From assembly GCA_013202715.1 (NCBI GenBank), contig JABMRF010000053.1, positions 1-56,940 on the forward strand: DNA of 56,940 nucleotides, read 5' to 3'. Position numbers and translations under genes: made by a program. This DNA is from Candidatus Kuenenbacteria bacterium (GTDB taxonomy: Bacteria > Patescibacteriota > Patescibacteriia > UBA11705 > JABHMO01). The notes under the pieces are model-generated. The model was not told the origin of the DNA and did no database searches. It worked only from the letters and a program-made list of their open reading frames with translations. This document shows positions 1 to 56,940 of this stretch, one piece after another; the stretch's first letter is position 1; every line of letters starts with the position of its first letter.

Positions 1-2175
1 ATGGATCAGACAAACCCTTTAGCTGAGCTTGAACATAAGCGCAGGTTATCAGCTATGGGACCTGGCGGTTTAACTCGTGAACGGGCCGGATTTGATGTGC
101 GTGATGTACATACTACTCATTATGGTCGTATTTGTCCGATTGCTACTCCGGAAGGGCCAAATATTGGTTTGGTTGGTCATTTGGCCAGCTATGCTTTGGT
201 TAATGATTATGGATTTATTGAAACTCCTTACTTTAAAATTAGACATAAGGTATTGAAAGATTTGAAAGATCCAAAATCTGGTGATGTTTTATTCAAAAAA
301 GACTCTGAGCCTAAAGGTGTTGATCTTGAACAAAGTTCAATCCCGACTTTGGAGCTAAAAGAAAATGTGGACTCCTGGTTAACTGATGACGTTGAATATT
401 TAAACGCTTTGAAAGAAGAAAAAGTAGTTACCGCAGCTTACGCTTCTAATGTTGATGGAAAAGGTAAATTTCTTGATGAGAAGGTCGGTTTGCGGGCATA
501 TTCAAAACCGCTGATTGATTATATTTACAAAGCGGATTACATGGATGTTTCTTCAAATCAGATTGTTAGTGTGGCAACTTCACTCATTCCTTTTCTAGAA
601 CATGATGATGCGACTCGCGCCCTGATGGGAACAAACATGCAACGTCAAGCTGTGCCATGTGTGATTCCTCAAGCCCCTGTAATTGGAACAGGTATGGAAG
701 AAAAGGCTGCTCGAGACTCAGGTCACTGCGCAATAGCGGCAGGTGATGGTGAAATTATTCATGTTCAGGGAGATCGAATCGAACTTCTAACGAAAAAAGG
801 AGAAGTTGTAAAATATTTTCTTAATAAATACGTTTGTTCTAATGCTTCAACCAGCATTAACCAAACTCCAACGGTAAATCTTGGTGACAAGGTTAAAAAA
901 GGACAACTTATTTCCGATGGCCCAGCCATTGATAATGGAGAATTAGCTTTGGGGCAAAATGTGTTAGTAGCTTACATGGCCTGGGGTGGATATAACTTCG
1001 AAGATGCGATTATTATTTCAGAAAAAATGGTTCAAGACGACCGTTACTCTTCAGTTTACATTGAAAACTATACAGTTGACGTTCGAGATACAAAACTTGG
1101 TTCAGAAATGGTAACCGCAGACATTCCAAATATTTCAGAAGAAAAATTAAATAATTTAGACGCCGAAGGTGTGGTTCGAATCGGTGCGACAGTAAAATCA
1201 GGAGATATCTTGGTTGGAAAAATTACTCCAAAGGGTGAAACTGAATTATCTGCCGAAGAAAAATTATTAAAAGCAATTTTTGGTGAAAAGGCCAGAGATG
1301 TTCGAGACACTTCACTTCGATTGGAACACGGTGAGCACGGTAAAGTTGTTGATATTAAAATCTTTTCACAAGAAAATGGTGATAAATTGTCTCCAGGTGT
1401 TATTAAATCCATTCAGATTACAATTGCCAACCTCAGAAAAGTTCAGGTGGGTGATAAGCTTGCCGGTCGGCATGGAAACAAGGGTGTGATTTCAAATATT
1501 GTGCCGGTTGCTGATTTGCCTTTCATGGAAGACGGAACTCCGGTTGATGTTATTTTGACTCCGCTCGGAATTGCTTCTCGAATGAACTTGGGCCAGGTCT
1601 TGGAAACTCATCTTGGTCTTGCTGCTCATAAATTGGGTTATAATGTGGCGACTCCAGTTTTGAACGGAGTATCAGGTGAAGTTATTAGAGGTGAATTGGA
1701 AAAGGCTGGTTACAACGCAGACGGCCAGGTTGTACTCTACAACGGTAAAACTGGTGAACCATTTGAACATAAAGTAACGGTTGGTTATAATTACATGTTG
1801 AAGCTTAACCATATGGTCGAAGACAAGATTCACCAACGTTCAATCGGTCCATACTCTCTAATTACTCAGCAGCCGCTCGGAGGTAAAGCTCAGTTTGGTG
1901 GACAACGTTTCGGAGAAATGGAAGTTTGGGCTCTAGAGGGCTATGGTGCTGCGCATACTTTGCAGGAAATTCTGACTATTAAATCAGATGATGTTTTGGG
2001 TCGCGCAAAAGCTTATGAATCCATTATCAAAGGAGAACCAATTAAACTTCAGAATGTACCAGAATCATTTAACGTGTTAGTTCGAGAATTAAAAGGATTA
2101 TGCTTGGATGTTGAACTGCTGAAAGACGGAAAGAAAATATCTACGGAAGAATCAGATGAAGACGATCGAAAATAA
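1..2175 (+). CDS. rpoB: DNA-directed RNA polymerase beta subunit, C-terminal part (5' truncated by window)
   Basis: Motifs [50 protein letters not shown]. Confidence 0.99.
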
Positions 2176-2211
2176 ATAATATAACTATATATAATATAAC
2201 AATATAATTCT

Positions 2212-5200
2212 ATGAGTTTAGAAAGTTTAAAAATAAATGATTTTGACGCAATTCGCTTAAAGCTTGCTTCACAAGAGGACATTCGATCTTGGTCCTACGG
2301 AGAAGTGATGCGTCCAGAAACAATTAACTATCGAACCCAGAAACCAGAAAAAGACGGGCTTTTCTGCGAAAAGATTTTTGGTCCAAGCAAGGACTGGGAA
2401 TGTTATTGTGGAAAATATAAAAAAATTCGTTATAAGGGGATTGTTTGTGATAAATGTGGTGTGGAAGTTACCAGAGCAGTTGTCAGACGACAGAGAATGG
2501 GCCACATTAATTTAGCCGTTCCAGTATCTCATATTTGGTTTTTGCGTGGCGTTCCTTCGAAAGTAGGTTTAATTTTAGATTTATCAATTCAAAAACTGGA
2601 AAAAGTTATCTACTTTGCAAATTTTATTGTCACGGATGTTGATGAGGACCTCAAGAAACAGGAAGTTGAGAATCTAAAGAAAGAGTATGTATCCAAGCAA
2701 AAGGCAATCAGCTCACAATCTGCTCAGAAGATGAACATGATCAAGGAAAATAAAGAAATGGCTGGAGCGGAAATGAAAAAGGCCCTTTTGGAAGCCGACA
2801 AAGAAAAAACTGAGATGATCGAAGAGCTTGATGAAGATTATTCAGTCACAGAAAAAGAACTTAAAGAATTAAAACCACTAAAAATCATTTCAGAAATTGA
2901 TTATCAAGACATGTCACTCAAATATGGTCATGTTTTTGAAGCTGGAATCGGAGCGGAGGCCATTCGTAAACTTTTAGAAAGAGTTGATATTACCAAATTG
3001 ATTAATGAACTAAATGAAGAATTGAAAACTGACAAGGGCGCACGCAGAAAGAAGTTAATCAATCGAGTCAAATTATTAAAGAGTTTAAAAAGAAATAAAA
3101 TCAAATCTGAACAGATGATTTTAACCGCTTTGCCGGTTATTCCTCCGGACCTTCGTCCGATGGTTCCGCTCGATGGTGGCCGTTATGCTACTTCAGATTT
3201 AAATGATTTATATCGCCGAGTGATTTCAAGAAATAACCGTTTGAGACGTTTGCTTGAGTTAAATGCGCCAGAAGTTATTATCAGAAATGAAAAAAGAATG
3301 TTGCAAGAAGCGTGTGATGCTTTGATTGATAATTCTGCTCGACAAAGCAAAACTACCACAGCTTCTACCGGGCAAAAAAGAAAATTAAAATCCATTGCTG
3401 ATTATCTAAAAGGAAAAAGAGGAAGATTTCGTCAGAATTTGCTTGGTAAGAGAATTGACTATTCCGGTCGAAGTGTAATTGTGATAGGTCCTGACCTGCG
3501 TTTGCATCAGTGTGGTATCCCAAAGAAAATGGCCTTGGAATTGTTCAAACCATTTGTAATCAGCCAATTGATCAAAAAAGAATACGTTCATAATATTCGT
3601 AGCGCGAATCGGTTTATTGAAGCTGATCGTCCTGAGGTCTGGGATATTTTGGAAAAGATTGTCAAAGAGGCGCACGTTCTTCTAAATCGTGCCCCTACCC
3701 TGCATAGACTTGGTATTCAGGCTTTTCAACCGGTTTTGATCGAAGGAAAAGCGATTCAATTGCATCCTTTGGTTTGTTCAGCTTTCAACGCTGACTTCGA
3801 CGGTGACCAAATGGCGGTACATCTGCCTTTGACTGAGGAAGCAAAGACAGAAGCTAAAGAAAAAATGCTGGCCAGTAAGAATTTGCTAAAACCGGCAACC
3901 GGAAATTCTATTGTAACACCGACCATGGATATGGTTTGGGGTTCATATTATGTTACATCACAGATGGATCGCAAAGATCCTGTAAAGATATTTGCATCAG
4001 TAAAAGAAGCAAAAATTGCCTATGATCTTCGGAAAATAAACTTGAGGCAGGTGATCAAAGTAAAAGTAAACAAAGGCGAATTGGCCAGTAAGATAAAAGA
4101 GAATATTTTCGAAACTTCATTGGGCAGAATTTTATTTAACAATTTACTTCCTTCGAAAATGCCGTATTTCGATGAATTGATTGACAAGAAAAAAATGGCT
4201 TACATTGTTCAGCTTTGTTTAGAGTTTTACGGATTTGAAAAAACTGCAATTGTGCTGGATAATATCAAGGATTTTGGATTTAAGCAGCTAACAAAAACCG
4301 GCTTTTCATGGGGCATGGGAGATTTACCTGACGTTGAAGGAAAACAAGCTCAAATTGAAAAGGGAATGAAAGAAGTGGATGAAGTTCAAAGTCAATATGA
4401 AGAAGGATTGTTAACAAATGATGAAAGATATAGCAAAGTTATTGAAGTTTGGACCAGAATAAAAGATGAAGTTACCAAAATGAGTCAGAACGTGCTTGCA
4501 GAGGGTGGCTCAGTCCATACCATGATTAATTCAGGTGCCCGTGGATCATGGGGCCAGCTGGCTCAGATGCTTGGAATGAAAGGATTGGTAACAAATCCAG
4601 CCGGACAAATTATTGAATTGCCGGTAAAAGCAAGTTTCAAAGAAGGATTCTCGGTTTTGGAATATTATATTTCAACTCATGGTACTCGAAAGGGTTTATC
4701 TGATACCGCGCTTCGTACCGCTAACGCTGGTTATTTAACAAGACGTTTGGTTGACGTGGCCCAGGACATTGTTATTAAACAAGATGATTGTAAAATTGAT
4801 AAAGGACGAGTAATTACAAAAAAAGAAAGTGATGAAATGGGCTTGAAATTGGTGGAGCGCATCGTCGGGCGATATTTAGTTGAGGCAATCAAAAGTGAAA
4901 AAACCGGTAAAGTGGTGGTAAAGGCAGGTGAGCTGATTACGGAAGAAATTGCCAGAAAACTGGAAAAAGTTGAATTTAATTCTGTCCATATTCGTTCACT
5001 ATTAAATTGTAAGTTAATCAAAGGGGCCTGCAAAAAATGTTATGGTTATGATTTGGCTTACAATCAACCGGTTGAAATGGGGACCGCAGTTGGAATTATT
5101 GCGGCACAGAGTATTGGTGAGCCTGGAACTCAGTTGACTATGAGAACTTTTCATACTGGTGGTGTAGCCGGCGGTGATGATATTACACAGGGTCTTCCTC

Positions 5201-6108
5201 GAGTCGAAGAAATTTTTGAGGCTCGACCGCCAAAAAAGAAGGCTTTGATTGCTGACGCTGATGGGTTAATTTCAGTTGAAGAGCAAGAAAGAACAATCCA
5301 GGGACCAAAAGGTGAAATTATTGCCAAGACTTCATTTGGGCAAAGAATATTAAAGATTACTACAGACGAAAGAGAAGAGGATGTTTATGATCTGAAGCCT
5401 GAGTTTACCCTAAAAGTAAAAAACGGGGCAACTATTGGTGAAAAAGACGTTCTATATATCGACGCTGCCAAGAAAAAAGTCAAAGCAAAGCGTTATGGTA
5501 TCGCTGAATTAACAGATACTGAATTAAAAGTCATCAGCACCGTTGATAGTGTAAAAGAATTCATTATTCCTCCGGGAACTGTGCTTTGGGTAAAAGATGG
5601 CGAGATGGTGAAGAGAGGCGCGCAGTTGACTGAAGGTAGTTTAGACCTGTCGCAGCTTTACAAAATTAGCGGTCGCCTAGCAGTTCAAGATTATATTCTT
5701 AAAGAAATTCAATATATTTATTCTTCTCAGGGTCAGAAATTGAACGACAAGCACGTGGAATTGATTTCCCGCCAGATGTTTTCCAGAGTTTATGTTGAAA
5801 ACTCAGGAGATACTGATTTGCTGGAAGGTGAAGTTGTCGAAAAAGCAACTTTCTTTGAAGCAAATAAAAATATTAAAAAGGGAGGTAAAAAGGCTGCTGG
5901 AGATGAAATATTCTTGGGAATCTCTAAAGTCTCTTTGTCAACAAACAGCTTTTTGTCTGCCGCTTCTTTTCAGGAAACAGCCCGTGTCCTAATTAACGCC
6001 GCTGTAACCGGACGAATTGATTCCCTGGAAGGATTGAAAGAAAATGTAATTATTGGTAGATTGATTCCAGCCGGAACAGGTTTTCAAAAGCAAGTTAAAT
6101 CTAAATAA
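2212..6108 (+). CDS. rpoC: DNA-directed RNA polymerase beta' subunit
   Basis: NADFDGDQMAVH catalytic motif, N-terminal Zn finger, follows rpoB. Confidence 0.99.
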   Translation: MSLESLKINDFDAIRLKLASQEDIRSWSYGEVMRPETINYRTQKPEKDGLFCEKIFGPSKDWECYCGKYKKIRYKGIVCDKCGVEVTRAVVRRQRMGHINLAVPVSHIWFLRGVPSKVGLILDLSIQKLEKVIYFANFIVTDVDEDLKKQEVENLKKEYVSKQKAISSQSAQKMNMIKENKEMAGAEMKKALLEADKEKTEMIEELDEDYSVTEKELKELKPLKIISEIDYQDMSLKYGHVFEAGIGAEAIRKLLERVDITKLINELNEELKTDKGARRKKLINRVKLLKSLKRNKIKSEQMILTALPVIPPDLRPMVPLDGGRYATSDLNDLYRRVISRNNRLRRLLELNAPEVIIRNEKRMLQEACDALIDNSARQSKTTTASTGQKRKLKSIADYLKGKRGRFRQNLLGKRIDYSGRSVIVIGPDLRLHQCGIPKKMALELFKPFVISQLIKKEYVHNIRSANRFIEADRPEVWDILEKIVKEAHVLLNRAPTLHRLGIQAFQPVLIEGKAIQLHPLVCSAFNADFDGDQMAVHLPLTEEAKTEAKEKMLASKNLLKPATGNSIVTPTMDMVWGSYYVTSQMDRKDPVKIFASVKEAKIAYDLRKINLRQVIKVKVNKGELASKIKENIFETSLGRILFNNLLPSKMPYFDELIDKKKMAYIVQLCLEFYGFEKTAIVLDNIKDFGFKQLTKTGFSWGMGDLPDVEGKQAQIEKGMKEVDEVQSQYEEGLLTNDERYSKVIEVWTRIKDEVTKMSQNVLAEGGSVHTMINSGARGSWGQLAQMLGMKGLVTNPAGQIIELPVKASFKEGFSVLEYYISTHGTRKGLSDTALRTANAGYLTRRLVDVAQDIVIKQDDCKIDKGRVITKKESDEMGLKLVERIVGRYLVEAIKSEKTGKVVVKAGELITEEIARKLEKVEFNSVHIRSLLNCKLIKGACKKCYGYDLAYNQPVEMGTAVGIIAAQSIGEPGTQLTMRTFHTGGVAGGDDITQGLPRVEEIFEARPPKKKALIADADGLISVEEQERTIQGPKGEIIAKTSFGQRILKITTDEREEDVYDLKPEFTLKVKNGATIGEKDVLYIDAAKKKVKAKRYGIAELTDTELKVISTVDSVKEFIIPPGTVLWVKDGEMVKRGAQLTEGSLDLSQLYKISGRLAVQDYILKEIQYIYSSQGQKLNDKHVELISRQMFSRVYVENSGDTDLLEGEVVEKATFFEANKNIKKGGKKAAGDEIFLGISKVSLSTNSFLSAASFQETARVLINAAVTGRIDSLEGLKENVIIGRLIPAGTGFQKQVKSK

Positions 6109-6128
6109 AATAGTTAAACATAGGTAAT

Positions 6129-8027
6129 ATGGCCAAATCAAGTTTATTAAAAAACTTAATTATTTTCATTGTCGTATTTTTGTTTATTGGCAGTATTTTT
6201 AGTCTATATAATGTCTCTGAAAAACAAGAAGAGCAAATAAATATCCAGAAAATGATTGAGCAGATTGAACAGGAAAAAGTACAGAAAATCGAAATTGAAG
6301 GAAGTATTTTGCATTTGACTTTAAATGACGACACCAAGCAGAAATTGAAAAAAGAAAATTCTGAATCTTTATCAGAATTGTTGAATAATTTTAATGTTGA
6401 TCAACAAAAAATAAAAAAGATCGCTATTGAAGTCAAAGAAGAGAGCGGGTTCAGTTATTGGATGACAAATTTGCTACCATTTTTGATCCCGTTTTTATTT
6501 ATCGCTATCTTTATTTGGTATATGTTACGGCAGGTTCAGGGTGCAAACACAAAGGCGATGGGATTTGGTCAGAGCAAAGCCAGGCAAGTAAAACCTGACG
6601 GAAAAGATAAAACTACTTTTAAAAATGTTGCTGGTGTAAAAGAGGCGAAGGAAGAACTGGAAGAAATTGTTGAGTTTCTTAAGTTCCCTAAAAAGTTTAC
6701 TTCACTTGGCGCGAAAATTCCAAAGGGCGTACTATTAATGGGCGCACCGGGAACAGGAAAAACATTATTGGCAAAAGCGGTTGCCGGTGAGGCAAATGTT
6801 CCATTCTTCACAATTTCAGGTTCTGAATTTGTGGAAATGTTTGTTGGTGTTGGTGCTTCTCGTGTTCGTGATTTATTTAAAAAAGCGAAAAAGCAAGCTC
6901 CCTGCATTATATTTATTGATGAAATAGATGCCGTTGGAAGGCAAAGAGGCGCTGGACTTGGTGGTTCACACGACGAGCGTGAACAAACTCTCAACCAAAT
7001 TTTGGTTGAAATGGACGGTTTTGATCCTCATGCAAATGTGATTGTGATGGCAGCTACGAATCGACCTGATGTGTTAGATCCAGCATTGCTCCGACCTGGT
7101 CGATTTGATAGGCGCGTAATTCTTGAATTACCGGACATCAATGATCGAGAGTCTATTCTAAAAGTCCACTCAAAGCAAAAACCACTTGTAAAAGAAATAA
7201 ATCTGAGGCAGATTGCTGAGCGAACTCCTGGGTTCTCCGGAGCTGACCTCGCGAACCTTTTTAATGAAGCTGCAATCTTGACTGCGCGAAGAGACAAGAA
7301 AAAAGTTTCTCAGGCGGAATTGATTGAAAGTATTGAAAAGGTAATGCTTGGGCCTGAGCGAAAGAGCCATATTCTTTCCAAAGAAGAAAAGAAGATTACT
7401 GCGGTTCACGAAGCTGGACACGCGCTTGTTTCTCATATCCTTCCTCACTCAGATCCGGTTCACAAGGTTTCTATCATTTCAAGAGGACGAGCTGCTGGCT
7501 ATACCATGAACTTGCCGGAAACTGACAAGTACATGCATGCGAAATCAGAATATATTGATGATCTGGCTGTTTTATTAGCGGGACATACTGCGGAAAAGCT
7601 GGAATTTGGTGAAGTTACCACTGGCGCTTCCAATGATCTTAATCGCGCTACTCAATTGGCTCGTAGTCTGATTACTCAGTACGGTATGAGTGACAACCTG
7701 GCTCCACGCGTTTATGGCAAAAAAGAGGAAATGGTTTTTCTTGGTCGTGATCTCCACGAACAACGTAACTATTCCGAGAAAGTAGCGGAAGAAATTGACA
7801 CGGAGATTGATTCTATGATTAGAGCAGCTGCAAAGACTGCGGAAAAAGTTATTAACGAGAATAATGATAAGATGGACAAGATAGTTAAAAAACTTCTTAA
7901 AGATGAGACGGTTGAGAAGGATGAGTTTCTTGAACTTATGGGCGTGAAGGTTGAGAAAGTGGAAGAGGTTGAGGAAAAAAAAGAGGAGAAAGAGGGTGAA
8001 GTGAAAAAGGAAGTTAAAGAAGATTAA
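6129..8027 (+). CDS. ftsH: ATP-dependent zinc metalloprotease FtsH
   Basis: Two N-terminal TM segments, Walker A GAPGTGKT, Walker [14 protein letters not shown] zinc motif. Confidence 0.98.
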
Positions 8028-8097
8028 AGTAATAGAGAGAATCTACTTAATATAGATGTCATTGCGAGGCGCCCGCGAAGCAGGGAGCCGAAGCAAT

Positions 8098-8132
8098 AAA
8101 AACAAGCGGCTGTGAGTCGCTTGTTTTGTTTT
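8098..8132 (+). terminator. Probable intrinsic terminator of rpoBC-ftsH
   Basis: AAAACAAGCGGC-tgtga-GTCGCTTGTTTT hairpin followed by T tract. Confidence 0.6.
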
Positions 8133-8143
8133 CTGAGATTTCC

Positions 8144-8179
8144 ACGGTCAGGCGAGCCTTCGAAGGCTCGCCTGACCGT
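8144..8179. repeat. Perfect 36-bp palindrome, REP-like (GTCAGGCG...CGCCTGAC family)
   Basis: ACGGTCAGGCGAGCCTTC|GAAGGCTCGCCTGACCGT; related copy at 10631-10662. Confidence 0.8.
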
Positions 8180-8183
8180 ACTA

Positions 8184-8212
8184 TTGACAATTTGAAGTAT
8201 TTCCCTTAAACT
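8184..8212 (+). promoter_or_regulatory. Sigma70-type promoter upstream of the stem-loop array
   Basis: TTGACA-17 nt-TAAACT; predicted start ~8219, just before unit 1. Confidence 0.7.
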
Positions 8213-8219
8213 TTAAAGA

Positions 8220-8486
8220 AGGGATAAAAGGAGTTGGAATTTATTTTTAACGACAGTCCAATTGTTTAATCCCTGAAATTGAATGGTTCCTTACAATCAG
8301 ACGAAAGCAGCAATGTTCAAATTGAACGAGTGAGGTTCTGTCTGATTATTGAAAGTAAGATCAAAATGAACGATGAGCAGACTGTTTCCAAGAAACGATT
8401 TCTCTCTTGTTCATTAAGTAATAAATTATAAAAAAAAATGGACGAAGAACTTGATGTTTTTAGAAACGATGCTCTCGCTGTCCATT
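8220..8486 (+). ncRNA. Array of four stem-loop units, each with two 9-nt variable segments in ACGA-N9-TGT frames (TIGR/bridge-RNA-like guide array candidate)
   Basis: Units 8220-8274, 8295-8347, 8365-8415, 8437-8486; 7 exact ACGA-N9-TGT motifs plus one degenerate AGGA-N9-TAT; outer stems pair in each unit. Confidence 0.7.
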
Positions 8487-8489
8487 GCC

Positions 8490-8522
8490 CAAAAACCTGT
8501 CGCCACTCCGCGGCAGTTTTTT
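8490..8522 (+). terminator. Possible terminator after the array
   Basis: AAAAACCTGTCGC...GCGGCAGTTTTTT. Confidence 0.45.
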
Positions 8523-8530
8523 ATACTTTG

Positions 8531-8668
8531 AAAGAGGGCTCCATAGTTGCGAAGCACTGTGGATCCCAGTAGGGGGAGCTTCTTAATTACTGCAATTTTT
8601 CAATGTCCCCTAACAGGGCTCCACAGCTCTTCTCCGTTTCACTCTGAAGAGACTATGGAGCCCCCTTT
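8531..8668. ncRNA. Rod-shaped structured RNA candidate, 6S RNA-like
   Basis: Closing stem 8531-8546/8653-8668, central bubble with small CTCTTC/GAAGAG hairpin, inner stems CTGTGGA/TCCACAG and TAGGGG/CCCCTA. Confidence 0.45.
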
Positions 8669-8810
8669 TTATAGATTGACAAACCCTCCAACTTAAACTA
8701 AGATAATAGCAATGTAAATTGTTCATGTATCGAGATTTTGGAAATATTAATACTTTAATAAATACATGAACATTGAGCAAAGCCGAAATGTCCTTTTTGG
8801 GAGGTCCATA

Positions 8811-9134
8811 ATGCAAATAAAAACGGAACCGATCATTTGGCGCCTGGAAAATCTTGATGAATGGGGAAAGGAAGATTTCTGGTGGAAGAATTTGTTGAGT
8901 TCATTCAAGCGACGGTTCAAAGTCTATGTGCCTGAGATGGTTGGTCGCCTCAGACATCGGATGCTGATGGAAGACAAACTCGACGAACGAGGATTTTTCC
9001 TTTGCATTGTCAAAGTTTTTTCACGTGACGCAGTTCTCAAACCAGCTTTGATTGAAGAGTTTATTGTTCTTTTACTTTCGGACAACGATCCGTTTTTTAA
9101 AAAAGTAAATAAAATTATAAAAGAAGAACTGTAA
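8811..9134 (+). CDS. Hypothetical protein (107 aa)
   Basis: GGAGG SD before ATG 8811, TTGACA-17-TAAGAT promoter at ~8676, hairpin terminator after stop. Confidence 0.7.
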   Translation: MQIKTEPIIWRLENLDEWGKEDFWWKNLLSSFKRRFKVYVPEMVGRLRHRMLMEDKLDERGFFLCIVKVFSRDAVLKPALIEEFIVLLLSDNDPFFKKVNKIIKEEL

Positions 9135-9380
9135 TAGCCCAAATACGTAGCCCTAATCAAATTGGGGCTTTTTTTTTGTAAAATGTGCATGTTGATAAAT
9201 GATTGTGCAATATTTTTTATATTTTGTAAAAATGTGCTATAATATAATCACAAATGTAAAATGCAAAGTGCAAAACCACATACTAAAATTGAAATTTCAA
9301 AATTAAATTTTAGCTAGTATTAATTTTTATTTTGGATTTTGATTGTGGTTTTACATTTTAATTTTTGCATTTCCAAAAAT

Positions 9381-10391
9381 ATGGTTCCATTCTATCGTTT
9401 AATTTTAAAAAGAGCTCTATCAATCAGCTGGAAAAATAAGTGGCTGTGGGTTTTAGCGTTCTTTGCCGCCTTTATTGGTAATGGCGGAGTATATGAAGCG
9501 CTTCTGCGCGGATTTAATAATATCTCAGAAGGCCGTTCAGTTTTTTACGCGCTTAGTGAGTATACCCAGTCGGGTATTTTAGGCATGTTTTCCTGGAGTA
9601 ATATTTCTGCACTTTGGTATAGCGATCCTGCTGCGCTTGGCATGAATGTCTTTGCTATGCTTTTGATTTTGTGTCTTTTAGCAGTTTTAATAAGTCTCGG
9701 AGTTATTGGTCAGGGCGGTGTGATTCGTGGCGTAATTAGCCGAGATGAAAAAAAGAAAACTAATTTTAAAGAAAATTTTCATGCCGGACTGGAACGGTTT
9801 TGGCAGATTCTGGAATTAAATGTAATTACCAAGGTTGTCTTGCTTGGAATTTTAATGTTCCTGGCTTACCTAGCTTCACTGATAACTTTCCAAAGCGCTG
9901 TGTTGAATATATTTGTCTATGTTTTAGCGTTTATCATATTTATAATTTTAGGAATAATAATTTACTTCCTGACAATATACGGTACCGCCTTTGTTGTTCT
10001 CCGAAAAAAGGGTCCATTCTCCGGACTAAAAGCGGCCTGGCATTTATTCTCTAAAAATGTATTACTGAATTTGGAAATGGGCTTTCTGCTATTCATAATC
10101 AACATCATTGTTGCAATTCTGTTTCTTGTGGCAACATTCATTTTGCTTTCTCCATTCATGCTTTTGTACTTCATTTTTTTAATGTCCGCAGCCAATATTG
10201 CTGCTGCCATTATAATGGTTATCATGAGCATCATATTTATTATCTTTATGGTTTTGATTGGATCATGGTGGAGTACTTTTCAGCTTGGCGCTTGGGCAAT
10301 CTTATTTGAAGAACTGGCACTTTTGGGCGGAAAATCAAAAGTTCAGAGATTGTATGAACATGTGGCGAAAAAAACAAAGACAAAGAAATAA
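9381..10391 (+). CDS. Multi-pass membrane protein (CPR-common, GDPD membrane-domain-like)
   Basis: ~7 hydrophobic segments; ATG at 9381 preferred over upstream TTG inside a repeat. Confidence 0.75.
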   Translation: MVPFYRLILKRALSISWKNKWLWVLAFFAAFIGNGGVYEALLRGFNNISEGRSVFYALSEYTQSGILGMFSWSNISALWYSDPAALGMNVFAMLLILCLLAVLISLGVIGQGGVIRGVISRDEKKKTNFKENFHAGLERFWQILELNVITKVVLLGILMFLAYLASLITFQSAVLNIFVYVLAFIIFIILGIIIYFLTIYGTAFVVLRKKGPFSGLKAAWHLFSKNVLLNLEMGFLLFIINIIVAILFLVATFILLSPFMLLYFIFLMSAANIAAAIIMVIMSIIFIIFMVLIGSWWSTFQLGAWAILFEELALLGGKSKVQRLYEHVAKKTKTKK

Positions 10392-10630
10392 ATTTGCAAC
10401 TTGGCATTTGTCATTTGGCATTTTCATACAGGATATCCTCCACACTGGGAGGGGAAAATAACCCTTCGGCTACCCAGCGATCTCTTTTCATAATGTTTGG
10501 AGTCGTGAGGTTGCTCAGGGTGACAAAAACAAAAAAAAGAAGAAGCTGCTGTAAAGGCGGTTTCTTCTTTTTTTTAACAACAAAACAGAGCTTCAATCTC
10601 GAAGCTCTGTTTTTCTTTTAAAAAGTATCC

Positions 10631-10662
10631 AGTCAGGCGCGACGCCTCCGTCGCGCCTGACT
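10631..10662. repeat. REP-like palindrome
   Basis: AGTCAGGCGCGACG-cctc-CGTCGCGCCTGACT, same arms as 8144-8179. Confidence 0.7.
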
Positions 10663-10680
10663 AGGTGATTCAATTTTACC

Positions 10681-11823
10681 TTAATCTTCTTTAGCCTTCT
10701 TGACCTTACAAATATTTCGCACAATAAACTGATTCGAGCGAGAATACTGCCAGCTCATATCAAGTTCGAGGTCCTGTGGCAATAGGTCCTGCATATCAAT
10801 AGTATAGAATTTGCCTTTGATTTTTATCGAAGGAATCACAATTATGATTGTTCCGCTTTGCTTGAGTACGGTCGACATTGATTTGAAGGCCGCTCGATAA
10901 AGTTTTTTTAGCTCACGCATGATGTGTTCCAATTGGTTTTCCGATTCATTGCCTCTGATTGGTGGGCCTAGATATGGTTCAGTTACAATGGCGTTGATCG
11001 AATTCGGAGTCACTTTTTGTGTTAAATTTTGAATGTCCTGTTGCCATACTTTGCAATTATTTTTATAGCCAATGCTTGAGAGCCAAGCTAGATTTTCCTT
11101 GGAATCAGTAATTGCTTTTTTGCTGGCATCGGTTCCGGTTATATTTTTATGACCAAGAAAAATGGCCTGCTGAAGGATTGTTCCAGAACCGCAAAAGGGA
11201 TCCAGTATTGCTTGGTTGAAATTAGTACCAGAAAGATTGATCATGATCTGGGCTAGCTTCGGTGGAATCATGCCAGAAAAGTCATCTCGCGCCGGCCGGC
11301 CGAAGTCAAGTTTTGAAAATAGTTCAAAGGGTTGAACTGCCAGAGTTTTTCCCAGAAAAATTTGTTTATCAGCTTTGATAATCACAAGTTCGATTCCACC
11401 CTTGGCAATCAAATTTTTCTGGACAATTACAGAGCTTAGAGGGTATGTTTTGCTGGAAACAAATCGAGCTTTGACATTATTTTGCTTTAAAAGTTTTTTT
11501 AGTTGCAAACCGGTTTTTTGCACATCAAAGTGATAATTGTAGGGACTGATTCCGAAACACATTTTTGTGTCTGATTCCGGGAGCTCTTTTGCCAACATTT
11601 CTGGTGTTGGTTTTGAAATCTCTCGAATAATTTCCCCGATCTTAATCGTTCCGGCCAACTGCTTAATTAAAAAAGATGATTCGATTTCTTGTTTTATATT
11701 CAAAATTAAAAAGTCGTTTGCATCAGATTCGATCTCAAACTCTATTTGTAATTGATTTAATTTAGTTTTAATTTCCGCCTTGGACAGATCTGGGTGATTT
11801 CCAAGGATGAAGAAGTAGGTCAT
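10681..11823 (-). CDS. Class I SAM-dependent RNA methyltransferase, Trm11/TrmG10-like (tRNA m2G)
   Basis: ILDPFCGSGT SAM motif, IVTEPYLG motif IV, GMIPPKLAQIMIN. Confidence 0.8.
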   Translation of the reverse strand: MTYFFILGNHPDLSKAEIKTKLNQLQIEFEIESDANDFLILNIKQEIESSFLIKQLAGTIKIGEIIREISKPTPEMLAKELPESDTKMCFGISPYNYHFDVQKTGLQLKKLLKQNNVKARFVSSKTYPLSSVIVQKNLIAKGGIELVIIKADKQIFLGKTLAVQPFELFSKLDFGRPARDDFSGMIPPKLAQIMINLSGTNFNQAILDPFCGSGTILQQAIFLGHKNITGTDASKKAITDSKENLAWLSSIGYKNNCKVWQQDIQNLTQKVTPNSINAIVTEPYLGPPIRGNESENQLEHIMRELKKLYRAAFKSMSTVLKQSGTIIIVIPSIKIKGKFYTIDMQDLLPQDLELDMSWQYSRSNQFIVRNICKVKKAKED

Positions 11824-12219
11824 ATTTATTTCCGCTAAACTACGCCAAACTGCACGCTAAACAACGCCAAGCAATAATTGAACCTTTCGCGTTATGTTTT
11901 GCGTGGTTTTGCGATTACATTATAACATAAAAAGCCGCGCTCTAGGCTAAATTCTTGATGAGGAGAGAAAAAATCAGAAAAAAAGCTAAAAGCACAGCCT
12001 TTGGAGTAGTTTACACTGGATCTGAAAAGTTGTCAAGTCTGCAGACGCAAAAGCGCAAAATTAACATAAATCGCAAAACAGGAACTGTCTTTTTTGCGTT
12101 TTTGCATTTTTAGCGTTTTGGCGTCAGCAGGTTGACGGTTTCATCTAAATTTGCTAGAATGTAATTACGCTTTAAGTATAATTAACTCGATTAACTCAAT
12201 TAACTTAATTCGCTTTCCC

Positions 12220-14208
12220 ATGAACATAACTGAACTTGCCCGAAAATTAAGAGTAAATACACAAGAGCTGCGCGATCAACTGCCAGATCTTGGTTTTGAT
12301 ATTGGCCAAAAAGCGATTAAAATTGATGATAAATTAGCCAGCAGAATTATCAGATCATGGCGCGAATTTCAGGATCGTGAAAGAAAAAAAACTGCTTATG
12401 AAGCGCTAACCAAAAAAGACGAAAAAGGCCAAGTCATTCTAGATAAAAAAGTGAATGTGCCAGGTATATTAACTGTAAAAGATTTTTCAGTTTTATTGGA
12501 TTTACCTGTTTCTGTTGTGATTTCTGAATTAATGAAAAACGGAGTAATGGCTTCAATGAACCAAAGGATTGATTTTGATACCGCAGCAATTGTAGCGGCC
12601 GAGCTCGGTTTCGAAGCAACTGAAATTGATATGGACGAAAAGGTTGAAGCAGACAAAGCAAACAAAGTTTCCGACATGCTCGCTTCTGAGAAAAAAGAAA
12701 ATCTTGAACACCGAGCACCGATTGTTGTTGTTATGGGACACGTTGATCATGGAAAAACAAAACTTTTGGACGCAATTAGAAAAACTGACGTTGTATCAGG
12801 CGAAGCTGGTGGGATTACCCAGCATATTGGTGCGTATCAGGTTGAAAAAAAGGGAAGAAAAATTACTTTTATTGATACTCCGGGTCACGAAGCTTTTACC
12901 GCGATGAGATCTCGTGGTGCAAAAGTTGCCGACATTGCAATTTTGGTTGTTGCTGCAAACGAAGGTGTTAAACCACAGACTGTTGAAGCTTTGAAAATTG
13001 CGCAGGAAGCGGGTGTACCGATTTTGGTGGCAGTTAATAAAATTGATCTGCCTGATGCCAATCCTGAAAAAGTAAAGCAAGAACTTGCGAATTATAATCT
13101 AATGACTGAAGCCTGGGGTGGAAAAACTATTTTTGTAGAAATTTCTGCCAAGTTTAATAAAAATATTGATGGAGTTTTGGAAAATGTTTTGTTAATGGCG
13201 GACATGGAAGCAGAAAAATTACAAGCAAACCCTGAAGGAGAATTTCTTGGCAGTGTTATTGAAGCTCGTGTTGACAAAGGCGAAGGACCGGTAGCAACAG
13301 TACTCGTTCGAAACGGAACTCTACGAGTTGGCGATTATCTTGTAGTTGACGGAGTTTTGTACGGAAAAATTAGAATGATGAGAAATTATAAAAACGAAAC
13401 ACTGACAACTGCAGGGCCGGCAGTACCAGCTAAGATTTTGGGTCTGAAAGTCGCACCAAAAGTTGGAGATATTCTAGAGGCTGTGGATGATCCGAAAAAA
13501 GCGCAAAAAGCAAAAACTTACCGAATGGAAAAAGAAGAAACATTTATTAAACAGGGCGCAGCTGATGAAAATGCTGAAGAAAATAAAAAAATCGTTAAAT
13601 TGAATATTATTTTAAGAACAGATGTTCTTGGCTCTCAGGAAGCTATTATCGAGTCATTAAAAAAGATTGAAACTGCAGACATTAAAATCAATATTGTTTC
13701 CAAGGGCCTCGGAAGTGTATCTGAGAGCGATGTCTTGAGCGCAGAAGCCACAGGCTCAGTTTTGTACGGATTTAATGTTATTGCATCTCCTGCGTCAAAT
13801 TTTTTGGCACGTGACAAGGGCGTAGCCGTCTCAACTTACAAAATTATTTACGAATTGATTGACGATGTTAAGAAAAGACTAAAGGATTTATTTAAACCGG
13901 AAATGATTCGAAGAAGTTTAGGGAAAATAGAAGTGCTGGCTTTATTTAAAAAATCAAAAGACATGCAAATAGTAGGCGGAAAAGTTACTACCGGAATAGT
14001 AGAGGCTGGCACAAAGGTAGCAGTTTTTCGCGGTGAAGAATTTATTACTTCTGGAAAAGTAACCGCACTTCAAGTTGGAAAGGAAGAAGTAAAAGATTGT
14101 GACAAAGGCCAAGAATGTGGCGTTAGTATTGTTGGTCAACCACTAATTGAAATTGGTGATACTCTGGATGTTTATCAGGAAGATGAGCAAATTCAAACAC
14201 TATTATAA
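12220..14208 (+). CDS. infB: Translation initiation factor IF-2
   Basis: [20 protein letters not shown]; start MNITELA at 12220. Confidence 0.98.
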
Positions 14209-14360
14209 ATAATCAATGGTAATTTTTGTTATCAAAGGCGGACTCTTGACCTCTCGGCTTTGCCTATCGTAGGCAAGCTCGAGGTCCTTGACAAGGGTTT
14301 GTTTTTTTGTTAAGGTTTTATGTAATCAAATAATGTCCTTTTCAAACACAGGAGGCTAGA

Positions 14361-15104
14361 ATGGTGGAAAGAAAATCAGCATCTGAGACGCAGACAATTG
14401 ATTATTACCGACTTTACAAGGACGCTGAAGGACACATTCGTGTTTTGAGCATACAATTGGAAGAAGCACGAAAATCATTTGAGTTTTTGAATGGACAAAA
14501 TGATCATCTGACAGACAAAATCAAACGGCAGGAAGCATTGGTTCTCCAGCTGATGGAAAAACTGAAGGACTTTGCAGTCGATGAGCTGACCGGATTGGCA
14601 CCGCTGGCCGTTTTTGATTCTGCATACGCTCAGGTTATCAGAGATAACTTTAATCAAGATGATCCTGGTTCAGATGTAGTAACCGTCCCGGCCGCCCTGC
14701 TGGTTTTGGACATGGATCAGTTCTGTCAGATCAATGAAGTTCACGGTAGGGCCTTTGGTGATCATATTTTGAAATTTGTCGGTCGCATTATCAGTAGCCG
14801 AATTCGTAATTGCGACAAGGCCTCACGTTACGATGGGCAACGATTCGCCATTCTTCTTCCCAAGTGCCCGCTCAAAGTAGCGGTTCAAAAGGCTCGTGAA
14901 ATTTCCCAAAGACTTACAGCGGAAAATTTTGCTGAAAATGGCAAAGAAGAAATCAGAGTCACGGCCACAATCGGTATCTGTATGTATCAGCGCAAAGTAG
15001 ATCGAGAAAATCTGGTCAAAAAGGCGGAAGTGGCAATGCATTTCGGCAAAGATCAGGGACGGTACTGCACCGTTGTTTACAAAGAAGGTGGCGGCACGAG
15101 ATAG
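14361..15104 (+). CDS. Coiled-coil + degenerate GGDEF domain protein
   Basis: DELTGL, DMDQF..INE.HG...GD; active site reads DGQRF; RxxD I-site (RNCD) present; AGGAGG SD. Confidence 0.85.
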   Translation: MVERKSASETQTIDYYRLYKDAEGHIRVLSIQLEEARKSFEFLNGQNDHLTDKIKRQEALVLQLMEKLKDFAVDELTGLAPLAVFDSAYAQVIRDNFNQDDPGSDVVTVPAALLVLDMDQFCQINEVHGRAFGDHILKFVGRIISSRIRNCDKASRYDGQRFAILLPKCPLKVAVQKAREISQRLTAENFAENGKEEIRVTATIGICMYQRKVDRENLVKKAEVAMHFGKDQGRYCTVVYKEGGGTR

Positions 15105-15360
15105 TTAATCAGTTTGTTCGACCTTCAGAGCTCTTGGGAAATACTCAAGACAGAACAGGCGCGGATGATGATGACGACATGGACCGGACGGCTGAACTAC
15201 CTGTCGTGGTTCCAGAGACTGAGGGACCTTAAAAGTAAACGTCACGTTTGACTAAACATACCCCCGCAATGTGGGGGTTTTTTATTTGTATTGACAGAAA
15301 AGTACTATTTTGCTAACCTTATTAATCAATGGATGTTAATTGAAAATTCAAATTGATTAG

Positions 15361-15407
15361 GCCCTTCTTCGCTCTGTACTTTGTCAGAGCTCCGAAGGGC
15401 ACAGGAG
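15361..15407 (+). promoter_or_regulatory. Leader hairpin motif, copy 1
   Basis: GCCCTTCTTCgCTCT...GAGCTcCGAAGGGCaCAGGAG directly before the SD; copy 2 at 54651. Confidence 0.5.
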
Positions 15408-15413
15408 AAAAAA

Positions 15414-16574
15414 ATGAAACCACTTGGTAGCGATCAAACTGCGATTCAATATTTGCGCTATAAATTTTTGGGTGAAGAGCCGTTAAAGGATTTTATTGGA
15501 CTACGTCCTGACACACTGTGTAATTACAAATGTGTCAGCTGTAAGCAAGTCAAGGGATCCTGCAAGACCAGTGAAAAGGAATTCCAAGATATTCTTGCAG
15601 AGCATGGTAGACAAAGAGTCATCTGTTCAATCTCCGGTGGAGAGCCTCTTTTGACTAATGAACATTTTTTGAGAGTTTTGCAGCATACTCGATTGTGCTC
15701 GACTCTCGGTCTTTATCCCACCTTGTTTTCAAACTGTCATGATCTTGATGGGAGAAAGGTGGAGATGTTGCTTGAGGCGGGCCTCAAACGTCTCACAACC
15801 GCTTTTTACGGTCCTGATGCAGCGTCACATGACAAATGGCGTGGTGTGCCGGGTTCTTTTGTCGCACAGTATAGAGCGTTAAAATTGATTTGTGAGAAAA
15901 AGCGTGAATCGCGTCAGGAATTTGAATTGATTGTATCAATGGTTTTTTTTCGGCAAAATTTTCGGCAACTGTCGGAAATGATTCAGATGCTCGGGGATAT
16001 TTTCGGTGATGAAATTGATCGACTGGATTTTTTCCCGATCAAGGAATATGCGGATCTGTATTTAAGTGAAGAGGATGTTGATTATTTCAAAGGAGAACTG
16101 CTTCCTCGTCTGCTTGTGCAGTTGCATAGTTATGGTTTTGATGTTGCCGGCCGAAAATTGCAGGAAATATTGGAAGGAAATCCTGAAGATGGCGTTTACG
16201 GTATTTTGCCGGAGTGTTGCTACAGCTCTCACACTTCACTTTACGTGTCAGGACATGAGCGTTTGATCTATCCGTGCGGTTATATGTCCGATTACGCGGA
16301 AAGACATCCGGAGTCGGCCGTTGTTCTCGGCAAGGTTGGTGAAAAGTTGGACTTGAGCAAACTTAAAACTTTGCCCATGCCAATCTGTCAGTCTTTGTGT
16401 GGTCCGGTTGTGAAAGGTCATAATCGACGCGCTCAAAGGGCCGTCGAAATAATGCAAGCGATGCCGGATCTGGAGCAAGTGCTAAGACTGCCAAGCTACG
16501 AAAACCAGCTGGTACTGCGACTTCGCAGAGAATATATTGCGATGCGAGACGAAAAGGCTTTCTATCGAAAATAA
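15414..16574 (+). CDS. Radical SAM protein with C-terminal SPASM/twitch-like Cys region
   Basis: CNYKCVSC, SGGEP, HDKWRGVPGSF, C-terminal C..IYPC..ICQSLC; SD AGGAG before ATG 15414. Confidence 0.85.
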   Translation: MKPLGSDQTAIQYLRYKFLGEEPLKDFIGLRPDTLCNYKCVSCKQVKGSCKTSEKEFQDILAEHGRQRVICSISGGEPLLTNEHFLRVLQHTRLCSTLGLYPTLFSNCHDLDGRKVEMLLEAGLKRLTTAFYGPDAASHDKWRGVPGSFVAQYRALKLICEKKRESRQEFELIVSMVFFRQNFRQLSEMIQMLGDIFGDEIDRLDFFPIKEYADLYLSEEDVDYFKGELLPRLLVQLHSYGFDVAGRKLQEILEGNPEDGVYGILPECCYSSHTSLYVSGHERLIYPCGYMSDYAERHPESAVVLGKVGEKLDLSKLKTLPMPICQSLCGPVVKGHNRRAQRAVEIMQAMPDLEQVLRLPSYENQLVLRLRREYIAMRDEKAFYRK

Positions 16575-16773
16575 AACAGTATCCTCCCGTATCACGGGAG
16601 GAATTTTTGTTGTGGAAAAAGTTGCTTGACAGTTTTCTTTAACATGATAAAATTGTATTACATTGTCTTACACCGCCAGTTTTTGGCGGAAGAGCAAAGG
16701 GCACGGAGCAAGGGTCAAAGAAATAATTTAAGCAATTGCTTTATTGATTTTTTGCTTTCTTGTTTTCATTAGT

Positions 16774-16911
16774 ATGCGTTGTGTTGTAACTTTATCTTTG
16801 CCTGAGGAAATGTGCAAAGAGGTTGAAAAACAAATGAAAAAACACAGATTTGTCTCAAAAAGTGAATTTATGAGGCATATTTTGCGTTATTGGTTAAAAA
16901 GTAATAAATAA
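16774..16911 (+). CDS. Small ribbon-helix-helix (CopG/NikR-like) protein, 45 aa
   Basis: MRCVVTLSLPEEMCKEVEKQMKKHRFVSKSEFMRHILRYWLKSNK; below ORF-track cutoff. Confidence 0.7.
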   Translation: MRCVVTLSLPEEMCKEVEKQMKKHRFVSKSEFMRHILRYWLKSNK

Positions 16912-16915
16912 TTGT

Positions 16916-16999
16916 TAATACATGATTTACCTGATTTTTACATGATATACCTGATAGTATGATTCAGTATATCAGTACAAATCAGTACATCAGGTATTA
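16916..16999. repeat. TAC(N)TGAT-unit imperfect palindrome, family copy
   Basis: Similar to 35951-36045 and 56750-56847. Confidence 0.7.
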
Positions 17000-17010
17000 T
17001 AATCAGTAAT

Positions 17011-17331
17011 ATGGAATTAAATGATAATAATTTTGAAGCCGAGGTTCTTAAATACGAAGAAGGCCCGGTATTAGTTGATTTTCATGCGCCTTGGTGCGGA
17101 CCATGTCAGATGCAGGGACCGATTATTGATGAGCTTGCTGGAGAGTTGAAAGATAAGCCAGTTAAAATTGGTAAGCTTAATGTTGACGAAAGTAATCAGA
17201 CCGCTCAAAAATATGGAGTAATGAGTATTCCAACTTTAATTATCTTTGTGAAAGGTGAACCAAAGGAAACTTTGAGTGGTTTACAAAATAAAGATGTGCT
17301 CAAGGAAAAATTAGAAGCGTTAATGAAATAA
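17011..17331 (+). CDS. trxA: Thioredoxin
   Basis: WCGPC, MSIPTL. Confidence 0.97.
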   Translation: MELNDNNFEAEVLKYEEGPVLVDFHAPWCGPCQMQGPIIDELAGELKDKPVKIGKLNVDESNQTAQKYGVMSIPTLIIFVKGEPKETLSGLQNKDVLKEKLEALMK

Positions 17332-17405
17332 GAAACTAGAAACTTGAAACTCGGGTTGAAGCTACGGTTTAAAAATCACTGGTCTCTACCCAAATTTCCA
17401 TAAAT

Positions 17406-18368
17406 ATGTACGATGTAATCATTATCGGTGGTGCCTGTGCTGGATTATCAGCAGGGATTTATACCGGCCGACGAGAGTTAAAAACAATTATTTTATCCAA
17501 AGATGTTGGTGGCCAGCTGGCCATTACAACTGAAGTGGAGAATTTTCCGGGAACGTTGTCGATCAAAGGGCCGGAGCTAGCAATGAAGTTCAAAGAACAC
17601 GCTGAAAAATCCGGCGCGGAAATTAAATTTGCCGAAGTGACAGAAATTCAAAAGAAAGGTTCTGGCTATCTTGTAAAAACAAAAGATGACGAGTTTGAAT
17701 CTGAAGTTGTAATACTTGCTTTCGGACTAAAACAGCGACAGATTGGTGTCCCCGGTGAAAAAGAATTAACCGGCAAAGGTGTTGCTTACTGCGCGACTTG
17801 TGATGGACCATTATTTAGAGGAAAAAGGGTTGCCGTTGTTGGAGGTGGAAATTCTGCGTTTGACGCAGTTGAATATTTGGCTGGCTTAGCGGAAAAAGTT
17901 TATATGTTTGCTCGACGCGATGTTTATCGAGCAGAGGATGTTTTGATTGAGTCAGTCAAGGCAAAAGAAAATGTTGAAATTATGGATTTTACGGAAGTTG
18001 AGGAATTTGTCGGGTCAAATAAACTTGAAAAAGTGAAACTTGTAAATAATCAAACCCAGGAAAAAAGCGAACTGGAATTGGACGGCGTGTTTATTGAAAT
18101 CGGCTGGGAAAGTCAGGTCGGCCGGATTAAAGGATTATCAGATTTGGTTGAAGTGAGCGAGCGCGGATTTGTTGTTGTTGATAATGAAGGCAAAACTAAA
18201 GCTGATGGAATTTTTGCCGCCGGAGATGTTACTGATACTCCATTTAAACAAGCCGTAATTTCAGCTGGCGATGGAGCCAAGGCGGCCATGAGCGCGGCAG
18301 TTTACATTGCTCGCAAAAAAGGAAAGGAGATTGGCGATGTTTTTTCCGACAGAGCCAAGAAAAGATAA
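17406..18368 (+). CDS. trxB: Thioredoxin reductase
   Basis: CATCDG, VVGGGNSA, FAAGD. Confidence 0.95.
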   Translation: MYDVIIIGGACAGLSAGIYTGRRELKTIILSKDVGGQLAITTEVENFPGTLSIKGPELAMKFKEHAEKSGAEIKFAEVTEIQKKGSGYLVKTKDDEFESEVVILAFGLKQRQIGVPGEKELTGKGVAYCATCDGPLFRGKRVAVVGGGNSAFDAVEYLAGLAEKVYMFARRDVYRAEDVLIESVKAKENVEIMDFTEVEEFVGSNKLEKVKLVNNQTQEKSELELDGVFIEIGWESQVGRIKGLSDLVEVSERGFVVVDNEGKTKADGIFAAGDVTDTPFKQAVISAGDGAKAAMSAAVYIARKKGKEIGDVFSDRAKKR

Positions 18369-18373
18369 AATTT

Positions 18374-19648
18374 ATGAACAATCCATTTAAAAATGCAATC
18401 AAACAATTAGAAAAAGCTGCTCAAGTTATTAATTTAGATAATAAGGTTTTGGCTTTATTAAAAACGCCGGATCGAATCCTTCAAGTTAAAGTTCCAGTAA
18501 AGATGGACGATGGTAGTTTGAAAATATTTGAGGGCTATCGAGTTCAGCACAACAATTGGGCCGGCCCTTACAAAGGCGGACTTCGATATTATCCAACAGT
18601 TGATCTCGATGAAGTAAAAGCTCTGGCTTTTTGGATGACTATCAAATGCGCAGTGGCCGGAATTCCAATGGGTGGCGGAAAGGGCGGAGTTACAGTTAAT
18701 CCAAAAGAATTAAGCGAAGGTGAACTGGAAAGACTCAGTCGCGAATTTGGCAAAGTCTTGGCGCCCAATATTGGACCGAGAGTTGATGTACCAGCTCCGG
18801 ATGTTTATACCAATTCGAAAATTATGAATTGGGTGAAAGAATCATTTATCGAATATCGAAAAAATATAATTAAAGAAAGTGGTTGCGATTTGAAGGAAAA
18901 ACAAGAAAAAGAATTTGAAGCGGTTATTACCGGAAAGGCGCTTGACCAAGGCGGAAGCAAGGGCCGTGATCGCGCAACGGCAATGGGTGGCTTTTATATT
19001 TTGCAAAAGATTATAGAAAATCAAAATTTATCAGTTCCAACTGTGGCAATCCAAGGGTTTGGTAACGCCGGTATGACTATGGCAGAGCTTTGCTCTGAGG
19101 CTGGCTACAGAGTTGTGGCTGTTTCAGATTCCAAGGGAGGTATTTACAATCCGGAAGGATTAGACATTAAAAAGGTTGTTGAGCAAAAGAAATCCACAGG
19201 GGGGATCAAGGGGATAGAGGGGATAAAGGAGATAGAAAATGCGGAATTGTTAGAGCTAAATGTCGATGTTTTGGTTCCGGCCGCGCTGGAGAACGTTATT
19301 ACAGGAGAGAATGCAGAGAACGTTAAAGCAAAATATATCATTGAACTTGCAAATGGCCCGGTCACTCCTGAGGCGGATGACATTTTGGCTAAAAATGGAG
19401 TAAAATCTGTGCCTGATGTGCTGGCTAATGGTGGAGGCGTTACAGTTAGTTACTTTGAGTGGCAGCAAAATTTGTCAGGGGAAAGTTGGACAGAAGAACA
19501 GGTTCTGAATAAATTAAAGGAGATTATTGTCCCAGCATTTGAAACAATCTGGCAACTTAGTATAGAAAAACAAATTGACCTCCGAACAGCGGCTTTTGCT
19601 GTTGCTCTTGAGAGATTGAATAAGCTATGCTATACTATAGATACATAA
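18374..19648 (+). CDS. gdhA: Glu/Leu/Phe/Val dehydrogenase (glutamate dehydrogenase)
   Basis: GPYKGGLR, GGGKGG, DVPAPDV, QGFGNAG, NGGGVTVSYFEW. Confidence 0.93.
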   Translation: MNNPFKNAIKQLEKAAQVINLDNKVLALLKTPDRILQVKVPVKMDDGSLKIFEGYRVQHNNWAGPYKGGLRYYPTVDLDEVKALAFWMTIKCAVAGIPMGGGKGGVTVNPKELSEGELERLSREFGKVLAPNIGPRVDVPAPDVYTNSKIMNWVKESFIEYRKNIIKESGCDLKEKQEKEFEAVITGKALDQGGSKGRDRATAMGGFYILQKIIENQNLSVPTVAIQGFGNAGMTMAELCSEAGYRVVAVSDSKGGIYNPEGLDIKKVVEQKKSTGGIKGIEGIKEIENAELLELNVDVLVPAALENVITGENAENVKAKYIIELANGPVTPEADDILAKNGVKSVPDVLANGGGVTVSYFEWQQNLSGESWTEEQVLNKLKEIIVPAFETIWQLSIEKQIDLRTAAFAVALERLNKLCYTIDT

Positions 19649-19672
19649 GAAACTAATAATCTAAAAAACCTT

Positions 19673-19930
19673 ATGCCAAGAAAATTGAACCCGGCTCTTA
19701 AAAAGCCATTAAAGTTAACTCCAGAGTTAGAAGCAGTGGTTGGAAAAGGTCCAATCCCTCGATTCGAAGTTGTAAAGAAAATTTGGGTTTACATCAAGAA
19801 GCATGATCTTCAGAACCCAAAGAATCGACGAAACATTATTGCTGATGAAAAGTTACTACCATTGTTTGGTGGTAAAAAAGAAGTTAACATGTTTGAAATG
19901 ACAAAACTTGTTTCAAAGCACATGAGCTAA
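19673..19930 (+). CDS. Stand-alone SWIB/MDM2 domain protein
   Basis: EVVKKIWVYIKKHDLQNPKNRRNIIADEKL. Confidence 0.92.
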   Translation: MPRKLNPALKKPLKLTPELEAVVGKGPIPRFEVVKKIWVYIKKHDLQNPKNRRNIIADEKLLPLFGGKKEVNMFEMTKLVSKHMS

Positions 19931-19949
19931 ATTATTCTAGATACAAGCA

Positions 19950-19971
19950 GAGCCCCCGAGAGGGGGCTTTT
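19950..19971 (+). terminator. Intrinsic terminator
   Basis: AGCCCCC-gaga-GGGGGCTTTT. Confidence 0.65.
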
Positions 19972-20029
19972 GTGATAGGAAAAAATGTGATAGGATTAAG
20001 AATGTATTATGTATTATAGAAAAAGTATT

Positions 20030-20638
20030 ATGGATTATAAATACGAACAAAACCTAATCGACCGCGGTTACAAATTCGTTTGCGGAATCGACGAAGCCGG
20101 TCGCGGACCACTGGCTGGGCCTCTAATTTCCGCGGCAGTGATTTTGGATCCTGAAAAAATTGACAGTTTTGAAATTGTAAAAGATTCAAAGATGCTCAGC
20201 GCCAAGAAAAGAGATGAGGCCTTTGAAATAATCCTGGCCAATGCAAAATCCTGGGCAATCGGAGTTGTTTCAAGTGATGAGCTTGATAAGCATGGTCTGG
20301 CTTTTGCAAATAAAATTGCTATGAAGCGGGCGTGGAAACATTTACAGATAAAACCGGATTATATTTTATCGGATTACATGGCTAGGGTTTATTTTGAAAC
20401 TCCGTTTGAGCTTATCAAAAGTGGTGACAAAAAAATTATTTCAGTTGCGGCCGCTTCAATCATTGCAAAAGTTTTTCGCGATAGGATGATGTGCGCTTTT
20501 GACATTAAATATCCGGGTTACGGCTTTGAACAACACAAAGGCTATGGCACCAAATTTCATATTGAGAGAATTACCCAATACGGTCCGTGCGAGATTCACC
20601 GCAAGACTTTTGAACCGATGAAAGCGAAACTATTTTGA
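20030..20638 (+). CDS. rnhB: Ribonuclease HII
   Basis: GIDEAGRGPLAGP, DSK, AAASIIAKV.RD, HKGYGT; start 20030 or 20009. Confidence 0.96.
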   Translation: MDYKYEQNLIDRGYKFVCGIDEAGRGPLAGPLISAAVILDPEKIDSFEIVKDSKMLSAKKRDEAFEIILANAKSWAIGVVSSDELDKHGLAFANKIAMKRAWKHLQIKPDYILSDYMARVYFETPFELIKSGDKKIISVAAASIIAKVFRDRMMCAFDIKYPGYGFEQHKGYGTKFHIERITQYGPCEIHRKTFEPMKAKLF

Positions 20639-20704
20639 TTTGATGTTTTTATAAAAAAAACTCCCCCAGGACTGAACTGGGGGAGTTTAATATTTATTAT
20701 TTGA

Positions 20705-21796
20705 TTACATCTCTGCAAATGCATCATCCCCCCTCTCTTGAATAGTTCTTAATCTCACTTGGCTGTCAACCAACAGCAAGATTGACTCTGCGACCAGTTC
20801 GGCGTCTTTAGTTCCAACAACATATGCTTTGACGTCTGCTTCACCTGCTTTAACGTTGTCTGCTAATCTATTTAATCTTTGGGTGTCTGTACTGATTCTT
20901 TCCATAACAACTTTTTCAAATTCCGGATAATTTGGTTTATTTCCATACTTTAGCTTGTATGAATTTAACTCATCCTCCATTTCATCAATTATTTCAACTG
21001 AAAAGTCATAATATTCCTGTATTTGTGTTTTTTCATAAGCAGAATATTTTTCATTGAACTCCAGTTCTTGGGCAACTGGTTTTTCGACATTTACCGGTTC
21101 CGCCAGTTCTTCATTTTGTTTTTCTAATTCTGCTTTGTCAGATTCTACATCTCCGGAGTAAATTTCTCCAATGTCATGCAAGGTCTGCCTAATAAGATCT
21201 TCGTCTGCGTCGGCATCTTGCAGTTCAATAGTAGCATTTTGCATTTGATCTAAAGCTGTGTCCAACATTATTTTTGATGCTCCCTTTGCAGACATATCCT
21301 TATATGTTGCAATTGCTTCTTCTATGAAAATTTTTCCATTATCAACGGAATCTAATACTGGTTTCATGGCATCAACACGCTCTATTAGGGCCGTCTTGAA
21401 ATATTGCAATCCTTGTGTAGAATTGAGCTCAAAACTATCTTCTCCTCCTTCTGAAGAATGCTCCGCTTCTGCTCCAAACGCGGCTGAACTGCCAAAAGAA
21501 ACCATTAAGTATGCACCCAGTGCGAGGGCTTTCTTTTTGTTCATGTTTTTAAAATCAAATCCACCTTTTAAATGCCCACCGAGTTCTTTGATTAGTGCGA
21601 TATTGTTCTTCAGCGCTTGGGTAATTTCAAGCCTTGCTTCGGGTGGTAAAAGTTTGCGTATTTGATCAACAAGCTTTTTATCTTTTTTTGTTATCTTTTC
21701 TACTTCAGGCTCGGGCTTATCTCTGCTTAATTCCTTTTGAACTTCTGCTAAAAGGTTACCATCTTCATTTGCTTCTACTTGTGGGAATGTTTCCAT
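20705..21796 (-). CDS. Hypothetical acidic helical protein with one hydrophobic segment
   Basis: 363-aa ORF, convergent terminator at 20659-20688. Confidence 0.7.
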   Translation of the reverse strand: METFPQVEANEDGNLLAEVQKELSRDKPEPEVEKITKKDKKLVDQIRKLLPPEARLEITQALKNNIALIKELGGHLKGGFDFKNMNKKKALALGAYLMVSFGSSAAFGAEAEHSSEGGEDSFELNSTQGLQYFKTALIERVDAMKPVLDSVDNGKIFIEEAIATYKDMSAKGASKIMLDTALDQMQNATIELQDADADEDLIRQTLHDIGEIYSGDVESDKAELEKQNEELAEPVNVEKPVAQELEFNEKYSAYEKTQIQEYYDFSVEIIDEMEDELNSYKLKYGNKPNYPEFEKVVMERISTDTQRLNRLADNVKAGEADVKAYVVGTKDAELVAESILLLVDSQVRLRTIQERGDDAFAEM

Positions 21797-22041
21797 ATTT
21801 TTGAAGTTAATTTATTTTGCTAATATATATAATATGGTATCACCTGCAAATTTTTTTGTCTAATGAAAGAGCGATATATTGGTTAAATATCAACAAAGAA
21901 CATGAGAATCACAAATCATAACCACTCGAACCTGGGTGGTATTTTTTTTACTAAACTTAGCTTAAACTTGACATAATTTATAATATGTGTTATACTGCGA
22001 AGTAAAATTGTTAATTGAAAATTACACATTTGGAGGAAGAA

Positions 22042-23424
22042 ATGAAGAAAGCGATGACCATCTTATCGATGGTTGCAGCCGCAATAATTGCGGTTGTGAT
22101 TTTGGGATTTTTGGCTTTGTATTTGCTGGGACGCAGTTCAACCAATCGGGAATGGCAGAACAAAGTGCAAGAGCGCACTCCTGCTGAAATTCGCGGTCTG
22201 ATGCAGGCCATGGTGGAGTCACCAGAAAACACACCGAACTTCGTTCCGCAGTCAATGCTGGACGATGAAGTGTGCAGTGCAGCAGTTTGCAACGCGATTA
22301 ACTTCACAGTTGGAAAAGAGTTGCTGAAGTGTGGCGCAGCCTGGCGGTTTTCGAAAACCAACGATCAGGTCATTGCCAAAACGGTCTACGACCGGTCAAA
22401 GGATTTTTCCATTGAAACAAACGAAGACGGCACACGCCGGATCGTGGAAAACTTTGACAGGAATTTTTGGTTGGACAGCATTCTTGACCCGAGCAAAATG
22501 TATGTGGTTGGATACCACTACCATAATACAGTTCATGATGAAGAAATCCTGGAGGACGGAATCGGTCTGAATAGTCATTTGGCCTGGTTGCTCCCGATTG
22601 AAGATAACAAACGCTGGGCATATCACCTGGTACATCGGCCAAATCGTTTGGATGAGAATCCGTACCAGATTGAGCCGGTCCAGGATTTGCCCAGCGAATT
22701 TGATCTGGTCTACATCTGGGAGTTGAAGGGTATTGTGTTGCCAGAAAAAGGTGATAAAATGATTCTGGTCAACAACAGTTTGCCGTTTTCCAAGATTCGG
22801 CATTGGTTGAACAACGGACCGGACTTCATGGAGTACTACCTTGATACTGGAATGGTTTGGTTTCGAAACACTACCGGCGGGTATGACCAGTTTCCAGAAG
22901 TGATGAAGATCACCGGTGAGCTTGTTGAGTTACCCTATATCCATCCATTGGAACAGGGAACGGTACTTGCCTATTACCGGCATATCCCGATCTTTGCTCA
23001 TGTTTACGAGACAAAAGAGCGAACCGGGTATGGTCAGAAGTATCAATGTGTAGAGCTCATCAATCGATTCTATGCAGAAATACTTGGCCATAAAAATATG
23101 CAGGGTACGGGCCACGCGGATTCGTATTTCTGGCAGGCTTCGAGCAAAGCAAAAGGGCTGAAGGCCTATTCCAACGGTAGCAAAGTTAAGCCGGCCGTGC
23201 ACGACATCCTCGTCTTTGACGTCGGAAATAATGACGGCAAGGTCGGTCATGCTGCACTCGTCATTTCGGTTAGCAATTTGGAAGTCTGTTTTATACAGCA
23301 GAATTACTATCGAGACAACGAGCCGGTTGTGAAAGATTGTCTACCACTTCGAGTCGAAGGCGGTGGGTGGCATATTTTGAATAAGTACTATGCGCCGGTA
23401 GCGGGCTGGTCCAGGATCAAGTAG
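22042..23424 (+). CDS. Membrane-anchored protein with C-terminal CHAP amidase domain
   Basis: N-terminal TM; GQKYQCVELINRFY (Cys), GHAALV (His), QQN; GGAGG SD; TTGACA-17-TATACT promoter at ~21968. Confidence 0.85.
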   Translation: MKKAMTILSMVAAAIIAVVILGFLALYLLGRSSTNREWQNKVQERTPAEIRGLMQAMVESPENTPNFVPQSMLDDEVCSAAVCNAINFTVGKELLKCGAAWRFSKTNDQVIAKTVYDRSKDFSIETNEDGTRRIVENFDRNFWLDSILDPSKMYVVGYHYHNTVHDEEILEDGIGLNSHLAWLLPIEDNKRWAYHLVHRPNRLDENPYQIEPVQDLPSEFDLVYIWELKGIVLPEKGDKMILVNNSLPFSKIRHWLNNGPDFMEYYLDTGMVWFRNTTGGYDQFPEVMKITGELVELPYIHPLEQGTVLAYYRHIPIFAHVYETKERTGYGQKYQCVELINRFYAEILGHKNMQGTGHADSYFWQASSKAKGLKAYSNGSKVKPAVHDILVFDVGNNDGKVGHAALVISVSNLEVCFIQQNYYRDNEPVVKDCLPLRVEGGGWHILNKYYAPVAGWSRIK

Positions 23425-23478
23425 ACAGTCAACTTAATTAACTCAATTAACTTAGTTAACTCAACCTGGAGGTAAAGG

Positions 23479-23610
23479 ATGAAGAAACGTCACGTGTTGT
23501 TCTTTTCAGTTCTGTTCGCAGTGATGATGCTGGCCGGTACGGTCAACGCCGGCGGTGGTGGCGGGTATGACCCGGGCGGCTGCGGCTGCAACATTTCGGC
23601 GACTGAGTAG
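23479..23610 (+). CDS. Small secreted Gly/Cys-rich peptide (43 aa)
   Basis: GGAGG SD; MKKRHVLFFSVLFAVMMLAGTVNA|GGGGGYDPGGCGCNISATE; terminator follows. Confidence 0.65.
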   Translation: MKKRHVLFFSVLFAVMMLAGTVNAGGGGGYDPGGCGCNISATE

Positions 23611-23628
23611 TCGTTTGAAGTGAACATC

Positions 23629-23662
23629 CAGGCTCATGTCTTTACATGAGCCTGTTTTTTTT
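23629..23662 (+). terminator. Intrinsic terminator
   Basis: CAGGCTCATGT-cttt-ACATGAGCCTG plus T8. Confidence 0.75.
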
Positions 23663-23805
23663 GCTTGAAATATTTGTTAAATTGCGGTAGAATATATGTA
23701 TAAATCACGAATTGCGCGAATCTGCGCGAATAGCCTCGAATTAGAAAAATAACTTGTAGGCCATATTCGCGTTAATTCGCGACAATTCGCGAAATTCGTG
23801 ACTAT

Positions 23806-26646
23806 ATGAAAAAATACGATTACAAGAAAGTCGAAAAGAAGTGGCAGAAGTTTTGGGAAAAGAATAAGCCGTTTCGAGCTGAAGATGGAAATAAAAAAGA
23901 AAAATATTACTATCTGGTTGAATTTCCATATCCATCTGGTGAGGGACTTCATGTCGGCCATGTGCGAAGCTATACCGCGCTAGATATTATGGCTCGGAAA
24001 AAAAGGATACAGGGATTCAATGTTTTATACCCGATAGGTTGGGACGCTTTTGGATTGCCGGCAGAGAACTATGCGATAAAAACTGGTAAGCATCCGAAAA
24101 AGGTTACTGAGGAAAATGTTAAGGTTTACAAAAATCAAATTCAGAGTTTGGGCATAAGTTTTGATTGGGACAGGGAAATTAATACTACTGATCCTGAATA
24201 TTATAAATGGACACAATGGATATTTTTACAATTATATAAAAAAGGGTTAGCTTATAAAAAGAAAATGCCGATCAACTGGTGCCCAAGCTGTAAAATTGGA
24301 TTGGCTAATGAAGAAGTTGTTGACGGCAAATGCGAACGCTGTGATGCTGAGGCTGAAAAAAAGGAAATGGAACAGTGGATGCTGAAAATCACTGAATATG
24401 CGGATCGGTTAATTGAAGATTTGGAAACGGTGGATTATTTAGATAAAATAAAAACTCAACAAATCAATTGGATTGGCCGTTCAGAGGGATCAGACATTGA
24501 CTTCGAAGTAAAAGACTTTGATGACAGGATTAAAGTGTTTACAACACGTCCCGATACCTTGTTTGGCGCCACATTTATGGTCTTGTCACCTGAACATGAA
24601 CTTGTGAACAAGATTACCACTTCAAAACAAGAAAAAGAGGTCATCAAATATCAGGAACAAGCCGGAAAAAAATCAGATTTAGAACGTACCGAACTTCAAA
24701 AAGAAAAAACTGGCGTATTTACTGGCGCGTACGCAATTAATCCGGTCAATAAAAAGAAAATCCCAATCTGGATTGCAGATTATGTATTAGCTTCGTATGG
24801 TTATGGCGCGATCATGGCCGTTCCAGCGCATGATCAGCGTGATTTTGAATTTGCGAATAAATACAAGCTTGAAATTGAGCAAGTTATCTCACCGATGTTT
24901 ATTGATGATATCAATCCACCTCAGGAAGGTTTTGACGAGGTTTGTCGAGATACGGTTTTGGCTTTTGTTCGTGATAAAAAAACAAAAAAGTATGCACTCC
25001 TTGATTGGCACGGAACTTTGGACGGAATCACCACAACTGTAATGGGCGGAATCGATGATGGCGAGGATCCTGAAAAAGCGGCCAGAAAAGAGCTGGCTGA
25101 GGAAGCCGGTTTAGAAAATGTTACTTTAATAAAAAAATCAAACTGGATAACTGAAGCAAAATATTGCGCTTCACATAAAAAAGAAAACCGCCACGCGAAA
25201 GCGCATGCCTTTTTGTTTGAAGTTGAAAATTTAGACAAGCAAAAAGAAATTCCTGAAAAAGAACAGAAAATTCACACTCTATACTGGGTAAAAGAAGATG
25301 AAGTCGAGGGCAAACTTGTTCCACCCCATCAAAAGTTTGTTTGGCAACAAATACTTGAAGAAACTGCACTAACTCAAGGTGGCCATTTGATGAATTCTGG
25401 AAAATATGATGGCATGAATGTTGGTGAATGCATTGAAAACATCACTAAATGGCTTGATAAACAAAATCTTGGAAAAAAGGCTACTAATTATCACTTGCGC
25501 GATTGGGTTTTTTCCAGACAGCATTATTGGGGTGAGCCGATTCCTATGGTTTACTGCGAAGTTTGCGGATGGGTCCCATTAAAAGAAGAAGATCTTCCTC
25601 TCGAATTACCAATGGTTGAAAAATATCTACCAACCGATACCGGCGAGTCACCACTCGCGTCAATCGAAGATTGGGTAAAAACAACTTGCCCGAAATGTAA
25701 GGGGAAGGCCAGACGGGAAACTGACACTATGCCGAATTGGGCAGGATCGAGCTGGTATTTCTTGCGATATATAGATCCAAAGAATACTGAGCAGTTCGCC
25801 GATATGGACAAACTAAAATACTGGACTCCAGTTGATTTATATAACGGTGGAATGGAGCACACCACTTTGCATTTGTTGTATTCGAGGTTCTGGCACAAGT
25901 TTTTGTATGATCAGGGATTAGTTCCGACATCAGAGCCATATCAGCGGCGTGTTTCACACGGTATGATTTTGGCACCTGATAATCAGAAAATGAGTAAGTC
26001 TCGCGGCAATGTAATTAATCCAGATGAAATTGTAAACGAATATGGGGCTGATACCCTTCGAATTTACGAAATGTTTATGGGTCCATATGATCAGCCCGTT
26101 TCTTGGGATACGAATGGATTACGAGGTGTGAAAAAGTTTTTGGACAAGGTTTGGGCCTCACGAGACAAACAAAATAAACAAGATAGCAAAGAGGTTGTTG
26201 CGCTACTACACAAAACAATTCAAAAAGTTACCGAAGATATTGATAAAATGCATTTTAATACTGCGGTTTCAGCAATGATGATTTTTGTAAATAAAATTCA
26301 GGAAACGGGATGTACAAAAGAGACTTTTGAAAAGTTTATAATTTTATTAAGTCCATTTGCTCCGCATTTGGCTGAAGAATTATTTTCAGCACTTGGAGAA
26401 AAGGGAAGTGTAGCTGAACAATCTTGGCCGTCATTTGATAAATCAAAGGTTGCCTCTGAACAAATTGAAATTCCGGTGCAAGTTAATGGAAAAATTCGCG
26501 ATAAACTTTCAGTTTCAGCAGATATTTCAGAAGCGGAGCTAAAAAAACTTGCTTTGGACAGCGAAAAAGTACAGAAATTCCTAGAAGGAAAAAAACCAAA
26601 GAAAGTTATTTATGTAAAAGGCCGGTTGCTTAGTATTGTGGTTTGA
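23806..26646 (+). CDS. leuS: Leucine--tRNA ligase with inserted NUDIX domain
   Basis: FPYPSG.GLHVGH, KMSKS, GG.EH..LHLLYSRF; NUDIX box GGIDDGEDPEKAARKELAEEAGL. Confidence 0.97.
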   Translation: MKKYDYKKVEKKWQKFWEKNKPFRAEDGNKKEKYYYLVEFPYPSGEGLHVGHVRSYTALDIMARKKRIQGFNVLYPIGWDAFGLPAENYAIKTGKHPKKVTEENVKVYKNQIQSLGISFDWDREINTTDPEYYKWTQWIFLQLYKKGLAYKKKMPINWCPSCKIGLANEEVVDGKCERCDAEAEKKEMEQWMLKITEYADRLIEDLETVDYLDKIKTQQINWIGRSEGSDIDFEVKDFDDRIKVFTTRPDTLFGATFMVLSPEHELVNKITTSKQEKEVIKYQEQAGKKSDLERTELQKEKTGVFTGAYAINPVNKKKIPIWIADYVLASYGYGAIMAVPAHDQRDFEFANKYKLEIEQVISPMFIDDINPPQEGFDEVCRDTVLAFVRDKKTKKYALLDWHGTLDGITTTVMGGIDDGEDPEKAARKELAEEAGLENVTLIKKSNWITEAKYCASHKKENRHAKAHAFLFEVENLDKQKEIPEKEQKIHTLYWVKEDEVEGKLVPPHQKFVWQQILEETALTQGGHLMNSGKYDGMNVGECIENITKWLDKQNLGKKATNYHLRDWVFSRQHYWGEPIPMVYCEVCGWVPLKEEDLPLELPMVEKYLPTDTGESPLASIEDWVKTTCPKCKGKARRETDTMPNWAGSSWYFLRYIDPKNTEQFADMDKLKYWTPVDLYNGGMEHTTLHLLYSRFWHKFLYDQGLVPTSEPYQRRVSHGMILAPDNQKMSKSRGNVINPDEIVNEYGADTLRIYEMFMGPYDQPVSWDTNGLRGVKKFLDKVWASRDKQNKQDSKEVVALLHKTIQKVTEDIDKMHFNTAVSAMMIFVNKIQETGCTKETFEKFIILLSPFAPHLAEELFSALGEKGSVAEQSWPSFDKSKVASEQIEIPVQVNGKIRDKLSVSADISEAELKKLALDSEKVQKFLEGKKPKKVIYVKGRLLSIVV

Positions 26647-26778
26647 TATTTTAATTTTTTAATTTTAATTGTGGTTTTACATTTTTCATTTAAAAAAAGA
26701 AGCCCTGTTACATAGTGTATAACAGGGCCTTAAAATTCCATGTCTTTAGCCATGTCGGCCTCCGTTTCATGGTGATAG

Positions 26779-27216
26779 TCAAATCTGATTGGCTTCAGTC
26801 ATCGGCTTAGCATTTACAAAATTCTCTACTAACCCCGCTAACCGGGAAAACATTTCATAGAACATGACATCTCTTTCTGCCATTTTACGGACTTCTTCTT
26901 TTGAAAGGTTAGAGAAGATCTCTATCGTTGGCTGGTTGGCCGATTCGGGTCGTCTGCCTTCAACCGGTTCAGGTGTGACACAAAGCCCTCCGGGGCCGCA
27001 CATGATTTTTTGATCTTTATTTGCAAGGCCTCCGGGCCCGCATTTGATTTTTTCCGGAGAATCGGCTTGGCCGCACTCCGGAACAACGCACGTAATTTTC
27101 AGTTTGCCAAGTTCAGTTTTTATCTCCTGAACGTCTTGGCAGGTTTTGGCAAGCAGAAACGTAGTTAACGCTGCTTGTGCATCTTCTCTCGACACTGGCT
27201 TGTACGGCGGTCTCAT
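26779..27216 (-). CDS. Hypothetical protein with duplicated KIxCGPGGL motif
   Basis: AGGAGG SD before ATG at 27216. Confidence 0.7.
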   Translation of the reverse strand: MRPPYKPVSREDAQAALTTFLLAKTCQDVQEIKTELGKLKITCVVPECGQADSPEKIKCGPGGLANKDQKIMCGPGGLCVTPEPVEGRRPESANQPTIEIFSNLSKEEVRKMAERDVMFYEMFSRLAGLVENFVNAKPMTEANQI

Positions 27217-27678
27217 CTTTTTTCCTCCTGTATGTAGATGAGAGGTTAGGATCCCGCAACGCGGGGTCTTCAAAGGAAATGATAAAGGGTATGAAATGAG
27301 CAATTTATTTTGAGGAACAATCCTCCTACTTTAATTGTAAAGAATTAAAAATACAAAAGAAATAGTTTCTGGGGAAAACTTTTTGTTTATTTTGTCAAAT
27401 ATATAAAACGGGCACCCTGCATTATTTTATAAAAAAACAATAAAATATGTTTGCATTCTCTGACTTATTTTTTTCGCTCTAGGATAGTTATTCATAAGTA
27501 AATTGTTGGAAGACCTTGACATTTATTCTCAAAACTGTGGATAAATAGTTTGAAATGTTGTCAATAAGTGCTAACATTTAAATAGGAGGAAAAGTCAAAA
27601 GTCTTGAGTCAATAGTCTAGAGTTTATCGAATAGCTATTGACTAGTTGATTTTTGACTCTAGACTCTAGACTATAAAT

Positions 27679-28431
27679 ATGGCATTAACTCAGGAATTAC
27701 TTGCAATAGGATTGACAGACAAGGAGGCAGAGGTTTTTGTTTCCGCATTACAGCTCGGCTATGCATCGGTTCATGAAATAGCCCAGAAGTCCGGAATAAA
27801 CAGAACAACGACTTATACTCATGTTAAAAATTTAATCGCCAGAGGTTTGATTAATGTGGTGGAAAAGAATGGGAAAGTTTTTTATGTAGCTGAAAAACCG
27901 GAAAAACTGAAATATATTTATGAACAGCAGGAAAAGGAAATTCAAAGACGGCGGCAGACATTGGACAAAATAATGCCGGAGTTGGAATCAATTTATAATT
28001 TAGCAAAAAACAGGCCGTCAGTTCGCTATTACAGTTATACCGACAAAAATGATTTGGATTACGTACGTCGGGAAATTCAAAATCAGCGGTCAAGTGAAGT
28101 GTATAATATTTTTAACCATGATCTATTTAGCGAGCATATCAATCGCAATCATATTCAAGCTATATTGGATTCAGTACAAAAGTTCAGAATTTTATATATT
28201 TCCAAAAATAAGATTTTGGACAGAAAAGTCCATCCGTTCATTGGTCATGAAAAGCTTAAATTGAAATTCCTTCCTGAAGCTAAATTTAATTTTCTTTCAG
28301 AAGTGCTTATTTCCGACTGTAATGTTTACATTGCCGGCAATGGATCTTGGATGGTAATTTCCGATAAATTATTTTCTCAAACTTTAACTTTATTATTTCA
28401 CGCCCTTTGGGGTATAGCAGAAGACTTTTAG
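27679..28431 (+). CDS. TrmB-family transcriptional regulator
   Basis: GLTDKEAEVF..ALQLG.ASVHEIAQKSGINRTTTY wHTH, RPSVRYY. Confidence 0.9.
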   Translation: MALTQELLAIGLTDKEAEVFVSALQLGYASVHEIAQKSGINRTTTYTHVKNLIARGLINVVEKNGKVFYVAEKPEKLKYIYEQQEKEIQRRRQTLDKIMPELESIYNLAKNRPSVRYYSYTDKNDLDYVRREIQNQRSSEVYNIFNHDLFSEHINRNHIQAILDSVQKFRILYISKNKILDRKVHPFIGHEKLKLKFLPEAKFNFLSEVLISDCNVYIAGNGSWMVISDKLFSQTLTLLFHALWGIAEDF

Positions 28432-28481
28432 TAGGCGCGGATTGACGCGGATCTAACGCGGATTAACGCGGAGATTAAGAT

Positions 28482-29216
28482 ATGTTGCATAAGGTTTTAC
28501 AAAATTTCGGTTTATCAGAAAAAGAAACCAGAGTCTATCTGGCTGCCTTGGAATTGGGAATTTCAACAATTCAGGATCTTTCAAAAAAATCTGGAGTTAA
28601 TCGGGCTACAACATACATTCAAGTTGAGGCTTTGATCAAGCATGGACTGATAAATTTGATTGAGCGAGGTAAGAAAACATTGGTAGTGGCGGAAAAGCCA
28701 CAGAGACTTTTGGAGATTTTGGAAAATAAAAAAAACAAGGTTGAAAAACTTGAAAAAAGAATCACCAGTTTACTTCCGGACTTAGAGGCAATATACAATG
28801 TGAAAACTGACCGGCCAAGAGTTAGATTTATTGACAACAAAGCCGGTTTTGAGTTTTTTCTTGATGAAATGATGAAGAAAAAACCGGAAAACGTCTATTC
28901 TATTATGCCTCGATTGGATGCACCGAATGAAACATTTGAAAAAGTGACCAAAAAAATTGGGGATTACAAAATTGTTTTTGCAATGGAAAAAAACACAGAA
29001 GATTTATATAAAAAATTGAAAAATATCAGTACGAAATATTTTCATCTTGATGATTTTCAAATCGAAATAACAATGTATTCCAATCGAGTTTTAATTAACA
29101 AGCCAATTCTTGAGGCACGGCAAAGTACAGCAGTGCTGATTGAAGATAAATTATTTTATCACAGTTTTTTGGCTTTGTTTAATATGTTTTGGGCAACTGG
29201 GCAGGAATTAGAATAA
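28482..29216 (+). CDS. TrmB-family transcriptional regulator (tandem paralogue)
   Basis: GLSEKETRVYLAALELG, SGVNRATTY, RPRVRF. Confidence 0.9.
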   Translation: MLHKVLQNFGLSEKETRVYLAALELGISTIQDLSKKSGVNRATTYIQVEALIKHGLINLIERGKKTLVVAEKPQRLLEILENKKNKVEKLEKRITSLLPDLEAIYNVKTDRPRVRFIDNKAGFEFFLDEMMKKKPENVYSIMPRLDAPNETFEKVTKKIGDYKIVFAMEKNTEDLYKKLKNISTKYFHLDDFQIEITMYSNRVLINKPILEARQSTAVLIEDKLFYHSFLALFNMFWATGQELE

Positions 29217-29293
29217 ATTTTTTAAATTATAATAACCCCCGCGCTGCGAGGGTTTTCGTCTGTCTTATTTCATCGCCCTTGATGGATGATCAG

Positions 29294-29530
29294 CTAGAGA
29301 ATCAGCTGAGTCGGGCGTTTTGCTGTGTCGATTGTTTCGCCGCGAGTAGAATGTGGCGCGCTGAATCCGCTTCCGCCAAACACTCCGCCCATGCTGCTTG
29401 TTGGTAGCGGAATATGGACAGTTCTGACTCGGCTCGATGAATGGGGCCGCGTAGAACAATAATACACTTTTCTGGCACTCATTTGCAGCGTTTCACATTT
29501 TCCTGAAAGAGCATGGAGTTTTGTGAGCAT
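29294..29530 (-). CDS. Small hypothetical ORF, possibly frameshifted
   Basis: AAGGAGG SD, TTGACA-17-TATACT promoter at ~29592-29620; an alternative frame after codon ~17 reads more protein-like. Confidence 0.35.
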   Translation of the reverse strand: MLTKLHALSGKCETLQMSARKVYYCSTRPHSSSRVRTVHIPLPTSSMGGVFGGSGFSAPHSTRGETIDTAKRPTQLIL

Positions 29531-29919
29531 GTGGACCTCCTTGAACCCGTTAACTATTTTCCCAAATGGGATAACATTAATTAACAAACAAGTATAACAA
29601 ACATTTTATTATTTGTCAAGCCTGTAAACGCGAAAACACAAAATTCGCAAAAGCGCAAAAGGGTAAATTGAACCTTGTGTTATTGTTTATAACAGTTTTT
29701 GTTTACTAAATTTACAATAGAATTGCCGTTTTGGGGAGTTGAATGTTGATTGGGGTTGACAGATTGTAAAAAGTTTGCTATAATAATCTATAATTTACTT
29801 GGCGACAATGCTTGTCTTGCTAAGTAAATATAGTATAGATAAAATTGTTTATCAATTGCGAGCCCTGATGCTGAATTGGGGCTCTAGATGGATAAATAAC
29901 ATTTGGAGAGGAGGCCAAA

Positions 29920-30114
29920 ATGTTAGCAAGATTGAGTAGCCGACAGAAGCGTCGGCAAGCAGAAAAAAAGAGGAAGCGTGAGTATGACCCGCATCGAATA
30001 ATGCGGGAAATCGCCCGCGACTTGGTTGGCTCGAAGCCTACTCAGCGTCTTGATACAAAGAGAGGCGCAAAGGGCTACGACCGTAAACGGGATCGACGTA
30101 TCCCCACAGACTAG
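29920..30114 (+). CDS. Small basic protein, ArfA/BrfA-like candidate
   Basis: GGAGG SD; very K/R-rich; QRLDTKRGAKGYDRK resembles ArfA QRVEKNKKGKGSY.RK. Confidence 0.6.
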   Translation: MLARLSSRQKRRQAEKKRKREYDPHRIMREIARDLVGSKPTQRLDTKRGAKGYDRKRDRRIPTD

Positions 30115-30267
30115 GAGGCGGCCATGTGGAAGCTGAAACATCGAGGATTTTACATTGTAAAATCCTCTTCAACTTTAGTAAACAAATTTCTGCCCCACTT
30201 TCAGTGGGTTCAAAGAAAAGAAAAATTTGTTTGTTGAAGTTGGTGGTTGACAACTAAGGAGGAAAGT

Positions 30268-30747
30268 ATGAAAGAATTTTTGTTGTATGGTCTTCAATTA
30301 TTTGGCTTGATAGCGATAATTGCTATGGGCATTGCTGGTTGCAGGATGGTCGCCCAGAGAAAGAAGATGGTCGATTCTTGTCTTCACAGCTTTCAGAGAT
30401 TGGGTCGGGCATTTTTGCCGGCAGGTGCCTTGAGCCAGCTGGATGTGATCCAAGTGCTGAAGGAGAATGGAGTCAGTGTAGCTAACGGCAACACTATTCC
30501 GGATTGGCCGTACTGCTACGACATCCGAGGGAAGTTCAACGGCTTTTCCATCCGTCTGTATGCTGGCTGGGTTTTTGGCGAGGATGCTGTCCAAAGATTC
30601 TCTTTGGAGATGGAGAGGCGGTCTTCTTCGGAAAGTACGAAGATCGTCATCACTGAGCCGGAATCAAAAATGGCTGAGGTTCTTGCGGATCTTCATAAGT
30701 ACGAGATCTTCAAGCCTGACGGGAAGTACGCCAGGAACCACGTTTAG
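30268..30747 (+). CDS. Hypothetical protein with N-terminal TM
   Basis: AAGGAGG SD before ATG 30268. Confidence 0.75.
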   Translation: MKEFLLYGLQLFGLIAIIAMGIAGCRMVAQRKKMVDSCLHSFQRLGRAFLPAGALSQLDVIQVLKENGVSVANGNTIPDWPYCYDIRGKFNGFSIRLYAGWVFGEDAVQRFSLEMERRSSSESTKIVITEPESKMAEVLADLHKYEIFKPDGKYARNHV

Positions 30748-30759
30748 CAGGAGGAGGAA

Positions 30760-31063
30760 CAGCACAGTTTTAACTCTCCTTGCCTACTCTGGAACGGAGC
30801 AAGACCTGGAAGCTATTCGATGGGGAGGAGCAATTTTTATCTGGTGTATTGCAGCAGCAATACTGGCGATTGGAATTGCTTTTACTATGCATGTCCTGTC
30901 AACAAGAGGCGAATCATACAAGTCCTATATGAGAAGAAAGGACGAGGAGTACATGGCAATATACGGCTTCACGTTCACAGAGTACTGCAGGAAGAGTGAT
31001 GAGAAAGAAAAAAGAAGAAATAGGTTCTTGAAAAGGCGTTGGTATCATGTGGCAGGAGGATAG
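30760..31063 (+). CDS. Small single-TM hypothetical protein, start uncertain
   Basis: AGGAGGAGG at ~30748 but no in-frame ATG follows; TM segment AIFIWCIAAAILAIGIAF. Confidence 0.45.
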
Positions 31064-31204
31064 ATGGCCAAGCACATCCAATCTGCTAAAGTTCTGTGCA
31101 TTCACTGCGCCAAGATGCATTCGAAAAATCAAGTGGCAAAGTGCAAGAAGGCGCAAGATCGGAAGGGTTCCAACTCTCCCGGTCTAAAGACACGGGGTAA
31201 GTAA
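31064..31204 (+). CDS. Small basic Cys/His (putative zinc-binding) protein, 46 aa
   Basis: GGAGG SD; MAKHIQSAKVLCIHCAKMHSKNQVAKCKKAQDRKGSNSPGLKTRGK; terminator at 31216-31250. Confidence 0.55.
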   Translation: MAKHIQSAKVLCIHCAKMHSKNQVAKCKKAQDRKGSNSPGLKTRGK

Positions 31205-31267
31205 AAGTAAACGAAAAGCGACCGCGCTTCACCGCCGGTCGCCTTTTTTATTATAAATTTGGGTGCT

Positions 31268-33241
31268 CTAAGGAATTACTTTTCCATCGGTCTCCGCATA
31301 ATCATCCATTTCGAGTGCAGAAGTAATAATGTTTTTGGTTCGAATTATTAAACTGTCAATTGCAGTATCTTTTGCTGAGAAAGTTGTGTTGCCAGTCAAT
31401 TTTATCAGCTCGCCGATATGTTCGATCTTGGGTGTAACTTGAATTGCAAAATTTGCATGTGCTTCGTTTACAGATTCTGGTAAACGATTTATTTCCCAAG
31501 TAACTTTTCGTGAATTGCTGTCAAATTCAATTTCACCGGCAGAAACATTTTTCTCATCCGGCCAGTTAACATATTCTGGTAGGGTTGTGGTAACTTTGAT
31601 GTCCTCCAGTTCGTGAAGATTATTTGATATATCCCAGAAAACTTTTAATTGAGTTTGTTTTTCCGCTTCAAAAGGCATCGGCCCAATTCCAATTGGTGTT
31701 CCGTCATCATAATAGTATAAAGCCTTGATGCCGATATTTGCATTTGAACTCAAAGTGAGATCAATGACACTGCTCTTGATAGGTTTTACATCAGTTTCAA
31801 GCGACGGAAATAGATTAATTTGTGAATAGGCATTAATTTTGGTTTGACCTACAGTTTCGAGATTATTGCTGTCAATTGCGGCAAAGTCTTTGACCGGAAT
31901 TACAATATTGATTACAACCTCATTACCCGCTTCAAAGCTTTGTAATTCAGAAATCTGGTCCTTGGTCCAGGTGATTTCCTTGCCTGCCTCAGTTTTCTCA
32001 ATTTTTCCATAATAATCATCTTCGATCTCATTCCAATCCAGTATTTCTGACGGTTGGCTATTGATGACAGTTTTTATTTCAACATTTTCATAAGTTTGAT
32101 CAGCATTATTTTTGGCAATTAACGAAAATGTTAAAGTTTGGCTCAGCTCGATATTTTTATTCTCAGTAGAACCATTAATAATCAGATATGTATTTACAGC
32201 CTGGTCAATTATTTTTATTTCAAATTCCTCTTGGTTGATTAAATGGTATTGACCATCTTTGCCGGGAAGATAAAAGTTTACGGCAAAGGATTGTTTTCGG
32301 TCTTCGTCATTTTTGAACGCCATATCGGACGGGAAATTACCATTAAGCAGGATTTCCTGGCTGTTCGAGGTTTCCGGTATTTCGGAGAGAATCCATTTAT
32401 TATTATCTTCAAATGCGCCTGGATTGGCTGAAGTTAAATCAAAATTTTCAGGGTAGATATATTCAAGTTTGGCATTTTGAAATGCTACTTCACCTTTGTT
32501 TTTTAATTTTGTTTTGAGCGAAAGTTTTTGGCCTGGAGTAACGTTTGACGGGGAAGTATTTATTATCTCAATTTCTGGCTTTTCCAGGACAATGCTAAAA
32601 TTTGTTTCTTTGGAAAATTCAGAATGGAAATTACTTGGCTCAAAGGTGATTGTGGCAGTTAATTTTTGGTCACGATCAATCTCGTCAATAATACTACCTG
32701 TAATTATTATTTCACCCTTGTCTCCGGATTCTAAATTCCCCAATACCCATTTGTGATTTGTAAGCTCAGGTTCAGTTTTTGTGACAATGAGACCGTGAGG
32801 GTACTGGACAATCAGACGGCTGTTTTGCAGTTCAATCTCACCCAGATTTTGATAGGTGATAAGGTATTCAAATTCTTCCCCGATTTTTGCTTTTTCCGGC
32901 CCGGCAATCTCGAGATTCAAGGTCTGTTGTTCAAATGTCTTCTGGTTCGCGAAAAATAAAAATCCGGCCAAGGCAGAGCCCGCCAGAATTACAAGAACGA
33001 CAAGACTAATTAAATAGAATTTTTTACGTCTCTTTGTTCGGTCAATTTCAATTAGGTTTTTTAATGTTTTGTCATTATCTTCTTTAGAATCTTTTTTTTC
33101 CGATATCTCGCCTGTCATTTGCTCCCCATCAATGTTTTCTTCTTCATATAAATCCATTAATTCTTCAATCGGATCTTTTTCTTCGTATTTGATCTTTTTA
33201 CGTTTGAAGTGAGGCGTTTTTGTTTTTTTATTTTTTGACAT
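31268..33241 (-). CDS. Membrane-anchored protein with repeated Ig-like (DUF11-like) beta-sandwich domains
   Basis: TM near aa 76-97; repeated GEE..Y.I.Y.N.G...L and W.LG.L..G patterns. Confidence 0.8.
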   Translation of the reverse strand: MSKNKKTKTPHFKRKKIKYEEKDPIEELMDLYEEENIDGEQMTGEISEKKDSKEDNDKTLKNLIEIDRTKRRKKFYLISLVVLVILAGSALAGFLFFANQKTFEQQTLNLEIAGPEKAKIGEEFEYLITYQNLGEIELQNSRLIVQYPHGLIVTKTEPELTNHKWVLGNLESGDKGEIIITGSIIDEIDRDQKLTATITFEPSNFHSEFSKETNFSIVLEKPEIEIINTSPSNVTPGQKLSLKTKLKNKGEVAFQNAKLEYIYPENFDLTSANPGAFEDNNKWILSEIPETSNSQEILLNGNFPSDMAFKNDEDRKQSFAVNFYLPGKDGQYHLINQEEFEIKIIDQAVNTYLIINGSTENKNIELSQTLTFSLIAKNNADQTYENVEIKTVINSQPSEILDWNEIEDDYYGKIEKTEAGKEITWTKDQISELQSFEAGNEVVINIVIPVKDFAAIDSNNLETVGQTKINAYSQINLFPSLETDVKPIKSSVIDLTLSSNANIGIKALYYYDDGTPIGIGPMPFEAEKQTQLKVFWDISNNLHELEDIKVTTTLPEYVNWPDEKNVSAGEIEFDSNSRKVTWEINRLPESVNEAHANFAIQVTPKIEHIGELIKLTGNTTFSAKDTAIDSLIIRTKNIITSALEMDDYAETDGKVIP

Positions 33242-33282
33242 AAAAGCAAAAGGAGTAAAGGGGTTAAAAGGGCCAACGGATT

Positions 33283-35922
33283 TTATTTAATAACAAAAGC
33301 TATTAACTCATCCTGCTTCGCACCGGTCTGGAATTCTATTTTACTTCCGTATTTTTCACCAAGCGGTGGATAGAGCCAGTCAACGGAAACGCCTTCTGGT
33401 AAATTTATGTTTACATTATATTCGGTGTTTTGCTGACCGGACTGTTTTTGAATGAATAGGGAATAGAAATCGGTCTTTCTGGAAGATGCAGTTTTGATCC
33501 AGCTTTCTTTTTGTTTCAAATCAAACTTGAAAGGTAGTTTATATTTAAAAACTACGGTCCCGGTTTCTTCTGGGTCAATTTCTAGCCAGTTCCCAAAAAC
33601 GGTTTTATTAAATTCATTGTTAATATAAGTGCCAGTTTTCGGTTCAATCCAAACCTTGCCTTGAACTTCAGTTAAAAGTTGATCAGTCTCCCAGTATTCT
33701 TCGGCCGGCTCAAACATTTCTGCCGGGATTTCACTATATCCTGTTGTGGAAATCAACTGACTTCCAACAGGCGTATAAATTCTGATAAAGTTAAGATTGT
33801 TTTTGCTAGAAAAACTATTTTCAGAGTTTCCGGTATGGGTTCTGGTAACTGTAACTGTATTAATAACGTCTCCATTGTCCTGAATGTCAGATTGAAGGTC
33901 GATGTTTTGTTCAATATAGTAATCAGTTTTTCCGCCACCAATATTGGTGTTAATTACTGCCAAATAATCTTTTGAGCTGTTCAGTATTTCACCTGTCCAG
34001 GCGTAGGAAGAAATTTTTTCCTGAATTGCCGAGTTCGAAAAGTACATTTGAATATCTTTTTGATCAAGTCCGACTTTGATAGTTTTAATAACTTCAATCA
34101 GGTCATTTCCTTCGGCATTAAATATTTTATCCAAAAGTTTTGGTGCCAATAAAGATAGTACTTTCTTTGGTTGTTTAGAGTTTTTATTTTCTTCAATTGT
34201 TTCCTGGAGTTGTTCTGTGAATCCAGCTGCTCGGAATGTTTTATTAACTTCCGGCACGTAAATATCACCGGTTATTTTCATCAATTCTGGAATAAGGTTG
34301 GCATTGAGAGCAATAACACCGTCAACTGTCGGTCCTCCTGATTTTTCGTAAAACCATTTTATTTTTTCAGCTGAAGTTGGGAAATCAGGGAACCAGTTTG
34401 CGTCCTGCATTTCCCAAAGAGAATTGATCACGTGCATTGGATACGGAGAAATGCGTTTTTCGATCAAAGAGCCTTGCATGTCATAAGTTCCGCCACCAGG
34501 AATTTCCATGTTGACGATTTTTCCTCGGTCGATGTCTACTAGGGCAAAGCTACCCATGAATCCGCCGGTTGGTCGCAGTTCATTATTATTTTGGAAAACA
34601 AATAAGTAGCGGCGTTTATAATCCGAGCCTAAAATTTGATTTATTGTTTTCGATAAACTGTTTAGTTCTTTCAAATCAGCGGCGAGAAGAGAAACATAGT
34701 CGCGGATATTTTCAAACTGGGCTCTGTTATTTTCTGGAATGGCCTCCAGTCTGATTTTGTGAAGGTCGTTATTAATTTGATTGATTTTTGGAATTAGGGC
34801 GTCAATGGAATTTTCCGGATCTTTGGAGGTCAAAGATTCAAGTACGTTTGGCAATTCAGTCCCAAGCTCAGAAACATTCTTTCCGATTCGAAGCATATAC
34901 TCAGCATCGGCAACATTGGCTCGATCCATTGGAATGAGAGTTGAAATTGCTTTCAAGGCGATATTAATTGTGCCCAGCTCCTGGCTGGCTTGCTCAAAAC
35001 TATATGTTGCAGCTGAAAAGCTTTTTTCTGCATTTTCAATATTACTTGCGGCTAATTCTTTGCTAGCAATTTTCAAGTCTTCATAGGCGGAAACTGCATA
35101 ACTTACAATTTGGCCCTGTGTTTTTTTCATTTCCTGGAAATGGCCAAACACTTTTATTGGCGCAACAAGTAATAAACAGATTGCCACGTAAGCTATAATA
35201 GATCGATGCCAATAAAGTGGTAGATTGAAATGATAATGCCATGGCTTGCGCGTAAACTGCTCTTCCTGTTTGTCAGCTTTTATCTTTAGTTTCTCAGTAA
35301 TAGCGATTGGTTCTTCATATTCAGCAATTACGACTCTTTCTTGGTGCGGATTGAGCGGCGCTAACGCCACTCGGCCGTGAGCTCGTGGCCGAACGGCGGA
35401 TTTAACGGATTCAGAAACTATAATTACATCTTTATGGATTTCTTCTCCAACTGTTGATTCTATTTCTTTAACTTTGAGTTTTAGTTCAGTAATTTGTTTT
35501 TTGAATATCGGTTGTTTGAAAAAATCGGTTACTCTTTTCTTAGCTGCGTGTTCTTTTTTCTTTTTTTTGATCATTTCTGTCAAATCCAAAACAAATGGAG
35601 AATGTTCCGCTCTTCTGGACATACTTTGAACCAAAATATTGGTATGTTTGTCTTCATGTTTTTTAGAAACCTTTTCATTGTCAGGTAGGAGTGCGGCCAA
35701 TTCTTTCATAATAGATTTTTCCAGTTTTTCGTCCGTTTTTTCTTTTGGTTGTTTATCAAGAATTCCATCAATTTCATGCTGAAGCAAGCCAATGCTTAGG
35801 TGGTCTTTGGTCGCCTTCTTCGTAGTTTTTTTTCTGCTTACTTGTTTCTTTCCTTTTTTGTTTTCTTGTTTTCTTGCTTTCTTGCTTTCTTGTTTTGTTG
35901 TTTTTGTTGCCTTTTTTGGCAT
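33283..35922 (-). CDS. DUF4012-domain membrane protein
   Basis: YLFVFQNNNELRPTGGFMGS, DANWFPDFPTSA, NIGGGKTD. Confidence 0.88.
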   Translation of the reverse strand: MPKKATKTTKQESKKARKQENKKGKKQVSRKKTTKKATKDHLSIGLLQHEIDGILDKQPKEKTDEKLEKSIMKELAALLPDNEKVSKKHEDKHTNILVQSMSRRAEHSPFVLDLTEMIKKKKKEHAAKKRVTDFFKQPIFKKQITELKLKVKEIESTVGEEIHKDVIIVSESVKSAVRPRAHGRVALAPLNPHQERVVIAEYEEPIAITEKLKIKADKQEEQFTRKPWHYHFNLPLYWHRSIIAYVAICLLLVAPIKVFGHFQEMKKTQGQIVSYAVSAYEDLKIASKELAASNIENAEKSFSAATYSFEQASQELGTINIALKAISTLIPMDRANVADAEYMLRIGKNVSELGTELPNVLESLTSKDPENSIDALIPKINQINNDLHKIRLEAIPENNRAQFENIRDYVSLLAADLKELNSLSKTINQILGSDYKRRYLFVFQNNNELRPTGGFMGSFALVDIDRGKIVNMEIPGGGTYDMQGSLIEKRISPYPMHVINSLWEMQDANWFPDFPTSAEKIKWFYEKSGGPTVDGVIALNANLIPELMKITGDIYVPEVNKTFRAAGFTEQLQETIEENKNSKQPKKVLSLLAPKLLDKIFNAEGNDLIEVIKTIKVGLDQKDIQMYFSNSAIQEKISSYAWTGEILNSSKDYLAVINTNIGGGKTDYYIEQNIDLQSDIQDNGDVINTVTVTRTHTGNSENSFSSKNNLNFIRIYTPVGSQLISTTGYSEIPAEMFEPAEEYWETDQLLTEVQGKVWIEPKTGTYINNEFNKTVFGNWLEIDPEETGTVVFKYKLPFKFDLKQKESWIKTASSRKTDFYSLFIQKQSGQQNTEYNVNINLPEGVSVDWLYPPLGEKYGSKIEFQTGAKQDELIAFVIK

Positions 35923-35950
35923 ATATTAGAGTTTAAAAGATTGTTCTGAA

Positions 35951-36045
35951 TAATACTTGATCTACTGATTTTCTACATGATCTACTGATAAAATTTGGCT
36001 GTTAAATCATGTAGATCAGTTGCAAATCACGTAGATCATGTATTA
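35951..36045. repeat. TAC(N)TGAT-unit imperfect palindrome, family copy
   Basis: Arms nearly identical to 56750-56847; overlaps the stop of the GT4 gene. Confidence 0.8.
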
Positions 36046-37163
36046 CCATGTATCTGTTTGTAAATTCGTAAGGTCTCTAGGGCGCATTTTTTCCAGCTAA
36101 AGCGAGTAACATTATAAAAACCTTTGGTAATTAGCTTTTGTTTCAAATTTTGATTGGACAGTATCTGATGAATTTTATCTGCCATTTCATTTTCGTCCTT
36201 GGGGTCAAAGAATAGGGCAGAGTCGCCGAGTACTTCCGGCATTGAGCTGGTATTTGTCGAGACAACCGGAGTTCCGCAGGCTTGCGCCTCAATGCAGATT
36301 AAACCAAATCCTTCGATAAAAGAAGGAAGTACAAATAGCTCAGCAGCGTTATATAATATTGGAAGCTCAGATTTTTGAACATATCCAGTGGTAATTATAT
36401 CTTGTTTAAATGGTGAACAGTTAATTATCTCACGAACTTTTGTGTAATGCAAGTCTTCGCGCCCGCCAAGTACAAGTTGATAATCTAATTTATACTTTTT
36501 TTTCAGTAAATCAAACGCTTTGACCAAGCCTTCAATATTCTTGTGGCTTCGCCAAACGCCTACATAAAAGAGATACGGTTTGGTGATCCCAAACTGTTTT
36601 TTTGTCTTATTTATTATACCATAATCATCAATTTTACGAAAACTTTCGTCCACACCCTCATAAACCACACTGATTTTTTTTGATTTTATATTTAAATGTT
36701 TCACAATGTCCAGTTTTGTGCTATTTGAAACCGCAATTACGTGTTTTGCTTTGCGCAGTGTTCCGCTAAATACAGCTTTGTATCCAATCCTGCGCACAAT
36801 TGACTTCATTTTGTGTCCTGGGAAGAATAAGGGGGTAATATCGTGAATTGTGCAGACGCTTTTCTTGGGATAGAGGATTGGAGAGTTGAAATGAGGATAG
36901 TGGATCAGGTCAAATTTTTCTTTCATAAATTCAAATGGCAATTTGAACTGTTCGTCATATGAATAATGGCGCGATTTGACCAGAACTTTTTTAACGCGCT
37001 CATTTGGAACCTTGAATTTGCTAAATGCCGGCTCGCGCATGAACATGATATATTGATTTTCTTGATCCAATTGAAAAATCTCATCAGTTAGTCGCTGAAT
37101 ATAGGTTCCGATTCCGCTGAATTGTTTTGTGCCGTACATTCGGGCATCGATTGCTATTTTCAT
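36036..37163 (-). CDS. Glycosyltransferase family 4
   Basis: MKIAIDAR start, TIHD, EGFGL..IEAQACGTPV. Confidence 0.93.
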   Translation of the reverse strand: MKIAIDARMYGTKQFSGIGTYIQRLTDEIFQLDQENQYIMFMREPAFSKFKVPNERVKKVLVKSRHYSYDEQFKLPFEFMKEKFDLIHYPHFNSPILYPKKSVCTIHDITPLFFPGHKMKSIVRRIGYKAVFSGTLRKAKHVIAVSNSTKLDIVKHLNIKSKKISVVYEGVDESFRKIDDYGIINKTKKQFGITKPYLFYVGVWRSHKNIEGLVKAFDLLKKKYKLDYQLVLGGREDLHYTKVREIINCSPFKQDIITTGYVQKSELPILYNAAELFVLPSFIEGFGLICIEAQACGTPVVSTNTSSMPEVLGDSALFFDPKDENEMADKIHQILSNQNLKQKLITKGFYNVTRFSWKKCALETLRIYKQIHGNT

Positions 37164-37244
37164 AGTGGTGGAGTGAGTGGTTTTGGGGAGGATTTTGGGG
37201 TACGGGTTCCGCCAAGGGGAATCCGGCGGGAGGACTCCATCAGG

Positions 37245-37350
37245 AGGGCTTCGGAAGAAGGGTTCGGAAGAAGGGCTCCGAAGAAGGGCTCCGGAAGAAG
37301 GGCTACGGAAGAAGGGCTCCAAAGAAGGGCTACGGAAGAAGGGCTCCAAA
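37245..37350. repeat. Tandem repeat, ~8 units of 13/14 bp (AGGGCT(C/A)CGGAAGA)
   Basis: 13- and 14-bp units giving an approximate 27-bp higher-order period. Confidence 0.9.
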
Positions 37351-37454
37351 TTACCCCCCACTTGAGTGGGGGCTACCGGTAAACCGGCTTCAGCCGGGAT
37401 TGTTACGCGCAAGCGCGCGTAGGGAACGGAGCCCTGACTTAAGTCAGGGGTAAT
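37350..37454. repeat. REPIN-like element, copy 1
   Basis: ATTACCCC...GGGGTAAT ends; REP hairpins CCCCCACTT(G)AGTGGGGG with GTAG foot and CCCTGACTTAAGTCAGGG with GGAG foot. Confidence 0.85.
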
Positions 37455-37999
37455 AGTGACTCCTCCTCCCGTAAGCTACGCAAGAAAGCCTCCTCGTCCT
37501 CCTTTGACTTAATTTTTAATATAGTTAATATCCTATCCTCGATTGTTTCTCTTGAAAATTCATCCGCGTACTTTTTAAAATTACAGTATTTATAATCATA
37601 CAATTCATCAAATGATTTTACGACCCCATGCCGAATTGGATTTCCTAATATTTAGGCAAAGATATTAAAATACGCATGATCATTAAATACTGCCCAGCCA
37701 TAATATTTTTTCCATAATGTGCCTTCTCTTTTTAAGTATGAATTAATCATTCGCGAGGACGCTCCGGCAAACCGTCTGAGAAATTCTTTTGGAATTGAAT
37801 CTTCTGCAGTATTGGCAATCAGGTGCAGGTGATTATTAAGAATTGAGAATGGTTCAATTTGGGTGTTTGTTGATTGCGCGGCTTTTTCCAGTTGTTCCAG
37901 AAGAACGTCTTTGATCTTATTATCAAATGATAAAATAACTTCATCGTCGAGTGAATAGGTTATGAAGTATTTGTGGCCGGAGAAGAATTGATATTTTAT
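37439..37999 (-). pseudogene. RAYT / TnpA-REP (IS200-like HUH Y1) transposase pseudogene
   Basis: YFITY, NHLHL (37820-37834), GTLWKKY, then FA*ILGNPIRHG with TAA at 37652-37654 where the catalytic Tyr is expected; frameshift ~37935; ATA at the expected start. Confidence 0.85.
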
Positions 38000-38005
38000 G
38001 TTTAA

Positions 38006-38737
38006 TTATTTTAGCGTATTCCAAACTAATTGCCAAATCGACTTCATCGTCTGTGCGATCGCTTGATCTTCGATTATAACGGCTGCATAAGGTTTTTTGA
38101 AACTAATTAGAGAAATTTTATTGCTGTAGATGTTTATTTCGGTTTCAAATTTGATATCTTTGACTAATTTTGTTTGTCGAAGCTCTTCTTTGTCTTTTGA
38201 TTGAACCATTCTACCTCTCGGACCATCTTTTCCTATAGAGTAAAAAAAAGTGTTGCTTTTGATTCTTGCTTTAGGGCCTGCTGCCCAGAGAAAATCTTCA
38301 GGTAAGGTTTCAAACATTTTTTCAAAATCTGTAAACGCGTAAATTTTCCCGTCTTGTACAGCATAGTCAGAGTAGGCTTTTTGGAGGCCGTCAATCCCTT
38401 GATAAAATCGCACTTTTGGTTTGTTTGCTGGTGAATTATAAATACTTAAAAATTCCGGCAGTTCTGCTTGAACTAATTCAAGTCGCCTTTGCGCGCGCTT
38501 CAAAACAATTTCAGGGTTTTCTGCAACAAGGAGTAATTTCCTTCCTTCTTTAACTTCGGTAACCAGTCCGAGGTCTTTTATTTCTTCGAGGAAATTGTAA
38601 ATGCTGGTTCGTTTAACTTTTGATTTTTCAGCCAGCTCTTGAATTGTTGCGCTTCCCAATTCCAAACAGGCCAGATATACCTGGGCTTGCTTTTGGTCAA
38701 TGCCAAGAGTTTTGAGAGATTTTAGTAGATTATTCAT
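38006..38737 (-). CDS. TrmB-family transcriptional regulator
   Basis: QVYLACLELG.ATIQELA.KSKVKRTSIY, KPKVRFYQG. Confidence 0.92.
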   Translation of the reverse strand: MNNLLKSLKTLGIDQKQAQVYLACLELGSATIQELAEKSKVKRTSIYNFLEEIKDLGLVTEVKEGRKLLLVAENPEIVLKRAQRRLELVQAELPEFLSIYNSPANKPKVRFYQGIDGLQKAYSDYAVQDGKIYAFTDFEKMFETLPEDFLWAAGPKARIKSNTFFYSIGKDGPRGRMVQSKDKEELRQTKLVKDIKFETEINIYSNKISLISFKKPYAAVIIEDQAIAQTMKSIWQLVWNTLK

Positions 38738-38752
38738 GATTTGAATTTGATT

Positions 38753-38769
38753 TGTCTATGTTTTAGACA
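38753..38769. promoter_or_regulatory. Putative TrmB operator TGTCTA-N5-TAGACA
   Basis: Perfect inverted repeat at the predicted start of the trmB transcript; variant AGTCTG-N5-TTGACA at 38853-38869. Confidence 0.45.
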
Positions 38770-38863
38770 TTGTAGCATGTTAAAAATAATCTGTCAAATT
38801 CTTCTAATTTTACCAACTAATTGTTATTGTCTAATCACTAATCCCTGCTTGTAGTCTGAAATC

Positions 38864-38892
38864 TTGACAGTACTTTTTCTTTCTAGTATAAT
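38864..38892 (+). promoter_or_regulatory. Consensus sigma70 promoter of the radical SAM operon
   Basis: TTGACA-17-TATAAT. Confidence 0.8.
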
Positions 38893-38938
38893 TGTATGTT
38901 CTTGAAGTTTTGTTCATTAAAATATAAAGGAGGTTTCA

Positions 38939-40480
38939 ATGAAATATCTACATGTGGAATTACCGTCATTGCATCTGCTTTGGTAGAGAAAAGATCAACC
39001 TGATGTTGTTTGTTCAGTAATTCGAACTAACTATCCAAAGCCGAGCGCGCTTCTTGTTCCAGCGATTCTTCGTCAAGTCGAAGGGCTTGAGGTTGAAGCC
39101 ATTGATATGAAGATTTGGGATCAAGAAAAAGTTATTCCTTATCGAGCGTTTGACTTTGAGGGCGGAAAGATGATCGCTTCGCGAATGGGTATGCCATTTG
39201 AAAGAGTCGAAGAGCAGCTTTTTGAAACGGATTTTCTTGGTTTGAGCATTAATCCAACTTGTTGGTCAAATATTGCTCTAGACTTTGCTCGTTATGCGAA
39301 AAAGATCAATCCGAGAATTATTATCATTATTGGTGGAACAGAAGCTATGTTCCGTTATGAGCATTACTTACAATCTGGAGTTATTGATTTTGTGATTCGT
39401 GGTGAAGGTGAAATTACAGGCCCCGCACTAATTGATGCATTGATTCATGGAAAAGATTATTTAGGAATCAAAGGATTGGCTTTTGTTCAAGTTGGTAAAA
39501 TTGTTGAAACCGGAATTATGCGAAACTGTGATTTGAACAAAGAACCAGCATCAGCAATTGATCTTTTTTATGATGATGTGCCACTTTGGGATACACCAAT
39601 TGAATATTATAGGGATGAATTAATTCAGACACCAACTGCACATTTATATATTACGCGAGGTTGCAATCAAGCTTGTGAATATTGCACAACACCTAGGAAG
39701 TATGGCCGACTTCGATTTAAATCATTAGAAAGGGTCAGAAAAGAACTTCAATATTTCAAAAAGTCAGGAATCAAATCGATCAATGTCTGGGACGATAGTT
39801 TGAGTTCATTGGTAAGGCATGGTAAAAGAGATCTTTTGATTTCGTATATCCGAATGATTAGGCAATATGGTTTTCCTTTTGAATATGCACAGAGCGTGGT
39901 AATTCGTGATTTGTGGGATTTTGAAAAATGTGAGCCAGATTTTGAATTAATACATGAATTATATAGTCATGAACTTGTAAATGGTGAGTTTATTGGATGT
40001 TATGGTCAATATACCCCGCTTGAATTTTTGCAAGAAGAAAACACTACCGCAATGGACAATAAATTGCTTGCTTTTGAAAAAGAGTTAGAAGTAATTAAAT
40101 CTATTTGTGAGCAAGGTGTTCGGTATCTGACATTTCCTTGTATTCTCGGTCGCTCGACTGATGGTCCAAATCAAATTAGTTTTGCTCGAAAAAGATTACT
40201 ACAGATTGTAAAGCTAGTTGAAGGTTATAGTGTGAAAGTTTTAATTACTCCATATCTTTATTCTATTTTTCCTGGAACCAAGATTTGGCAGAAAGAGAAG
40301 GATAGACTGGAGTATTCGATTGAAGATTATCCAGAACTGTTCCAATTCAACGCCAGTCCACATGGAACTGATTATTTTACTCCAGGTGAATTGATGCAAG
40401 CAAAGCTTGATTTGGAGCGTGAGTTTCTTGGCGAGGAAAGATTTGATCGATGGATTAGAACAGGTAGATATCAGTGGTAA
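38939..40480 (+). CDS. B12-binding-domain radical SAM protein with in-frame TAG at codon 16
   Basis: AAGGAGG SD + ATG 38939 in frame with the 39107 ORF; TAG at 38984-38986; IIIGG, GEGE, TRGCNQACEYC. Confidence 0.85.
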
Positions 40481-40534
40481 ATCAATTTATTGGTTTTTAT
40501 AAATAATAGTTGTTCTTTTACAAAGGAGAAAAAA

Positions 40535-41689
40535 ATGAAAACATTAAAAGATGTCCTGATTCAAGGTGAAAATGGTTTGCAGTTAGTTGGTAAGCACTTG
40601 ATTCCTGATGAGCCAATGCCGGCAAGAGAGTTGCCCATTGTTCGGGAAGACTTTCTTTCTGCAGTAGAAGCAAAAGATGTGAAAGAGCATAACTTGCGTT
40701 ATGGAAATGGTTTAGAAACAGAACCGCGACTTTTACTATCTTGGTTAATGTTGCCAACTCGGTGTAATCAAAACTGCAAAGGTTGTTATGCTGGAAAAGA
40801 TCGAAAGCGAATGAACCATTGCTTGCCAAATTTTTATTCACCTAAAAAGTTGGATGAACTTTTGGCAACTTTGAAAAGATATGGTGTGAGAACGCTTGGT
40901 TATGGTGGCGTTGGTGAGTTGTTCACTATGAAAAGACCATCTTCGCCAATGGGTTGGCGTGAATATATTGACATGATCATTGGTCATGGTTTCAGTATGC
41001 TGATTTTTACAAACGGAACTTTGTTGACTCAAGAAGATATTGCTTGGATTGAGAAAAGACCAATTAGTTTGATTTTTTCTTGGCGAGATACAGTTGCCAG
41101 TGAGCACGACAAGATTGTTAGATTGAAAAACAGTTTTCAGAACAGTGTTCAAGCTTTGGAGTTCGCACTTCGTGCTGAAATGCAAAATGATAACCGTATT
41201 GGTGTAGAGATTCCGGTTATCAAGTCAAATATCGAGCGAGTGTTGTACGATTTTATTCCTGCTATGCGTTATCTTGGCATAATTCCTTATGCTGAACAGT
41301 ATATGCAGGTATGTACATCTCCAGAAGAAAAGAAAATGAGTTTGAATTTTGCTGAAGCTCGTGGGTTTTTTCAAAGAGCTCAGGAAATTGAAGCAAAGTT
41401 TGGCTATGTGCATCAGACCTGTTTTGGTCAAAGAATGGTTTCACAAACTGCTTGTGATCGACCGGTTTTCTCAGTGACAATTTATCCAGATGGGATAGTG
41501 ACCCCATGTCCTGCTAGCTCGGAGAAACTTGGTAATGTTCATGAATCTTCTTTGGATGAAATTTTGTTGTCTGAAAAGTACAAAAATTGGTTAAAAGATT
41601 TTGGTATATGTGCTTGCTCTGTGTTTTACACAGATGATCGATCGCAGATTCCAGCCAACATTCCAAACTTCTTGGAGGGATTCAAATGA
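40535..41689 (+). CDS. Radical SAM/SPASM protein
   Basis: CNQNCKGC, GGVGE, FTNGTLL, C...TIYPDG.VTPC..LGNV; SD AAGGAG. Confidence 0.9.
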   Translation: MKTLKDVLIQGENGLQLVGKHLIPDEPMPARELPIVREDFLSAVEAKDVKEHNLRYGNGLETEPRLLLSWLMLPTRCNQNCKGCYAGKDRKRMNHCLPNFYSPKKLDELLATLKRYGVRTLGYGGVGELFTMKRPSSPMGWREYIDMIIGHGFSMLIFTNGTLLTQEDIAWIEKRPISLIFSWRDTVASEHDKIVRLKNSFQNSVQALEFALRAEMQNDNRIGVEIPVIKSNIERVLYDFIPAMRYLGIIPYAEQYMQVCTSPEEKKMSLNFAEARGFFQRAQEIEAKFGYVHQTCFGQRMVSQTACDRPVFSVTIYPDGIVTPCPASSEKLGNVHESSLDEILLSEKYKNWLKDFGICACSVFYTDDRSQIPANIPNFLEGFK

Positions 41690-42819
41690 AAACAATCCAT
41701 GACATTCCGATTGTTTTTTCAGAAAAGTTTCCATCTGGCTTTGATAATAGAATTCAAAATTGGGGCTTTTTTACTCGAGAAGAAATTGAAAACAATCAGG
41801 GTAAGCTATTAACTTTGGATTTTGATTTCGGTCGATTTTGCTCACTAAAGTGTCCGGACTGTTTTCGGAAGGTGAGTGTGATTGATGAGCTCAGTTCAGG
41901 TGATTTGTCATATGATCAGATGTTGGCTGTGATTGATCAGGCTGTTGATCTGGGATTACGCACGGTAAAGGTTTGCGGAAAAGGTGAGCCTACTGAAGAT
42001 ACTCGGTTTTTGCAGTTTGTTCGAGATATGTCTGCCAGAGGAGTTGGTTTAGCAGTTTTTACTGCAGGTCAGGTTCTTGGTGATGATGAAAAAGCCAGAG
42101 TGATCAATCGCGATCACGGAATTCGTGATGCAAAACATTTGTGTGAAGAATTATTCAAACTCAATGTAAGCTTTATGCTCAAGTTCCAATCGTTTGATTC
42201 TGAAACACAAGATCTGCGAGTTGGAAAAGATGGTCATACAGCGATTCGTGATCAAGCTTTGATCAATTTAGTGGAAGCAGGTTTTGCTGATGAGTTTCCA
42301 ACCCGTTTGGCAACTTGTTCCAATCCGATTAATAAATTAACGGCCAATGAAGTGTTTGATATTTATGTTTGGTCCCGGCAGCGGAATATCTATCCAATTA
42401 CCGCAGCGCTGATGGTTAGCGGCAAGCAAATTGATAAGCAGTTTTTGCAAGAAAATGATATTTCTGATGATGAAAAGATTCAGCTTTGGACTCAGATTTA
42501 TGAGTGGAACATTGAGCATGGTTTGCAAACTCTGGGGCAGATAGAAAGGGAACAGATTTCAGTCTTACCAGGAATGCATCCATGCAATCAGATCGCTGTT
42601 GGTCTGTATGTTTCTATGACCGGCAATGTTCTTTTGTGTCCAGGTTCCACCGTTTCACTGGGAAACGTGGAAGAGGAATCTTTGGAAGAAATTTGGCAAC
42701 GACAAGTGGGTAGACTTACTTGCCCCGCTGGATTTAATTGTTTTTGTCCACCAAAGGATGGAGTAACGATTCCTCTGAATTTGTATGAGCAAGTTTTGGC
42801 GAATTTGCGAAGCAAATGA
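41686..42819 (+). CDS. Radical SAM/SPASM protein
   Basis: CSLKCPDC, GKGEP, PCNQ...GNVLLCP..LGNV..SLEEIW, CxC; ATGA overlap with upstream gene. Confidence 0.9.
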   Translation: MKTIHDIPIVFSEKFPSGFDNRIQNWGFFTREEIENNQGKLLTLDFDFGRFCSLKCPDCFRKVSVIDELSSGDLSYDQMLAVIDQAVDLGLRTVKVCGKGEPTEDTRFLQFVRDMSARGVGLAVFTAGQVLGDDEKARVINRDHGIRDAKHLCEELFKLNVSFMLKFQSFDSETQDLRVGKDGHTAIRDQALINLVEAGFADEFPTRLATCSNPINKLTANEVFDIYVWSRQRNIYPITAALMVSGKQIDKQFLQENDISDDEKIQLWTQIYEWNIEHGLQTLGQIEREQISVLPGMHPCNQIAVGLYVSMTGNVLLCPGSTVSLGNVEEESLEEIWQRQVGRLTCPAGFNCFCPPKDGVTIPLNLYEQVLANLRSK

Positions 42820-42854
42820 AAATCCCCCGTCTCTCATTCGAGGCGGGGTTTTAA

Positions 42855-42971
42855 ATTACCCCCCACTTAAGTGGGGGCTACCGGCCAGCAGAAAGTTTCC
42901 GGCTTTAGCCGTGGTGAGCGCGCGCAAGCGCGCGTGTGGGCTGCGGTGCCCTGACTTAAGTCAGGGGTAAT
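42855..42971. repeat. REPIN-like element, copy 2 (same orientation as copy 1)
   Basis: ATTACCCCCCACTTAAGTGGGGGCTACCGG...CGCGCAAGCGCGCGT...GCCCTGACTTAAGTCAGGGGTAAT. Confidence 0.85.
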
Positions 42972-43732
42972 GGCCCCTCGCTCCCATCCCACATCATCTC
43001 AAACATCAACCTCATTGAATCCGCCAGATCCTGACTTTTTATTTCAATTGAAAGCAATTCTTTAGCAGAAGTAATTTGCACTACGACGTCATCATAGACT
43101 ATAATTGCTGAGCGCAATTTTTTTTGTTTGTTTGAAAAACGTACGTTGCGAAGGTGTTCTTGGTGCTTTTTTAGAAAAGCTGGCACTTTTTCATCAGCTG
43201 GCCAAATGTTTTTAACTCGGATTTTCTTTTTAACTCTTTCTGTAATTAGTTTAAGTAAAAATTTTTCGCCAACTGCTTTATGTAAATCATAAACCGGATT
43301 GATCCCAAGTATTAATTTTGATTTACATTTGTTTGTATTGGATAAAACTTTTTTTAAGCCATCTTTACCGCGGTAAAATTTAATGTGTGGAATTTTCCAG
43401 GATGCCTTTTGAATTTGCAGATTGAGATTCTGAATTGTTTCTTTGATGTCAGGAATAAATTCGTTTATTTGTTTTGATTTTTGTTCAAAAACCCCTAAAA
43501 GGTGATTGGGATTTTCAACAATAAACCTTCTTTTTCTGTGACTGCCAATAAAGCCGACTAAATCATGTTTTCGTAGTTGGTCTAATTCAAAATAAACAGT
43601 TGCCCGTGGCATTGATAATTCTTTAGAAATTAAGCTAGCGCTGATCGGCCCGCGCTGAATCATAAGCTCATAAACCAGCTGAGCTTTTATTGATAATTCA
43701 AGAAATTTAAATATTTTGCTTAATGTTGTCAT
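42956..43732 (-). CDS. TrmB-family transcriptional regulator
   Basis: wHTH MPRATVY..L..L, PHIKFYRGKDGL; C-terminus LPLT* supplied by the REPIN. Confidence 0.88.
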   Translation of the reverse strand: MTTLSKIFKFLELSIKAQLVYELMIQRGPISASLISKELSMPRATVYFELDQLRKHDLVGFIGSHRKRRFIVENPNHLLGVFEQKSKQINEFIPDIKETIQNLNLQIQKASWKIPHIKFYRGKDGLKKVLSNTNKCKSKLILGINPVYDLHKAVGEKFLLKLITERVKKKIRVKNIWPADEKVPAFLKKHQEHLRNVRFSNKQKKLRSAIIVYDDVVVQITSAKELLSIEIKSQDLADSMRLMFEMMWDGSEGPLPLT

Positions 43733-43881
43733 AAGTTGTTAGACGAAAATATACTTTAATTTAGTTAAATTTATTGTAAATTATTAAATAATTACAATTT
43801 GTTTAATTTGTATTGTTATTATACTGTGAATATCTTATAATTGCAAACAGGGTTGTTCTTTAGCAAAAATTGGAGGAAAAC

Positions 43882-44394
43882 ATGTTTAAGTTTGACAAAA
43901 ATTGTTCGTGCGGTTTTGGGTCTGGTATTTTTACGACTCCGTTTAGAATGCCCACTTTTTTGTCCTTTTTGTTTGATGTCGCCTTGGCATGGCTTTTGGG
44001 AGTATGCTTCGGCGCCACATTTGTGATAGGTTTTATGATAATTGTTCTTATGATTTTTAATTTTTCTTTGCTAACAGAGTTTTTGGAATTTAAAAATTTA
44101 GCCGGAACAGTTATTTTGAATTGCCAACTTGTATGTGCATTGTTTTTCTTTCTTTCATTTAAGAAGTTGTTGACAACCCATGGTTTTTTTTGCGGGCTGG
44201 GGGTTTGTTTTGGTGGAGCTTGTGTTTATTGGAAAATGTTTCGTATTGATTGGTGTTATTGTGCTTTTATTTTGGGTAGCTCTGCGTTCATAACAATTTG
44301 CGTAATGTTATATTTTAGTGAGGTTTTGTTGGTATTTATCCAAAAGAGACAAAAGCATAAACAGAAAGAAGAATACTTGAAGAAACATTTGTAA
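43882..44394 (+). CDS. Hypothetical membrane protein
   Basis: GGAGG SD, four hydrophobic segments. Confidence 0.65.
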   Translation: MFKFDKNCSCGFGSGIFTTPFRMPTFLSFLFDVALAWLLGVCFGATFVIGFMIIVLMIFNFSLLTEFLEFKNLAGTVILNCQLVCALFFFLSFKKLLTTHGFFCGLGVCFGGACVYWKMFRIDWCYCAFILGSSAFITICVMLYFSEVLLVFIQKRQKHKQKEEYLKKHL

Positions 44395-44484
44395 TATTCA
44401 CAAAAGCGCGTCAAGGTTCCGGAATAAAAAGATGATAGAATGAGAATTTTTTCGTTTCTCTGGTTGTGACGTTAATAAAAAAGT

Positions 44485-44512
44485 CCCCGTCTCGATAATA
44501 TTCGAGACGGGG
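44485..44512. terminator. Terminator-like hairpin of a repeated family
   Basis: CCCCGTCTCGA-taatat-TCGAGACGGGG; relatives at ~42825-42848 and ~55127-55159. Confidence 0.7.
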
Positions 44513-44524
44513 TATTTTGTTTTC

Positions 44525-44785
44525 TCAGACCGTTGCCGCTTGCTGGCCATTGGGTTCGTGTCTTGTTGTTGGTTCATCAGGTGTTTCGAAAACCATAACG
44601 ACTACTCCGCCAAACAGTATTTCCAGCATCGGAATTATTTTCGTGGTGCTGTAATCTTCATCCATGTATATTGTGGCATCCGTTCTGTCATCTGTCAGAT
44701 ACCAGCCATCGATCCAATGTTCCAGGAATCTGCCGGTTGGTACATGTTTGAATGCATGGTGACGAGATTCTTCGGGATTATCCAT
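44525..44785 (-). CDS. Hypothetical protein (86 aa)
   Basis: GGAGG SD, upstream TTGACA promoter. Confidence 0.6.
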   Translation of the reverse strand: MDNPEESRHHAFKHVPTGRFLEHWIDGWYLTDDRTDATIYMDEDYSTTKIIPMLEILFGGVVVMVFETPDEPTTRHEPNGQQAATV

Positions 44786-45031
44786 TTTTACCTCCAGTTT
44801 GGGAAAGAAACATCAATATATGAGTTTAATGCAAAGTTTTAGTTTTGTCAAGCATGTAAACGCAAAAGCGCAAAACATTAAAAAACGCAAAAATACAAAT
44901 CTTATTTTGCCTCTTGGCCATGAGCTTGAGGCCGAATGGCGATTTGGCACGTTTTGCGTTTTTCCGTTACTAAAAACTGCAACTCGTGTGAGCTGCAGTT
45001 GGTTTGTTGTTTCTTTCTTCTATTGCGTTCA

Positions 45032-46792
45032 CTACCAGGACAACGCGTCGAGAATTATTCTCGTAATAAACATGCTGTCTGGCGCGAGATAGTTTGCTAT
45101 CCCCCAAACCATCCAAGGCAGGACGGCCCATTTCCATGCACTTTGCCACCGCACTTGTACGTATCCACCAAGCAATACTAGCAGGGGGTCACCGATCAAG
45201 CGATTGGACCAATGTTCGTGGCCAACTTTCCAGGCCGACACTCCCTCTCCGAAAACTCCTAACTCAAGAAGGTACTCCACGAGCTCCCATCCGTATGCAA
45301 TGGCGAGAGTGATACTGAGTAGCTTCATGACTGAAAGCTTTGGGAAGAAGCGTTTCAGGGAAGCGAGTACGACCACACCCCAGAGAAAGTGTTCAATAGA
45401 CCACATGTCGAGCATCACCGCTTCTCTGTCAATGCCATACTTTTCTGGCACAACAAGGCAAATTGCGAGCAGCCCGATCAGGGTATCGTGGAAGATGATC
45501 ATGGGTTTTGGGATACTTGTTGGGTCCCACTTCACAAACTTGTAGACCAAGACCACCAGAAATGCCAACAGCTCATTTGCCTTGTTTGTAAGGAATATGA
45601 AAAAGCCGGAAAGAGAGGATATGGACAAGGCGATCCACTTGGCCGGTGAAGTTCCTAGCGTGACTGGCAACGTGTTTTTGTGTCCAGTGTCAATGTTCAC
45701 ATCTTCAATGTCCTTGATAATCTCCCGACCAAGGATCAGAGTGAAGAAAACACTGTACCAAGTCCAGATATACGCATCGCTTTTCTGGAAAAATACTGAA
45801 CCGCACAGGACAGGGCTGGCGCCACATCCAGCTACAATCAGGTTGTTAACAACAACCAGTTTCTGGAGGTATGAGTAAGCGAGGCCAAGCACCAGAGTGC
45901 CAAAGCAGAAAAGTGCCACGACAGTATTTAATGTTGCAAGCAAGCTGATTGCTGCCAAGGTGATGCCTGTGAGTCTGACCCAATACGACCAGAATGCCTC
46001 AGGATGATCATACGCCAACCGTTTTCCCTTTTGTAGATCGTGGCTTCGATCATACCAATCATTGAAAGTCATGATGGACATGTGTAACAGTGAGCAGGAC
46101 AGCGCCGCAAACAGGGCGACCATCCAGTCTACACGATCCTCCCCATACATCACAAATCCAGACAAGGTGAGGAGAAATGTGAAGATGGTCCCCCTGATCC
46201 TTCCGGTTTTTATGAACTCAACGAGCGGAGGCGCCTCGGATGCGAGCGGATTTTTGTGACCAAGTATCACGTCTACCAAAACCGCGCTGAGAAACACCAG
46301 ATATCCCGCCACAATCAAGTAGATCGATGTCTTCTCGATATTCCCAGACAAAGCATGCAAAAGACAGATACTTGAAACGGCTACGCTCACACCAAAATAC
46401 GCAAGGTGAACTTTACCGCCAAGACTGACTTTGCCAGGCTCTGGAAAACTCCAATTGGGTTTGTACTTCTGATGTGTACCCACTCTGTACCACGACCATG
46501 CCCCAAACACCAAAAGAGAAAGAAAAATTGCCCACTCTCCAAGTTCGATCCGTCCGTACCAGGCCAGGTGTGCAAAGCCTGAGACGACCAGCCCGAGTCC
46601 AACCATGTCGCCCCAAGTTTGACAATGGCCATCTTGCCAATGATTGAATTTTTGGTTTGTGCCATGTATGGCACTCCCGCGTGCGGGAATTCTTCCCCTT
46701 TTTAGCTCCCATTGTTGAACAAAATATTGCAATAAGCAAGCGACCCCGTTCAAAAGGAGGCTTACTAGGACAAGAGTCCAATTTAGTGTCAT
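45032..46792 (-). CDS. UbiA-family prenyltransferase (DGGGP synthase-like) fused to additional N- and C-terminal membrane domains
   Basis: NDWYDRSHD and GREIIKDIEDVNID Asp-rich motifs, TLPVTLG; AAGGAGG SD. Confidence 0.8.
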   Translation of the reverse strand: MTLNWTLVLVSLLLNGVACLLQYFVQQWELKRGRIPARGSAIHGTNQKFNHWQDGHCQTWGDMVGLGLVVSGFAHLAWYGRIELGEWAIFLSLLVFGAWSWYRVGTHQKYKPNWSFPEPGKVSLGGKVHLAYFGVSVAVSSICLLHALSGNIEKTSIYLIVAGYLVFLSAVLVDVILGHKNPLASEAPPLVEFIKTGRIRGTIFTFLLTLSGFVMYGEDRVDWMVALFAALSCSLLHMSIMTFNDWYDRSHDLQKGKRLAYDHPEAFWSYWVRLTGITLAAISLLATLNTVVALFCFGTLVLGLAYSYLQKLVVVNNLIVAGCGASPVLCGSVFFQKSDAYIWTWYSVFFTLILGREIIKDIEDVNIDTGHKNTLPVTLGTSPAKWIALSISSLSGFFIFLTNKANELLAFLVVLVYKFVKWDPTSIPKPMIIFHDTLIGLLAICLVVPEKYGIDREAVMLDMWSIEHFLWGVVVLASLKRFFPKLSVMKLLSITLAIAYGWELVEYLLELGVFGEGVSAWKVGHEHWSNRLIGDPLLVLLGGYVQVRWQSAWKWAVLPWMVWGIANYLAPDSMFITRIILDALSW

Positions 46793-46919
46793 GTGACACC
46801 TCCTTTTGGTTATAATTGATTGCCGAAGTCCAAAATCATCTTATAATTTTAGAATGATATTGTCAAAGTGCAAACAAAAAAACTGCAATCCGATGTTCGA
46901 ATTGCAGTTGGTGAATCAG

Positions 46920-46993
46920 CGCGCCGGGCAGGACTTGAACCTGCGACTCTCGGCTTAGAAGGCCGATGCTCTATCCAGCTGAGCTACGGGCGC
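46920..46993 (-). tRNA. tRNA-Arg(TCT)
   Basis: Cloverleaf; anticodon arm TCGGC-CTTCTAA-GCCGA; GGTTCAAGTCC. Confidence 0.95.
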
Positions 46994-47000
46994 ATTTCTG

Positions 47001-47177
47001 CTAGTCCCAGTCCTTGAAATCTTCAGGTATTCTGTCCGGGCATTGGGTGCAACCTACGGGCGTTGCGCTTCCATTACATGCACGGATCAGGTCGTCAGGA
47101 CCTACGACTGCCCTACAGTTGGGATTGGGACACGTGTAGGTTGTTTTCGCCGCATCGAACGTTTCGCGATCAGGCAT
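47001..47177 (-). CDS. Small zinc-ribbon-like protein (58 aa) inside the tRNA cluster
   Basis: AAGGAG SD; CPNPNC...CTQC. Confidence 0.65.
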   Translation of the reverse strand: MPDRETFDAAKTTYTCPNPNCRAVVGPDDLIRACNGSATPVGCTQCPDRIPEDFKDWD

Positions 47178-47209
47178 CAGGAACTCCTTTTTGGGTTTGT
47201 TGAACGGAG

Positions 47210-47283
47210 AGCTGGCGAGGGGACTTGAACCCGTAACCTGCTGATTACAAATCAGCTGCTCTACCAAATTGAGCTACGCCAGC
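47210..47283 (-). tRNA. tRNA-Thr(TGT)
   Basis: Anticodon arm CTGAT-TTGTA-ATCAG; GGTTCAAGTCC. Confidence 0.95.
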
Positions 47284-47292
47284 AATGAAAAG

Positions 47293-47585
47293 AAACGGTG
47301 CAACCGAACCAATGTCGCGCTTTGAGCAGGTTAACGCGAGTATTGGCAGGTTGCGGGGTGGCAAGTACACCATTTTTCCAGCACCATATTCGTGTGCTGG
47401 ATTAACGTTAGTCCAGCACGGATTCAACAGCCGAGGCAGATGTAGCAATCAAAGGACATGACCCTTTCGGCTTGCCTAATCTACTTTCTGCGGCAGCTGC
47501 CACTAACCGTAACTGGGTGGTCATAACTTTGGTGAATAGTAGTGTCACCTTTTGTTATAACCCATACGTCTCCTACTTGACGCAT
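47293..47585 (-). ncRNA. Unidentified highly structured spacer RNA between tRNA-Glu and tRNA-Thr
   Basis: Several nested stems across ~290 nt; no convincing ORF. Confidence 0.45.
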
Positions 47586-47587
47586 CG

Positions 47588-47660
47588 CGTCCCCAAGGGG
47601 ATTTGAACCCCTGTTACTGGCTTGAAAGGCCAGCGTCCTAACCGACTGGACGATGGGGAC
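47588..47660 (-). tRNA. tRNA-Glu(TTC)
   Basis: Anticodon arm CTGGC-CTTTCAA-GCCAG; GGTTCAAATCC. Confidence 0.95.
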
Positions 47661-47672
47661 AGTTGAAACGAG

Positions 47673-47746
47673 TGAGCCGCAAAGGAGTTGAACCTTTGAC
47701 CCGCAGATTAAAAGTCTGCTGCTCTACCTAACTGAGCTAGCGGCCC
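47673..47746 (-). tRNA. tRNA-Lys(TTT)
   Basis: Anticodon arm GCAGA-CTTTTAA-TCTGC; GGTTCAACTCC. Confidence 0.95.
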
Positions 47747-47814
47747 GTTTGAAAATTGAACTTGTGACTTCCTCCTTTGTGATGAATGATTGTTAAAAAT
47801 CTATATAAGAGATA

Positions 47815-47843
47815 ATTATAGCAAGAATTTAATTATTTGTCAA
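47815..47843 (-). promoter_or_regulatory. Promoter of the tRNA operon
   Basis: TTGACA-17-TATAAT on the minus strand. Confidence 0.75.
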
Positions 47844-48033
47844 CCCTAAACCATTCCTTCGTCAGGTTCAGGGTAAAGCCTTTGCTAATTTTAGCAATAT
47901 TTTTGTGTATATTTAGGGCTTTCTTGCAATTTAATTATAACATTGATTTTTTGGAAAGAAAAAAGCCCTGAAGTACATGCGTATTCTCGCATGACTTCAG
48001 GGCAAGCCCCGCGTGGCGGAGCTAGGAGTTGCT

Positions 48034-48501
48034 CTAGATAGTTTTGATTAATCCTGGGACTCTTCCACAAGGATATTTGGTTTGGAATGCTGAAATCCTT
48101 TTTGGTGTGTAATAGTCTGGACAATAGATGTCATCACGCATTGGTCTTGGCATTCCGGTTTTGTAGACCAAAACGGTTTGCTCAGTTAGTAGGCCAGAAG
48201 GTCCGACAACTTCAGAGTTCTGCCAAAACAGTTCATTTGTTGTTGGATTGAAGCACTGTCCATGTTTGTCGAAGTCTGTAAGAAACACTTCAGGCATTTC
48301 AGCCAGAATGCTTTTAAGGGTGTCGCCCGCTTCAACAGTGATTACTATATCGAAATAGTCATATGCCTGAATACAGCTGACCATTGTAGTGGGCTCAATC
48401 ACAGCCGGTTTCCAGATAATGTCATATTCAGCTGCCGATGCCGGCGGCTGAATTCCAATCAAGAGAGCAAAAACGACAAATGATAGAAATAGCTTTTTCA
48501 T
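48034..48501 (-). CDS. Secreted protein with LysM-like motif
   Basis: Signal peptide; ITVEAGDTLKSI; AAGGAGG SD. Confidence 0.7.
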   Translation of the reverse strand: MKKLFLSFVVFALLIGIQPPASAAEYDIIWKPAVIEPTTMVSCIQAYDYFDIVITVEAGDTLKSILAEMPEVFLTDFDKHGQCFNPTTNELFWQNSEVVGPSGLLTEQTVLVYKTGMPRPMRDDIYCPDYYTPKRISAFQTKYPCGRVPGLIKTI

Positions 48502-48519
48502 GTCTCCTCCTTGAGTCTG

Positions 48520-48867
48520 TTAACAGCTAAAGGGATAAGTGTAGAGAGTGATTTTTAGCCAATCAAATGACCATAGGATGTCGAAGCCATCTGTGTCTGG
48601 ATCAATTGCGCTGGGATTTTCATCCAAAAAATATCTCCAACTAACCGAACCTTGATTGTGATGTTGTTCAAGTTGCAAGGCAATATCCACCAAGGTGTCG
48701 CCATCGTCAGGAATCACTAGATAGTATATTTCTGTTTGACAAATGTCACTTGGCCCAATTCCGCCATAAGTAAGGAATGAGTTTAACGTATGAAATTCAG
48801 CTGCTTTTACTGGTGTGCAAAATGAAAAAATCATTACAGCTACAATACTACCAAGAATAGTTTTCAT
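48520..48867 (-). CDS. Secreted protein with LysM-like motif
   Basis: Signal peptide; VIPDDGDTLVDIA; AGGAGG SD. Confidence 0.7.
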   Translation of the reverse strand: MKTILGSIVAVMIFSFCTPVKAAEFHTLNSFLTYGGIGPSDICQTEIYYLVIPDDGDTLVDIALQLEQHHNQGSVSWRYFLDENPSAIDPDTDGFDILWSFDWLKITLYTYPFSC

Positions 48868-49313
48868 TTTTTCGCCTCCTGTTTGCATTCATTACCAGTA
48901 TCGATGGTTTGTCCCGCTGGAACACCGAAAATCGATTTGTGACAGCGATGAAGGGGCCAAGTGAGCTTGATTTTTAGTGAGGTGTTGTTTGGTAAAAGAG
49001 TAGATCCGTTATGATATTTCAACCTGTTTAGAGTTTGTCGATTTTGCTCCCAAATTGTGTTGACAACTTCTTGTCTGTGAACTGTTACAAGAACGTCATT
49101 GATCTTGTCTGCAAGACTGGCAATAGAATCACATTTGCCTGTTTCAATTCGAATAGTTGTTGTGGAAAAACATCTTTGGCTCTCAGCAGAAGCTATGATG
49201 CTGTATGCTGGCCCGACGGTGATCTCTCCAGCTCTGGCTGGTGAAGCGCAGGTAAAGGCCAAAACCATGATCATAAAGAAACAGCCAGCTATGTTATTTT
49301 TGTTTCCTTTCAT
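48864..49313 (-). CDS. Secreted protein with degenerate LysM-like motif
   Basis: Signal peptide; TGKCDSIASLA..IWEQN..LLP.N.SLKI; stop overlaps next start. Confidence 0.65.
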   Translation of the reverse strand: MKGNKNNIAGCFFMIMVLAFTCASPARAGEITVGPAYSIIASAESQRCFSTTTIRIETGKCDSIASLADKINDVLVTVHRQEVVNTIWEQNRQTLNRLKYHNGSTLLPNNTSLKIKLTWPLHRCHKSIFGVPAGQTIDTGNECKQEAKK

Positions 49314-49465
49314 TTGGTGCGTTCCTTTTTTTTTGGTTTGGCAGAGCCCGCTACTCCAAAAGCAAAAAACACAGCCAGTATTAGGGCAAGTTTCTTGATC
49401 ATTACTGACCTCCATGGTCTGGGTTTGTCAAAGGGCTTTAGACTATATATATATTAAAATAAAAA

Positions 49466-50641
49466 TTACTCTTTGTCAATCCTGCTTTGATTAATATTTT
49501 GCAAAAGTTTTTGTGCGGTCAATTCCCAATTAAACTTTTGTGCTTGTTCAATTCCTTTATTCTGATAATAATTTTTAATCTCCGGTTTTATCATTTGTCT
49601 CATTACTTGAAGTAAATCGTTTGAATTGTGGGCGTCAATCAAAATAGCTGCATCTTCGCAAACTTCTGAAAGTGAAGAATTGTTTGTTGTAATGACTGGG
49701 CAGCCAGAGGCCATAGCTTCGAGCGGTGGAAAACCAAACCCTTCGTAAAAAGACGGATAAATAAACATGGAAGCTAGATTGTAAAGAAGGCATTTGTCCT
49801 TGGCTTCTACAAACCCTGTCCAGATAATTTGCTTGTCTCGCTCGTCTTGCTTGTCTCGCTTGTCTTGCTTTCCCCATCCTTGTGGTCCGGTAATGACCAG
49901 TGAATATTCCGGCTTAACTTTGTTAAATTCCTTGAACGCGTCAACGAGTGTATCTAAGTTTTTGCGTGGCTCGATTGTACTTAGCGCCAAAATAAACTTT
50001 TGCGGTAGATTGTGTTTTTGTCTGAATATTTTTATTCGTTTTGTATTTGGAATTGATTCCGGACCAAATCCGTCTCCGAGTGGCTTGAAATCTTTTGAAA
50101 TACCTGAATAGACCGTAGAACAATTGACATTTGACAATTGATATCTGACATCTAAGTCCAGTTTTGTGTTTTTTGAAACGGAAATAACTTTTTCTGCATT
50201 TTGAAAGCATTTTTTAGGATTAATGAATTTGTGCCACAGTTTTCTCTTTAGTGAAAGGAATTCCGGGAACAACTCAAAGCTCAAGTCATGTGCTGTAATA
50301 AGATATGGGCATTCAGTTTGAAAAAAGGAGATATTTGGGAAGAAAAATTTGTCAATTTTTGTTTTGAATCGTTTGTTGATCAGTAAATCAAGTTTTGGGT
50401 ATTTAAAAAACTTCAAACTTAAGTTTAAAATTTTGTTGGGGTATTTAAATTGGCAATAATGAACATTTGGCTGATTAAACTTGGGAATTCTTTGCGCGAC
50501 ATCTTTGCGGCTATTAAAAAAAAGATAGTAATTGTTTGTACTATCGATCTCGAAGAGGTGAGTGAGCAAATTAAATGTGTATTCGCCAACGCCGGTGAGA
50601 TTTTTTTCCATTAGACAGCGAATGTCAACAGCAATGTTCAT
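49466..50641 (-). CDS. Glycosyltransferase family 4
   Basis: MNIAVDIR, STIEPRKN, YEGFGFPPLEAMASG. Confidence 0.93.
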   Translation of the reverse strand: MNIAVDIRCLMEKNLTGVGEYTFNLLTHLFEIDSTNNYYLFFNSRKDVAQRIPKFNQPNVHYCQFKYPNKILNLSLKFFKYPKLDLLINKRFKTKIDKFFFPNISFFQTECPYLITAHDLSFELFPEFLSLKRKLWHKFINPKKCFQNAEKVISVSKNTKLDLDVRYQLSNVNCSTVYSGISKDFKPLGDGFGPESIPNTKRIKIFRQKHNLPQKFILALSTIEPRKNLDTLVDAFKEFNKVKPEYSLVITGPQGWGKQDKRDKQDERDKQIIWTGFVEAKDKCLLYNLASMFIYPSFYEGFGFPPLEAMASGCPVITTNNSSLSEVCEDAAILIDAHNSNDLLQVMRQMIKPEIKNYYQNKGIEQAQKFNWELTAQKLLQNINQSRIDKE

Positions 50642-50773
50642 AATATTTTAAATGCAAAATGCAAAAATCAAAACCACATACTTAAATAGAAAATTGAAAA
50701 ACTTTTGGGTTCAGTTTTGTAATTGTAATCTGATTATTATTTTTTTTGAATTTTTATTGTGGTTTTACATTTT

Positions 50774-51868
50774 TCATTTTGCATTCTGCATTCCTTGAAC
50801 AATAAACTCCTTGATTTTCCTTTTGAAAACTTCCACATCAAACTGAAGAGCGTGTTCTCGTATTTCTTCTGGATTGTAATCACTGGATTTGAACCGCAAA
50901 ATTTTGTCAGCTAGATCGGCCCAGGTTTGTTCTTCGAAAAGGGTACCAGTCTTTCCTTCAATAACCGTTTCCATTGCGCCACCAGCTCGGAGAGCAATAA
51001 CAGGCCGGCCGGAAGCCATCGCTTCAACTGCTGTTATTCCAAAGTCTTCAAGTTGGGGATTTAAATAAGCCAAACAGTTGCTATAAAGATCAATTTTTTT
51101 CTGTTCAGAAACTTTGCCCAGGAATTCAATGTTGTCTTTGGCCATTTCCTTGAGTTTTTTGAATTGCGGACCGTCGCCAAAGATTTTCAAGGGCATATTT
51201 AACCGGTTAAAAGCATTTACCAGCAAGTCAAACTTTTTGTAGCCAACCATTCGGCCACCGGCCAAAAAGTAATTGCCGGGGTTATGGGAAATCTTGAATT
51301 TATGCGTATCAACTGGCGGATAAATAACGGTGCTATTTCGATTGTAGTATTTTTTGATGCGTTTCTGAACTTCAAATGAATTAGCAATAAAATGATCGAC
51401 CCGATCTGCGGCGATTTTGTCCCACTGTCTCAATCTGGTTAGAGCGATTGGGAGGAGGCGCTTGATTATGAAATTCTGATTTAGATCTTGCAGATAATTA
51501 TGGGTATTGGTCCACAAAAAGCGAGGTGGAGTGTGGCAATAGCAGATGTGGGTCGAATTCGGACCGGGAATTATTCCTTTGGAAAAAATTGAAGAGCTGG
51601 AAAGAATTAATTTGTAATCATTAACTCGGTGATGTTCTGTTGCGGCCGGCATTAGATTCAGATACCATTGATATTTGGAAACGCCCAGTGGAAGGTTTTG
51701 GATGAAGGAAGTTTGGATGTTTTTGTCATTATAATATGGATCGACATTTTTCTTGTCATGAACCAACGTAAAAAGAGGACTTTCCGGAAAAATCTCCATA
51801 AAAGCCTTGGCTACCTGTTCTGCCCCGCCGTCTTGGGCGAGGTGATCGTGGACTAATGCGACGTTCAT
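50774..51868 (-). CDS. Glycosyltransferase family 4 (WbaZ-like)
   Basis: VALVHDHL...GGAE, YCHTPPR, EDFGITAVEAMASG. Confidence 0.93.
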   Translation of the reverse strand: MNVALVHDHLAQDGGAEQVAKAFMEIFPESPLFTLVHDKKNVDPYYNDKNIQTSFIQNLPLGVSKYQWYLNLMPAATEHHRVNDYKLILSSSSIFSKGIIPGPNSTHICYCHTPPRFLWTNTHNYLQDLNQNFIIKRLLPIALTRLRQWDKIAADRVDHFIANSFEVQKRIKKYYNRNSTVIYPPVDTHKFKISHNPGNYFLAGGRMVGYKKFDLLVNAFNRLNMPLKIFGDGPQFKKLKEMAKDNIEFLGKVSEQKKIDLYSNCLAYLNPQLEDFGITAVEAMASGRPVIALRAGGAMETVIEGKTGTLFEEQTWADLADKILRFKSSDYNPEEIREHALQFDVEVFKRKIKEFIVQGMQNAK

Positions 51869-52146
51869 ATTTTATTGGTTTGAACCTGTTATTTTGGTGA
51901 AACACGGTTTTAAGAGCAAGGATCAAAGATCAAGGAGCAAAGTAAGCTTAAAGGTCAAAGCATAAGGATTAAAGAAAAAGTTATTCTCTTTATGCTTTTA
52001 TCTTTACTCTTTTGTCTTTCTTTGCCCTTTGACCTTTGCTCTTTGCCCCTTATCATCACTATCTTACCAGACTTTCACGAAAATTCAAAAAAGTTATCCC
52101 AAACAAAAAAACTGCTCCCTATATGGAGCAGCTCTATCATCTTTAT

Positions 52147-53580
52147 CTAAACTCTCGATTTTCTAATGAGGACCACAAAAGGCGTTTTGAGCATGATCCA
52201 GAAATCAAGTTTTAGCGACCAATTTTCTATATAATAGGTATCAAGTTTAACTTCTTCATTGAAATCAAGGTCACTCCTACCTGAAATTTGTGCCAATCCG
52301 CTGATCCCCGGTTTGATGTCCAGAACGCGCTTATGGTGTTTTTCGTATTTAGCAACTTCACGTGGCTGATGAGGTCTTGGTCCCACTAAACTCATGTTGC
52401 CGATCCAGACGTTGAAGAGTTGTGGAAGTTCATCAAGAGAAGTTTTTTCCATGAACCGACCGATTTTTGTCCTTCGTGGATCATTAAGAATTTTGTAAAC
52501 AGGACCTTTTCTCTCTGATTGTTTGTCCGTCAATTTTTTCTCATATGCCAACACCGCTTCCTGGTCAGTATATTTTGTGAACTGTTTGCCGGTGCAGTAT
52601 CTTGTGTACATTGATCGAAATTTGTAAACGTTAAATGTGCCTTTGCGATTAACTCTCTCGTTTTTGTAAATAGCCGGGCCCGAGTCTTCTATTTTAATTA
52701 AAACAGTAGCGATAATCAAAAGCGGGCTGAATATTATAATTAAAAAAGTGCTGAAAATGAAATCAATCAGTCTTTTTATAATTTTCCCCCAGCCATCAAG
52801 TTTTGTTTTTCTGACTTCTATCAGAGGCACGCCAGCAATCATGTGAACTTCAACGTTTGTGGTTCGAGCTTCAAACTGGCCGGCGGCGTATTTGAAAATA
52901 ATGTTATGTTCTGCGCAAAAGTCTGCCAGAGACACCGAATGTATTCGGGATAACCCGGAATCGGTTTGAACAATCTCATCAATCCCTTTTCTTTTCTTTA
53001 GTTTAAGTAGTTCCTGCTTGTCAGCTTCGTCAAATTCTTCAATTCTGGCAATTATTTTATAACCAAGTTGCGGTTGGTTTTTGAAAGCGTAAATAATTTC
53101 TTCTGTGTTTTTGTTTTTTCCAACAACAACAATGTTGTGACAGCCCCAACCTTTTCGTAGAGTGTGATTTTGAATTTTCCTAACAATACTGCGGATTATC
53201 ATTATCAAAATAATGCTAAGTACCCAGGCCGTTAAAACAATAAAACGCGAAGAAAAATATTCGCGTACAAAAAACATGTAGATAATGACGGCAGTCATGC
53301 CGGTGGAGCAGGCCAGAATAATTTTTGCCAGCTCATCAGTAATTTTTCTACGGGTAAATGAATAAAGTCCGGCGGCAGCAAAAAAGAAAAGCCAGAAAAA
53401 TGAGACAGTTAAAACAAAAATAAAATACCGTTCAAAAGGTAAATCAAAAATAACTGGCCGGATTTCCTGAACTGAACTTTCATAACGAACAAAATAAGCC
53501 AACAGGCCGGCAATAACCAGAGTTAAAAAATCAATTGGAATTTTTAGAAAGGTAAAAAATAGTTCGGCGTTCTTCTTCAT
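52147..53580 (-). CDS. Polyprenyl-phosphate sugar phosphotransferase (WcaJ/WbaP-like)
   Basis: KRLID, YKFRSM, SLDELPQLFNV..GNMSLVGPRP, KPGISGLAQISGR. Confidence 0.95.
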   Translation of the reverse strand: MKKNAELFFTFLKIPIDFLTLVIAGLLAYFVRYESSVQEIRPVIFDLPFERYFIFVLTVSFFWLFFFAAAGLYSFTRRKITDELAKIILACSTGMTAVIIYMFFVREYFSSRFIVLTAWVLSIILIMIIRSIVRKIQNHTLRKGWGCHNIVVVGKNKNTEEIIYAFKNQPQLGYKIIARIEEFDEADKQELLKLKKRKGIDEIVQTDSGLSRIHSVSLADFCAEHNIIFKYAAGQFEARTTNVEVHMIAGVPLIEVRKTKLDGWGKIIKRLIDFIFSTFLIIIFSPLLIIATVLIKIEDSGPAIYKNERVNRKGTFNVYKFRSMYTRYCTGKQFTKYTDQEAVLAYEKKLTDKQSERKGPVYKILNDPRRTKIGRFMEKTSLDELPQLFNVWIGNMSLVGPRPHQPREVAKYEKHHKRVLDIKPGISGLAQISGRSDLDFNEEVKLDTYYIENWSLKLDFWIMLKTPFVVLIRKSRV

Positions 53581-53652
53581 AAATGAGTACTGATTATACT
53601 GATATACTGATTTGTTTTATTTACCTTTTCATTGTAGCAATAAGAAAAAGCC

Positions 53653-53681
53653 TTGACAAGGATGGATTTGTTTGCTATAAT
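53653..53681 (+). promoter_or_regulatory. rnpB promoter
   Basis: TTGACA-17-TATAAT. Confidence 0.8.
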
Positions 53682-53687
53682 TAATTC

Positions 53688-54003
53688 GTCCTAAACAAGC
53701 AGAACTGTCGCTGGTCTTAATTTATTGAGACTGGAGGAAAGTCCGGACACTCAGTTGTTTGATTAACATGGGTAGAGGGTAATTCCCTTCAACCGTGAGG
53801 TAGAGTTGCGAGCAGAGACGCCGTGGAAAGCAATTTCCCGGAACCCTTCGGGGTTAGTCCTGGTGGAAACATTAGGGGTGAAACGGCTAAATACTTACCT
53901 GAGTGCAAGCCCAAGTTTGGTAGGGTGCTTGAGCCTTGAAGTAATTCAGGGCCCAGATAGATGACAGTTAAAACAGAATCCGGCTTACTCGTTTGTTTAG
54001 GAC
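53688..54003 (+). ncRNA. rnpB: RNase P RNA
   Basis: GAGGAAAGTCCGG and AACAGAATCCGGCTTA (P4), terminal stem GTCCTAAACAA/TTGTTTAGGAC. Confidence 0.95.
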
Positions 54004-54148
54004 CTTATAAAAGATAGATCCATTTGGAGCTATTTTTTATTTATTCTAATTTTTGTGAATGCTTTAGTTGACAGTGGTGCTACCCTTTGCTATTATCTGA
54101 ATTATGTTTTTAATTGTTCTTTTTAGTAAAATAAACGGAGGGAAATAA

Positions 54149-54538
54149 ATGGTAGGTTGGCATCTGAACAGAAAAACATTGGAGGTGCGACCGGTCGCTA
54201 AAATTGTTAGTAGAGACGAAAGGATGATAGTGTTGTTTTATGAAGAAACAAAGTCACATCACTTTGTCTTCACTCAACCAGAATCCATCAAACGAGCAGA
54301 TTTTTTTGGCGCAATTATTTTTGTCTTGGAAGAAGTAGAATCGCCTGTCCATTGGTATGTTGATAGAAAAAATCTTTCTGTGAGACCTGTATACCAAAAA
54401 GGGTTGGTGCGTCAGCGCGGAACTACAAAGTATTCTTTTTCTGAAGGTGTTCCTTCCGTATTGCAAGATGATTTTTTGTTTGATTCTTTTGTTTTAGCGT
54501 ATTACAAGCTGCAAAATATAGTGATGAACTTGGAATAA
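54149..54538 (+). CDS. Hypothetical protein with internal duplication
   Basis: WHLNRKTLEVRPV vs WYVDRKNLSVRPV; GGAGG SD. Confidence 0.75.
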   Translation: MVGWHLNRKTLEVRPVAKIVSRDERMIVLFYEETKSHHFVFTQPESIKRADFFGAIIFVLEEVESPVHWYVDRKNLSVRPVYQKGLVRQRGTTKYSFSEGVPSVLQDDFLFDSFVLAYYKLQNIVMNLE

Positions 54539-54650
54539 TAGAAAATCATTGGCAGTCCGCGCGTGGGCTGCTTTTTTTTTATTCTTGACAATCGTCACCT
54601 ATTTTGATAACATTAGTCAGTGATAGTTCTTATATAATTTGACAGAGTAA

Positions 54651-54690
54651 GCCCTTCTTCTCTCTATTGAGCTACGAAGGGCGCAGGAGG
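54651..54690 (+). promoter_or_regulatory. Leader hairpin motif, copy 2
   Basis: GCCCTTCTTCtCTCTattGAGCTaCGAAGGGCgCAGGAGG. Confidence 0.5.
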
Positions 54691-54696
54691 AATGAA

Positions 54697-55116
54697 ATGG
54701 CATTAATCAAGTGCGGGAAATTTGATTTTCGGAGCAAGCCTGAGTTTTCCTGGGCAAGTAACTGGCGGGAATTGCGTGCCGGTAATCTTCGCGGAGTTAT
54801 GAAGGCGCGTTGGGATGAAGAAGAATGGGTTACTTGTGGTGCATTACTTGAATCATACATAAAAGATCCGCCGGAAGAAAAAATATATCTTGGATTTCAG
54901 ACTTTTCACGGGATGAGAGTTATTGGTTTCTTGGTTGATTGGGCAAAATGCAAGATAATAAAACCAGGCGAGATTCTTGTCCTTTATACAAAAAGTGGAG
55001 CAGGTACCGCTTTGGTCTGGGCTCCGCACAGCGTATATTCAAGAGGTATTAAAATTCCAATCGCGGAAGCGAAAGGGATAAATGAACTGATCATTGCCGC
55101 TGCATCTGTCGGATAA
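54697..55116 (+). CDS. Hypothetical protein
   Basis: AGGAGG SD before ATG 54697; terminator follows. Confidence 0.7.
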   Translation: MALIKCGKFDFRSKPEFSWASNWRELRAGNLRGVMKARWDEEEWVTCGALLESYIKDPPEEKIYLGFQTFHGMRVIGFLVDWAKCKIIKPGEILVLYTKSGAGTALVWAPHSVYSRGIKIPIAEAKGINELIIAAASVG

Positions 55117-55337
55117 AACAGAGCTCCCCCCCGTCCCTCGATAATATTCGAGACGGGGGTTTTTTATTGGGTGTGGGGATTTGGGTTGCGATCCGTCTTT
55201 TGGGCCGCAGCTTCGCCTGGCCGTTAAACGGTCCAGGGCAAGCCCCACTCGACAATAATGTTAGTTTGCCATGGTAAAGGTTGAGGACTATGTTCGAAAA
55301 AAAAAGCCCCCGCATGGCGGGGGTGTGAATGTTTGGT

Positions 55338-55748
55338 TTAATCTTCTAAAGTGGGTTCTGCTTGATATTGAGTACGATTACTATCAGCAAACATGACTGC
55401 GGCCATAACGAACAGAGGTACAAAGTAGGCCCAGTGGTGGGCTACAGCGAGAAGTTCGAAAAGGAAAAAGAGAAAGAGTACGTACATGCTAATAGCCACT
55501 ATGTATATTCGCATTCTTTTTAACATCGAATCCAGAGTTTCAGTTTGAATGAAATAAAAATCAATGAACATTCCGAGAGCGGTGAGTCCGAGTGGAGCCA
55601 TGAGTAGATAAAAGGTGACAGTCTTATTAACAATGACTGGCCGTGAGTTGTAAATTATCAAACAAACATCCAACATAAAAAAAGAAGAGCAAATTAAAAG
55701 AATTGTCCAAAAGGTGAGACGTTTCAGTTCTTTTTTGTTTTCGGTCAT
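55338..55748 (-). CDS. Hypothetical four-TM membrane protein
   Basis: Hydrophobic ORF directly downstream of trpS. Confidence 0.7.
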   Translation of the reverse strand: MTENKKELKRLTFWTILLICSSFFMLDVCLIIYNSRPVIVNKTVTFYLLMAPLGLTALGMFIDFYFIQTETLDSMLKRMRIYIVAISMYVLFLFFLFELLAVAHHWAYFVPLFVMAAVMFADSNRTQYQAEPTLED

Positions 55749-55757
55749 GTGTTCCCC

Positions 55758-56735
55758 CTATAGCCCAATTGTTTTCTTCACCTGTTCCATTTTTTTAACT
55801 GCCAATTTTTTGGCCCTTTTCGCGCCATCTTGTAATATAGCATCAATTTCCTTATCTGAAATAGAATTGAATTTTTTCTGAATTGGCTCTACAAATTCGA
55901 CCAGTCGATCAGCAAGATCCTTTTTGAAATCGCCATATCCCTTGCCGGCAAACTTGGCTTCGATTTCATTGACTTCAAGTCCGGTTAGCAAATGGTAAAT
56001 TGTAATTAGATTGGCAATGGCTGGACGTTTTTTGGGATCAAATTTGATGTCTGAGCCGGAATCTGTAACTGCTTTCATGATCTTTTTTCGAATTAGAGAC
56101 GGATCATCTGTGAGAGCAATATAATTGTATTCTGAAGGTGCTGATTTGCTCATCTTTTTTTCAGGATTATCTAGCGCTTTTATGCGTGCAGAAACCTTTT
56201 TTATTTTTCCTTCAGGCAAAACTAAAACATTACCATACAGATTATTAAATTTTTTGGCTATTGTTCTGGTCAGCTCGACGTGTTGCATTTGATCTTCGCC
56301 GACTGGTACGTAGTTTGTATCGTAAAGAAGAATGTCGGCAGACATTAAACATGGATAGGTGAAAAGGCCAGCATTCACATTTTGTTTGTGTTGATCTGAC
56401 TTGTCTTTGTACTGTGTCATGCGCTCGAGCTCAGCAATGGGCGTCACGCAATTCAAGATCCAGCCCAGCTCAACATGCTCCATCACATCTGACTGCCGGA
56501 AGATAATATTTTTCTTTGGATCTAAACCGCTGGCAATATAGATCTTTGCCAGATCGTAAATGTTTTTGTTTAATTTCTTGGGATCTTGATAGACAGTCAG
56601 CGCGTGCAGATCGACAATTGAAAAAATGGAATCGTATTCATCCTGTAATTGTAGCCAATTATAAATAGCTCCGAAATAGTTGCCGAGGTGAATGATTCCT
56701 GTTGGTTGAATACCACTAAAAATGCGTTTTGACAT
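55758..56735 (-). CDS. trpS: Tryptophan--tRNA ligase
   Basis: SGIQPTG..HLGNY, VPVGEDQ.QH.EL, KMSKS. Confidence 0.98.
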   Translation of the reverse strand: MSKRIFSGIQPTGIIHLGNYFGAIYNWLQLQDEYDSIFSIVDLHALTVYQDPKKLNKNIYDLAKIYIASGLDPKKNIIFRQSDVMEHVELGWILNCVTPIAELERMTQYKDKSDQHKQNVNAGLFTYPCLMSADILLYDTNYVPVGEDQMQHVELTRTIAKKFNNLYGNVLVLPEGKIKKVSARIKALDNPEKKMSKSAPSEYNYIALTDDPSLIRKKIMKAVTDSGSDIKFDPKKRPAIANLITIYHLLTGLEVNEIEAKFAGKGYGDFKKDLADRLVEFVEPIQKKFNSISDKEIDAILQDGAKRAKKLAVKKMEQVKKTIGL

Positions 56736-56749
56736 AAGGTTGTTTATAA

Positions 56750-56847
56750 TAATACCTGATCTACTGATCTTCTACTTGATCTACTGATAATCCCTAACAT
56801 GTTAGTTAATCATGTGGATCAGTAGCAAATCACGTAGATCATGTATT
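56750..56847. repeat. TAC(N)TGAT-unit imperfect palindrome, family copy
   Basis: Arms match 35951-36045. Confidence 0.8.
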
Positions 56848-56940
56848 GATAAGATAGTACATAGACACGTTACTATAGTTTTTATTATAGCAAAAGTGGC
56901 AATAATAATCAAAAACCCCCACCTCGGTCAAACCAGGGCG

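Follow-up and report, generated by a model that had tools for sequence, protein, structure and literature searches.

A putative stem-loop TIGR array of dual-spacer guides in a Candidatus Kuenenbacteria genome with no tas gene in its assembly

A contig of Candidatus Kuenenbacteria (GCA_013202715.1, contig JABMRF010000053.1, hereafter C52) carries at positions 8221-8486 a row of four hairpins, each displaying two variable segments between fixed boxes, which raises the question of what kind of RNA element this is and which protein would use it. The whole stretch analysed, 56,940 nt, is called the window. Reading of the sequence together with a parsing script distinguished three clean units (U2-U4) and a degenerate one (U1). 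Units are built in the order outer stem, ACGA, 9 nt, TGT, short inner stem-loop, ACGA, 9 nt, TGT, outer stem, and their starts are spaced by 74, 70 and 72 nt. The locus comprises the following features.

8184..8212, + strand: sigma-70-type promoter TTGACA-17-TAAACT (promoter scan, 10/12 matches)
8221..8273, + strand: U1, degenerate; stem GGGATAAA, AGGA, GTTGGAATT, TAT, TTTTA, ACGA, CAGTCCAAT, TGT, stem TTAATCCC; first box pair AGGA..TAT, loop of 5 nt only, outer stem paired at 7/8 positions
8295..8347, + strand: U2; stem AATCAG/CTGATT; spacer A AAGCAGCAA; inner stem-loop TCAAATTGA; spacer B GTGAGGTTC
8365..8415, + strand: U3; stem AATGA/TCATT; spacer A TGAGCAGAC; inner stem-loop TTCCAAGAA; spacer B TTTCTCTCT
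8437..8486, + strand: U4; stem AATGG/CCATT; spacer A AGAACTTGA; loop TTTTAGAA; spacer B TGCTCTCGC
8497..8523, + strand: intrinsic-terminator-like hairpin (8497-8516; 7 pairs, 5 of them G-C), then the T run TTTTTTAT

The ACGA-N9-TGT boxes of U2, U3 and U4 are perfect. All eight spacers of the array measure 9 nt, and CGA/TG boxes occupy seven of the eight positions. The two spacers of U1 are partly complementary, with in-register A:B pairs at 7 of 9 positions. An earlier, sequence-only reading of this locus had described four units at a 70-75 nt period, a degenerate first box in U1, a promoter in front and a terminator-like hairpin behind. The units are present where it claimed them, the AGGA..TAT box is seen in the sequence, the spacers it gave for U2-U4 are identical to those parsed here, and a motif scan recovered both the promoter and the terminator-like hairpin. 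Further palindromic repeats adjoin the array at 8055-8100, 8138-8184 and 8530-8672.

Examination of the window revealed nine occurrences of ACGA-N9-TGT, seven of them inside 8250-8481. The number of single boxes is not unusual for the window, as shuffled sequences contain 4.69 on average and 6 of 100 shuffles reach 9. The array region folds better than 100 of 100 shuffles (z = -3.08), and the signal of the array is the clustering and pairing of its boxes, not their window-wide count. That count, within the range of the shuffles, and the palindromes right beside the array are what a reading without guides could call upon, in which the hairpins would represent palindromes of the REP type, attenuators, terminators or else some unrelated structured sRNA, with boxes due to chance. 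We regard such an explanation as very unlikely: screening of 7000-10000 against Rfam, with E up to 10, returned nothing near any gathering score, and the evidence from the whole genome argues against it.

In the whole 1.30-Mb genome, the double-box pattern gave 13 matches, against none for the pattern read backwards. A scan using TIGRFinder-derived criteria that we re-implemented (CGA/TG boxes, spacer of 8-10 nt, gap up to 17, stem of at least 5) detected 14 units, all within three arrays (C52, n = 4; C7, n = 6; C24, n = 4), and a single match when the boxes were reversed. Parsing of tandem units allowed us to count 4 in the window, about 9 on contig C7 and at least 6 on contig C24. Seventeen clean units were retained genome-wide, in which box C is CGA at 33 of 34 sites and box D is TG at 33 of 34. 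Their 34 spacers are 9 nt each and all distinct, with a minimum Hamming distance of 3. Pairing is found in 79.7% of the stem cells compared with 57.8% in shuffles, and 8 of 9 outer-stem pairs changed on both sides. The covariation score of the stems is 0.673 versus 0.234 in shuffled alignments (0/500 shuffles reach 0.673; slid controls, 0.11-0.25). Stems that covary while boxes stay fixed, and 34 of 34 spacers of exactly 9 nt that are all different, are hard to reconcile with chance boxes, as is the co-occurrence of this format with tas across the phylum, documented below. The claims that the outer stems vary yet still pair, and that the inserts are all 9 nt and all different, extend in this way from the window to the genome.

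A TTGACA-N17-TAnnnT layout precedes all three arrays as well as a fourth, cut sub-array, and occurs at 308 sites genome-wide. The promoters of the C7 and C24 arrays were read from the sequence and from our own pattern count; the promoter scan did not list them because their -10 hexamers match TATAAT at only 3 of 6 places.

This architecture corresponds to a motif set that has been published. Spacers of 9 nt between a CGA box C and a TG box D, within variable palindromic stems, are described for stem-loop TIGR arrays (Xu et al. 2026, preprint, 10.64898/2026.09.09.750476), and the associated TIGRFinder is described there as accepting CCA, CGA, CTA or CAA as box C and TG or CG as box D, with 9-nt spacers, gaps no longer than 15 and stems no shorter than 5. 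The element shares with these arrays two 9-nt spacers per unit, box C on the 5' and box D on the 3' side, palindromic variable flanks and tandem repetition. The TIGR feature absent from the assembly is a Tas (Nop-domain) protein, either beside the array or elsewhere in the 60 contigs, and for that reason we class the RNA element with the TIGR arrays without calling the locus a complete TIGR-Tas system. Judged from its sequence, the assignment of the element to the stem-loop TIGR arrays of dual-spacer guides, of the TIGR-Tas kind already described, is supported. The core call of the sequence-only reading, TIGR-like dual 9-nt guides in stem-loops, fits the published definition, and the same format flanks NF052498 tas genes in relatives. 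Its proposal of the CGA box as a new variant does not stand, as CGA/TG is already among the eight box combinations searched by TIGRFinder. The array is ordinary in build, and its one odd point is that the effector protein was not found in the assembly. By itself it adds little to the thousands of stem-loop TIGR arrays, CGA/TG included, that are catalogued around tas genes.

Two other families of guide RNAs were also considered. CRISPR arrays alternate identical direct repeats with spacers of about 30 nt, and box C/D guides carry RUGAUGA and CUGA boxes that form k-turns and have fibrillarin and Nop5 as partners. A CRISPR array was rejected: the units have only boxes of 3-4 nt in common, and their mean column identity of 54% is carried by those boxes. 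A box C/D guide sRNA was rejected as well, its boxes here being CGA/UG and the only Rfam C/D match, snoU30 on the minus strand at 8204-8277 (E 7.6, 18.2 bits), being far below the gathering score of 45. Beyond that match, a similar geometry could recommend a bridge RNA of the IS110 type or a methylation guide of the box C/D type: the guide segments, two in number, sit in internal loops and next to motifs that resemble boxes. However, the genome contains no IS110 recombinase, no Nop and no fibrillarin, the sequence holds no RUGAUGA/CUGA k-turn boxes, and the units form a tandem array rather than a single RNA at a transposon end, so that we give either identity almost no credence.

The link to the Tas family is provided by relatives, here 20 other array-bearing Patescibacteria genomes, which are related and hence not independent. 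Genomes were called array-bearing with at least two matches close together or at least three in all, a rule set after the tables were seen; G351, G309, G618 and G700 are represented by pattern matches only, with unparsed stems. A tas gene (NCBIfam NF052498, TIGR-Tas endonuclease) is clear in 18 of these 20 genomes, weak in one and not found in one, the two without a clear tas being the most fragmented of the 20 (130 and 150 contigs). It usually lies between two sub-arrays. Proteins flanked by ACGA-N9-TGT units in relatives score 111.1, 112.4 and 126.3 bits against NF052498 TIGR_Tas_endo, for a curated cut-off of 100, and the Tas proteins of relatives show IGIRHR at the N-terminus (the G068 protein starts MGRIIGIRHR). 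A profile of 12 Tas proteins matched PDB entry 9mty_A at E 1.7e-24. Within 4 kb on either side of 80 tas loci from species-representative genomes, we found 291 CGA/TG stem-loop units, 290 of which are on the tas strand, compared with 0 for reversed boxes at the same loci; at least two units are present at 54 of the 80. The search for ACGA-N9-TGT pairs that the sequence-only reading had called for, in this genome and its relatives, has thus given two more arrays (C7 and C24) and the same format in relatives.

The corresponding protein was searched for in the 60 contigs of the assembly, which is rated 99.99% complete. NF052498 and Pfam Nop had no match up to E 10 in these contigs, PF01548 and NF033542 had none, PF02371 had two matches of 7-8 bits only, and no fibrillarin was found. 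Using tblastn and profiles of 3 and 12 Tas proteins on the six frames of all contigs, the best E values were 0.95, 1.2 and 0.57, and hhalign of the 12-protein profile with 163 of 854 own ORFs, of at least 180 aa, gave a best probability of 0.5%. The genes neighbouring the arrays encode FtsH, DUF7544, a methyltransferase, a class-V aminotransferase, FtsW, a MurD-like protein, a lipoprotein, a secreted protein and a receiver-domain protein; by Pfam, PDB sequence search and translation these are housekeeping or envelope proteins only. No Nop or IS110 gene had been noticed adjacent to the array, and none is present there or anywhere in the 60 contigs; the proteome search proposed for such proteins accordingly returned no Nop, tas or IS110. 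The idea of an effector of new protein type is unsupported, as no gene is common to the array neighbourhoods of this genome and of relatives. That an unrelated effector of unrecognised type, encoded in this genome, binds the units is unlikely, the one point in its favour being that no Tas is recognisable. Units next to NF052498 genes in relatives have exactly the boxes, spacer length and closing pairs seen here, and this speaks for one and the same binding protein. None of the ORFs around the three arrays has homologues in the array neighbourhoods of relatives.

Where a tas gene might be is suggested by contig C24, and we lean towards its lying in an assembly gap beyond the end of that contig, where a further sub-array starts. 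C24 is a 4.3-kb contig whose array runs off the contig end inside a strain-variable island; in its last bases a terminator is followed by a new promoter (TTGACA-17-TAAGGT) and by the beginning of a further unit. Beyond tRNA-Trp it has no DNA match in four congeners, and contigs of other runs break there. Two exact-match scans of metagenome contigs for an extension of C24 gave no match. Among the public contigs of four DNA runs one spans C24, and because it continues only 428 nt past it, we infer the position of tas rather than observe it. Against a gap speak the searches of a 99.99%-complete assembly that yielded no tas-like sequence, and the placement of the C52 and C7 arrays among housekeeping genes of long contigs, away from any tas. 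The layout of relatives, with tas between sub-arrays, and the cut sub-array at the end of C24 make this the likeliest location.

A less probable, though still plausible, explanation is that the genome is truly without tas and its arrays are orphans, either recent relics or guides loaded in trans by the Tas of a phage, a plasmid or another cell. No search of the 99.99%-complete assembly recovered tas, and every array comes with a promoter motif and a terminator of its own, away from candidate effectors. With CGA and TG each conserved at 33 of 34 sites, boxes and stems are intact, so that any relic would be young. Use at a distance also occurs. In G020 (10 contigs), which has a single tas, true units occur on the tas contig at a distance of 60 kb as well as on another contig. 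In G351 pattern clusters lie 13 kb and 232 kb from its tas. A caveat is that an array assembled on a different contig from tas may really be its close neighbour. A mirror case is reported, namely Tas proteins without arrays (Xu et al. 2026), and if the absence of tas is real, the present genome would be the first guide-only case, mirroring that array-less Tas branch. Against true orphans stand the clear tas genes of 18 of the 20 other array genomes, the other two being highly fragmented, and the array that runs off a contig end in a variable island, a type of region often lost from a 60-contig metagenome bin. The word orphan, used by the sequence-only reading, is therefore apt for this assembly, with no tas in 60 contigs, but does not carry beyond it. 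An effector acting in trans, as also proposed there, is plausible, on the example of the G020 units. In the available portions of their text, Faure 2025 (PMC12045711) and Xu et al. (2026) do not use the word orphan, and a literature search on orphan TIGR arrays brought up a single, unrelated paper; their supplementary tables, or TIGRSafari, may list distal arrays or this genome. More doubtful still is that the three promoter-driven arrays are stand-alone guide genes in a genome truly lacking tas, which would stay intact either through being loaded by a Tas from outside, brought by an infecting phage, a plasmid or a partner cell, or through serving as decoys for the Tas of an invader.

Orphan CRISPR arrays likewise consist of guides with no effector gene adjacent and are sometimes served in trans by a distant cas locus. 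They have another RNA architecture and another protein family, and are likened to the present arrays by analogy only. Arrays in this clade are not confined to the neighbourhood of tas, those of G020 and G351 being tens to hundreds of kb from a single tas, subject to the caveat above on separate contigs, and the guides of tas-distant arrays must act in trans within the cell.

A working model can be proposed for the locus. Positions 8184-8523 would form a self-contained transcription unit with three intact units and one decayed, each of which would yield, as its precursor, a guide RNA with two spacers (tigRNA). A conserved A-U pair closes the outer helix of every unit, with box C (CGA) on the 5' side and box D (UG) on the 3' side. 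A second box D/box C pair is closed by an inner helix of 2-4 bp, and the 9-nt spacers lie between the box pairs. On the model of stem-loop systems that have been characterised, the transcript, of about 300 nt, would be cut in its A/U-rich linkers into units of about 50-60 nt, and a Tas dimer would bind the two box C/D pairs of a unit. Spacers A and B would then each base-pair with one of two neighbouring 9-bp segments, on opposite strands, so that the DNA target spans 18 bp. An effector of the Patescibacteria TasR clade is expected, and the predicted outcome is DNA binding and transcriptional repression rather than cleavage, because the RuvC-like domain of that clade has Arg at its first catalytic position.

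Among characterised systems, CsTasR from Candidatus Staskawiczbacteria, a member of the Patescibacteria/CPR TasR clade, is described as having R8 and V126 at the first two catalytic positions, binding an 18-bp target and repressing transcription (Xu et al. 2026). The array described here has covarying variable palindromic outer stems and an inner hairpin, as reported for CsTasR; small arrays on the tas strand are a trait of that clade and of the relatives studied here, whose Tas proteins also have Arg at the first RuvC position. CsTasR guides are reported with 10-nt spacers, of which 9 nt pair, against 9-nt spacers here (Xu et al. 2026). Unlike the CsTasR system, the Kuenenbacteria genome has no tas in its assembly, and its arrays number three, apart from one another and each behind a promoter motif; two occupy intergenic regions among housekeeping genes. 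Nor is the CUU motif evident that Xu et al. (2026) report at the base of processed stems: inspection by eye showed it in just 3 left flanks of the 17 clean units.

The Peromyscus gut PlTasA (Faure 2025, PMC12045711; Guan 2026, preprint) is likewise described with stem-loop units whose two spacers form 9-bp heteroduplexes, with sub-arrays separated by intergenic stretches and with processing in linkers; its effector differs in being a nuclease-less TasA whose gene adjoins the array. The dual-repeat TIGR arrays of TaTasR and SpTasH, as presented by Faure 2025 (PMC12045711), have in common with the present one box C/D anchors, 9-nt tandem spacers and an 18-bp two-strand target. They differ by conserved edge and loop repeats (CCA/UG), 36-nt tigRNAs, active nucleases and Tas-dependent processing; here conserved repeats are absent and only stems occur. 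IS110/IS621 bridge RNAs also have two guide loops, and the Tas family of relatives is distantly related to their recombinases (IS621 recombinase 8wt6, E 8.5e-4 with the 12-protein profile; NF033542, 35-41 bits for array-flanked proteins). The bridge RNA is, in contrast, one RNA per element, with target and donor guides for recombination, and this genome has no such recombinase.

Seventeen clean guides in a small, near-complete genome allow a clean test of self-targeting. The 17 units were taken in two arrangements, the 9-mers being joined so as to pair with opposite strands of adjoining contiguous segments, and compared with both strands of the whole genome. We found 0 matches with at most one mismatch, 5 with exactly two and 47 with exactly three. 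A control of 68 mismatched A/B pairings gave 1, 15 and 157, that is, about 4 per 17 units at up to two mismatches (16 in all) and about 39 at three. For contiguous 18-mers with up to three mismatches there are consequently no self-targets above chance, and the 18-mer self-search advocated by the sequence-only reading came out at the level of the mismatched pairings. By our own estimate, exact 18-mers are expected by chance in phage and viral collections, given their size.

The C52 and C7 arrays lie between housekeeping genes on long contigs, with tas not nearby, and no syntenic arrays were found in four congeners. Each of these two arrays has its own promoter motif. Like the distant arrays of G020 and G351, they would be missed by pipelines that scan only around tas, and if the guide-only reading is true, tas-anchored array finders would overlook part of TIGR biology. 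The stretch between ftsH and the DUF7544 gene is a variable spot, ranging from about 320 to 2140 bp among the four congeners compared, with contents that differ between genomes.

The element in the window occupies a stretch (8184-8523) lying between the ftsH terminator and a small repeated element, and further arrays of the same kind were found on C7 and C24, two other contigs of the genome.

Features around the array in the window (contig C52), and arrays detected across the genome
6129-8027: ftsH open reading frame, with Peptidase_M41 and AAA domains
8099-8127: ftsH terminator, from the terminator scan
8184-8212: promoter motif TTGACA-17-TAAACT, start of the array stretch
C52:8220-8486: array in the window, from a TIGRFinder-like script
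8497-8523: G+C-rich hairpin and T run, end of the array stretch
C7:25892-26490, minus strand: array, from the same script
C24:3777-4101: array, from the same script

Four hairpin units (U1 to U4) stand between the promoter motif and the terminator hairpin, with start-to-start spacings of 74, 70 and 72 nt. Each is built as an outer stem of 5-8 bp, ACGA, 9 nt, TGT, 5-9 nt, ACGA, 9 nt, TGT and the complementary outer stem. Boxes and stems are perfect in U2 to U4; in U1 the first box pair is degenerate (AGGA..TAT), the loop is short and the two 9-mers are partly complementary to each other. The sequence-only reading had described this stem, box and 9-nt layout together with the promoter motif and terminator hairpin, all of which were recovered, and its spacers are identical to those parsed here. 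The observation of a stem-loop dual-spacer array is confirmed.

A single ACGA-N9-TGT box is not rare: the window contains nine, its shuffled versions average 4.69, and a count of nine was reached in 6 of 100 shuffles. Seven of the nine, however, fall within 232 bases. A scan of the 1.30-Mb genome for the doubled box, as the same reading had suggested, returned 13 matches against none with the pattern reversed. The TIGRFinder-like script found 14 units, confined to the three arrays listed, as compared with one match for reversed boxes and 0-2 for other published box pairs. Covariation was tested on an alignment of the 17 clean units of the genome, with shuffled and slid controls. The outer stem and the short inner loop-closing stem were 79.7% paired versus 57.8% in shuffles, and the covariation score was 0.673 versus 0.234, a value reached by none of 500 shuffles (slid controls, 0.11-0.25). 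The first base of ACGA and the final base of TGT form a closing pair that is invariant in all 17 units, and where GCGA is the second box, as in three units, the inner pair is T-G instead of T-A. CGA and TG are therefore the actual boxes. All 34 spacers of these units are 9 nt long, no two are alike, and their G+C content is 48% (genome, 38.8%). One unit of the window (8295-8347) and one of C7 (12140-12195 of stretch L014) have a common outer stem (AATCAG with C/TTGATT) and unrelated spacers, a likeness in sequence which hints that units may be copied with spacer replacement. On C24 (3962-4273 of stretch L015), a low-depth contig from one other sequencing run has a different final base in one spacer and differs also in one loop and in linkers, suggesting strain-level variation inside that array.

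Stem-loop TIGR arrays are reported by Faure et al. 2025 (PMC12045711) to be processed to single stem-loop units. In the Methods of Xu et al. 2026 (10.64898/2026.09.09.750476), the stem-loop motif sets of TIGRFinder comprise CCA, CGA, CTA and CAA for box C and TG or CG for box D, with 14-nt intervals (9-nt spacer), pairs at most 15 bp apart and stems of at least 5 bp. As both CGA and TG are listed, their combination is a published one, and the 'variant CGA box' of the sequence-only reading is not novel. The window's element is a real TIGR array of the stem-loop type, well formed and in the published CGA/TG format.

The doubled box is present in 5 of 60 relatives and, this genome included, in 39 of 401 genomes sampled from the class and 43 of 401 sampled from the phylum; genomes with single matches are as frequent as in the reversed control. 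In three relatives (G022, G010 and G020) the arrays adjoin a protein of 441-546 amino acids scoring 111-126 bits on NCBIfam NF052498, 'TIGR-Tas system RNA-guided endonuclease' (cut-off 100). A profile of 12 such Tas proteins matches PDB 9mty_A (E 1.7e-24) and the IS621 bridge-RNA recombinase (E 8.5e-4). When genomes were called array-bearing on at least two doubled-box matches close together or at least three in total, a rule set after the tables were seen, a clear tas gene was found in 18 of the 20 others. The exceptions are G049 (150 contigs), with a tas match of 18.7 bits only, and G331 (130 contigs), with none; three genomes with merely scattered or control matches had no tas either. A scan of species-representative genomes yielded 121 loci encoding this Tas family, nearly all from genomes labelled as Parcubacteria, as Patescibacteria or as a named candidate phylum within that radiation. 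Within 4 kb on either side of tas at the 80 loci kept, 291 CGA/TG stem-loop units were counted (reversed boxes, 0), of which 290 lie on the tas strand and 238 have the A...T closing pair; 54 loci have at least two units. The units of the window thus have the guide format that is standard in this Tas clade. CTA/TG was the best box pair at 8 of the 80 loci, and 18 had fewer than two units of any tested pair. Two genomes of the same order, G013 and G025, have tas matches of 92.6 and 125.3 bits (pieces summed) without the exact ACGA-N9-TGT double box; their arrays are probably built with different boxes or different spacer lengths. In the phylum sample, G587 has eight reversed-control matches, against 0-2 in all other genomes of the three samples, and may carry arrays of another type, in which the motifs are mirrored.

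The assembly itself (60 contigs, 99.99% complete, 3.19% contamination) gave no match to NF052498 or Pfam Nop at E up to 10, nor to DEDD_Tnp_IS110, NCBIfam IS110 or fibrillarin; Transposase_20 gave two matches of 7-8 bits. Searching the 60 contigs with three Tas proteins by tblastn gave nothing significant (best E 0.95), and the 3-protein and 12-protein Tas profiles, run with filters off on every six-frame segment of at least 30 amino acids, found no Tas (best E 1.2 and 0.57). The earlier statement that no Nop, RuvC, HNH or IS110 gene is adjacent is correct and extends to the whole assembly. Neighbours of the arrays encode FtsH, DUF7544, a methyltransferase, a class-V aminotransferase, FtsW and a MurD-like protein and, for C24, a secreted 395-aa protein, a lipoprotein and a receiver-domain protein. 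No homologue of any of these was found next to the arrays of relatives, which leaves the suggested new effector type unsupported.

These negative searches favour a genome truly without tas, a reading we nevertheless hold to be rather unlikely, given that the C24 locus continues past the contig end and that tas in relatives typically lies between sub-arrays. After the C24 array terminator (4132-4161), the last 52 bases of the contig carry a new TTGACA-17-TAAGGT motif followed by the opening of one more unit (..GCACGAG); the array locus therefore runs past the break. In eight relatives (G022, G073, G093, G125, G135, G225, G309 and G326) tas lies between two sub-arrays, as judged from positions. 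C24 is 4.3 kb long and, outside tRNA-Trp (863-937 of L015) and an adjoining tRNA-like 75-nt stretch (863-1007 together), has no DNA match in four congeners. Public contigs of three of four runs break repeatedly along C24, and contigs of other runs vary there, so that it behaves as a strain-variable island that assembles and bins badly. The C24 array is carried by this apparent tRNA-adjacent island, past 863-1007. G049 and G331 are moreover the most fragmented of the 20 array-bearing genomes. On all these grounds, we are inclined to place tas in unassembled sequence, although the single contig spanning C24 extends just 428 nt further and two exact-match scans of the metagenome collection gave no longer copy. 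The absence of tas from the assembly, together with promoter-driven arrays among housekeeping genes, is of mild interest.

Two arrays of this genome are located between core genes, and each is preceded by a TTGACA-N17-TAnnnT motif of its own. The motif occurs 308 times in the genome, with one copy just upstream of every array; a consensus promoter scan lists only that of the window, not those of the C7 and C24 arrays. Neither arrays nor tas occur in the four congeners, whose spacer between ftsH and DUF7544 is a variable site; this lineage has therefore acquired the arrays. Distal units also occur in G020 (10 contigs), whose one tas lies at C2:61.7-63.0 kb and whose parsed units with 7-9-bp stems lie at C2:123.5 kb and mid-contig on C9, while G351 has doubled-box clusters 13 kb and 232 kb from its own tas. 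Xu et al. 2026, scanning 'surrounding tas loci', place arrays upstream, downstream, flanking or inside tas, a description in which distant or tas-less arrays do not figure.

According to Xu et al. 2026, a large, mostly CPR clade of TasR has expanded, inactive RuvC domains, the first two catalytic positions of CsTasR being R8 and V126. IGIRHR is found near the N-terminus of all Tas proteins of relatives here, with its Arg at residue 8 in the G068 protein, from which we infer that they belong to this clade. CsTasR pairs 9 nt per spacer to define an 18-bp target, and CsTasR and a TasA gave guide-dependent, reversible repression of a reporter and a chromosomal gene in E. coli (Xu et al. 2026). For stem-loop TasA, Guan et al. 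2026 describe DNA unwound across one continuous region, with the 9-bp heteroduplexes of the two spacers on opposite strands. Beyond the observed sequence features of the array, each step from transcription onward is therefore proposed by analogy with these findings. A primary transcript of ~300 nt would start from the promoter at 8184 and be cut in the A/U-rich linkers, possibly by a host-encoded RNase (cf. the Discussion of Xu et al. 2026). Each unit of ~50-60 nt would be loaded on a TasR dimer via both box C/D pairs, and loaded TasR would bind an 18-bp site, leading to repression. Spacers A and B of each of the 17 units were joined in both orders and searched against the whole genome under a contiguous 18-bp rule, following the 18-mer search proposed earlier. 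There were no matches at 0-1 mismatch, 5 at two and 47 at three, the same rate as for 68 mismatched A/B pairings (16 at up to two mismatches, 157 at three); there is thus no sign of self-regulation under this rule. Short TIGR spacers are noted by Xu et al. 2026 to give many false matches.

Several other elements surround the array. The interval from the ftsH stop to the array promoter contains two palindromic hairpins, 8055-8100 and 8138-8184; the latter has a perfect 16-bp stem (-34 kcal/mol), and the former is present again on C18 and matches contigs C6 and C1 of congener G003 at 86% identity. At the ftsH-DUF7544 gap of congener G004 (L056), the place of the array is taken by a gene for a Cys-rich repeat protein (C..GC.K....G..GYC..HGR), and a 375-aa protein with the same repeat type is encoded at L036:12516-13643, adjoining the G022 TIGR-Tas locus. 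The open reading frame 8766-9134 (122 aa, no Pfam match) resembles one in the same gap of G004, with motif WRL.NLDEW....WW, and is therefore a small conserved gene with no tie to the array. Directly after the array, 8530-8672 is a 143-nt element with a strong fold (MFE -61 kcal/mol), a T run and the inverted ends GGGCTCCATAG / CTATGGAGCCC. Segments from its ends are found again on C46, C45, C17, C59 and C33, and C59:28055-28199 appears to be a whole copy. The element seems to represent a small repeat family, MITE-like or structured intergenic.
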